Under the pieces are notes generated by a model. That model searched no databases, was not told the DNA's origin, and was given only the letters and a program-made list of their open reading frames with translations. Positions 1 through 41,672 of a stretch of 41,672 nucleotides of DNA are shown piece by piece. The first letter of the stretch is position 1. The number at the start of each line of letters is the position of its first letter. The position numbers and the translations under genes are program-made. This DNA is from a virus. Lineage: Duplodnaviria; Caudoviricetes. Where the stretch lies: positions 1 through 41,672 of IMG/VR virus record IMGVR_UViG_3300011439_000006. One strand, written 5' to 3'.

Positions 1-123
1 ACAGCTAGCCCATACTCCCGTGCCAGGACGCTCGAGGGCACACCCAGGCGATACTGTTCACGAAGCTCACGGACCTGACGGTCGGTGAGCCGTCGACCCC
101 CCGCGCGGCCTTTGATTGCCATG
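1..123. repeat. Terminal direct repeat, identical to 41550-41672 (circular assembly overlap)
   Basis: acagctagcc...gattgccatg matches 41550-41672 exactly; an HNH ORF reads in frame across the join. Confidence 0.95.
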
Positions 124-638
124 TCCCGCATGTTGTCGCGGTGCGTCCCGAGGAAGAGGTGCCGTGGGTTGCAGCACGGACGGTTATCGCAGCGGTGCAA
201 CACGAAGAGGCCAGGGGGGATCTCGCCGCAAATGGTTCGCCACATGGCGCGGTGCGTCGTCTCCGTCAGGAGGCGCCCGTTGTGTTGCCCAACGGTAATC
301 TTCCCGTAGCCCCGACTGTGGACGGCCCCCTTCCAAGGCCAGCAGGCGTCGGGGCCTCCTGACGCGTCGATGCCGTCGCGAAGCCGGTCGACCAGGAGTC
401 CCAGTCGTCCACGGTCGGCGCACGCCTTCCCGCAGTACGCCGCACGACCGGAGCGGACCTTGCTGGCCTTCCTTGAGAAGGTGGCTCCGCACCACTGGCA
501 AATGAGAGTGACCCGCCCTTCGCTGGTCCGCCGACACCCCATGCTGCAAAAGCGACGACGGCCTACCTGAGACGGGTGCGGGTGAAACGCGCGGCCACAG
601 ACCTCGCAAGGTTGTGCGCCGCTAGACTCCTGATGCAT
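1..638 (-). CDS. HNH homing endonuclease, 242 aa, spanning the circular junction (638->1, then 41549->41459)
   Basis: Hand translation from ATG 638 (GGAGG upstream): MHQESSGAQPCEVCG...FCSMGC...CQWCG...CWPWKG...GYG...VLHRCDNRPCCNPRHLFLGTHRDN, continuing into the 41459-41671 ORF with an HTH-like tail; missing from the ORF track because it crosses the end. Confidence 0.9.
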   Translation of the reverse strand, partial: MHQESSGAQPCEVCGRAFHPHPSQVGRRRFCSMGCRRTSEGRVTLICQWCGATFSRKASKVRSGRAAYCGKACADRGRLGLLVDRLRDGIDASGGPDACWPWKGAVHSRGYGKITVGQHNGRLLTETTHRAMWRTICGEIPPGLFVLHRCDNRPCCNPRHLFLGTHRDNMRDMAIKGRAGGRRLTDRQVRELREQYRLGVPSSVLAREYGLA

Positions 639-662
639 CTCGTCCTCCCAGACGGGCTGCCA

Positions 663-778
663 GCCCCCCGGCCGTTGACGCGGCGCGGGGGGCACTTGCG
701 TTCAGTAGATGGTACCGCCCCCAGGTTGAGGAGACGTGGTCGCGCCGCGCCCCCGGTACAGGCGGAGGGCGCGGCGCG
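663..778. other. Two GC-rich hairpins in the HNH/scaffold intergenic region
   Basis: gccccccg 663-670 pairs with cggggggc 686-693; cgcgccgcgccc 741-752 pairs with gggcgcggcgcg 767-778; no U-tract, function unknown. Confidence 0.45.
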
Positions 779-799
779 CCGGTGCATTGTAAAGATTGC

Positions 800-829
800 T
801 TGACACGAAGCACACGACGTCATTACGAT
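800..829 (+). promoter_or_regulatory. Sigma70-type promoter for the scaffold/capsid operon
   Basis: TTGACA 800-805, 18 nt spacer, TACGAT 824-829, in a locally AT-rich patch. Confidence 0.65.
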
Positions 830-842
830 GCCCCCGGACGCG

Positions 843-1982
843 ATGAGCGACACGGGGGCATCGACACCCGCGGCGGCAGGCGACGGAGCAGCGACGGCGG
901 CGCCGGCCCCCGCGGCGCCGCCGTCGCCCCCCCCTCCACCGCCCTCCGGGGCGCAGACCGCGCGCTCCCGTACGCCCTCCCCCTCGAGGGCGGAGCCCGG
1001 CCCGGCCAATCCGCCGGCGCCCCCTCGCTCCGCGCCTGCCACCCCGGCGCCAGCAGCGCCCAGGGAGCGGGGTGGCCCCCCAAGGGAGCGCTACCCCATC
1101 CCGCACCAGGACCCGCACACCCCAGCGACCCAGCACCCGACTCCCGCCCGTGCCCCCTCCGGAACGCAGCCCGACGCGACGTCGGAGCGAGCGCGGAGCC
1201 AGGAGCGCCCCCCGGAGCGCACCGGATCGTGGTTCGACCGGCTCCTCGGTAGGAGCCCGGCGGACGACGCTTCGCGTGCCGCCCCCGGTGCCGCTTCGAA
1301 GGCCCCCGCAGCGCCCGATGGCAGGGATGCTCCCTCTGGGAGCGCGTCCGGTGCTCCCACAGCACAGGCCGACGCCCCCCTTGGGGCGGAGCCCGACGAG
1401 CCAGACACGCCCTGGGAGCCCCCCACCTCTCGAGAGGAGGAGGCGCGGCGCATCCAGGCCGAGGTCGACCGCCGGGAGGCCCGCCGGCAGCGCCAGCAGG
1501 CCGACGCGGGGCGCCAGACCCGCGCCCAGCAGCTAGCGGCGCTCGAGCAGCAGGAGCGCGAGGCCCGGCAGACCGACGTCTACCAGGCCGCCCAGCTGCG
1601 CGACCAGCTCGACGCCCACCGCGCCCAGGAGGAGTTCGTCACCGGCATGGTGCGGGCCTACGACGGGGCCACGCTCGACCCGCTGGTGCTGGCCCTGCCC
1701 GAGGGCGAGCGGGGCACGGTGCTCGCGGACGTGCCCCCCGGCCTGGACGGGCGCAAGGCCCTGGTGGAGCGCACCCTCAAGCACCTCGAGCAGCGCTGGC
1801 GCGCGGACGAGGCCGCCAAGCTCAAGAAGAGCGCGGCCTTCCGCAAGGAGGTGCTCGCCGAGTGGCGCGCCGGCGCCCTGGGCGACGCCGACGCTCCCGA
1901 CGAGGAGCCCGAGTTGGTCACCGGCGGCAACGGCCACCGGCCCAATCTGTCCATGAACGCCTGGTTGCGCGGCCAGCGCTGA
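843..1982 (+). CDS. Probable capsid scaffolding protein
   Basis: Directly upstream of the major capsid gene; disordered Pro/Ala N-terminus, coiled-coil middle, C-terminal SMNAWLRG; ATG 843 preferred because ATG 828 lies in the -10 box. Confidence 0.7.
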   Translation: MSDTGASTPAAAGDGAATAAPAPAAPPSPPPPPPSGAQTARSRTPSPSRAEPGPANPPAPPRSAPATPAPAAPRERGGPPRERYPIPHQDPHTPATQHPTPARAPSGTQPDATSERARSQERPPERTGSWFDRLLGRSPADDASRAAPGAASKAPAAPDGRDAPSGSASGAPTAQADAPLGAEPDEPDTPWEPPTSREEEARRIQAEVDRREARRQRQQADAGRQTRAQQLAALEQQEREARQTDVYQAAQLRDQLDAHRAQEEFVTGMVRAYDGATLDPLVLALPEGERGTVLADVPPGLDGRKALVERTLKHLEQRWRADEAAKLKKSAAFRKEVLAEWRAGALGDADAPDEEPELVTGGNGHRPNLSMNAWLRGQR

Positions 1983-2124
1983 GCCCGGCTGCGTTCACAC
2001 CGAGTCCCCCGCACTCCGGAAACCAGCAGGCTGGCCTGACACCCCCGCCGGCGCGTACAGGTCGCCGGCTCCAGTCGCGGAGCCTCCCCCTCCTGGGGCG
2101 GGGCCGCCGCAGGAGCCGACGTAG

Positions 2125-3111
2125 ATGAGCTTCAGCGCCATGATCGACCGGTCAGAGGCCGGTCCCCTGATCCCGGAAGACGCCGCCCGCGAGATCATCG
2201 CCGAGAGCACCGAGAAGAGCTTCGTCCTCTCTACTTTTGATCGCGTGCCCATGTCCCGCAAGCAGAAGCGCCTGCCCATCCTCGATAGGAAGCCCATCGC
2301 CTACTTCGTCAACGGCGACACCGGGCTCAAGCAGACCAGCGACCTCAAGTGGGACAACCTCTTCCTGAACGCCGAAGAGCTGGCCGTGCTGGTGCCCATC
2401 CCGGACACCGTCTTCGACGACGCCGACTACGACCTCTGGGGCCTGGTGCGCCCGCAGGTCACGGAGGCCATCGGGGCCAAGGTGGACGACGCCGTGCTCT
2501 TCGGCACCGGCAAGCCAACCCTGTGGCCGGAGCCGGTGCTCACGGCGGCCACCGCCGCCGGCAACACCGTCACCGGCGCCGTCGCCAGCGCCACCCACGA
2601 CGTCTTCGACGACCTGAACGCCACCCTCAACAAGGTGGAGGAGGACGGCTACGACCCCGACGCCTGGCTGCTGCGCACCAGCATGCGCAGCACCCTGCGC
2701 AACACCCGCGACGGCAGCCGGGGCTTCCTCTACCCGGCGAGCGGGCCGGCCAACGCCGGGGCCCAGTCGGGGCGCTGGGCCGGCGAGGTGTGGAACATCC
2801 CGGCCAAGGTGAGCAAGATGGGCCTCTCCGGCTTCGCCCCGGGGGCCACCGGGGTGATGGCCTTCGCCTTCGACACCAGCAACTTCAAGGTGGCCATCCG
2901 CGACGACATCAACATGCGCATGTTCGACCAGGGCGTCATCTCCGACGACGCCGGTGTCGTCCTGCTCAACCTGATGCAGCAGGACACCCGGGTGCTGCGC
3001 GTCACCTTCCGCGTCGCCTGGGTGGCCGCCAACCCGGTGACCCTGATGCAGCCCAACCGGACGATCTCGTATCCAGCCGGGGCGCTTCAGCAAGGGACAT
3101 TCGTGCCCTGA
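2125..3111 (+). CDS. Major capsid protein (HK97-fold family)
   Basis: 328 aa; LIPEDAAREII, AYFVNGDTGLK, EELAVLVPI, VDDAVLFGTG, NLMQQD..VLRV motifs; AGGAG RBS. Confidence 0.92.
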   Translation: MSFSAMIDRSEAGPLIPEDAAREIIAESTEKSFVLSTFDRVPMSRKQKRLPILDRKPIAYFVNGDTGLKQTSDLKWDNLFLNAEELAVLVPIPDTVFDDADYDLWGLVRPQVTEAIGAKVDDAVLFGTGKPTLWPEPVLTAATAAGNTVTGAVASATHDVFDDLNATLNKVEEDGYDPDAWLLRTSMRSTLRNTRDGSRGFLYPASGPANAGAQSGRWAGEVWNIPAKVSKMGLSGFAPGATGVMAFAFDTSNFKVAIRDDINMRMFDQGVISDDAGVVLLNLMQQDTRVLRVTFRVAWVAANPVTLMQPNRTISYPAGALQQGTFVP

Positions 3112-3152
3112 CCCCCTCGTAAGGAAGGTCGAAGAAAGGCAAGGGCAAGCAG

Positions 3153-3815
3153 GTGGCCCCACCCCTGGTCCGCGACGTGGCCCTGGAGATCCCCCGCAAC
3201 GACGCCTGGCAGCCTATCCAGGAGGCCCGGGTCAGCTGCTGGACCGGCCGGGCCGGGGGGCCGGCGGGCCGGGCCACGGTGGGCTGCGACTACCGCCGGC
3301 TGCTCCCGGGCGGCGCGCTGGGCCCGCTGCAGACCACGGCACCCTCGCCCCCGGGCAACTTCCACACCCTGCACCTGGGCGACCTCACCCCGGGCGGCTA
3401 CTACCAGTTCCTGCTCACCGCTACGGCCGAGGACGGGTCGGGGAACACGTCGCAGAGCCAGGTCCACCGCTTCACCCAGACCCCCGGCCCCATCCCCCCG
3501 GGCCCGGTGCTCTCCGCCATCACCGTGAGCGCGATCACCGCAACGGGGGCCACGGTCACCTGGTCGACCGCCACGGCGCAGCCGGGCGGCCAGGTCAACT
3601 ACAGCCCCAACCCCAACCTGGTGCCGCTGTCGGTGGCCAGCGAGCCGGCGCCGGCCGTCACCAACCACAGCGTCACCCTCGCCGGACTGACCGCGGGCAC
3701 CCGCTACTACTTCCGCGTCTTCCAGTCGGCGAGCGACGGCAGCTCCACCCTGTCGGGGCTGCGCAGCTTCGTCACCGCGGTGTCGCAAGAGTCCCCCGAA
3801 GAACCCGCGCCGTGA
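3153..3815 (+). CDS. Fibronectin type III-like virion decoration protein
   Basis: Two FN3-type repeats: HTLHLGDLTPGGYYQF and ATVTWST...HSVTLAGLTAGTRYYFRV. Confidence 0.75.
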   Translation: MAPPLVRDVALEIPRNDAWQPIQEARVSCWTGRAGGPAGRATVGCDYRRLLPGGALGPLQTTAPSPPGNFHTLHLGDLTPGGYYQFLLTATAEDGSGNTSQSQVHRFTQTPGPIPPGPVLSAITVSAITATGATVTWSTATAQPGGQVNYSPNPNLVPLSVASEPAPAVTNHSVTLAGLTAGTRYYFRVFQSASDGSSTLSGLRSFVTAVSQESPEEPAP

Positions 3816-3839
3816 GCACCCCAGAGAGAGGAGCGCGCC

Positions 3840-4205
3840 GTGAGCAGTCGCAGCAGCACCAGCAAGACCCCGCCGCCGGAGCCCACGCCCGCGGAGAAGC
3901 CGACGCCCGCGCCGGAAGAGGAGCAGCTCGCGGCCACCCCGGAGGAAGCCCGCACCCAGGAGCAGCAGGACACCGAGGCGGCGCAGAAGGCGGTCGCGGA
4001 GGCCAAGGGGAAGCCCGGCGAGCGCACGCAGGTGGGGGGCACCGTGCTGGTCGACGGCCAGCCGGTGGGCTACACCCGCGAGGGCGCCCTGTCGGCGACG
4101 AAGGGCGGCCCCGTCGACCCCACCGTGATGCCCCCGGAGCTGGCCCCGGAGGGCAGCGAGCCGAAGTCCCCTCCCGACGTGATCACCCGAGCCGACGCCC
4201 CCTAG
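3840..4205 (+). CDS. Hypothetical virion-region protein
   Basis: GAGGAG RBS, G/C-ending codons, operon position. Confidence 0.65.
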   Translation: MSSRSSTSKTPPPEPTPAEKPTPAPEEEQLAATPEEARTQEQQDTEAAQKAVAEAKGKPGERTQVGGTVLVDGQPVGYTREGALSATKGGPVDPTVMPPELAPEGSEPKSPPDVITRADAP

Positions 4206-4259
4206 GGTGCCGGCGCCGCCCCTGCGCCGCTGCGCCCCTGGCCCCCTGAGCGACGACCG

Positions 4260-5294
4260 ATGGTCACCCCCGTCTCACCCGTCCCCGGCAGCTGCACCCT
4301 GGCCGAGCTCGAGCAGGAGACCGCCTCCCGCCTGGGCCCCTTCGCCCTGCTGGAGGCCGCCAGCGGCGGCGACCGGGAGATCGTGGTGGAGGTGCTGCGC
4401 TCCACCGTGGAGCTGGGCGGCTGGGTCGACCTACACCTGCTGCGCCGCGGCGCCACCCAGGCCCCCGACCGGCAAGCGCGGGTGAAGAGCTACGACCCCG
4501 CCCTGGGCAAGCTCGAGCCCGATCGCTCCTACGTCAGCCCACCGGTGGGGGGCGAGGCCGTGGAGGCCCACCACCTGCCCCCGGAGCTGCTGCGGCGCAT
4601 CGTGCGCGCCGGCCTGGCCCGCTGCTGGATGCGCTACGGCCTCCACTTCCTCGGCGAAGACCCGGACGATCCCCTTGCGCCGTTCGTGCCGGAGACGGGC
4701 GCCATCGACCTGACGGCGTACGCCCCCTGGCTCACGCTGCCCCAGCAGGTGGTCGACGTGCTCGATCCCACCGCGGGGCGCAGCACGGGCGGGACCAGCG
4801 TCCCCGGCTGGACGGTCTACGGCCACGCCGGCCACGCCTGGCTCACCCTCCCCCGGGGCACCCGCAACCCGGGCTTGGGGGTGATCGCCAACCGCGCCCA
4901 CTTCGGCTACGTCAACGGGGCGGATGCTCCCGGCGGGCCCACCGCCGACGGCGACGTGCTGGCCCTGCCCGTCCAGTACGGCGCGGCCCTGGCCCACGCG
5001 GAGGCCTGGCGCATCGCCCGCGACCGGCTGGAGACCGTGGCCGCCGAGGGGCGGATGCCCTCGCAAGCGGAGGCCGCGGCGGAGGCCACCCGGGCGGCGG
5101 TGAGCTACGCCCCGTGGCTCTTCGCCGGCGGGCGAGAGGACCGCATCGGCCCCCTGCTGGGCCTGCGGGGAGCCACCCGCACCACCGCGCCGGGGCTCGA
5201 GGGCGCGCTGGTCAACGGGCCCCTGTGGATGGCGCCGACCCCCGCCGGGGGCGCTCCCGCCGGGGGCCCTGGCACCGACGGCGGGAGCGTCTGA
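4260..5294 (+). CDS. Putative head-tail adaptor protein
   Basis: N-terminal TLAEL motif common in adaptors; sits before the nozzle-like gene; function inferred from synteny. Confidence 0.55.
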   Translation: MVTPVSPVPGSCTLAELEQETASRLGPFALLEAASGGDREIVVEVLRSTVELGGWVDLHLLRRGATQAPDRQARVKSYDPALGKLEPDRSYVSPPVGGEAVEAHHLPPELLRRIVRAGLARCWMRYGLHFLGEDPDDPLAPFVPETGAIDLTAYAPWLTLPQQVVDVLDPTAGRSTGGTSVPGWTVYGHAGHAWLTLPRGTRNPGLGVIANRAHFGYVNGADAPGGPTADGDVLALPVQYGAALAHAEAWRIARDRLETVAAEGRMPSQAEAAAEATRAAVSYAPWLFAGGREDRIGPLLGLRGATRTTAPGLEGALVNGPLWMAPTPAGGAPAGGPGTDGGSV

Positions 5295-5296
5295 GC

Positions 5297-7534
5297 GTGG
5301 CCGTCACGGCGCCCGACCGCAGCGGCATCGCTCCGCCCGCTCCCTCGGGAGGCTCGCCCTCCAGCGGGCGCAAGCCCTACCCCTGGCACATCACGCTCCA
5401 GGTCGGGGAGGGGCAACCGCACGGGTTGATGCTCCGGGACGGGCTGGTCGGCAAGCGCGTCCTCCCGATGGCGAACTACCAGGCCCCGGTGCAGGAGGAG
5501 GAGACCGGCGACCTCTACCGCGAGCGCAGCTACTCCTTCCGGCGGATGTACCTGGGCTACGGCGACGCCACCCAGCAGAGCAACGGCCCGCCGGCGCGCT
5601 ACTTCTTCGCCAAGAACGCCTGGAGCAGCGGCGCCTTCCGCGGGCTGGGCCCCCGCTTCCGGCCCCTGGCCCTGGCCGCGGCCGAAGGCGAGGTGGCCGG
5701 CGCGGTCGAGGCCGTCCACGTGGTGGCAACCGTGCCCGAGACGCGCCTCTTCGTCATGGCCGGGCGCTACGTGCGCCGGTGGGACGGCGACACCGGCGCG
5801 GAGCAGGCCCTCTCGCTCGACCTGGGCGCCGGCGTGGAGGCCTGCAGCTGGGCGCGCTGGACGGCCGGGGGCCCGGGCGCCCAGGACGCGCTGTACCTCA
5901 CGGACAGCGCGGGGCCCGTCGGCCACCTGTGGCGCTACCAGGGGGGCGGCTGGACCGACCTCACCGCCGGCGGGGCGCCGGAGGCGGCCCTGGTGCTCAA
6001 CACCGGGCCGGAGCTGTGGCGGGTGTGCGGCACCGGCGACCAGCCCGACGTCCCCTACGCGGTCAGCAAGTGCGAGGGCGACCCCACCGTGCCCCTGAAC
6101 TGGACCAACCCCATCGAGGTGGGGGACGCCAGCGTGCCGGTGACCGGCCTGGGCGAGCTGCAGATGCGCCTGTTCGTCTTCAAGGCGGACGGCACCGTGT
6201 GGGCCCTGCAGGGGGGCGCGGACACGGGGACGGCGCGCTGCCTGACCCCCGACCTCCGGGAGAGCCAGAGCGCCGAGAACGGCAAGCGCCCCCACGCCTG
6301 GCTGGGCGCGCTCTACTTCCGCGCCGGGGAGAGCCTGTGGCGCTTCACCGGCGCGGCGGCGGAGCGGGTGGGGCCGGAGCGTCTGGTGGACAACACCTCC
6401 CCCCTGCGGGGCCCCGTGCGCGCGTTTTGCGGCTTCGGCGCCTGGTACGGCCTGGGCGCGCTCCACAACGCCTCCACCCACACCAGCCACCTGCTGCAGT
6501 ACGGCAACTGGGTCCCGGGGGAACCGACCAGCCCGGGCAGCGCCGGGGGCGGGGGCGTGGGCGCGTTCCTGCCCGCTTGGGAGGGCTCGGTGCTCGACCT
6601 GCCCGGGAAGGTGGTCACCTCGCTGACGGTGACCACCCACGAGGGCGTGGTCGGCGCGCCCGACCCGGCCGACCCCGCGGGCCCCGCCGACCGGGGCAAC
6701 CCGCTGCTGGTGGTCGGCTTCGGGGACGGCACCTACGGCTGGCTGCGCCTGCCGCGGGACGGCCCCTCCCCCTTCACCCAGGACGCCCACCTGGCCCCGG
6801 ACGACTTCACCGACCAGGAGGCCTACACCCGCTTCCCCCGCCACAGCCTGATGGCCCCCGGCGACCTGAAAGCCTACCTGACCTTCGCGGCGACGGGGCC
6901 GGTGCTGGACGAGCACCGCAGCGTGGAGGTGCAGTACCGGGTGGACCCGGTGGGGGACGATCCTGCCAACGCGCCCTGGACGGCCCTCTTCCAGCGCCTC
7001 ACCCAGGCCGGGGGGCGGGTGCTGTTCCCCGACGACACCACCGGGCGCACCATCGACGTCCGCGAGCACTACCGGGCCACCGCGCCCCCGCCCGGGGCGC
7101 CCCTGTCGACGGCGTACGACGCGCTGGCCACGCCGGTGGTGGCCACCCTGACCCTGCGCGAGCAGCTGCGCCCGGCCTTCCGGATGGAGTACGCCTTCAC
7201 CGTCCTGGCCGGCGACCGGGTGGCCCGCCGGGACGGGGCCTCCGACCGCAAGACGGCGCAGCAGGTCCGCGACCTGCTGGTGCAGGCGGCGCAGCTGCCG
7301 GGGCACGTCATCCTGACGCTGCCCGACGAGACGGTGGGGCGCTTCGCCATGATCGAGTTCCAGGAGACGCTGCCCCCGGACGGGCGCTTCCGCCGCCGGG
7401 GCGCGGAGTGGCTGATCGGGATCACCTGCGTGCAGTACCGCACGGTGGCCCCCTACGGGCGCTGGTTCCGCTTCTTCGGGGCCCGCTGGCAGGATCTGAA
7501 CGGCATGACGTGGGCCGAAACGAGGACGCTGTGA
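5297..7534 (+). CDS. Putative tail nozzle / tubular protein B-like protein
   Basis: About 745 aa, Trp/Gly beta-rich; GTG 5297 follows the previous stop; lies between adaptor and fibre. Confidence 0.6.
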   Translation: MAVTAPDRSGIAPPAPSGGSPSSGRKPYPWHITLQVGEGQPHGLMLRDGLVGKRVLPMANYQAPVQEEETGDLYRERSYSFRRMYLGYGDATQQSNGPPARYFFAKNAWSSGAFRGLGPRFRPLALAAAEGEVAGAVEAVHVVATVPETRLFVMAGRYVRRWDGDTGAEQALSLDLGAGVEACSWARWTAGGPGAQDALYLTDSAGPVGHLWRYQGGGWTDLTAGGAPEAALVLNTGPELWRVCGTGDQPDVPYAVSKCEGDPTVPLNWTNPIEVGDASVPVTGLGELQMRLFVFKADGTVWALQGGADTGTARCLTPDLRESQSAENGKRPHAWLGALYFRAGESLWRFTGAAAERVGPERLVDNTSPLRGPVRAFCGFGAWYGLGALHNASTHTSHLLQYGNWVPGEPTSPGSAGGGGVGAFLPAWEGSVLDLPGKVVTSLTVTTHEGVVGAPDPADPAGPADRGNPLLVVGFGDGTYGWLRLPRDGPSPFTQDAHLAPDDFTDQEAYTRFPRHSLMAPGDLKAYLTFAATGPVLDEHRSVEVQYRVDPVGDDPANAPWTALFQRLTQAGGRVLFPDDTTGRTIDVREHYRATAPPPGAPLSTAYDALATPVVATLTLREQLRPAFRMEYAFTVLAGDRVARRDGASDRKTAQQVRDLLVQAAQLPGHVILTLPDETVGRFAMIEFQETLPPDGRFRRRGAEWLIGITCVQYRTVAPYGRWFRFFGARWQDLNGMTWAETRTL

Positions 7535-7544
7535 GGCCAGACGG

Positions 7545-8810
7545 ATGACCATCAAGCTGGGGCCGATGGAACTGCTTGCGACGGAGCCCCTGGACGGCAT
7601 CGAGGACTACGTGAACGGCCTCCAGCCGGACGGCGGGGAGTGGACCAACTGGAGCCGGCTGTCTGGCCACGACCACTCCGGGGGCTTGCTGGGCGCGCCG
7701 GTGACCGCGGTGATCCCCCCGGGCAGCATCACCGCCGGGCAGCTCGACCCCAGCGTGCTGGCCCCCTACGCTCTCACAGACGGCTCCAAGCCCTTCACCG
7801 GCCCGGTGACCATGCAGGCCGACGCCATCATCCGGGACGCCCTCCACTTCGGGGAGCAGGGGACGGCGCTGGCCCCGGACGCCACGCTCTCCCGCACGGG
7901 GGCCGGGGCGCTGCGGGTGGACACCCACCTGGGGGTGGGGGTGAACCCGTCCGCATGGGAGGCGTCCTGGCGGACGGTGGGAGTGGGGGCCATGGGCTCC
8001 CTGGCCGGGCACACGAGCTACCAGGCGACGGCCCTGACCCACAACGCCCGGCTGGCGACGGACGGCCACTGGACGTACCTCACCAATAACCAGGCGCAGC
8101 AGATCACCATGACGGACGGGGGGATCAAGTTCGCCACCGCCCCCGCCGGGACGGGCTGGGTGACCGCGTTCGATACGCCCAAGGCGGTCATCGCCCCCAC
8201 CGGCACCCTCACCCTGTCCCCGGACGGGGGCGCCTCGGCCCTGGTGGCGAACGTGGCCGGGGGCGGGCAGCTCTTCGTCGCGGACGGCATCCTGTCCGGC
8301 GGGGCCGCCCGGCTCTACGCCAGCCACCACCTGGAGCTGCAACCCGCCGGGGGGATGGTGCTCCCGGGGGCCGCCAACAGCTACGCCCTGGGCGCCGCCG
8401 GGACGCCCTGGTCGGTCGTCTACGCCACCAACGGCACCATCCAGCCCTCCTCGGCCGCCGTCAAGCAGGCCATCGCCCCGCTCGATCCCGGCGAGGCGAT
8501 GGCCGCCGTACGCACGACCGAGCCGGTCACCTTCACCTACACCGCCCCGCCCCCGCCCCCGGCCAGCCAGCAGCGCTACCGGCGCCCGCCTCCCGTGCGC
8601 TTCGACTGGAAGAGGGAGCGGGATGCCCAGATCGCCCGGCCGCTCATGGCCGCCGCTCGGCAGCAAGCCGGTTTCGTGGCGGAGCAAGCAGCCCCCCTGT
8701 TCCTCACCGGCGAGGGGCAGGCCAACGCGAGTAACACGGCCGGGGTGCTCCTGGCCGCCCTGAAAGACGTCGATACCCGGCTCACCGCACTCGAGGAAGG
8801 AACCGCATAG
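7545..8810 (+). CDS. Tail fibre/spike with C-terminal peptidase S74 intramolecular chaperone domain
   Basis: HDHSG N-terminal motif; SSAAVKQAI...PVTFTY...GFVAEQ...LLAALKDVDTRLTALE. Confidence 0.8.
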   Translation: MTIKLGPMELLATEPLDGIEDYVNGLQPDGGEWTNWSRLSGHDHSGGLLGAPVTAVIPPGSITAGQLDPSVLAPYALTDGSKPFTGPVTMQADAIIRDALHFGEQGTALAPDATLSRTGAGALRVDTHLGVGVNPSAWEASWRTVGVGAMGSLAGHTSYQATALTHNARLATDGHWTYLTNNQAQQITMTDGGIKFATAPAGTGWVTAFDTPKAVIAPTGTLTLSPDGGASALVANVAGGGQLFVADGILSGGAARLYASHHLELQPAGGMVLPGAANSYALGAAGTPWSVVYATNGTIQPSSAAVKQAIAPLDPGEAMAAVRTTEPVTFTYTAPPPPPASQQRYRRPPPVRFDWKRERDAQIARPLMAAARQQAGFVAEQAAPLFLTGEGQANASNTAGVLLAALKDVDTRLTALEEGTA

Positions 8811-9107
8811 ATGGCCGCAGCCGTTGGCGCTACCGCAGCGCTCGACGCCGCCACCCTCAACGCCACCGTGGGGGCCAACAGCACCGGGTTGAAGGTGTCG
8901 ATCGACAACCTGTGTGTGATGAAGGCCACCCTGGATGCGGTGAGCCCCCAAGACATGATCGACCCCGTAGAGGAAGGGGGCTGGGGGCTGGCCATGACGC
9001 TCGACCAGGCCCAGGCGATCAAGGACGCCCTGGCCGAGTGTCCAGCACTCCAGACGGCGATCAACGCCAGCGTCGCGCTCAGCCGGACGTGGGGCCTGGG
9101 CATATAG
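8811..9107 (+). CDS. Hypothetical protein
   Basis: GAGGAAGG RBS, abuts fibre stop. Confidence 0.65.
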   Translation: MAAAVGATAALDAATLNATVGANSTGLKVSIDNLCVMKATLDAVSPQDMIDPVEEGGWGLAMTLDQAQAIKDALAECPALQTAINASVALSRTWGLGI

Positions 9108-9110
9108 CCG

Positions 9111-9374
9111 GTGAATACGGTTGCCCTGGAGCGGCCCGCGCTGCCGGCCGAGCCGTCCAACGGTGCGTCTGCCGCTGACCACGCGGGCCGGGGCTGGATC
9201 ATCATCGGCCCCCGGGTGCGGGCCCACCTGGGCCCCCAGCTTGAGCGGGCGCTGCCCCTGGTGTGGCTGGCCCTGTTGGAGATGAGCGGGGCCCAGGAAG
9301 GGCAGGGCTATCGGCTGGTGGTGGACGCCGCGCATCTTGAGCCGGCGTCGGCTCCGGAGGCGCCGCCCGCGTGA
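9111..9374 (+). CDS. Hypothetical protein
   Basis: Fills the gap; stop overlaps endolysin start (GTGA). Confidence 0.5.
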   Translation: MNTVALERPALPAEPSNGASAADHAGRGWIIIGPRVRAHLGPQLERALPLVWLALLEMSGAQEGQGYRLVVDAAHLEPASAPEAPPA

Positions 9375-10033
9375 GCGCGACGACCAGCGGCGACGTGCGC
9401 ACCGTCCGGCCGGACACCGGGGCCGTGCTGGTCAACGGCGTGGCCGCCCCGCTGGAGGGCATCTCCCGCTGGGATCCCCTCCAGGGCGGCTGGGGTTTTC
9501 TGACCTGGACCGGGTCCGTGTTCCACCCCGGCATGGACCTCAACGCCGGCAGCGGGGGCAATGCCGACTGCGGCAAGCGGGTCTACGCCCCGTGCGCGGG
9601 GACGGTCCTGGCCGCCCTGCCCTGGGACGGCTGGACGACCGGGGAAGGCAACCACCTCTGGGTCGCGCTGGACGACCCGGTGGCCGTGGCCCCGGCGTGG
9701 CTGCACGTGATGCACCTGCAGGAGTTCCGGGCGCAGGTGGGGCAGCGGGTGGGCGCCGGCGACGTGCTGGGGCTGTGCGGCCGGACGGGCAACTGGGACT
9801 GGTGCCACGCCCACACCGAGCTGACCCGGCACGACCCCCAGGGCAACTGGTGGCTGTGGCCCAGCGGGTGGAGCCGGGAGGCGGTGGCCGCGGCGTGGTT
9901 CGACCCCTTCTGGTGGTGGACCGAGACGGTCAAGCGGGGCGCGGCGGTGGCGCCGGTGCCGCCCCCGGTGCTGACGCCGCTGACCCGCGCCTACTTCGAG
10001 ATGCTGAGCTGGGAAGAACCGGCGGCCGCGTAG
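9371..10033 (+). CDS. Endolysin, M23 family peptidase
   Basis: FHPGMDLN (HxxxD), YAPCAGTV, GNHLWV, MHL, VGQRVGAGDVLGLCGRTG, HAH (HxH). Confidence 0.9.
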   Translation: MSATTSGDVRTVRPDTGAVLVNGVAAPLEGISRWDPLQGGWGFLTWTGSVFHPGMDLNAGSGGNADCGKRVYAPCAGTVLAALPWDGWTTGEGNHLWVALDDPVAVAPAWLHVMHLQEFRAQVGQRVGAGDVLGLCGRTGNWDWCHAHTELTRHDPQGNWWLWPSGWSREAVAAAWFDPFWWWTETVKRGAAVAPVPPPVLTPLTRAYFEMLSWEEPAAA

Positions 10034-10051
10034 GCACGAGGAGGACCCCCG

Positions 10052-10315
10052 ATGGCCGAGCAGGCGCTCTCAGACGCGGAATTGGCCTACGAGTACGCCC
10101 CGGCCAAGTGGGGCGCGTTGATGCCGGACATCAACGACCTGCCCTACGAGGCCTGGCCGGGGATCTTCAAGAGCTGGCTGGACGAGACGAGGGCGGGGCG
10201 CCAGCGGGGCACCCCCCTGGCCGGGGAGCAGCCCCTGCGCAGCGGCGGGGTGTGGCAGCCCTTCCAGTTCGGGGACGCCTTCTTCAAGGACGGCGCCTGC
10301 GGTTGGCGTGGTTAG
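10052..10315 (+). CDS. Small protein with one LGFP-like cell-wall repeat
   Basis: GAGGAGG RBS; IFKSW...GTPLAGEQPLRSGGVWQPFQFG resembles the LGFP-repeat pattern. Confidence 0.6.
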   Translation: MAEQALSDAELAYEYAPAKWGALMPDINDLPYEAWPGIFKSWLDETRAGRQRGTPLAGEQPLRSGGVWQPFQFGDAFFKDGACGWRG

Positions 10316-10336
10316 CTGAGAGAGGGGGGGCGAACG

Positions 10337-10483
10337 ATGCCCAGCATCCACTTCATCCTGCTGCTCATCGCGGCCATCCTGGCTGGGATCGCGGCGGTGT
10401 ACGTGCCCGCCTCGCCGCCGCGGTTCAGCCTGCTGGCGGCGGCCGTGTGTTTCCTGGCGCTGGCGTTCTTGTTCCCTGGCTAG
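10337..10483 (+). CDS. Putative holin (48 aa, two TM helices)
   Basis: MPSIHFILLLIAAILAGIAAVYVPASPPRFSLLAAAVCFLALAFLFPG; below the ORF-track cutoff; in the lysis cassette. Confidence 0.7.
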   Translation: MPSIHFILLLIAAILAGIAAVYVPASPPRFSLLAAAVCFLALAFLFPG

Positions 10484-10485
10484 CG

Positions 10486-11835
10486 GTGCGCCCGCATCCG
10501 GCGAAGCCGTGGACGGTCGCCGGGTTCGCCCTCGGGGTGCTGGGGGCGCTGCTCTTCCTGCGCGCCTGCGGCCCCACCGCCTGGGGCCAGGGCACGATCA
10601 CGCTGTGCCACTTCAATGGGGCCAACGCCAGCCCGGTCTACACCCAGCTCACGTTTTCGCTGGACGACCCCGCCCGTCTGCCCCACGTGAACAACCCCGC
10701 CGACCTGGTGCCCGCGCCCCCCGGCGGGTGCCCCGCTTCCCCCCAGACGCGGACGCCGGTACCCTCGCCCACATGGACAGCGACCAACACGCCGACGCCC
10801 AGCACGACGCCAACCCCGTCTTCGACCCCGAGTCCATCCCCAACGTCGCCCTCCACCGCGGTGATGTTCTCGTCGTTGACCCCTTCAGCCACGGGCGTTA
10901 CGAGTACCGCCTCTTCGACGCCTACCAGCGCCACCTCGCCACCCTCGTCGGTGACCACAACAGCGACGGCCACTTCGTCATCGACACCATCCAACACATC
11001 GGGCGGGGCCGTGAACTGCTGCCCCTTCGTCGCCAACCCCAGCCGGACGCCTACACCCAGCCCCTCACCGTCGCCAACGCCTACGCTGCCACCATCACCG
11101 TTTCCGTCCCCCTCCCCTCCGATGGCCCCTACGAGTACCGCCTCGCCCACCACCACTCCCACGCCCACGCCGGAGACGCCGACGGCGCCCTCCCCCACGC
11201 CCACGACCACGCCCACAGCGGCGCCGACGCCCACCGAGCCGGGCAGTACGGCCACGGGCGAGACCCCCACGCCCACCGGCACTGAAGCGCCGCCCTGGGC
11301 GGCCTTCGAGGCGACTGGTCGCCCGCCCGCTCCCCCGGAGGCCCCGCATGACGACGTCGGACCGGACCCGCGACCCGCTGAACCTGGGCCCCCGGCTGCG
11401 CCACCCGTCGTCACCGTCCTCGTCCCCGGTCCCCCCCAGCTCCTCCCCGCCATCACCGTCGTCCCCCCGCCCGTCATCACCCGAGTCACCCAAGTCACCC
11501 AGGTCACCGCGATCCAGACCGTCCTCGTTACGGTCGTCGTTCCGGCGCTGGCGCCGGCGCCACCTGCTGTGGGAGGCGAAGGTGGGGCGGTGGGTGTACC
11601 GCCGGCTGCCGATCCTGGGGGCGATCCCCGCACCCCAACTCCCCCCGGAGGTGGAGGTGCTGGCCCTGCGGGTGCTGGTGGTGGCCCTGCTGGCCCTGCT
11701 GGTGGTGGAGACGGTGGTGCTGGTGCTGACGGCCCCGGTGGCCTCCCCCGCTCCGTAGAGGCCCTGCTGCTGGGCGCCTCGGCGATGCTGGGCCTGGCGC
11801 TGGGCCTCCTGCGGGTGGCGACGGAGCGCCGATGA
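10486..11835 (+). CDS. Secreted/membrane-anchored Ser/Thr/Pro-rich protein with hydrophobic segments at both ends
   Basis: N-terminal signal/TM, ITLCH...DLVPAPPGGCP domain, long STP linker, C-terminal LPRSV + TM + basic tail; stop overlaps next ATG. Confidence 0.7.
   Translation: MRPHPAKPWTVAGFALGVLGALLFLRACGPTAWGQGTITLCHFNGANASPVYTQLTFSLDDPARLPHVNNPADLVPAPPGGCPASPQTRTPVPSPTWTATNTPTPSTTPTPSSTPSPSPTSPSTAVMFSSLTPSATGVTSTASSTPTSATSPPSSVTTTATATSSSTPSNTSGGAVNCCPFVANPSRTPTPSPSPSPTPTLPPSPFPSPSPPMAPTSTASPTTTPTPTPETPTAPSPTPTTTPTAAPTPTEPGSTATGETPTPTGTEAPPWAAFEATGRPPAPPEAPHDDVGPDPRPAEPGPPAAPPVVTVLVPGPPQLLPAITVVPPPVITRVTQVTQVTAIQTVLVTVVVPALAPAPPAVGGEGGAVGVPPAADPGGDPRTPTPPGGGGAGPAGAGGGPAGPAGGGDGGAGADGPGGLPRSVEALLLGASAMLGLALGLLRVATERR
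10773..11285 (+). CDS. Candidate overprinted gene A (170 aa, His-rich tail) nested in 10486-11835
   Basis: Open frame with mostly C/G-ending codons and globular-looking sequence; no clear RBS. Confidence 0.4.
   Translation: MDSDQHADAQHDANPVFDPESIPNVALHRGDVLVVDPFSHGRYEYRLFDAYQRHLATLVGDHNSDGHFVIDTIQHIGRGRELLPLRRQPQPDAYTQPLTVANAYAATITVSVPLPSDGPYEYRLAHHHSHAHAGDADGALPHAHDHAHSGADAHRAGQYGHGRDPHAHRH
11348..11758 (+). CDS. Overprinted gene B (136 aa, basic region + single TM helix) nested in 10486-11835
   Basis: GGAGG 11337-11341, 6 nt before ATG; genome-typical gtg/ctg/gcc codons encode VLALRVLVVALLALLVVETVVLVL. Confidence 0.65.
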   Translation: MTTSDRTRDPLNLGPRLRHPSSPSSSPVPPSSSPPSPSSPRPSSPESPKSPRSPRSRPSSLRSSFRRWRRRHLLWEAKVGRWVYRRLPILGAIPAPQLPPEVEVLALRVLVVALLALLVVETVVLVLTAPVASPAP

Positions 11836-12218
11836 GCAGCGGCTCCGGTCCCGTCCCCATCCGCCCCGTGCCGCGCCCGCCGGTGACCCCGGGGACGTCG
11901 GAGCCGCCGGGGACGGTGACCGCGGTGGCGCCGCCCGGCGGGACGGCGACCGCGACCAGCGCCCCGAACCCGGCCCCGGCGCAGGCGGCGCTGGCGGTGT
12001 TCATCTTCCGCCAGATCATCGCGGTGCTCTTCCTGGGGGGCTGGTTGGTGCTCTTCGCGGGCGAGCTGCTAACCGGAGACTACACCCTCCCGTTGTGGTA
12101 CCACTGCTGCGCGGTGGGCGTCCTCGCCTACTCCTTGGGGATCAACGTCGCCGAGCTGACCGCGTTCCGGCCCCCCACCGTGGCCTCGGTGCTGCCCCGC
12201 GGGGGCCCCGAGCGATGA
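11832..12218 (+). CDS. Membrane protein, holin-like (two TM helices)
   Basis: IIAVLFLGGWLVLFAG and LWYHCCAVGVLAYSLGI; ATGA coupling. Confidence 0.65.
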   Translation: MSSGSGPVPIRPVPRPPVTPGTSEPPGTVTAVAPPGGTATATSAPNPAPAQAALAVFIFRQIIAVLFLGGWLVLFAGELLTGDYTLPLWYHCCAVGVLAYSLGINVAELTAFRPPTVASVLPRGGPER

Positions 12219-12327
12219 GGCGCCCCTTCCCCTTCCCAGGCTCCGCGCCCTTCGTGGAGAGCGGACCGCTGACCTCTTCCTCAGCAACTAGCACCCCCCC
12301 AACGTAGACCCGCACCTTGACCGCCAT
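12142..12327 (-). CDS. Small hypothetical protein, divergent from arc/int
   Basis: GGAGAGG upstream of ATG; MAVKVRVYVGGVLVAEEEV. Confidence 0.5.
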   Translation of the reverse strand: MAVKVRVYVGGVLVAEEEVSGPLSTKGAEPGKGKGRLIARGPRGAAPRPRWGAGTRSARRR

Positions 12328-12363
12328 TTCTGCGTTCCTCTCCAGGAGAGTATGTCATCTTTC

Positions 12364-12377
12364 TCTGGCGTTTGGTG
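12364..12377. repeat. 14-bp direct repeat TCTGGCGTTTGGTG (second copy 15229-15242)
   Basis: Exact match seen in both intergenic regions. Confidence 0.85.
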
Positions 12378-12442
12378 GGACAATCGCACCAATATGGTAC
12401 CATCTGGACAGACCGCTGCGAAAGCGGTACTACATTGGCACC

Positions 12443-12622
12443 ATGGAGCAACCCCGCACCGTGACCACGAACATCCGCTTTCCCGAAGATGTCCACGCAC
12501 AACTCGCCGAGGTAGCCAAGGAGCAACGGCGCAGCATCAACCAGGCCGTCGTCGTCGCCGTCGAGCGCTACATCCGGCAGATGAAGGCCAACCGGCAAAA
12601 AGGCGCCCAGGATGGTCGCTGA
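12443..12622 (+). CDS. Arc-like ribbon-helix-helix DNA-binding protein
   Basis: TNIRFPEDVHAQLAEVAKEQRRSINQAVVVAVERY; TACATT 6 nt before ATG suggests a leaderless mRNA. Confidence 0.85.
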   Translation: MEQPRTVTTNIRFPEDVHAQLAEVAKEQRRSINQAVVVAVERYIRQMKANRQKGAQDGR

Positions 12623-14549
12623 GCAGCACGGCGCGCCGATCTACCGCGCCGTCTGCCTCTACCCTCGGAAGAGTCCTGCGACTGGGCGCAAGGCCCGCAC
12701 CCAGGAGGAGATCAGCCTGGAGTACCAGGAGGAGCGCATGCGGGCGTGGTGCACGGAGGGGGGCCACACGGTGGCTGCCGTCCGCCCCGAGACGCACCAC
12801 CGCTACATGCTCAAGTCGCGCCCCGCCCTGCGCCAGGTGCTCGAGGAGTGCCGGCAGGGGCGCTACGACCTGGTGCTGGCCTACGACGTGACGCGGCTCT
12901 GCAGCAAGAGCAACGACTACGGCTGGATCGAGGTGGAGCTGCGCGACGCCGGCGTGCCGCTCCGCCTGGCCTTCGACGACGTGCCCGAGGGCCCCTTCTC
13001 CGGCGCCATCAAGAGCATGAAGGCGGACGGCTCCGGCGAGGAGGTCAAGCTGATCCGCCGGCGCACCAGCGAGGGCAAGGAGAAGCGGATGACCGCCAAG
13101 GGGCTGCCCCTGGCCCGCCCCGCCCCCTACGGCATGTGGTGGAACCACGAGGCCGAGCCCCGGCGCTTCCCCCGGGCCGACCAGCGCTACGCCTACTTGC
13201 TGCCCAAGCGCGACGACACGGCCGAGGTGATGCGCCGCGTCTACGGCGAGCTGGCCGCCGGCCGGGCCTCGCTGGGCACCCTGGTGCGGCAGCTGAACGC
13301 GGAGGGCGTGCCCGGCCCCCACGGGGGCGTCTGGCAGCGCAGCAGCCTGGGCTACCTCGCGCACAACCCGGCCTACTGCGGGCTGGAGGCCACGGGGCGC
13401 ACCCGCCGGCGCCTGCGGGGCCGGGGGGAGGCGGAGGAGTGGGTGCGGGAGCCGAGGGCCCCACAGGACTGGCGCGTGCTGGAGACCGTCCGCCACCGGC
13501 CCCTGGTGAGCCGGGACGTCTGGGAGGCCGCCCAGCGGGCCCTGGCCGGAAACACCCGGCGGGCCTCGTCGCCGGACTCGCTGGCGTCCCGGTGCCTGCT
13601 GGGGGGCGGACGGGCGACGTGCGCCGGGTGCGGGGGGCCCCTGTGGTCGGGCGGGCGGAGCGCCGTCTCGAAGGAGGGCGACGGGACGGCGCCGGTGGGG
13701 GTGTTGGTCACCTACTACCAGTGCGCCGGCAACCACGGCCACGCCCGGGACGGTGTGGCCGCCGGGGTGCGGGAGGCCTGCCCGGCCCCGGCGCACGTGC
13801 GGGCGGACGTGCTCGACCACGCCGTATGGCAGGCCGTGCTGGACTACCAGCCTGTCCGGCCCACGCCGGAGCGGAGCCGGCAGGCGGCGGACGACCGGGA
13901 GCGGCAGCGCAAGCGCCTGGTGGCGGAGCAGCGGAAGGTGGTGCGCGACCTGCGGGCGGGCGAGCAGCAGGTGCTGCACCTGACGGGCTACCGCCGGGCG
14001 GCGGCGGAGGCCAACAACGAAGCGTGGGCGGGGCGCCTGGCGCAGCTCGAGCGGGAACTGGACGAGCTGGCCGGCGCAGCGCGCGCGGACAAGAGCACGC
14101 ACGCGCGGGAGGTGGCCACGTTCCGGGCGCTGTCCGAGCACCGGGCCGACCTGCTGGCGTGCCGGCCGTGGGACACCGGCCGGGACAAGGACGAGGCTAT
14201 GCGGGCGCTGGTGGGGGCCCTGGACGTGCGGGCGCAGGTCGCGCGGGAGAAGGGGCCGAGCAAGACGCGGCCGGTGGCCTGGGCGCTCTCCGTGGCCGGG
14301 CACGTGGTGGCGGAGGGCGGGACGTCCCTGCGGGGACCGCAGCCGGGGACGCCCGGCCCCGGGGCCGGGCGGGGGGTGGCGGGAGTACGGGAGCGTACAG
14401 GACGACACCTGCGACTGGACACAACCGTAATCCCCGACCCGGCCGCCCTCGCCGCCGCCCTGGCCCGCCTCCGGGCCCACCAGGGCGACTGCCGGGCAAC
14501 GAGCTGCTCGCCTCGCAGCCTCCCTAGCCCAGCGTCCGCGGCTCGTTAA
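12612..14549 (+). CDS. int: Large serine recombinase (integrase)
   Basis: YPRKS catalytic motif, SLEYQ, RPALRQVL, PAPYG, NPAYCG, PLVSRDVWEAAQ, zinc ribbon CAGCG...YYQC...C, coiled coil. Confidence 0.92.
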   Translation: MVAEQHGAPIYRAVCLYPRKSPATGRKARTQEEISLEYQEERMRAWCTEGGHTVAAVRPETHHRYMLKSRPALRQVLEECRQGRYDLVLAYDVTRLCSKSNDYGWIEVELRDAGVPLRLAFDDVPEGPFSGAIKSMKADGSGEEVKLIRRRTSEGKEKRMTAKGLPLARPAPYGMWWNHEAEPRRFPRADQRYAYLLPKRDDTAEVMRRVYGELAAGRASLGTLVRQLNAEGVPGPHGGVWQRSSLGYLAHNPAYCGLEATGRTRRRLRGRGEAEEWVREPRAPQDWRVLETVRHRPLVSRDVWEAAQRALAGNTRRASSPDSLASRCLLGGGRATCAGCGGPLWSGGRSAVSKEGDGTAPVGVLVTYYQCAGNHGHARDGVAAGVREACPAPAHVRADVLDHAVWQAVLDYQPVRPTPERSRQAADDRERQRKRLVAEQRKVVRDLRAGEQQVLHLTGYRRAAAEANNEAWAGRLAQLERELDELAGAARADKSTHAREVATFRALSEHRADLLACRPWDTGRDKDEAMRALVGALDVRAQVAREKGPSKTRPVAWALSVAGHVVAEGGTSLRGPQPGTPGPGAGRGVAGVRERTGRHLRLDTTVIPDPAALAAALARLRAHQGDCRATSCSPRSLPSPASAAR

Positions 14550-15216
14550 GCACCACCACGCCCACCGCCAACACGGGGGCGTGGTGGCCCCCCACCCGGC
14601 GCAGCACGTCCTGCACGCCGGCCGGGCCGCCCAGGGCGGGGGCCCCGGCGGCCGCCGGCGCCTTCACCTCCACCGCCACCTCGCCCGTCGTGAGGTCAGG
14701 CCCGGGCGCCTCCGGCGCGACGCCCGCGCCGGGCTGGGCGCTCCGCTGGCTGTCCTGCGCCGCCCAGACGCCCCGGAGCAGGCCCTCGATCAGCCCCGCC
14801 AGGCTCATCGGCCCGGGGCCGCTCTGGGCCTGCGCTCCCGCTGCCCGGCCGCCGCCTCGGGTGCCGGGGCGGCCCAGCAGCGCCCCGGGGTTGGGGAACC
14901 CGAAGGTGTAGGACAGCGCGCAGGCCACCTCCGCGTCCGGCTGCTCCGTCTCCCCCCGCAGCAGCTTGGCCACCGTGGTGAGCGGGATCCCGGAGCGCTT
15001 GCTGAGCTCGCGCACGCTCCACCCCCGCTCCTCGCGCAGCGCGTCCACCGCCCGCCCGAACGCCGGGCCGTCCACCCGCAGCCGGGCCTGGGCCCGGTGG
15101 TAGGGCTTCGGCTCGCCGTCTTCCCCGCCGTACCCGTCCCCGTTGCCGTCCGCCTCTCCGTTCGCCACCGGCGCTTCTCCCGGTCGCGCGTCCTCGGCCT
15201 GCTCCCGAGTGGTCAT
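14524..15216 (-). CDS. XRE-family HTH repressor (probable immunity repressor)
   Basis: FGRAVDALREERGWSVRELSKRSGIPLTTVAKLLRGET; divergent from a Cro-like gene. Confidence 0.85.
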   Translation of the reverse strand: MTTREQAEDARPGEAPVANGEADGNGDGYGGEDGEPKPYHRAQARLRVDGPAFGRAVDALREERGWSVRELSKRSGIPLTTVAKLLRGETEQPDAEVACALSYTFGFPNPGALLGRPGTRGGGRAAGAQAQSGPGPMSLAGLIEGLLRGVWAAQDSQRSAQPGAGVAPEAPGPDLTTGEVAVEVKAPAAAGAPALGGPAGVQDVLRRVGGHHAPVLAVGVVVLNEPRTLG

Positions 15217-15247
15217 GCCCGCCCCCTGTCTGGCGTTTGGTGCGCTG

Positions 15248-15274
15248 CGTGGTGTGCCACTACGGCATAGCACG
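15248..15274. promoter_or_regulatory. Imperfect palindrome, candidate operator
   Basis: cgtggtgtgcc-actac-ggcatagcacg, 9/11 arm match, in the repressor/Cro intergenic region. Confidence 0.4.
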
Positions 15275-15366
15275 GATTGTCCTGGATGACAAGCGCCCCA
15301 GAGAGAGAGAACGGACGGGGTACGAAAACGATGCGCCTAACCTGGGACATCAAGCCACTAGGGGTC

Positions 15367-15396
15367 TTGACACACCGGACCAGCGGGGCGTACTCT
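15367..15396 (+). promoter_or_regulatory. Early lytic promoter (sigma70-like)
   Basis: TTGACA 15367-15372, 18 nt spacer, TACTCT 15391-15396. Confidence 0.65.
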
Positions 15397-15506
15397 CCCG
15401 GCACACTTCCTCCCCCGGAGACCCCGCGCTGCGCTCCGACCGGCCAACGCGGGTAGGGGGCCCCCCGGAGCGGGGGGGACGCGGATGGGCTGCGAGGGAC
15501 GGCTAC

Positions 15507-15887
15507 ATGGTGGGGGCGGCGGTCGCGGTCGAAACGGGGGCCGACGCGGGTCCGGTGGTGCGCCCGGCCCTGCGGGCGTGGAACACGGCGCACGAGCGGG
15601 AGCGCCGGCGGATGGGCCTCGTGACCCAGGACGCCTACGCGCAGTGGATCGGGGTCGACCCGGGCAACTGGAGCAAGTGGCGCCGGGGCCGGCGCCCGGT
15701 GCCCGGGCCCGAGGGGCGCCGGATCGCGGCGCTGCTGGTCCACGACCCGCGCTGGCCGGGGCTCTGGCTGAGGCTCGTGCAGGAGCAGGAGCTGCTGGCC
15801 CTGGAGGAAGAGCGCGCCGCCCCCGGGCCGCGCGCCCGGGGCCTGCGCCTGGTAGGGGCCGGGGAGCGTCCCCCCCTCCAGGGCTGA
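15507..15887 (+). CDS. Cro-like HTH protein
   Basis: TQDAYAQWIGVDPGNWSKWRRGRRPVP; first gene of the rightward early operon. Confidence 0.75.
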   Translation: MVGAAVAVETGADAGPVVRPALRAWNTAHERERRRMGLVTQDAYAQWIGVDPGNWSKWRRGRRPVPGPEGRRIAALLVHDPRWPGLWLRLVQEQELLALEEERAAPGPRARGLRLVGAGERPPLQG

Positions 15888-15957
15888 GCGGCTCGCCTCC
15901 GCGGGCCATGCCCGCGGTGCCGGTGAGGAGCGCTCCCGTCTGATCGGTCCGTCCCCC

Positions 15958-16416
15958 ATGCACCCCAGGAGGCAGCAGACGATGGCCGCGGCATGCCCAT
16001 CCGCACGCGAGCGAGGACGCCCCCGCGTGGTCGCCGTCCGGGAGCTCTCGGAAGAGGCCCGGGCCGCGGAGGCCATCTGGCGCCTGGTGATCGACGCCCA
16101 GCGCGACGACCTCGACCTCCTCCGCCGGCGCTGGCCCGACCGGGAGAGCGCGGAGAGCCGGGGGGCCATCGAGCGCCTCAAGCGCCGGGCGGCGGTCGGC
16201 GGGGACGCGGAGCAGGCCCTGGAGGCCGTGCACGCCGCCTACGGCGGGTGGGGCCGGGCCCCCCGCCACGTCAGCGAGCGCCTGGAGCGCTACGTGGAGG
16301 AGCAGCTCGGGCGTCGCCCGTGGCCGGAGCGCGACCTCGCCGAGCACACCGACGAGCCGGCGCTCGTACGCAAGCGCCGCCGGCAGCACCGAGTAGCACC
16401 GAGTAGCACCGAGTAG
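15958..16416 (+). CDS. Hypothetical protein
   Basis: G/C-ending codons; AGGAGG precedes an alternative in-frame ATG a few codons in. Confidence 0.6.
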   Translation: MHPRRQQTMAAACPSARERGRPRVVAVRELSEEARAAEAIWRLVIDAQRDDLDLLRRRWPDRESAESRGAIERLKRRAAVGGDAEQALEAVHAAYGGWGRAPRHVSERLERYVEEQLGRRPWPERDLAEHTDEPALVRKRRRQHRVAPSSTE

Positions 16417-16417
16417 C
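16385..16417. repeat. 10-bp tandem repeat (AGCACCGAGT)x3
   Basis: Directly visible. Confidence 0.9.
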
Positions 16418-16447
16418 CGAGAGCCGATGCGAGAGGAGCCCTGAGCC

Positions 16448-17161
16448 GTGAGCCAGACGACGAGCGCACCAGCACCCACCAGCCTCCTGGACGAGGCGAT
16501 GCAGCACACCGGGGAGCGGGAGCCGATCTACCACGGCACGTTCCAGGCGGAGGCCCGCGCCGTCAGGCTGGTCAAGGGCGTCGGGAAGGTCGCCTTCGAC
16601 GACGCGACCGACGACCCCTCCGAGCGCCGGGTCTCGGTGGACGTGACGGTGGTGCCCCTGGACCCGCTGCGGGGGCCCATCACGCGCTCCATGATCACCT
16701 CCAGCGCGGAGTGGAAGCTGCTGCGGGAGTCGCTCCTGCGCCTGGGCCTGCAGCTCTCCCAGGCCAACGGGCAGGCGGTGCGGATCCGCTTCGTGGAGGA
16801 CGCGGCGCTGGGCACCTACACGGACAAGGCGGGGCTGACCAAGCCCCGCACGGCGCTGGTGCTGGAGGCCGTCTTCCCCTCCGAGCAGGACGCCCTGGAG
16901 GACTCCCAGCGGCTCCGGACGGCCGGGCCTTCGGCAGGGGGCGCTCCCGCAGGGGCCCCTGCCCCCGCCCCCGCTGGCGCGCCTCCTCCGGGGGGCATCA
17001 GCAAGCCGATCGCCGAGGCCTTCCTCCCCGGCCTGTGGAAGGCGGCCGGGGGCGACCGGGCGGTGTTCGCGAACATCCTCAAGACGAGCCCCGCCGGCGC
17101 CCACTTCGACCTGACGTCGCCGGAAGTCGTGGCCCTCACGGGGCAGACCTCCGGTGCCTGA
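16448..17161 (+). CDS. Hypothetical protein (possibly ssDNA-binding)
   Basis: GAGGAG RBS; beta-rich core; precedes recombination genes; function speculative. Confidence 0.6.
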   Translation: MSQTTSAPAPTSLLDEAMQHTGEREPIYHGTFQAEARAVRLVKGVGKVAFDDATDDPSERRVSVDVTVVPLDPLRGPITRSMITSSAEWKLLRESLLRLGLQLSQANGQAVRIRFVEDAALGTYTDKAGLTKPRTALVLEAVFPSEQDALEDSQRLRTAGPSAGGAPAGAPAPAPAGAPPPGGISKPIAEAFLPGLWKAAGGDRAVFANILKTSPAGAHFDLTSPEVVALTGQTSGA

Positions 17162-17224
17162 GCTGCTTGAGCTGTAGCCCCCGGGTGTGGAGCGGAGGAC
17201 GGCATTCCCTGAGAGGAGCGGACG

Positions 17225-17761
17225 ATGAAAAGGATGACCCAAGGCGCCCAGAAGCCTCGACGGCCGCGCCCACCGCGGATCGTCGTCGAAGTGACGGAGG
17301 AGATCATCGCCAGGTCTGAGCAGCGAAGCAGCGCGCACTGCATGCTGGCGGAAGCCGTCAAGCACGCTGTTCCTACGGCCAGAACGGTCGCGGTCGATCT
17401 GCAAACCATCCGTTTCAGCGATCCAGCGACGCGGTTCCGCTACGTGTACTTAACTCCAGCGCGCTGTCAGGTCGCCCTGGTCATGTTCGACCGGGGCCTC
17501 CACACGGACCCCTTCAAGTTCGTGCTGCGTGGTGCGCAGGTGGTCAGGATGGCGGAGCCAGACCCACGGCCGCGTCCCGAGGGCAAGGGCGTGGCGTTGT
17601 TGCCGGAAGGCCTGAAGCGCGAACTCGTCGGCGAGAACGCCACCACGAGTTCCCCCGTCCCTCGCGTGAGCGGTGGCAAGGCGCCTCCCACGGCTGCACT
17701 CTCGAACACGCGATATGCCGGCCAGCGCCGTGCGTTCGGGCTGCGCAAGCTCAGGGTCTGA
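17225..17761 (+). CDS. Hypothetical protein with atypical codon usage
   Basis: GAGGAG RBS; many A/T-ending codons. Confidence 0.7.
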   Translation: MKRMTQGAQKPRRPRPPRIVVEVTEEIIARSEQRSSAHCMLAEAVKHAVPTARTVAVDLQTIRFSDPATRFRYVYLTPARCQVALVMFDRGLHTDPFKFVLRGAQVVRMAEPDPRPRPEGKGVALLPEGLKRELVGENATTSSPVPRVSGGKAPPTAALSNTRYAGQRRAFGLRKLRV

Positions 17762-17771
17762 GTGCGGACTG

Positions 17772-18524
17772 ATGCCTCCTCCCGCCGTGGTCGCGGCCCT
17801 GCTGGACGACCGGGAGCCGGCGCCGGTGCGCCGGGCCTGCGCCGAGGCCTTCGCCGCGCACGACCCGCCGGTCCCCTGCGAGACGGGGCGCCTGCTGTGG
17901 GGCGACGTGTGGCTCACCTGCGCCGACGGGGCCCTGGTGGTGGCCGAGCGCAAGACGCCGGGCGACCTGGTCGCCTCCGTGGTGGCCGAGCGCCTGCGGG
18001 AGCAGGTGGCGGGCTGCCTCGGGATCACGCCCTGGGTCTACGTGTTGGTCACCGGCACGCTGGCGCCGGGGGACGACGGGTACGCCTGGTGGGACGGGCG
18101 GGGCTCGCGCTTCCGCTGGGAGGCCCTGCAGGGCGCGCTGGCGGACGTGCAGCAGATGGGCGCGGCGGTGCTCACCTGCCAGGGGGACGCCGACGTGGCG
18201 CCCACCCTGCTGCGCCTGGCCCGCCGCTCTCGAGAGGCGGTGCGCCTGGTCCCGGCCCGGCCGGCGGCGCGGGTGGACGACCGCCTGGCCTTCCTGGCCT
18301 CGCTGCCGGGGATCGGGCTGGAGGAGGCCCAGGCCCTGCTCGAGCACTGCGGGTCGCCGGCGGTGGCGCTGCACTGCCTGACCGACGGCAAGGCCCTGCC
18401 CCCCGGCGTCGGGCCCGTCGCCTGCGCCGAGGCCCGCCGGCTGCTCGGCCTGGAGGACGGGTTCATCCTGGCGCTCGCCGTGGAGGAGGCGCTGGTGACA
18501 GGGGAGGAGGAGGACGCCGCGTGA
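17772..18524 (+). CDS. ERCC4/XPF-family nuclease with helix-hairpin-helix tail
   Basis: GDVW...VAERKTPGDLVASV (GD-ERKxxxD); LASLPGIGLEEAQALL. Confidence 0.85.
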   Translation: MPPPAVVAALLDDREPAPVRRACAEAFAAHDPPVPCETGRLLWGDVWLTCADGALVVAERKTPGDLVASVVAERLREQVAGCLGITPWVYVLVTGTLAPGDDGYAWWDGRGSRFRWEALQGALADVQQMGAAVLTCQGDADVAPTLLRLARRSREAVRLVPARPAARVDDRLAFLASLPGIGLEEAQALLEHCGSPAVALHCLTDGKALPPGVGPVACAEARRLLGLEDGFILALAVEEALVTGEEEDAA

Positions 18525-19276
18525 GCGATCCGCTGTGGGAGCAGGCGGGGCGGTTGCACGCCTCGCGGCTGTTCAAGACGTCCAGCACGGAGCACGCCTA
18601 CGCGATCCTCCTCGCCGGCCAGGAGATGGGGATCGGGCCCACCACGGCCTTAGGGAACATCACCGTCATCTCGGGCAAGCCCGCGCTGGGGGCGGCGCTG
18701 GTGGGCGCGCTGATCCAGCGGTCGGGGCGCTACACGTACCAGGTGACCGAGATGACCGACCAGCGGGTCTCGATCGACTTCCACGAGCGGGCCATGCAGT
18801 TCATCCCCGGGGGCCCGCAGGGGGAGAACCGCAAGCTGGGCACGTCGACCTTCACCCTGGACGACGCTCGGAAGGCCGGGCTGGCGGGCAGCCAGACCTG
18901 GAAGAGTTACCCCCGCAATTTGCTGGTGGCCAGGGCGCTGACGAACGGGGCGCGGTGGTACACGCCGAGCGTCTTCGCCGGGGCGGTGTATGACCCGAGC
19001 GAGCTGGAGGCCGTGCAGCCCGCTGTGGCGCCAGGGCCCCCCGGGGGGGCGCCGGAGACGAGCAACGGTGTGGACACGGCGGCGACCCTCGAGCAGCTGC
19101 TCGACCGCTACGGGGCCGACGCGATCGTCGCGGCCACGGGGGGCGGGATCCCGGCCACGGCGGAGGAGGTGGCGGCGGTGGCCGAGCGCCTGGCTCAGTC
19201 GCCGGAGGCGGCGGGCTTGCCCGCAACGGGTGCGGTGACGGAGGCGACCGTGCCCACGGCGGAGGCGGAGACGTGA
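18521..19276 (+). CDS. RecT-like ssDNA-annealing recombinase
   Basis: GQEMGIGP..AL..I.VISGKP, FTLDDARKAGL, WKSYPRNLLVARAL; GTGA coupling. Confidence 0.75.
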   Translation: MSDPLWEQAGRLHASRLFKTSSTEHAYAILLAGQEMGIGPTTALGNITVISGKPALGAALVGALIQRSGRYTYQVTEMTDQRVSIDFHERAMQFIPGGPQGENRKLGTSTFTLDDARKAGLAGSQTWKSYPRNLLVARALTNGARWYTPSVFAGAVYDPSELEAVQPAVAPGPPGGAPETSNGVDTAATLEQLLDRYGADAIVAATGGGIPATAEEVAAVAERLAQSPEAAGLPATGAVTEATVPTAEAET

Positions 19277-19398
19277 GCACCGAGCGCGTGGTGTTCTTCG
19301 TCGTCCTGGGCGCCTGCGTCTGCGGGGCGGTCATCGCCGTGGGCGTGCTGGAGTACGCGGTGTGGCTGGCTTCGCTGGCGGAGCGGAGGCGCAGGTGA
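19273..19398 (+). CDS. Small single-TM membrane protein (41 aa)
   Basis: MSTERVVFFVVLGACVCGAVIAVGVLEYAVWLASLAERRRR; coupled to neighbours on both sides. Confidence 0.65.
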   Translation: MSTERVVFFVVLGACVCGAVIAVGVLEYAVWLASLAERRRR

Positions 19399-20198
19399 TG
19401 GAAGGCCTCTCCTTGCACCACTTGTCCGCCTCGAGCGCCAACACGTACGGCGAGTGTGCGCGTCGGTGGAAGGAGCTGTACCGCGACGGCCTGCCCCGGG
19501 TGGTGAGCCCCCCGCTGGTCTTCGGGAGCGCCTGGGACCTCACCGTGGGCCGCGCCCTGCGCAGCCCGGAGCGGGGCGACGTCACCGTGGGGTCGCTCCT
19601 GGAGGACTGGCGGGCGGTCTGGCCGGAGTGCGTGGGGGAGGCGGAGGCGACGGGCCGCATGGACTGGGGGGGCGACCTCCCGGCCGACCTGGAGAATGAG
19701 GGCCGCCTCTTGTGCGCCCTCCCGAAGACGGCGGAGGTGCTGCGGGCGATGCGGGTGCGGACGGAGCGCGGTGACCCGGCCCTCCAGCGCCGCATCAGCC
19801 TGTCCGTGCCGGGGGTGCCGGTGCCGGTGATCGGGTTCGTGGACTTGTGGCTCGAGGACGGCACGGTGGTCGACGTCAAGACCGCCAGGAGGCCCTGGGC
19901 CGCCTCCAAGCCGCGCACCGACCTGCAACCCCGCGTCTACCTCGCCGCCCTGCAGCAGGAGGGCTTCCCGCTCTCCGGGCTGCGCTTCCGCCACCTGGTG
20001 TGGGTGCGGGGGTCGCGCCCGCAGCTGCAGGTGCTGGACACGGAGTTCTCTCAGGGAGAACTCTTCGTCGCCCTGGACGCCCTGCGGGAGACGTGGCGGG
20101 GGATCGCCGCGGGTGTGTTCCCGCCCAACTTCGGCTGCTGGCGCTGCGGGCCCGCCTGCGAGGTGTACCGGGCGGGCCGGTGCCTGGGGAGGCGCTGA
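19398..20198 (+). CDS. PD-(D/E)XK exonuclease, RecB/AddB/Cas4-like
   Basis: LSASS...ECARRW, GFVDL...VDVKT, Q..VY, C-terminal CWRC...C...C. Confidence 0.85.
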   Translation: MEGLSLHHLSASSANTYGECARRWKELYRDGLPRVVSPPLVFGSAWDLTVGRALRSPERGDVTVGSLLEDWRAVWPECVGEAEATGRMDWGGDLPADLENEGRLLCALPKTAEVLRAMRVRTERGDPALQRRISLSVPGVPVPVIGFVDLWLEDGTVVDVKTARRPWAASKPRTDLQPRVYLAALQQEGFPLSGLRFRHLVWVRGSRPQLQVLDTEFSQGELFVALDALRETWRGIAAGVFPPNFGCWRCGPACEVYRAGRCLGRR

Positions 20199-20521
20199 TG
20201 CCGAAGCACGTCGCGAACCGCGTCACGGTCGAGGACCTGGACGAGATCGAGCACTGGGCGGGGCAGTTGGACGACCTGTGGGTCATCGTGCCACGGCGGG
20301 ACGCCGTGGCACGCACGCGGGGCGTCAGCGGCTACGGGGAGAAGCAGCGGATGGCCGACACGCTCTTCGACCTGATCGGCGAGGTGCGTCGGCTGCGCGT
20401 GGCCCTGTCGTTCGCCAAGAGCGTCATCCACAGCGGGGAGGACTGGTCGCCGAGCTGCGACGAGATGATCGACGGCGCCCTCTCTGCGGACGCCCCGGCA
20501 GGGGACAGCGAGCATGCCTGA
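20198..20521 (+). CDS. Hypothetical protein
   Basis: TGATG coupling, GGAGG RBS. Confidence 0.65.
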   Translation: MPKHVANRVTVEDLDEIEHWAGQLDDLWVIVPRRDAVARTRGVSGYGEKQRMADTLFDLIGEVRRLRVALSFAKSVIHSGEDWSPSCDEMIDGALSADAPAGDSEHA

Positions 20522-20780
20522 CGCGGACGCGGTGCGGCGCTACGTGGAGGAGCTGCCCGCGGAGGAGGCCTTCGAGCCGGCCCAGCACGCACTGGTGCGG
20601 GTCGCCCTCAAGTGGCTGCACCTGCTGACCCCCGAAGAGCGCCAGGAGTTCCGGGGCATCCTGATCGAGTACGAGCCGTACGAGCCCGGTCTGGTGCCCG
20701 TCGAGGGCTACGTGCCCATCCGCGTCACGCTGCTGAAGCGCGAGCCGGTGGAAGAAGGGAGCGCGGCGTGCCAGGACTGA
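20514..20780 (+). CDS. Hypothetical protein
   Basis: Overlapping operon position, codon bias. Confidence 0.6.
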   Translation: MPDADAVRRYVEELPAEEAFEPAQHALVRVALKWLHLLTPEERQEFRGILIEYEPYEPGLVPVEGYVPIRVTLLKREPVEEGSAACQD

Positions 20781-21736
20781 GCCGGCAGCTGCACCGCCCG
20801 GCGGTGGTGGGGGCGCTCGGGGGCCACACGGCCCGCCTGACCCCGGAAGACGACCACCTGGTCTTCGTCAGCAGCTACCACCAGGGCCTCGTCGCCGAGT
20901 TCAAGCAGGCCGTGCCCCCGAGCGCCAGGAAGTGGGAGCGCGACCGGCGGGCCTGGCTGGTCGACCCCGCCTACGGCGATACGGTGGCTCGCCTGTGCGA
21001 GCTGTACCTGGGCGTGAAGCCGACGGTGCCGGCGGTCAGCCCGGTGGCCGCAGCGGCCCCGCAGCCCGTGGTGCGCCTGCTGGTGGTGGAGTACCTGGGG
21101 GGCGCCCGGCTGCGCCCCGGCGGGCAGGTGACGGCCATGGGCTGGGTGGACGGGGAGTGGCGGGTGGCGTTCGACGTCGCCGTGCTGCGCCGCTTCTTCG
21201 AGCCCGGCTACGGCGAGACGCAGGTGGTGTCCGGTGATGAGAGCGGCGGGCCTCCGCCGACGCTCTACGCGCTCCTGGGGGTGACCGGGCAGGCCACGGG
21301 GGACGAGCTGAGGGCGGCCTTCCGGCGCCAGGCCCTGCACCTGCACCCCGACCGCAACCGGGAGCCGGACGCAGCCGACCGCTTCCGCCAGGCCAAGGAG
21401 GCCTACGACCTGCTGCGCGACCCCCTGAGCCGGCGCAAGTACGACGTGGGGCTGGCCTTCGAGGCGGACGCCCAGCAGTACGAGGCGCTCGACCGGCGCC
21501 GGCGCCAATGGCGACAGGAGCCCCTCCCCGAGCAGACGGTGTACCGGGCGCCGGTGACCAACGGCGTCTTCCTCCTGCGCGGGACGCCCCGGCTGGGGGT
21601 GTTCGTCGCGGCGGAGGTGCTCCAGCGGGAGGACATCACCTCGAGGGACGGCGCCGTCCTGGTGAGCAGCTGGCCCAAGGACGGGGAGACCTTCGAGCGC
21701 CGGTGGGTGCGTCCCGGGGACGTGGCCGTGCCCTGA
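20768..21736 (+). CDS. J-domain (DnaJ-type) protein with N-terminal HARP-like domain
   Basis: LYALLGV...ELRAAFRRQALHLHPDRN...FRQAKEAYDLLRDPLSRRKYD with intact HPD; N-terminal YHQGLVAEFK...RKWERDRRAWLV. Confidence 0.85.
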   Translation: MPGLSRQLHRPAVVGALGGHTARLTPEDDHLVFVSSYHQGLVAEFKQAVPPSARKWERDRRAWLVDPAYGDTVARLCELYLGVKPTVPAVSPVAAAAPQPVVRLLVVEYLGGARLRPGGQVTAMGWVDGEWRVAFDVAVLRRFFEPGYGETQVVSGDESGGPPPTLYALLGVTGQATGDELRAAFRRQALHLHPDRNREPDAADRFRQAKEAYDLLRDPLSRRKYDVGLAFEADAQQYEALDRRRRQWRQEPLPEQTVYRAPVTNGVFLLRGTPRLGVFVAAEVLQREDITSRDGAVLVSSWPKDGETFERRWVRPGDVAVP

Positions 21737-21754
21737 CCCGAGGGAGGGCGACAG

Positions 21755-21816
21755 AGCACCACTTAGCACCACTCGGGACCACTCAGCACCACTCGGCACA
21801 ACGCACCGCCACTCGG
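21755..21816. repeat. Helically phased 10-bp degenerate repeats (core CCACTYRG)
   Basis: Cores at 21759, 21769, 21779, 21789 and 21809, intergenic. Confidence 0.85.
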
Positions 21817-21841
21817 AAGACGGGACGGGGAGGGACGGGAC

Positions 21842-22288
21842 GTGGATGCCACGCAGACGGCGAAACCGGAGCGCTACACCCGCAGCACCACGGCGCAGGG
21901 CCTGCGCCTGATCACCCGCCTGGACGGGCGGCCTCTGGGGACGCCGCCGCCGGCGCCGGACCCGCAGCTGCAGGAGGCCCGGGACCTCATCCGCCGCGCA
22001 GCCCAGGCCCTGCGCCGCCCCGTCTCCGTGTGGCGCCCACCGCCCCTCAGGGCGCCGGCCTCGCGGCCCCCGGAACTGGCGCGGATCGACGGGGCGGCGC
22101 TGTGCCGTGCGCGCGCGGTCGCCCGCATCTCGCAGCGCGACCTGGCCGCGGAGCTGGACTACTCCCGTAGCGTGGTGGCGGAGGCCGAGCGGGGGCGGCG
22201 GTCGGTGCCGGAGCGGCTGGCCTGGTGGGCCTACCGCGTGCTGCACGCCGCCGGGCAGCCCGTGCCTCCCGATGGAGGGGTGCGGTGA
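21842..22288 (+). CDS. XRE-family HTH protein
   Basis: LCRARAVARISQRDLAAELDYSRSVVAEAERGRR. Confidence 0.75.
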   Translation: MDATQTAKPERYTRSTTAQGLRLITRLDGRPLGTPPPAPDPQLQEARDLIRRAAQALRRPVSVWRPPPLRAPASRPPELARIDGAALCRARAVARISQRDLAAELDYSRSVVAEAERGRRSVPERLAWWAYRVLHAAGQPVPPDGGVR

Positions 22289-22716
22289 ACGCGCGCCGCC
22301 CCGGGCTTCGCCCGCCAAGGGGGGCGTGGGCGTGGTGGTACTGGTCGCTCGGCTTCGCCGCGGGGTCGCTGCTGGCTTCGTACCTCACCCTGGCCTGCGC
22401 CGTCGGCAGCGCGCAAAGCCCAGGGGGCCCCTCAGGGGAGGTGCGGGCGGCCCTGGCGAGCGCGTCGGCGGCCTACGGGGTGCCCTACGCCGACCTCTCG
22501 AGGGTGGCCTGGTGCGAAAGCCGGTGGAGGCCCTGGGTCGATAACGACCAGGGCAGCGGGGCGCAGGGGTTGTTCCAGTTCATGCCGCGCACGTACCGCT
22601 GGATGTCCCAGCAGGCGGGCTGGGGCGGCAGCAGCCCGTACGACCCCTGGGCCGCGGCCCATGTGGCTGCTTGGGCTTTTGCCAACAATTACGCAACCCA
22701 TTGGTCATGTAGATGA
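22285..22716 (+). CDS. Secreted/membrane lytic transglycosylase (SLT/Rpf-like)
   Basis: N-terminal hydrophobic helix; CES, GAQGLFQFMPRTY, YDP, HWSC. Confidence 0.85.
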   Translation: MNARRPGLRPPRGAWAWWYWSLGFAAGSLLASYLTLACAVGSAQSPGGPSGEVRAALASASAAYGVPYADLSRVAWCESRWRPWVDNDQGSGAQGLFQFMPRTYRWMSQQAGWGGSSPYDPWAAAHVAAWAFANNYATHWSCR

Positions 22717-22806
22717 ACAGGTCTTCTCGGTACGCTCAACTGAGAGCGATGCCCCCGCGCTGCTTGCGACAGCCGGGGGCGTGGCACGCGGTAGTGGAGG
22801 TACCGA

Positions 22807-23526
22807 ATGCGGAGCGACTCTATCAATCGCATAACGCTGCCTTGCGAGTGGTGCGGGCGGCGGATGGAGGTCGTCCCCTCGCTGGCGGACCGCAAGCGCT
22901 TCCACGACCAGGGCTGCTACGACGCCTGGCGGCAGGCACAGGCGCGTCTCGTAGTCGAGCAGCGGTTCGACGCCAAGTGGGCCCCCCGCCCCGATGGCTG
23001 TCGGGAGTGGTCGGCGTCCCGGACGCCGTCAGGCTATGGGAAGTTCTTCATCGAGGGCCGGCTCGTGCCGGCGCACCAGTACGCATACGAGCGCGCGTAT
23101 GGGCCGGTGCCGCAGGGATTGGTCATCGACCACCTCTGCCGCAACCGCTTCTGCGTCAACCCCGACCATCTGGAGGCCGTGCCACAGCGCGTCAACCTGG
23201 CTCGGGGGATGTCGCCCCCGGCGATCGCGAACCGCCGGGGGACCTGCGGCAAGGGGCACCCCTATACGGTACGCGGGGGCAGGAACTTCTGCTCCATCTG
23301 CACCAGGGAGAACGAGCGGCGCCGTGGCGCGCGGCGCAAGGCAGCCCGCTTGGCCCGCGGGCTGAAGGGGCCGGCCACGCACTGCCGGAACGGGCACCTC
23401 TTTACCCAGGAGACGACCGCCTGGATCACGCGGGGCGACGGCAAACGCTCCCGCTACTGCCGCCTCTGCAAGAACGCGACATGGCGGCGGATGTACCAGC
23501 GACGGATGGCAACGGCTTCTGGTTAG
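22807..23526 (+). CDS. HNH homing endonuclease
   Basis: CEWCG, GCREW...GYG, AHQYAYE, IDHLCRNRFCVNPDHLEAV...N, two C..GH zinc modules; GGAGG RBS. Confidence 0.92.
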   Translation: MRSDSINRITLPCEWCGRRMEVVPSLADRKRFHDQGCYDAWRQAQARLVVEQRFDAKWAPRPDGCREWSASRTPSGYGKFFIEGRLVPAHQYAYERAYGPVPQGLVIDHLCRNRFCVNPDHLEAVPQRVNLARGMSPPAIANRRGTCGKGHPYTVRGGRNFCSICTRENERRRGARRKAARLARGLKGPATHCRNGHLFTQETTAWITRGDGKRSRYCRLCKNATWRRMYQRRMATASG

Positions 23527-23528
23527 AG

Positions 23529-23573
23529 GCCTTCGTTAACGGGTACGCGCAGCACTGGAGGTCTTGCTGGTGA
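23529..23573 (+). pseudogene. Stranded original 3' end of the transglycosylase gene
   Basis: Encodes AFVNGYAQHWRSCW*, versus AFANNYATHWSCR* at 22675-22716. Confidence 0.75.
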
Positions 23574-24139
23574 GCACGTCGATCGTGGCCGGGAGCCTGG
23601 CGGCGCTGGCCCAGCGCCAGAACGTGGGGGTCGCCTGCCTGTTCGCGGACGCCACGCACGTCGTGGTCGTAGACGTCAGCGGGAGTATGGCGAACGCCGA
23701 CTCCCGGGGGGGGCGGCGGCGGATCGACGTGGCCAGGGAGGAGCTGGCCAAGCTGCAGGCGCAGCACCCCGGGAGGCTGGCCATCATCGGCTTCTCGGAG
23801 CGGGCCCGCTTCCTCCCCGGCGGGGTGGTGCCGGAGGCGGAGACCAACACCGACCTGGCCGGAGCGCTCGGGTACGCCCGGCGGGTGGACGGGACGGGCC
23901 TGGCCCTGGTGGTGATCACGGACGGCCAGCCGGACGACGCGACGGCCGCCCTCGCGGAGGCGCAGCGCTTCACGTGCCGGATCGACGTGGTGTTCGTGGG
24001 GGACGAGGCGGACGCCGGCGCCCAGCTGTTCTGCAAGCTGCTCGCCCGCTCGGGTCGGGGCACGGCCTCGCAGGCGTTCCGGGTGGGGGGCATGGCGGAG
24101 GCCGTGACGCCGCTGCTCAGCGCAGGTGCCTCGCGGTGA
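23570..24139 (+). CDS. von Willebrand factor A domain protein
   Basis: MIDAS DVSGSM, TDLAGAL, VITDGQPD, IDVVFVG. Confidence 0.9.
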   Translation: MSTSIVAGSLAALAQRQNVGVACLFADATHVVVVDVSGSMANADSRGGRRRIDVAREELAKLQAQHPGRLAIIGFSERARFLPGGVVPEAETNTDLAGALGYARRVDGTGLALVVITDGQPDDATAALAEAQRFTCRIDVVFVGDEADAGAQLFCKLLARSGRGTASQAFRVGGMAEAVTPLLSAGASR

Positions 24140-26499
24140 CCGGCGCGTCGGCGTCGGCGGATCCTCCGGCCCTGCGGGTGGCGAAGACGGCGGTGGCGAT
24201 CGGCTGGTCGGTCATCCCCGTCCCGTCCCGCTCAAAGAACCCCAACCGGGCCGGCTGGCAGAAGGAGCGCCACGCCGAGCGCGAGCTCCCCCGCGTCTTC
24301 GCCCAGGCCGACGTGAACTGCGGGCTCCTGCTCGGGAACCCCTCCGGCGGCGTGGTGGACGTCGACCTGGACACCCCCGCCGCGGCGCAGCTGGGGTCGC
24401 TCTGGCTGCCGCCCACCGGGGCCGTCTACGGGCGGCCCTCGGCCCCCGCCTCGCACCGGCTCTACGTCCCGACGGCGGGCCTGCGCACGGAGAAGTTCCT
24501 GGACCCCACCGCGCCACCCGGGGGGACGCAGAAGGCGACCCTGGTGGAGCTGCGCTCGACCGGGGGCCACTCGCTGCTGCCCGGGAGCGCGCACCCCTCG
24601 GGAGAGCCGTACCGCTGGGAGGCGGGCGGCCCCCCGGAGGCGATCCCGGACGCGGACGCGGTCGAGGCCGCGCTCCTGCCTGGCCTGGTGCGCCGGGTGG
24701 CGGCGGGCGCCCTGCTGGCCTCGCTCTGGACGGACGGGCGCCGGCACTTCCTGGCCCTGGACGTGGCGGGGGTGCTCCTCTCGAGTGGGTGGGGGCTGGA
24801 CGAGACGGGCGACTTCCTGTGTACGGTGGCCCTGGTCGCCGGGGACCAGGAGCACGCCGAGCGGCGGACGGACGTGGCGACGACCTGGCAGCGCCTGGCA
24901 GCGGGCCAGGCCATCACCGGGATCCCGGAGCTGGCCCGCAAGCTGGGCTCGAAGGTGGTCGACGACCTGAAGGACTGGCTGGGCGTGGCGGGCGCCTCGG
25001 CAGGCGGCACGACCGCCCAGTCCGTCCAGGGCATCCCCGTGGGACCCGCCCCCTCGAGCCCTCCACCGACGCCTCCTTCACCCGGACCGGCGCCCACACC
25101 AGCGGCGCCGAAGCCGCGCCGCCCGCGCGCGCCAGCGGGGACGCCTGCCCTGGCCAGCGGGGAGGTGGTCTACGAGCTCGCGGGGCGCCTCCTGGCCGGC
25201 CACCACTTCGCGCTGGAGGCGGAGGACGGCAGCGCCCTCTACGTCTACGAGGGGGGCGTGTACCGCCGGGGGGGCGAGCGCTTCGTCCGGGGGTGGGTGA
25301 TCCAGGAGCTCGACGACGCCGGCTTGCGGCACCACTGGACGCCCGACCTGTGGAAGGGGGTGGCGGAGCACCTGCGGGCCCAGGCGCCCGTCCTGTGGCC
25401 CCGCCCGCCCGACGACACGCTGAACCTCAAGAACGGCCTCCTGCGCCTGTCTCAGACGGCCACCGGGGTCACCGCGCAGCTGGCGCCCCACTCGCCCCGG
25501 CACCTCGCCGCGGTGCAGCTGCCCGTGGACTACGACCCGGCGGCGGACTGCCCGGCCACGGAGCGCTTCTACGCCCAGGTGCTCGAGTCCGACGTCTTCC
25601 TGGCGGGGGTGCACTGGGAGGTGTACGCCTCGGTGGCGGTGCCCATGGCCCGCTTGCAGGAGTGCGTGCTCTTCCTCGGGGAGGGGTCGAACGGGAAGAG
25701 CCGGGCGATCGCCGCCCTGCGCGCCTTCGTCGGGCGCCAGAACACCCGCTCCCTGTCCCTGCGGAGGCTCGAGCACGACCGCTTCGCCGTCGCCGGCCTG
25801 GTCAACAAGGTGGCCAACCTGTGCCCCGACCTGCCCACGGCCACCGTCACCGAGACCGCCGTGTTCAAGGCCCTCACGGTGGGGGACACGCTGACGGGCG
25901 AGCGCAAGTTCGAGCCGGACTTCGACTTCGACCCCTTCTGCCGCCTGGTCTTCTCCGCCAACAACCTGCCCGCGGCGCGGGACGCCTCCGAGGGCTACCT
26001 CCGCCGGTACCTCATCCTCAGCTTCCCCCGCGCCTTCCCGCGGAAGGGGCGCGGGTGGCGCCGGCCGGAGGACCTGGACGCGGAGCTCTCCTCGGCGCAG
26101 GAGCAGTCGGGGGTGCTCAACCGGGTGGTGGCGGTGTGGGCGCGCCTGCGCCGGGACGGCTTCACCTCCACGCCCAGCATGGAGGAGGCCGCCGCGGGCT
26201 TCCGAGAGGCGGTCGACCCCCTGGCGGCCTGGCTCGACCGCTCCACCCGGGAGGACCCCGCGGGCTTCCTCCCCAAGTCTGACCTGTGGCGGGCCTATAA
26301 CGAGGACTGCCGGCGGGGCAAGCGGCCGGTGATCACCGAGACGGCCTTCTCCCTGCGCCTGAAGAAGCTGCGACCGGGGATCGCGGAGGGGCAGCGCACC
26401 GTCCCGGGGCCCGGCGGGGGGAAGGCGCGCCCCCCGTGCTGGCTGGGCCTCAACTGGCGCGGATCGGCGGGGCTGAGCGGCCTGGGGGGTGTCCCATGA
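24136..26499 (+). CDS. Bifunctional primase-polymerase fused to D5/P4-type SF3 helicase
   Basis: WSVIPV, NCGLLLG, VDVDLD, SHRLY, LPGSAHPSG; LNLKNG, Walker A GEGSNGKS, FKALTVGD, FSANNLP, RRYLILSF. Confidence 0.92.
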   Translation: MTGASASADPPALRVAKTAVAIGWSVIPVPSRSKNPNRAGWQKERHAERELPRVFAQADVNCGLLLGNPSGGVVDVDLDTPAAAQLGSLWLPPTGAVYGRPSAPASHRLYVPTAGLRTEKFLDPTAPPGGTQKATLVELRSTGGHSLLPGSAHPSGEPYRWEAGGPPEAIPDADAVEAALLPGLVRRVAAGALLASLWTDGRRHFLALDVAGVLLSSGWGLDETGDFLCTVALVAGDQEHAERRTDVATTWQRLAAGQAITGIPELARKLGSKVVDDLKDWLGVAGASAGGTTAQSVQGIPVGPAPSSPPPTPPSPGPAPTPAAPKPRRPRAPAGTPALASGEVVYELAGRLLAGHHFALEAEDGSALYVYEGGVYRRGGERFVRGWVIQELDDAGLRHHWTPDLWKGVAEHLRAQAPVLWPRPPDDTLNLKNGLLRLSQTATGVTAQLAPHSPRHLAAVQLPVDYDPAADCPATERFYAQVLESDVFLAGVHWEVYASVAVPMARLQECVLFLGEGSNGKSRAIAALRAFVGRQNTRSLSLRRLEHDRFAVAGLVNKVANLCPDLPTATVTETAVFKALTVGDTLTGERKFEPDFDFDPFCRLVFSANNLPAARDASEGYLRRYLILSFPRAFPRKGRGWRRPEDLDAELSSAQEQSGVLNRVVAVWARLRRDGFTSTPSMEEAAAGFREAVDPLAAWLDRSTREDPAGFLPKSDLWRAYNEDCRRGKRPVITETAFSLRLKKLRPGIAEGQRTVPGPGGGKARPPCWLGLNWRGSAGLSGLGGVP

Positions 26500-26522
26500 G
26501 GGGCCGGTGTGGGGCGCAGACC

Positions 26523-26726
26523 TGCAAGGGGTTTGGCCTCTTGCGCAAGGGGCCCGTATCTGGGCGCAAGGGGTGCAAGGGGTTTTGGGGCCCTATTGTT
26601 CTCACCTACGTTCCTCTCCCCTTCCCTCGCGCGCGCGTAAATAGCGTGGCCAAACCCCTTGCACCCCTTGCGTTGGGCGCTCTACCAGATCGGGACCGTG
26701 CGCGATCGGGGCCCCAAACCCCTTGC
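26523..26726. repeat. Inverted iteron array, probable replication origin
   Basis: GCAAGGGG at 26524, 26545, 26566, 26575; CCCCTTGC at 26655, 26664, 26719; perfect 21-bp IR 26565-26585/26652-26672. Confidence 0.8.
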
Positions 26727-26749
26727 GCGGCGGGCCCCACGAGGGGGTC

Positions 26750-27715
26750 ATGGTGACCGCCGACCAGGAGCAGGGGGCCGTCACGGGCATGACCAAGGAC
26801 GAGGCCGCGGCGCTGGGGCGGGAGGTGAGCGCCACCGCCGGCTTCCGGGGCCACTTGCAGCGCCTGGCGGGTGGGTCGCCGGACGGCCCGTCCTGGGCGC
26901 TGCGGGTGGCGTCGGTCCTCACCGGCGGGGGCGGCCTGGTGCGCTCCCGGGAGGCCTGGGAGCGCTACCACGAGCGGGCGCAGCGGGAGGTGCGGGCGAT
27001 GGTCGACGCGAAGAGCAGGGACGGCACGCTGTGGGGGGCGCCGAGTGAAGCCGGCCGGGTCGCCGGCGCGGTGGTCGCCGGGTCCTCGACCGGTCTGGAG
27101 GTGACCATGAGCGCCGAGGGGCCCACCGTGGTGCCGGACTTCCTGGGCGATCCTGCAGGGCAGCGGGCTGCCCCCGCTGGCCCCCCGCAGGTCGCGCAAG
27201 GGGCGCCGGGCGACCAGTCGCCTCGAAGGGCGCCAGAGGCGCCACGCGGGGAGCGCCACGACCTGAGCGACTGGCGGGCCTACACGCTGGAGGCGATCGC
27301 CCAGGCCGAGCGGGACGCGGCGCGCCTGACGCGCCAGGCGGCGGAGAAGCAGGCCCAGGCCACCCGGCGCCGGCGCCAGGCCCGGGAGCTGCGCCGGGCC
27401 CTGGGGGTGGTGCAGGACGTGGACGGCGACGCGCCCGCGGCTGCGCCGTCCGGCGGCGCACCCGCCGGACGGCGCAGCCGCGGGCGGGTGCTGGCGTGGG
27501 CCCAGGCGCACGACGGGGAGCTGGTGGTGGCGGCCTGCGCCCAGGACCTGGGCCTGTCGGGCGAGCAGGTGAGCGACGCGGCCTCCCAGGCCTCCCGAGA
27601 GGGGCGCCTGGAGCGGGTGGGCCAGGGGCGCTACCAGGTGGCCGGCTCGGCGCCCGGGGCCGGCGCCGAGGTGGGGCCTCCCGGCCGCGGTACCCTGGAG
27701 CCCCAGGAGGGCTGA
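26750..27715 (+). CDS. Hypothetical protein with coiled coil and C-terminal winged-helix-like domain; possible internal start 27107
   Basis: ACAQDLGLSGEQVSDAASQASREGRLERVGQGRY; GGAGGTG before ATG 27107. Confidence 0.6.
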   Translation: MVTADQEQGAVTGMTKDEAAALGREVSATAGFRGHLQRLAGGSPDGPSWALRVASVLTGGGGLVRSREAWERYHERAQREVRAMVDAKSRDGTLWGAPSEAGRVAGAVVAGSSTGLEVTMSAEGPTVVPDFLGDPAGQRAAPAGPPQVAQGAPGDQSPRRAPEAPRGERHDLSDWRAYTLEAIAQAERDAARLTRQAAEKQAQATRRRRQARELRRALGVVQDVDGDAPAAAPSGGAPAGRRSRGRVLAWAQAHDGELVVAACAQDLGLSGEQVSDAASQASREGRLERVGQGRYQVAGSAPGAGAEVGPPGRGTLEPQEG

Positions 27716-27716
27716 G

Positions 27717-28082
27717 GTGCCTGAGAACCCGTCGGTAACCCGGGGCCCCAGTGGCCGGTTCCTGCCCGGGAACACCGGGAACGGGGGAGGACGCCCGCGG
27801 GGCCTGGCGGCGCTGGTGCAGGCCGAGACGCGGGACGGGGCGGAGCTGGTGGCCTTCATGCTGCGCGTCCTGCGGGGGGAGCGGCACCCCACCGTGCTGC
27901 GGCTGCAGGCGGCGCAGTGGCTGGCCGACCGGGGCTTCGGCAAGGCGGTGCAGACGGTGGAGGTGGACGCCTCCGTCGACGCCACCGTCACCCATCGGGA
28001 GGCCCTGCGGGCCCACGTGGACGAGGCCGATGTGGAGCGCCTCACCCGGGCGCTGTTGGGGAGCGATGACCGCGACCGCTGA
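27717..28082 (+). CDS. terS: Terminase small subunit
   Basis: GRFLPGNTGNGGGRPRG, LADRGFGKAVQ; directly upstream of terL. Confidence 0.75.
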   Translation: MPENPSVTRGPSGRFLPGNTGNGGGRPRGLAALVQAETRDGAELVAFMLRVLRGERHPTVLRLQAAQWLADRGFGKAVQTVEVDASVDATVTHREALRAHVDEADVERLTRALLGSDDRDR

Positions 28083-29553
28083 GGCCGCCTTGGCCCCCGC
28101 GGCCGCGGGCACGTGGGACGCGGTGGCTCTCGAGTTAGCCAGAAGGCGCCCGGAGGTGTACGCCCTGGTGGCCCACGGCCTGCGCCCGGCGCGGCACCAC
28201 CTGGCCTGGCTCGCCGCCCTGCGGGAGACGGTGCAGACCCCCGGCGGGCGCCTCTTGCTCATCGCCCCGCCGGGGACGGCCAAGAGCACCTACACCAGCC
28301 TCATGCTGCCGCTGTGGTATCTCGGGAACCACCCGGACCGGGCGGTGCTGGCGATCACCTCCAGCGACGTGATGGCGAGCGAGTTTCATGGCGTGGTCGA
28401 CGTGGCCCTGCGCCAGAACGGCGCCCACCGGGCCGTGTTTCCCCAGGACGCGGGGCGGCCCGACCCGGCCCGGGGCTGGTCGCAGGACGGGCTCTACCTC
28501 GAGGGCGTGCCCCCGGGGGTGAAAGACCCCTCCTACCGCGTCTCCGGCTTCGGCTCGTCGGTCATCGGCAGCCGTTGCCACTTGCTCCTCCTGGACGACC
28601 CGGTGACGCAGGAGACGGCCCAGAGCGAGGCCGAGATGCGCCGGGTGCGCCGGGTGCTGGACCTCACCCTGCTGACCCGCCTGCACCCGCAGGGCAGCGC
28701 GGTGGCGATCATGACCCGCTGGGGGGAGGCCGACCTGGCCGCCCACCTCCTCTCCCAGGGCTGGCGCGCCGAGGTGTGGCCCCAGCTCTCCGAGGCCTAC
28801 CCGGGAGCCGAGCGCGACGGTGAGGGTCGGGCCTCCCTGTGGCCGCGGCGCTTCCCGCTGGCCTGGGTGGAGGGGGAGCGCGCCCGGCTGGGCACGGCGC
28901 AGTTCGAGCTGGTGCACCAGGGCAACCCCCTGCTCATGGGGGGCAACGTCTACCGCGCGGCCGAGTGGTTCCGCCCGCTGCCGCCGAGCTTCCTGACCGA
29001 GATCGCGCCGCGGGCGGTGCGGATGATGTACGTCGACACCGCGTTTAGCGAGAAGACCGCCGCCGACTACACGTGCGCCGTCACCGTGGCCTACGACCCC
29101 CGCGACCCGCAGCGCCGCCTCTACGTGGTGGGCCTGTTCCGGAAGCAGATCAACGAGGACGGCCTGGCCGCCGCGCTCGCGGAGCACATCCTGGTGCACC
29201 GGCCCGACGCCGTCGGGGTGGAACTGCCCGCTTTCCGCCAGGAGGCCACCCAGGGGATGCTGCTGGAGCTGGGGCAGCGGCTCTCCGGGCGCCACCCGGT
29301 GGTGGTCACAGCCGTCCGGGTGTCCACGGACAAGACCGTGCGCGCCCGCCTGCCCGCCGCCCGGGGCGAGGCCGGCCTCCTGTACGTCGACAAGCAGCTG
29401 CCGGAGTGGCCCACCGCCGAGCGCGAGCTGCTGGGCTTCCCCGTGGCGGCCCACGATGACGTCTCGGACGCCCTGGCCGGGGCGACGGTGATGGCCCTGG
29501 GGCCGGTGGGGCAGCAGGCCAGCGAGCGGCCCCAGAAGGTCAGGTTCGGGTAG
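28066..29553 (+). CDS. terL: Terminase large subunit
   Basis: LIAPPGTAKS (Walker A), LLLLDDP (Walker B), IMTRW..DL, YVDTA..ADY, FP...HDDVSDA. Confidence 0.93.
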   Translation: MTATAEAALAPAAAGTWDAVALELARRRPEVYALVAHGLRPARHHLAWLAALRETVQTPGGRLLLIAPPGTAKSTYTSLMLPLWYLGNHPDRAVLAITSSDVMASEFHGVVDVALRQNGAHRAVFPQDAGRPDPARGWSQDGLYLEGVPPGVKDPSYRVSGFGSSVIGSRCHLLLLDDPVTQETAQSEAEMRRVRRVLDLTLLTRLHPQGSAVAIMTRWGEADLAAHLLSQGWRAEVWPQLSEAYPGAERDGEGRASLWPRRFPLAWVEGERARLGTAQFELVHQGNPLLMGGNVYRAAEWFRPLPPSFLTEIAPRAVRMMYVDTAFSEKTAADYTCAVTVAYDPRDPQRRLYVVGLFRKQINEDGLAAALAEHILVHRPDAVGVELPAFRQEATQGMLLELGQRLSGRHPVVVTAVRVSTDKTVRARLPAARGEAGLLYVDKQLPEWPTAERELLGFPVAAHDDVSDALAGATVMALGPVGQQASERPQKVRFG

Positions 29554-29998
29554 GGTCCGGCGTTGGTGTGGCTCGCCCGCGCGATCGCAGGCCCGGCGGC
29601 GGCGTCGTCGGCGCGGCGTCCACTGCCTGGCGGAGCAGCGTCTCGGCCAGCCAACCGTGCTCCTCGCCCGTCGTCAGCAGGGAGTGGGGGAGCGGGATCG
29701 CCGCGTAGTACACACGGCCGTCCGGCGGGGGGAGCGCGCGCGTGAGCACCACGACGACGGTGTCCTCGACGGTCTCGCGGTCGGTGATCTCGAGCAGGTC
29801 CTCCTGCCCGGTGACATGGTGCCAGCCCGCGTAGCTCAACACCGTCACCTTCCGGAACCCGTCGTGCTGCCACTCCGGGCGCTCGCGGAGGGCCACGCCG
29901 AGCCACGCGATGAACGGCAGGAGCTCGTCGTCGAGCCAGCGGTCGCCCTCCCAGACGGGGGGCGGGCCGGGGTCGAATGCGGGGGGCTCGGGGGCCAT
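29540..29998 (-). CDS. Hypothetical moron-like gene, antisense between terL and portal
   Basis: G/C-ending codons on the minus strand; TATCCT 9 nt before ATG. Confidence 0.65.
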   Translation of the reverse strand: MAPEPPAFDPGPPPVWEGDRWLDDELLPFIAWLGVALRERPEWQHDGFRKVTVLSYAGWHHVTGQEDLLEITDRETVEDTVVVVLTRALPPPDGRVYYAAIPLPHSLLTTGEEHGWLAETLLRQAVDAAPTTPPPGLRSRGRATPTPDPTRT

Positions 29999-30093
29999 GG
30001 TCGGTGCAGGATACGCCCGCTTGCAGCACGGCCGTATCATGGGCGCACAGGACGCGGGGTACAGGGCCGCCTCCGGGTAGGAGGCTGCTGCCC

Positions 30094-32373
30094 TTGGCCG
30101 AACGCCGCCGCTCCCAGGGGAACCCTGACCGACGCGCCCGTTCCTCGGCTTCGCCGTCGGCGAGCGAGGAGCGCACCTCCCCGCCCCGGGCTACCAGCGC
30201 TGTCGACGACGCCCGGGCCGCCGCCGAAGCCGGCGAGATCCTGGATCAGCTCCGGGCCGACTTCGGCGAGCGCGACCGCCTCTACGAGGCCACCGAGAAG
30301 GTGCTCTGGAGCGAGTACACGCTCAACGTGCCGGACGCCTACCGCACCACCACGCAGGAGATCCGCTCCCCCATCCAGCTGAACGTCGTCAACACCATCT
30401 CCGCCGCGCTCTCCGTCAACCCGCAGAACATCAACTTCGAACCGTTAGGCCAGACGCAGAAGGCGGAGCTGAACTCCGAGCTGCGGGAGCACTTCTTCGA
30501 GGCCTCCTGGCGGCGCCAGGAGCAGGAGGCCCGGCGCCAGCTGCTGCGCCTGTTCCTGTGGAGCCTGGTGACCAAGGGCGAGGGCGTGCTCAAGACCGTG
30601 GAGCGCACCCGGCGCTGGGCCGGCTACACCAACTACAGCCGGCGCCTCAAAACCGAGCTCGACGCCGACGGCGCGCTCACCGCCGAGCAGCGGGGCGAGC
30701 GCTACGACTCCCAGACGGAGGTCTACAAGCAGGGCGCGCCCTACCCCATCACGTCGACCGACGTGCCCCCCGAGTCCTTCTACTACTTCCGCAGCCCCGA
30801 CGGCGACCGCTACGTAGCTGAGGTGCAGGACGTCCCCTACATCGAGGCCCTCGACCGCTTCGGGGCCGGCCTGGACGGCAGCGGCAACGTGGTGCGCGAG
30901 GAGGCCATGGGCCTGCCCCGCCCCGAGTGGAGCCGGGCCATGGCGGGTACCTCCGTCCTCACGCTCGCAGAACTGTGGGACTGGCGATCGTGTAGGTACC
31001 TCCTGCTGGGGCCCAACCAACTGGCCCGCAAGCAGGGGCGCGGGCTGGGCCGGGGCACGCTGGTGCGCCGCCTGGGGCGCCACGGGTACGGCGACCCCTG
31101 GACGAAGACGCTGCGGGGCCCCTACTTCCACGCCCTGGGCATCACCACCGCCTCCCGCCTCCCGGAGCGCGCCGGGCTGTCCGTGCTGTTCCCCTTCCTG
31201 TCCCTCTTCCGGGCCCTGGACTCGTACCTGACCATCCAGAGCAACGCCGCGTACCTGACCGGCTACCCCAGCTTCAAGCGCACCCAGCCCCCGGGGGCCA
31301 CCCTGGCCGCCTCGCTGGGGCAGGTGGCCGGCCCCCAGGTGGCCCCCTTCGGGCTGGACGGCAGCGAGCGGGACGCGCTCGCGGCGCAGACGGCGACGAT
31401 CCAGCCGGGCACCATCTACCCCTGGGACGTCGGGCCGATCGACCCGCCCCGCTCGGGGGTGGACATCGACAAGATCATCACCCAGATCCGGGGCTTCCTG
31501 GAACTGGCCCTGCCCAGCGTGGTGCAGGGCGTGGTGTCCGGGGACGAGAGCGGGTACGCGCTCAACCAGGCGGCGCACCTGGCGCGCCTGGCGTGGGACC
31601 CCATCATCGCCAACGCCGAGGTGGCCCTCTCTGAGCGCGTCTCCTTCGAGAGCTGGCTGATCGAGAAGAAGATCGGGGAGCGGGTCTACTCGTGGGGGCC
31701 GACGCCCGGCACCGGGGCCCGCCTGCGCCGGCCCCTGGCCACCGCCCAGGCCGGGCCCTCGGGCTGGCTGGGGGTGGGGCCGGACGAGCTGCAGGGGGCG
31801 CACCGCTATACGGTCAAGCTTGACCCGGAGACGCCCAGCAACAAGACGCTGGAGATCCGGGCCCACGTGGAGATGGTCAAGGCCGGCTTCGAGACCACGG
31901 CCATGGCCATCGAGGCCCTGGGGGGCGACCCCGGGGAGGTGGAGCGCGGGCTCCTCATCGAGAACCTCAAGCGCTCGCCCCAGATCCAGGAGCGCCTGAT
32001 GCAGCGGGTGTGGCAGCGCCTGGGGATGGGCGACCAGCAGCAGCTGCAGCAGATCGGCGCGGGACCGAACGGGGCGCCCCGGCTGCCCCCGGAGCTGGCG
32101 GCGATGCTGGCCGGCGGCGGTGGTCCGGGAGGCCCCGGAGGGCCGCCGGGCCTGGGCGGACCGTCCCAGGGCGGGATCGGCCTGCCCTCCCCCATCTCCC
32201 CCGGCAACGGGATGCCCCTCACCCCGACGCCTCAGGGGAGCGTGTCCGGCTTCGGGCCGGCGGGCCGCGCGGCGGTGCAGAACGGCGCTACCGGACTTCC
32301 GTCAAATCCGGCGGGCGGTCCGGTGCAGCCGAACGTGCCGGCGAACAGCATCCCCCTGCCGGGGCAGGGATAG
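30094..32373 (+). CDS. Portal protein
   Basis: About 760 aa after terL; AGGAGG before TTG 30094; GDESGYALNQ motif; Gly/Pro-rich tail. Confidence 0.8.
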   Translation: MAERRRSQGNPDRRARSSASPSASEERTSPPRATSAVDDARAAAEAGEILDQLRADFGERDRLYEATEKVLWSEYTLNVPDAYRTTTQEIRSPIQLNVVNTISAALSVNPQNINFEPLGQTQKAELNSELREHFFEASWRRQEQEARRQLLRLFLWSLVTKGEGVLKTVERTRRWAGYTNYSRRLKTELDADGALTAEQRGERYDSQTEVYKQGAPYPITSTDVPPESFYYFRSPDGDRYVAEVQDVPYIEALDRFGAGLDGSGNVVREEAMGLPRPEWSRAMAGTSVLTLAELWDWRSCRYLLLGPNQLARKQGRGLGRGTLVRRLGRHGYGDPWTKTLRGPYFHALGITTASRLPERAGLSVLFPFLSLFRALDSYLTIQSNAAYLTGYPSFKRTQPPGATLAASLGQVAGPQVAPFGLDGSERDALAAQTATIQPGTIYPWDVGPIDPPRSGVDIDKIITQIRGFLELALPSVVQGVVSGDESGYALNQAAHLARLAWDPIIANAEVALSERVSFESWLIEKKIGERVYSWGPTPGTGARLRRPLATAQAGPSGWLGVGPDELQGAHRYTVKLDPETPSNKTLEIRAHVEMVKAGFETTAMAIEALGGDPGEVERGLLIENLKRSPQIQERLMQRVWQRLGMGDQQQLQQIGAGPNGAPRLPPELAAMLAGGGGPGGPGGPPGLGGPSQGGIGLPSPISPGNGMPLTPTPQGSVSGFGPAGRAAVQNGATGLPSNPAGGPVQPNVPANSIPLPGQG

Positions 32374-32385
32374 AGGGGATACCAG

Positions 32386-32820
32386 ATGGGCTCCCGAGCG
32401 CTGCGTTCCTCGAGGCTGCCCCGACTGGTGCCGGCGGCGAAGCCGGACTCGCTGGAGGGGGTCGCCGACGAGATCGCGGAGTGGGTGGCCACCACCGGGG
32501 ACGCCATCGCCGACGGGCTGCTGCAGAGCAACCAGGCCCCGTTCGCCGCCCCGGCGTCGCAGCGCGAGCTCTCGGAGTTCTACGGGCGCACCCTGTTCGG
32601 CCCGCAGGGGCTCCCGCTGGCGCCGGCGTGGCAGGCGGAGTTCCAGCGGGTGGGCGCCCGGGGCCTGGTGGAGGCCGTGCAGGGGGGCGCCGCCTGGCGC
32701 CGGGAGCAGGGCCTGCCGGTCCACCTCCCACCGCCCGCTGGCCCCCCGCCGCGCCCCGCCGAGGCGCCACACGCCACTCGGGGGGCGCAGGACGCCACAC
32801 CCGCCGCGCAGGAGGAGTGA
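32386..32820 (+). CDS. Hypothetical virion-region protein
   Basis: Codon bias, operon position. Confidence 0.6.
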   Translation: MGSRALRSSRLPRLVPAAKPDSLEGVADEIAEWVATTGDAIADGLLQSNQAPFAAPASQRELSEFYGRTLFGPQGLPLAPAWQAEFQRVGARGLVEAVQGGAAWRREQGLPVHLPPPAGPPPRPAEAPHATRGAQDATPAAQEE

Positions 32821-32821
32821 G

Positions 32822-34459
32822 ATGGAGGGCTTCTACCAGCTCCCGGCGTGGGAGCAGCAGGTGTGGACCGCCCAGTACGGGGCAGCAGCCCCCTACATCT
32901 GGGCCCAGCAGTCCGGCGCCTGGGCCGCCCCCTCGGCCCAGGCGCAGGGCTTCAACGCCCTCCCCGCCGACCAGCAGGCGATCTGGTACGGCACCTACGG
33001 CGAGCAGGCGCCCCAGATCTGGGCCCAGCAAGCGGCTGCTGCGGGCGGCGCCGGCGCCCAGGGCGCCCAAGCCGGCGCGGCGGGCTCCGCCCCAAGGGGG
33101 GCCGGGGGCCAGGTGCCGTTCGTCGGCTACAACCAGTGGGGGGGCACGGTGGCCCCGTCGACGCCCGCGACCATCGGGGCGGGCACGGCGGGGATCCAGT
33201 ACGGCTACGGCGTGCCGGGCTTCGGCCAGGCCCAGATCCCCATCAACCCGGACTACCTCTCGTACCTCCAAAGCGCCCCCGGCTACATCCCGGGGAGCGG
33301 CACCTACAACCAGTTCCGGCTCGATCAGCCGGGACTGCTGACGAACATCCTGGGCCAGCAGATGAACGCCCGCTACGGGCAGGGGGGCACGGGCGACCCC
33401 ACCACCGGGCAGGAGCCCCAGACGCCCCAGGAGTGGCTGAACCAGCCGCAGCTGTTCACCTGGGACTTCAACATGGGCCAGACGCCCGACACCCAGGGCC
33501 TGGACTACATCGCCAACCTCTTCGGGCGCCCGGAGAGCAGCTCCGGCCTCTCGACGGCGGCCTTCTCCGCCCCGGAGCAGTACTGGCAGGGGCTCTACCA
33601 GAACATCGCCAACGGCAAGGTGAAGCCCACCGCCGCCGGGTGGCGCTTCCTGGCGCAGTACAAGGGGGTCACGCCCCAGACGGTCGGCGGGGTGGCCCCC
33701 CAGCAAGCGGCCGCGGTGGGGGCCGGGACTGGGGGAGCGGGGGGCACCGGCAACGCCCAGACCGACGCCCTGGCCAGCATCGCCGCCTCCCAGGCCGCCG
33801 ACCAGGCGGCGCGCCAGGCCTACCAGGAATGGACGATGCGAACGGGCGACGAAACGCTCGCCCTCCAAAAAGCCCAGCAGGCCTGGAGCCAGACCTTCCA
33901 GGAGCGTGCCCAGAAGTTCGCGCAGGGCGTCACCGAAGCCGGTCTCTTGGGCACCTACAACGGCCAGCAGACGCAAGCCGCCCAACAGCAGCAGTGGAAC
34001 CAGGGCTTCCAGCAGCAGCAGGCCGACCGCACCACCGCGCTCTCGCTCCTCCAGCAGCAAAGCGCGCTCCAGGGGCCCCGCGATTGGTTGAAGTATCAGC
34101 AGCTGAATGCCAACACCCCGCAGGGCTTCCGCGACCTGGTTGCTGGCCTGGCCGGCCAGTACGGCTTTGCTGGCAGCGGCGCCCAGGGGACGCCGGGTGC
34201 GGCCACCCTGGCCACCCGTACGCAGGACTTGCTCAGTGGCGGCCAGGCCATGGCCGGCGCCCAGGCGCAGAACCAGTACGCCCTCCCCAGCCCCAATCAG
34301 ATCAACCTGCGTAACTGGACGTCGATGAGCCCCAGCCAGCAGCAGATGGCGCTCGGCGCCTACGAGAGTCAAGGCTACCCGGGGGACGATGTGCTCAAGC
34401 AGCTGCAGGCGGCGGCCCCGCGCTACGTCGGGCCCAGCGCCGCCACGGTGGGGATGTAG
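32822..34459 (+). CDS. Putative internal virion (DNA ejection) protein, Gln/Gly/Ala-rich
   Basis: GGAGGAG RBS; composition typical of podoviral pilot proteins; N-terminal 28-aa duplication. Confidence 0.65.
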   Translation: MEGFYQLPAWEQQVWTAQYGAAAPYIWAQQSGAWAAPSAQAQGFNALPADQQAIWYGTYGEQAPQIWAQQAAAAGGAGAQGAQAGAAGSAPRGAGGQVPFVGYNQWGGTVAPSTPATIGAGTAGIQYGYGVPGFGQAQIPINPDYLSYLQSAPGYIPGSGTYNQFRLDQPGLLTNILGQQMNARYGQGGTGDPTTGQEPQTPQEWLNQPQLFTWDFNMGQTPDTQGLDYIANLFGRPESSSGLSTAAFSAPEQYWQGLYQNIANGKVKPTAAGWRFLAQYKGVTPQTVGGVAPQQAAAVGAGTGGAGGTGNAQTDALASIAASQAADQAARQAYQEWTMRTGDETLALQKAQQAWSQTFQERAQKFAQGVTEAGLLGTYNGQQTQAAQQQQWNQGFQQQQADRTTALSLLQQQSALQGPRDWLKYQQLNANTPQGFRDLVAGLAGQYGFAGSGAQGTPGAATLATRTQDLLSGGQAMAGAQAQNQYALPSPNQINLRNWTSMSPSQQQMALGAYESQGYPGDDVLKQLQAAAPRYVGPSAATVGM

Positions 34460-34473
34460 GCAGCGAGGCCCCC

Positions 34474-37400
34474 TTGGCGATGCCGCTCCCACCGGTCGAC
34501 CTGAACACCTGGCGCCGCTACACCGCCGACCGCTTCCGGGACACGGCCACGGCGGCGCTGCAGGCGGTGCCCCAGACGGCCTGGGCCCTGGAGGCCGGGC
34601 GCGCCCTGGGGGGCCTGCCCGACCCGATCGCTCCCCCGCCGCCCCCTTACGGGCAGAGCCCGCCGCCCGCTCCCCCGCCGCCCCCTGAGCCGGAGCCGGT
34701 CGACGCGCCGCCCCCACCACCGCCGCAGAGCCCCGTGCAGGCGCTAGGCTCCCGCATCGGGTCGACCTTCAGCGGGATCGGCGAACGCGCCTCAGGCGCC
34801 CTCTCCGGGGCCCGAGGGGCCCTCCTGGGAGGGGTGGAGCAGGCGCACCAGTCCGTCGGGGGGTGGGCCGACCAGGCGCAGGACCAGCTCGCCTCGCTGG
34901 GCAGCGAGATCGGCACCGGCTTCTCGGAAGCGCAGCGCGCGCCACTGCCCTCGCTCTCGGGGGCCTCCGGAGGCGGGCTGGTCCCCCATGGAACGCCAGG
35001 CCAGGCGCCCTCCGCCTGGGAGCCATCGACGCCGTGGGAGCAGGCGGGGGCCCTGGCCTCACGCGTCCCGAGGGGGGCCTTCGCGCCGGTGCAGGGCGTG
35101 GCGGGGGCCATGGGCGAGGCCCTGGAGCAGGGGCGCCAGGCCCTGCCCGGGCCTCTGGGCACGGCCCTGGGCGCCCTGGGGGCCGTCCCCGCCGGCTTCG
35201 GCCAGCTGGGGGAGCAGGCGGCCCTGGGCGCCGGCTTCACCCCGGAGCAGGCGGAGGCGCAGGGGCGTTTGGCGGCCATCGTCTCCCCCGGCCTGGGCGG
35301 GCTCGAGCAGGGGAGCCGCCGGCTGGGGCAGGTGGCCACCGCGGGGCTGGGGGGCGTCGGGGCGGTCAAGGGGGCCCTGGAGACGGAGGGCGGGCTGGGC
35401 GAGCGGGCGGCCGGGGCCCTGGAGGGCGGACTCAACTGGGCGCAGTTCGGGCAGCCGGTGGGCGCCCTCGCCGACCTGGCGCGGGTGTTGCCCTACCGCC
35501 TGGGCACGGCCGCCGCCGGGGCCGCCGACGAGGGGGCGCTGGGCATCCGCCGCGGGCAGCGCTTCCGGGAGGCCCCCCTCACTCCCGAGCAGCAGGCGCA
35601 GCGCTCCCGCGACGGGGCGGCGGAGCAACGGGTGTTCGACGCCATCGCCCGCCTGTGGCGCGCAGGCCCGGACGGAGAGGCGGCGGCCGACGACCTGCGC
35701 TTCCTGGCCGTGGGGAAGGGCGAGGCGGGGGAGGCTGCCGCCCGGGAGTACCTCGCCGGGAAGGGGCTCGAGGAAGTGCTGCCCCCGCCCCCTGCGGCGG
35801 CGGCCGCCGTGGCCGGCGCGCCGGCCACGGACGGCTCCCTGCTGGGCCTGGCCCGGCGGGCGACGTCGCCCCTCATGGCCCGCGCTGCCCAGACGCCGGG
35901 GGAGCGCGCCTTCGACGTCGCGGCGGGCACGGCCGGGGGTCTCGGGGCCGCGGCGACGGCGGACGAGGACGCCACCTGGCAGGAGCGCCTCGGCCGGGGC
36001 TTGGCCGGCGCCTCCCTGGGCGCCCTGGGCGGGGCCAACCTGCGCCAGCTGGGGCGGGTGGGACGCGGTGCGCTGGCGGACGAGACCCTGGGGGCCGCCG
36101 CCGGACGGACGCTGCTGCCCAGCGACCGAGAGGCGATGCGCCGGGCCACCGCCGCCGGACGGGCCGCGCCCCCGGAGGTGGTGGAGCGCCTGGCCTCGCT
36201 TCAGGACGAGGCCGCCGCTGTCGCCACCGGCACCGACCCCGCCCGCCGGGCGTCCCTGCTGGGCAACGTGCTGGAGGTGTTCAACAACTACAGCCTGGCC
36301 GGCCCCCTGTCCCTGCTCACCAACCTCACCGGGGGCCTCACCCAGACCGCCCTGAACGTGGGCGAGGCCGTGGGCGCCGCGGGCCCCCGGGGCGCCCTGC
36401 GCTACGCCCGGGGCGCCGCCGGGGCCGTCCCCCGCGCGCTGCGGGAGGGGGGCCGGGTGTTCGTGGAGGGGACGCAGGCCCGGGGCACGCCCCTGGGGGG
36501 CACGACGCAGGAGCTGGCCGTCGCCGGGGGCCTCTCTGAGGGCCGGGGCCTGGCCCGGACTGTGGGGAGCTGGGCCACCCGCCTCAACGCCGCCACCGAC
36601 CGCGCCATCTGGGCCGTCAACGACGCCGGGGCCCGGCAGGTGGGCGAGCAGCTCGGCTTCACCGGCCAGCGGCTCGAGGACTTCGCCAAGCGCTACGCCG
36701 AGGAGGCCACCTACGCCGGCAAGCCGTCCGCCCTGGGGGAACTGCTGACCAAGGCCCGGGGCACCCTCTCCGACCCCGACGCCGGCGCGGCCGACCGCCT
36801 CTGGGGGGGCTTCGTGTACGCCCTGGCCCCCTACATCCGGGTGCCGGAGCGCATCCTGCGCCAGGCCGGCGACCTGACCACGCTGGGCGCCGCCAACTGG
36901 AACAAGCTGCTCGCCAAAGACCCGGCCGTGCGGGCCCACGCCCGGGGGCGCATCGGCGCCGCCACCGCCACCACCCTGGCCATCGCCTACCAGGCCGCCC
37001 AGGGCGCCGTGACAGGGGACGGCCCCCAGGACCCGGACGAGCGGGCCGCGCTGGAGGCCCGCACGAACGAGGCCGGCGACCCCCTGTGGCGACGGAACAG
37101 CTTCCGGGTGGAGGTGCCCGGCGCCGGACCGGGGGGCACGGCGCGCCTGTTCTGGTTCCCCAACCGGGCCCTGGGCGCCGTCGGCACCCAGATGGACCTG
37201 ATCGCCAACGCCGTCGACGCCTACGAGCGGGAGCGCGCCGAGAGCGGGGAGGGCCCCGGTGCGGCCTGGACGGGGGGCAAGGCGCTGGTCAACGAGGTGG
37301 TGGCCACCGCCCTGGGCGACAGCTGGCTGGACGACATGCTCCGCTTCGGGGAGCGCAGCAAGAAGGGGCAGTTCCTGGAGGCCACGGGGGAGCAGCTCGC

Positions 37401-38271
37401 CGGCTTCGCCGGCCGGCCCCTGGCCGTGGCGGCGCCCCTGGCCCGGGCCACCGACCCCTACGCCCGGGAGGTGCAGCGGGGCGACGTCGTGGGGCGGGTG
37501 CTGGAGCGCCTGCCGTTCGCCCGGGAGACCCTCCCCGCCCGCGTCGACCCCACCACCGGGGAGCCCGTGCGCCAGGGCGGGACGCCCCTCCAGCGGGCCG
37601 TGGGGGCCACCCCGCCCGTGGCCACCGCCCCCCGGGCGGAGACGGCCCGCCTGGCCTCGCTGAAGGGCCCGGACGGCACGGCCCTGTACCCGGGGGTGCT
37701 GCCCCGCGTCTTCGACGAGCCGGAGGTGACCTACGCGGGGGCCACGCAGACGCCGGCCCAGAAGCGGGTGCTGCAGCAGGCCTACGGCTCCGAGACCGGG
37801 CGCTACCTGGGGCTCCTGCTGGCCGGCCAGGCGTACCGCGACGCCAGCGACGCCGAGAAGGCCGAGATGGTGCAGCGGGCGCTCCGCACGGTGGCCAAGG
37901 AGGCCGACGTGCGGGCGGGCAGCCGGATCGCCCGCGACCCGAAGAACCGGGCGGCCTGGGAGTACCTGGCCGTGCCCCACTACGCCGGGGTCGACCCCAA
38001 AGCGTCCCCGGACGAGATCCGGCGCCAGAACCTGCGCATCGCCGAGGCGCGGGCGCAGCTGGCCGCCTTCCGGGCCCGCTACCCGCAGCAGCCCCAGCGG
38101 GGGGAGGCCGAGCTGGCCCAGGCCGACCGGGAGCTGTACGCCCTGGCCAAGCGCCCCCCGGTGCCCCCGGCCTACCTCGAGGCGCAGCGGGAGGCGATCC
38201 GCAAGCGCGTGGGGGTCACGCCCGACGCCGACCCGGCGGACGTCATCCTCGCGGGGGCGGTGCGCCCGTGA
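34474..38271 (+). CDS. Large putative internal virion protein (about 1265 aa)
   Basis: Size, Ala/Gly-rich helices, GAVTGDGP.DP and LPARVDP-type motifs seen in large ejection proteins. Confidence 0.65.
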   Translation: MAMPLPPVDLNTWRRYTADRFRDTATAALQAVPQTAWALEAGRALGGLPDPIAPPPPPYGQSPPPAPPPPPEPEPVDAPPPPPPQSPVQALGSRIGSTFSGIGERASGALSGARGALLGGVEQAHQSVGGWADQAQDQLASLGSEIGTGFSEAQRAPLPSLSGASGGGLVPHGTPGQAPSAWEPSTPWEQAGALASRVPRGAFAPVQGVAGAMGEALEQGRQALPGPLGTALGALGAVPAGFGQLGEQAALGAGFTPEQAEAQGRLAAIVSPGLGGLEQGSRRLGQVATAGLGGVGAVKGALETEGGLGERAAGALEGGLNWAQFGQPVGALADLARVLPYRLGTAAAGAADEGALGIRRGQRFREAPLTPEQQAQRSRDGAAEQRVFDAIARLWRAGPDGEAAADDLRFLAVGKGEAGEAAAREYLAGKGLEEVLPPPPAAAAAVAGAPATDGSLLGLARRATSPLMARAAQTPGERAFDVAAGTAGGLGAAATADEDATWQERLGRGLAGASLGALGGANLRQLGRVGRGALADETLGAAAGRTLLPSDREAMRRATAAGRAAPPEVVERLASLQDEAAAVATGTDPARRASLLGNVLEVFNNYSLAGPLSLLTNLTGGLTQTALNVGEAVGAAGPRGALRYARGAAGAVPRALREGGRVFVEGTQARGTPLGGTTQELAVAGGLSEGRGLARTVGSWATRLNAATDRAIWAVNDAGARQVGEQLGFTGQRLEDFAKRYAEEATYAGKPSALGELLTKARGTLSDPDAGAADRLWGGFVYALAPYIRVPERILRQAGDLTTLGAANWNKLLAKDPAVRAHARGRIGAATATTLAIAYQAAQGAVTGDGPQDPDERAALEARTNEAGDPLWRRNSFRVEVPGAGPGGTARLFWFPNRALGAVGTQMDLIANAVDAYERERAESGEGPGAAWTGGKALVNEVVATALGDSWLDDMLRFGERSKKGQFLEATGEQLAGFAGRPLAVAAPLARATDPYAREVQRGDVVGRVLERLPFARETLPARVDPTTGEPVRQGGTPLQRAVGATPPVATAPRAETARLASLKGPDGTALYPGVLPRVFDEPEVTYAGATQTPAQKRVLQQAYGSETGRYLGLLLAGQAYRDASDAEKAEMVQRALRTVAKEADVRAGSRIARDPKNRAAWEYLAVPHYAGVDPKASPDEIRRQNLRIAEARAQLAAFRARYPQQPQRGEAELAQADRELYALAKRPPVPPAYLEAQREAIRKRVGVTPDADPADVILAGAVRP

Positions 38272-38497
38272 CGTCGCCGGCGGGGGCGGGGGTGGGGGCG
38301 CTCCAGATGCCCCGCAGCAGCAGCACCACGACGGCGAGGTACGCCCCGCCGGCCAGGACGAGCCCGGGCATCCCCAGGCCGATGCTGCCCACGCCCCCGA
38401 TGAGGACGAGCAGGATGAGCAAGGAGAGCGGGACGACGGCGGCGGTCGACAGCAGCCGGTGGCGCAGCGTGGGCGGGGGTGCTGGGGTGGGTGACAT
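38243..38497 (-). CDS. Small two-TM membrane protein, antisense moron
   Basis: VVPLSLLILLVLIGGVG and GLVLAGGAYLAVVVLLL; fills the gap between structural genes. Confidence 0.65.
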   Translation of the reverse strand: MSPTPAPPPTLRHRLLSTAAVVPLSLLILLVLIGGVGSIGLGMPGLVLAGGAYLAVVVLLLRGIWSAPTPAPAGDVTGAPPPRG

Positions 38498-38579
38498 CGA
38501 GCCTGTACCTCGTGCCTCGAGTATCGCCTACCGAGGGGGGGTCCCGCGGTGAGGTGCGTCACACCCGAGTGGAAAGGCG

Positions 38580-39788
38580 GTGGCGGTGCCCCCTGAGTGG
38601 TGGAGTGCGGTCAGCCGTCCGACGGCACCGACCCCGTCTGCCGACCCCGGAGCCCTCCTGGGCGCCGCACCCGCCTACACCGGCCCCCAACCGGGCGGAG
38701 CCCGGGCGGGGACCCCGGTGGCGCCCCACTGGGGCCTGGCCACCCAGGCGGCGCAGAAGCACGGGCTGGATCCCTCTTTGCTGGCGGCGGTGTGGGACTT
38801 CGAGAGTAGCGGGAACCCGGGGGCCATCAACAAGAGCAGCGGGGCCACCGGGCTGGGGCAGGTGATGCCCCGGGAGCGGGGCTTCCCCGACCGGCCTACC
38901 CAGCGGGAGCTGCTCGACCCGGCCACCAACGCGGAGTGGAGCGCCCGCATCCTCAAGAGCGGGCTCGACCGCTACGGCAACGAGGACAAGGCCCTGGCCG
39001 CCTACCTCGGCGCCATCGACGCCCGGGGCAACATCACCGGGGCCGTCGACGCCAACGGGACAGGGGGTAACCAGTACATCCGCACGGTACGGGAGCGCCA
39101 GCAGCGATACACCGGTGGGGGCGCACCGGGCCCAGCCACGCCCCCCGCGGCGTCTGCCCCGGCCCCCGCCCCGGCCCCCGCCTGGTGGACGGCGCTCGCG
39201 TCCTCGGACGCTGGAGGCGGGGCCAGAGGCCGAGGGGCACCCGCTGGTGACGCCGGCGGGGCCGCCACCGCCCCGATCGGGGCGGCCCCGGTCAAGCAGG
39301 CGGTGGCGGCCTCTTGGGCCCTGGCCAACCTGGGGAGCAAAGACTTCTACAACCTGTGCCAGCGCTTCATCGAGCAGGCCTACGGCACGGGCGGGCAGTA
39401 CGGCTCCGCGGCCGCGGCCAGCAAGGCCCTGTTCAAGACGGCCGACCCGGCCCAGGCGGACGTGGGCGACCTGGTGTTCTTCCGCCCCGACGCCAGCAAC
39501 GGGTACGCCGGGCACGCCGCCATCTACCTCGGGAACGGGGAGATGGTGGGGGCCACCAACGCCGGCGTCACCAAGGACAACATCTTCACCAACCCCTACT
39601 GGAAGAACCTCCTGGTGGGCTTCGGCGACCCCCCCGACGCTTGGAAAGGGCGCCCCTCGAGCGGCGACCTCATGAAGGGGGCCGGCCAGCTGGTCGGGAA
39701 TGCGAAGGCGGCCGTGCAGGGCGCAGTGGGGGCCACGGCGGGAGCGGCTCCCGCTTGGTGGAGCGCAGTGACGGGAGGGAGGAGCTAA
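38580..39788 (+). CDS. Virion-associated peptidoglycan hydrolase: SLT transglycosylase + NlpC/P60 domain
   Basis: FESSGNPGA..SGATGLGQVMP, DPATN, ALAAY; LCQRFI, GDLVFF, GHAAIYLGNG. Confidence 0.9.
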   Translation: MAVPPEWWSAVSRPTAPTPSADPGALLGAAPAYTGPQPGGARAGTPVAPHWGLATQAAQKHGLDPSLLAAVWDFESSGNPGAINKSSGATGLGQVMPRERGFPDRPTQRELLDPATNAEWSARILKSGLDRYGNEDKALAAYLGAIDARGNITGAVDANGTGGNQYIRTVRERQQRYTGGGAPGPATPPAASAPAPAPAPAWWTALASSDAGGGARGRGAPAGDAGGAATAPIGAAPVKQAVAASWALANLGSKDFYNLCQRFIEQAYGTGGQYGSAAAASKALFKTADPAQADVGDLVFFRPDASNGYAGHAAIYLGNGEMVGATNAGVTKDNIFTNPYWKNLLVGFGDPPDAWKGRPSSGDLMKGAGQLVGNAKAAVQGAVGATAGAAPAWWSAVTGGRS

Positions 39789-39791
39789 ACG

Positions 39792-41510
39792 ATGGCGGCC
39801 TCAGCACTGGCCATGCAAATCGCGCAGTGGATCGCCCGGGGCCGGCAGGGCCCCCCGCCCGCCGGGGCCACCGCCCAGGACATCGCGGCGGCGGGCCTGC
39901 CCCCTCCGGCCACGGGCACCACGGACTCCGGGGACGCCGTCACCAGCGGCCCGCCTGGCCCCACCACCGAGGCGGCCACGGCGGCGGAGCGCGTGCTGCC
40001 CTACCCCGAGCCCAAGGACGAGTACGAGCGGGCGCGGAACCAGGAGCAGCGCCTGCTGTGGCAGCTCGAGGACGCCGACGCGGCCATCACCGCGGCCCGC
40101 GCCAACCCTACCTCCCCCGACTACTTCAACATCCCGCAGCTGGAGACCAACCGCTCCCGGATCAACTCCGACCTCACCGCCCAGCAGGGGACAGTGCAGC
40201 GGGCGCTGGCCGCGCGGGAGGTGGAGGAGAAGAAGAAGCCCCACACCGTCCAGAAGCAAGAGCGGGGACCGGACGGGGAGACCTACGTCGTCACCTACGA
40301 CGTCGACGCGGCGGGCAACGAGAAGTGGAACGGCCAGAAGCCGGTCAAGCTCGATCTGGGCACCGACCCGAACGCCGCCGTCGAGCTGCAGACCGCGCAG
40401 GTGAACCTGGAGCGGGCCCGCCAGCAGCTGGCGCAGGAGCAGGACCCGCTGAAGCGGGCGCAGCTCCAGGCCCAGGTGGAGCAGGCGCAGTTCACCCTCC
40501 AGCAGGCCCGGGCGAAGGCGCCCCTCGAGCAGCGCCTCCAGGAGCTCAGCATCCAGCAGGCCGAGCAGAACCTGAACCGCCCCAGCGTCCAGACGGTCGG
40601 CGGGCGGGCGGTGGGCCTCGACCCCCTCACCGGCCGGCAGACCTTCGCGACCGATCTGATGAGCCCGGAGGAGCGGGCGCGGGCGGAGGCCACGGCCGAC
40701 CTGCAGCTCGAGGCGGCCCAGCGCGGCACCCTGCCCCAGAACGCCTACGCCGCCTACACCCAGGAGCGCTCCCGGCTCCAGACGGCGGGCCGGGCGGAGA
40801 TCGACCGCCTGCAGGAGCTGCAGCGCCAGGGGGTGCTCTCGGCGCAGCAGGCCGAGAGCCAGTTCCAGCAGTGGCTGGGCCCCCGCCAGGCGCAGCTGGA
40901 GGGTTTGCAGGCGGCGGCGAGCGAGGCCCAGCGCGCGGAGCAGCAGCGCGTGGACGAGCTCAACGTGGCGGAGGAGCGGCGCGTGGCCGCGGCCAATCAG
41001 GCCCGGGAGCAGACCGCCTTCGGGGTCGGCGAGAGCGCCCGCCAGCAGCTGGCGGCGCTGCTGCCGAACGTCCGCACGCCCCAGTTCCTGGCGCAGTATG
41101 GGGGGCTGGTGGAGCGCATGGCCCAGCGCGCCCAGGCCCCGTCAGCCGAAGCCGCCGCGGCGCTCCCACGGGGCACCACGTTCAGCGCCGACACCTTCAA
41201 TCCCGCCAACTTCCGGGGGGTGCTGCCCGACCTCGAAAGTTTTGCGAAGGCTGCGACTGACCGCGCCCTGGCCGCCATCAGCCCCACCGTGGCCCAACGC
41301 ATCGGCTTCAACGCCCCGCCCCTGCCCACCGGGGACGCCCTGACGGGGCTGATAAACAAAGTCGGATACGCAGGACCACTTCTGCGCGCGCCTCAAGGCG
41401 GCGTACCGCTCCCGGATCAAAACGCGATCGATCTGGGCACGGGCCAAGCGAGAACCGTTTATCCCGGTGGGTCTTGGCTCGATTGGCCGATCGGCGCGCC
41501 TCCGACATAG
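39792..41510 (+). CDS. Putative internal virion protein, coiled-coil Gln/Ala-rich
   Basis: GGAGG RBS; long heptad regions; 3' end overlaps the HNH gene convergently. Confidence 0.65.
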   Translation: MAASALAMQIAQWIARGRQGPPPAGATAQDIAAAGLPPPATGTTDSGDAVTSGPPGPTTEAATAAERVLPYPEPKDEYERARNQEQRLLWQLEDADAAITAARANPTSPDYFNIPQLETNRSRINSDLTAQQGTVQRALAAREVEEKKKPHTVQKQERGPDGETYVVTYDVDAAGNEKWNGQKPVKLDLGTDPNAAVELQTAQVNLERARQQLAQEQDPLKRAQLQAQVEQAQFTLQQARAKAPLEQRLQELSIQQAEQNLNRPSVQTVGGRAVGLDPLTGRQTFATDLMSPEERARAEATADLQLEAAQRGTLPQNAYAAYTQERSRLQTAGRAEIDRLQELQRQGVLSAQQAESQFQQWLGPRQAQLEGLQAAASEAQRAEQQRVDELNVAEERRVAAANQAREQTAFGVGESARQQLAALLPNVRTPQFLAQYGGLVERMAQRAQAPSAEAAAALPRGTTFSADTFNPANFRGVLPDLESFAKAATDRALAAISPTVAQRIGFNAPPLPTGDALTGLINKVGYAGPLLRAPQGGVPLPDQNAIDLGTGQARTVYPGGSWLDWPIGAPPT

Positions 41511-41671
41511 CGGTAGGAGCGACCGTCCACGATATGCCCGACGGTCGAGACAGCTAGCCCATACTCCCGTGCCAGGACGCTCGAGGGCACACCCAGGCGA
41601 TACTGTTCACGAAGCTCACGGACCTGACGGTCGGTGAGCCGTCGACCCCCCGCGCGGCCTTTGATTGCCAT
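41459..41671 (-). CDS. C-terminal HTH part of the junction-spanning HNH endonuclease
   Basis: In frame with ATG 638 after circularisation (638-122=516 nt). Confidence 0.85.
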   Translation of the reverse strand: MAIKGRAGGRRLTDRQVRELREQYRLGVPSSVLAREYGLAVSTVGHIVDGRSYRYVGGAPIGQSSQDPPG

Positions 41672-41672
41672 G
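41550..41672. repeat. Terminal direct repeat (copy of 1-123)
   Basis: Exact match. Confidence 0.95.

Follow-up and report, generated by a model that had tools for sequence, protein, structure and literature searches.

Among the nested genes of tailed phages found in the literature, a single kind of pair is represented, the embedded two-component spanins Rz/Rz1 (PMC6139136; PMC7830690), to which, in the accessible text, the nested pair of LambdaSo also belongs (10.1101/2024.01.23.576932). Rz/Rz1 resemble the locus analyzed here in that a gene is embedded in the +1 (or -1) frame at the end of the lysis cassette, one frame is flexible and Pro-rich where the other is constrained, and cysteines are conserved, as far as the available part of the source describes them (PMC6139136). 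At the present locus, however, the Pro-rich gene is the outer one and nested genes occupy both other frames. The nested +1 product has a C-terminal helix with almost nothing predicted outside and no product is a lipoprotein, as the preliminary description had anticipated when it remarked that the topology differs; the -1 product has no signal, and the outer product has no uncleaved N-terminal helix. The analogy with Rz/Rz1 drawn there thus holds for the gene layout and fails for the proteins, which show no lipobox and no N-terminal anchor with a periplasmic coiled coil. Of the features of the u-spanin T1 gp11, the C-terminal membrane helix is present and the N-terminal lipobox is absent (0/13 outer N-termini tested). 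By these features, the module is very probably not a spanin.

Actinophage lysis needs extra single- and multi-helix proteins (10.1101/2025.06.24.661397; PMC13056207, each for the part accessible). The LysZ/LysY membrane proteins of corynephage lysis cassettes include a single-helix protein, LysZ, with a long Pro-containing part, encoded next to a multi-helix gene as in the module; LysZ is built of an N-terminal helix, a body that is long and alpha-helical, and a C-terminal helix, an order found neither in the outer product, with its signal peptide, disordered stalk and C-terminal helix, nor in the +1 product, and no nesting is described in the available text (10.1101/2025.06.24.661397). LysF1a and LysF1b of F1 mycobacteriophages, both required for efficient lysis, form an ATGA-coupled pair of a two-helix and a single-helix protein (PMC13056207), and multi-helix membrane proteins are also reported from Gordonia phage cassettes (PMC9671378). 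In LysF1b the helix is N-terminal, with N-out/C-in topology, and the tail is helical and charged, the reverse order of the nested +1 protein. LysZ, LysF1b and the Gordonia cassettes, in the parts of the sources that were accessible, therefore offer extra membrane proteins as found here with unlike topologies.

In the lysis protein L of MS2, the basic N-terminus before the helix is partly dispensable. The +1 protein is likewise small, single-helix, basic in its N-terminal part and encoded in an alternative frame, and leviviral single-gene lysis proteins arise in +1 frames of larger genes (PMC7693330, accessible part). These proteins act alone in RNA phages without endolysin, whereas the +1 protein has three fixed partners in the cassette of a dsDNA phage; sequence similarity to leviviral lysis proteins was not found. 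That disorder in one frame eases gene overlap is established (PMC8227390, accessible part). In the literature searched, mainly openly available papers, no description of such a module or layout was found, and as far as searched the arrangement is undescribed and denser than known embedded lysis genes.

The phage and the parts of the module

The window, that is, the whole stretch of DNA analyzed, is a 41672-base record of a complete temperate phage with direct terminal repeats (100% complete, 74% GC). Family scans identified capsid, terminase, primase, serine integrase and repressor-like genes. The phage family carrying the module was found in soil and sediment. Around the module, the genes are ordered as tail fibre, M23 peptidase, 87-aa gene, 48-aa gene, outer ORF, 128-aa gene, Arc-like gene and integrase. 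Coordinates of all features are collected in Table 1.

Table 1. Positions of the features discussed, in the window unless a relative is named.
Feature	Position	Strand	Remarks
M23 endopeptidase, catalytic part of endolysin	9371..10033	+	Pfam PF01551, E 1e-8; PHROG endolysin matches
87-aa gene, C-terminal domain of endolysin, likely wall-binding	10052..10315	+	Fused to M23 domain in relatives
48-aa two-helix membrane gene, holin-like	10337..10483	+	No match in family scans
Outer ORF, 449 aa	10486..11835	+	GTG start; open to the C-terminal helix in 20/20 loci
Nested ORF 1, 170 aa, -1 frame	10773..11285	+	ATG start; predicted four-stranded beta domain with His-x-His hairpin
Cys-Cys-Pro-Phe motif of the outer frame	11017..11028	+	In the stalk; Cys-Cys-Pro in 15/17 loci
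GGAGG, ribosome-binding-like site of the +1 ORF	11337..11341	+	6 nt before ATG 11348; predicted unstructured
Nested ORF 2, 136 aa, +1 frame to outer ORF	11348..11758	+	Ser/Pro-rich N-terminus, C-terminal membrane helix
Candidate internal +1 start	11572..11584	+	GGAGG, 5 nt, GTG 11582; 58-aa product
Outer C-terminal helix and basic tail	11758..11832	+	Singly coded; normal codons
128-aa two-helix membrane gene, fourth gene of the module	11832..12218	+	Start overlaps outer stop (ATGA)
Third nested ORF, +1 frame over outer signal peptide	L012 2360-2449, L019 392-511, L022 2420-2521, L026 1605-1704, L030 7200-7323		Five relatives

The endolysin of the window is split (9371-10315) into the M23 gene and the 87-aa gene, the latter with its own Shine-Dalgarno sequence (SD). 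In the fused relatives a Met stands at the junction, and the split recalls two-polypeptide endolysins (PMC9430671). A weak LGFP match to the C-terminal lysin domain was obtained in 1/8 relatives (E 0.047). Two scans of species genomes gave no match for the host, and a search in cultured phages and plasmids gave remote matches only; given the M23 lysin, the weak LGFP match and the absence of lipoprotein signals, the host is probably a high-GC, single-membrane bacterium. The 48-aa two-helix gene also occurs in phages without the module; in L026 (1236-1359) the small two-helix gene is extended by a long Leu-Gly dinucleotide-like repeat, perhaps an assembly artefact. The 128-aa two-helix gene has 35 homologues.

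Two further observations concern the rest of the phage. Its replication region contains DnaJ-domain and VWA-domain genes (20804-21733 and 23564-24136), and its terminase (28066-29550) matched just 1/4 module-bearing records (G001-G004), so that the lysis module is common to differing head modules.

The outer product consists of a predicted cleaved signal peptide ending in A-x-A/G followed by Q, a small head with a Cys-His...Cys-Pro pattern, a stalk of 81% Pro/Thr/Ser/Ala, a C-terminal helix and a basic tail. The first 35 residues contain no Cys at all in 7 of the 13 N-termini. Sortase-anchored LPxTG surface proteins have the same succession of a signal peptide, a Pro/Thr stalk, and a C-terminal helix with a basic tail; the outer protein differs from them in that LPxTG was found in 0/17 C-termini, with no match to NCBIfam sorting signals. 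Two nested ORFs stand in tandem within this one ORF, and 924 of its 1350 nt (~68%) are double-coded, both alternative frames being used in turn. The locus had been called triple-frame, which is right in that three frames are used in turn and wrong if taken for any base coded in three frames. Gene callers retain the nested genes and tend to miss the outer ORF.

The -1 product is without an export signal. Its AF2 model shows a four-stranded sheet and the His-x-His hairpin, with a mean pLDDT of 61 and values of 72-86 over residues 31-80. A PDB sequence search with the domain gave E 0.11 at best, a fold search over 48161 chains a best Z of 4.0 for a common beta-meander, and no viral fold matched at E ≤ 0.001; in the ESM Atlas, neither this domain nor the outer head had a usable match. 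Among the 150 sequence matches listed, about 35 are single-match proteins of 75-280 aa, and most of the 150 are long repeat proteins that match 20-40 profile positions in many stretches and were set aside as unspecific.

For the +1 product, the basic stretch and long helix of the preliminary description reappear in the AF2 model, in which residues 1-59 are disordered and two helices follow, a basic Trp-rich one (residues 60-86) and the membrane helix (residues 100-132) with a mid-helix Glu (helix pLDDT 86-96, pTM 0.32). In the window it has no N-terminal signal and no Cys. A mid-helix Glu or Gln is present in 19/20 +1 products, 2-12 residues trail the helix, and Lys/Arg are more numerous on its N-terminal side than behind it in 20/20, from which an N-in/C-out topology is predicted. 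A viral fold search gave no match for the protein, and database searches for its family returned 3 and then 20 proteins, some of them loci already counted.

Double coding and its conservation

The +1 ORF, the two-helix gene and the lysin served as scan queries for relatives, which gave 19 distinct module-bearing ones, 16 via the two-helix gene or +1 ORF and 3 via the lysin. Duplicates were counted once (L003/L004/L023 as L001, L008 as L007, L024/L033 as L009, L010 as L011, L013/L025/L037 as L012, L021 as L019, L034 as L026 and L038 as L035), and L002 was dropped as a chance match. The relatives span 53-76% GC, and their +1 cores share 17-87% identity (median 33%). Trees of the short +1 cores were poorly resolved and were left out for the order of events.

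Codon use in the window bears out the switch noted earlier at about 11560-11755. Over 11560-11757, A/T is the third base of 38/66 outer codons where 7.2 would be expected (Poisson p ~1e-15), with a CAI of 0.27 in the outer frame and 0.83, that is, genome-typical codons, in the +1 frame. After the nested TAG, the outer frame is normal again (1/24 A/T-ending codons, 1.7 expected) and encodes its own C-terminal helix, also as described before. Nine of the 12 reference ORFs never exceed 15 A/T-ending codons per 66-codon window; the remaining three reach 25-36 only in wrong-frame N-terminal extensions, which raised the expectation and make the null conservative. The -1 ORF comes with a codon anomaly of its own, 21/90 codons ending in A/T against 7.2 expected, and C occupies 0.87-0.93 of the fourfold sites of the -1 ORF compared with 0.51 genome-wide; the outer Cys-Cys-Pro imposes G-ending codons on the -1 frame in 30/30 cases. 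A per-frame codon check by GC3 had been proposed. The anomaly of the outer wobble base, which is the informative measure, stands, whereas high GC3 in the +1 frame proves nothing, since Gly, Ala and Pro codons of the outer frame force G/C at its third positions.

With the outer protein held fixed, a +1 helix with KD19 of at least 2.6 arose in 0/20000 resamplings under genome usage and in 2/20000 under uniform usage. The 5′ half of the +1 frame was open in 16/20000 resamplings without codon context; with context the figure is ~0.02, because ordinary genes use GTG in 28/60 Val codons before A and six avoidances are concerned. On the window alone, the 5′ half is less strongly supported.

The relatives extend this evidence. 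In 20/20 loci (the window and 19/19 relatives) outer ORF and +1 helix ORF occur together, the joint conservation that had been suggested as a check, and the +1 ORF ends 68-98 nt before the outer stop. The third frame of the helix block contains stops in 18/20 loci; the outer and +1 frames contain none. In this block of 26 codons the outer wobble base is T in 289/380 codons, and pN/pS, taken across 10 disjoint pairs, amounts to 1.52 for the outer frame vs 0.82 for the +1 frame, the latter only mildly below 1 because both frames constrain it and the pairs are saturated. Differing residues have a mean BLOSUM score of 0.08 in the +1 frame vs -1.26 in the outer frame. In the outer C-terminal helix, pN/pS is 0.73 in the outer frame vs 1.04 in the +1 frame. 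The outer frame is open in 12/12 loci, for which the null gives 0-6% each, and in 12/12 loci the Pro/Thr/Ser/Ala content of the stalk lies above every one of 2000 null draws; it is under selection of its own and not a passenger. In short, with selection acting on each frame, the dual coding asserted in the preliminary description is practically certain to be real, and it is kept across phages whose +1 cores have diverged to the low median identity given above.

An assembly indel had been named there as what could explain the frame switching away. It is excluded by the 19 diverged relatives, all of which keep the +1 helix ORF. A contig of one public run likewise aligns gap-free with the window, of which it may, however, be the source.

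The -1 ORF is present in all 18 loci that reach the region, and its ATG in 16/16 loci with an intact 5′ end. In 13 of these the ATG arises from ACA-TGG, ACA making up 2% of Thr codons, and in 3 it is relocated with an SD. L018 (1571-2365), a phage of 53% GC, has its -1 ORF in two pieces, and a non-repetitive insert lies in the outer frame there.

Starts of the +1 ORF are more varied. The conserved core is its last ~60 residues, and the N-terminus makes the product range from about 51 to 136 aa. Among 18 loci, the start overlaps the -1 stop in 6, is an SD-led ATG 17-65 nt behind it in 7 (including the window), is an ATG without recognisable SD in 3, and in 2 (L019 and L030) an in-frame TGA precedes an SD-led GTG. 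This shared TGA (L019 1433-1441, L030 8224-8232) divides the ORF into a motif peptide and a helix part, with GGAGG 6 nt before the restarting GTG. The motif YQIDPHLRHDF near the +1 N-terminus, degenerate in the window, is conserved more strongly in the +1 frame than in the outer one. In the window, ORF and GGAGG are present where they had been reported, and ATG 11348 is plausible as the start. The internal SD-led GTG also exists in L001 and L005, and was picked by gene callers (P0051). In the predicted RNA, ATG 11348 is open and GTG 11582 lies in a hairpin, a pattern not common to the other loci, whose start-site hairpins differ; for the GGAGG region, all 200 shuffles fold at least equally well. 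Conservation of the nested ATG and its ribosome-binding site, on which the preliminary description had let its case depend, is thus found in the sense that some start is always kept; the exact ATG and site are not family-wide.

In five relatives (L019, L020, L022, L026 and L030) the two-helix gene begins further upstream, shortly after the +1 stop, and, read in the -1 frame, shares DNA with the outer C-terminal helix.

The M23 lysin adjoins the module in 10/16 relatives, and the remaining 6 are truncated; L006 has it downstream of the module instead. Ten distinct records selected by the lysin alone comprised 6 with all module genes and 4 with none, including G006 (100% complete) and G008 (99% complete), and the 128-aa gene and the nested genes are present or absent together. 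The four-gene block of outer gene, two nested genes and two-helix gene is one optional unit, gained or lost whole. An undescribed nested multi-component system for lysis or envelope disruption had been proposed; a nested multi-component module in the lysis cassette is supported, but any part in lysis would be accessory at most, as 4/10 phages with the same lysin do without it.

Possible roles of the module

From gene context and anatomy, the four-gene block may be an accessory lysis-helper module beside the endolysin, which is the preferred, tentative reading. It would assist the holin-like gene and the M23 endolysin in breaking through a probably single-membrane envelope, or in timing this step. 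The late message would serve for translation of all four proteins, with the +1 ORF relying chiefly on coupling to the -1 stop, and nesting within the low-complexity stalk would keep the genes linked and co-expressed. After export, the outer protein would stay anchored through its C-terminal helix, with the Pro/Thr/Ser stalk passing through the wall, and might dimerise via Cys-Cys. The +1 protein would insert N-in/C-out as a single-helix holin partner, with its basic Trp-rich helix on the inner membrane face, and its membrane helix, with the buried Glu/Gln, could pack against a second copy, against the two-helix protein or against the outer anchor; the soluble His-rich -1 protein may be a cytoplasmic partner or regulator. 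None of the four module proteins has a significant match in Pfam, PHROGs or NCBIfam, and no sequence or fold link to any lysis protein was found in these databases, in the PDB search with the -1 domain or in the fold searches with the two nested products. The +1, 48-aa and 128-aa products also have no significant holin match in Pfam, PHROGs or NCBIfam, in which small holins are often missed.

In T4 lysis inhibition, the holin T acts with periplasmic RI and cytoplasmic RIII. The block could similarly delay lysis, its stalk sensing the outside, the +1 helix relaying and the His-rich protein acting on the holin. This is unlikely, although the block is optional and has parts outside, within and inside the membrane, and the conserved +1 motif resembles a binding site. 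The long and short +1 starts also recall the dual starts of holin and antiholin (PMC13056207, accessible part). However, the searches gave no homology to any of T, RI and RIII, and the start-site hairpins are not conserved.

Lysis regions can also harbor surface genes, as with lambda bor and T5 llp, which are parked there. That the block serves receptor masking, superinfection exclusion or adhesion, expressed late or in the lysogen, is as doubtful as a lysis delay. An exported mucin-like stalk with a small head, the optional block of a temperate phage with an integrase, and the -1 domain standing free in a separate operon of G009 agree with it. No sigma-70-like promoter was found, however, and no promoter or terminator signal (a weak test) parts the block from the lysin; the junctions between the genes are tight or overlapping, and 3/4 products are membrane proteins, as in actinophage lysis cassettes.

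Two further readings are very improbable. By a programmed +1 frameshift, the +1 helix could be an alternative C-terminus of the outer protein, in line with a stretch of 38 nt that the window and L001 share unchanged and with the poorly conserved +1 N-terminus. That stretch is not kept family-wide, though, most loci have +1 starts coupled to the -1 stop or SD-led, and the basic helix would land outside. A spanin-like fusogen, for a host bounded by an outer membrane or another outer layer, is no more probable. It draws on the embedded +1 gene ending the lysis cassette, the Pro-rich partner frame and the conserved Cys, all as in Rz/Rz1 (PMC6139136, accessible part), but the nested ORF has no lipobox either, and a periplasmic coiled coil is absent.

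The locus is almost certainly not a product of shadow frames in a low-complexity gene or of an indel in the assembly: at 74% GC shadow frames often stay open over long stretches and G/C third positions follow automatically, as noted, but the helix did not arise in the genome-usage null trials, the +1 ORF is kept in every relative including those of 53% and 58% GC, and start codons are conserved and also relocated.

To return to the lysis-helper module, it is possible, if rather doubtful, that it represents a new class of lysis machinery for thick-walled single-membrane bacteria, a wall-spanning mucin-like protein whose gene encodes its own membrane and cytoplasmic partners and acts as a gene nursery from which one domain has already escaped. 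The four unannotated protein families of this lysis cassette are candidates for breaching envelopes without an outer membrane.

Captured and apparently escaped genes

Two nested genes per outer ORF are found in the window and three in 5 relatives, which would give up to four proteins from 1.35 kb. The third is a Trp-rich single-helix +1 ORF over the outer signal peptide, where 9-18 of 30-42 outer codons end in A/T, compared with 0-3 in 5 others, among them the window. G009 (L049 2986-3267) contains the -1 domain also as a free-standing gene of 94 aa, in an oppositely oriented operon and with a strong SD; five more homologues, of 75-83 aa, are present among database proteins. In the G009 copy, C occupies 0.85 of the fourfold sites vs 0.28-0.56 in adjacent genes and controls; its +1 frame, which starts behind a stop, has remained rich in Pro/Thr/Ser. 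Read from these features, the copy appears to be an escapee from a nested -1 gene that still bears the codon imprint of the outer frame. Start-codon turnover, the further gene captured over the signal peptide, the split and the escaped copy together provide a natural series for overprinting. The Trp-rich gene that overlaps the signal peptide stands free in L028 and L035, both without the module.
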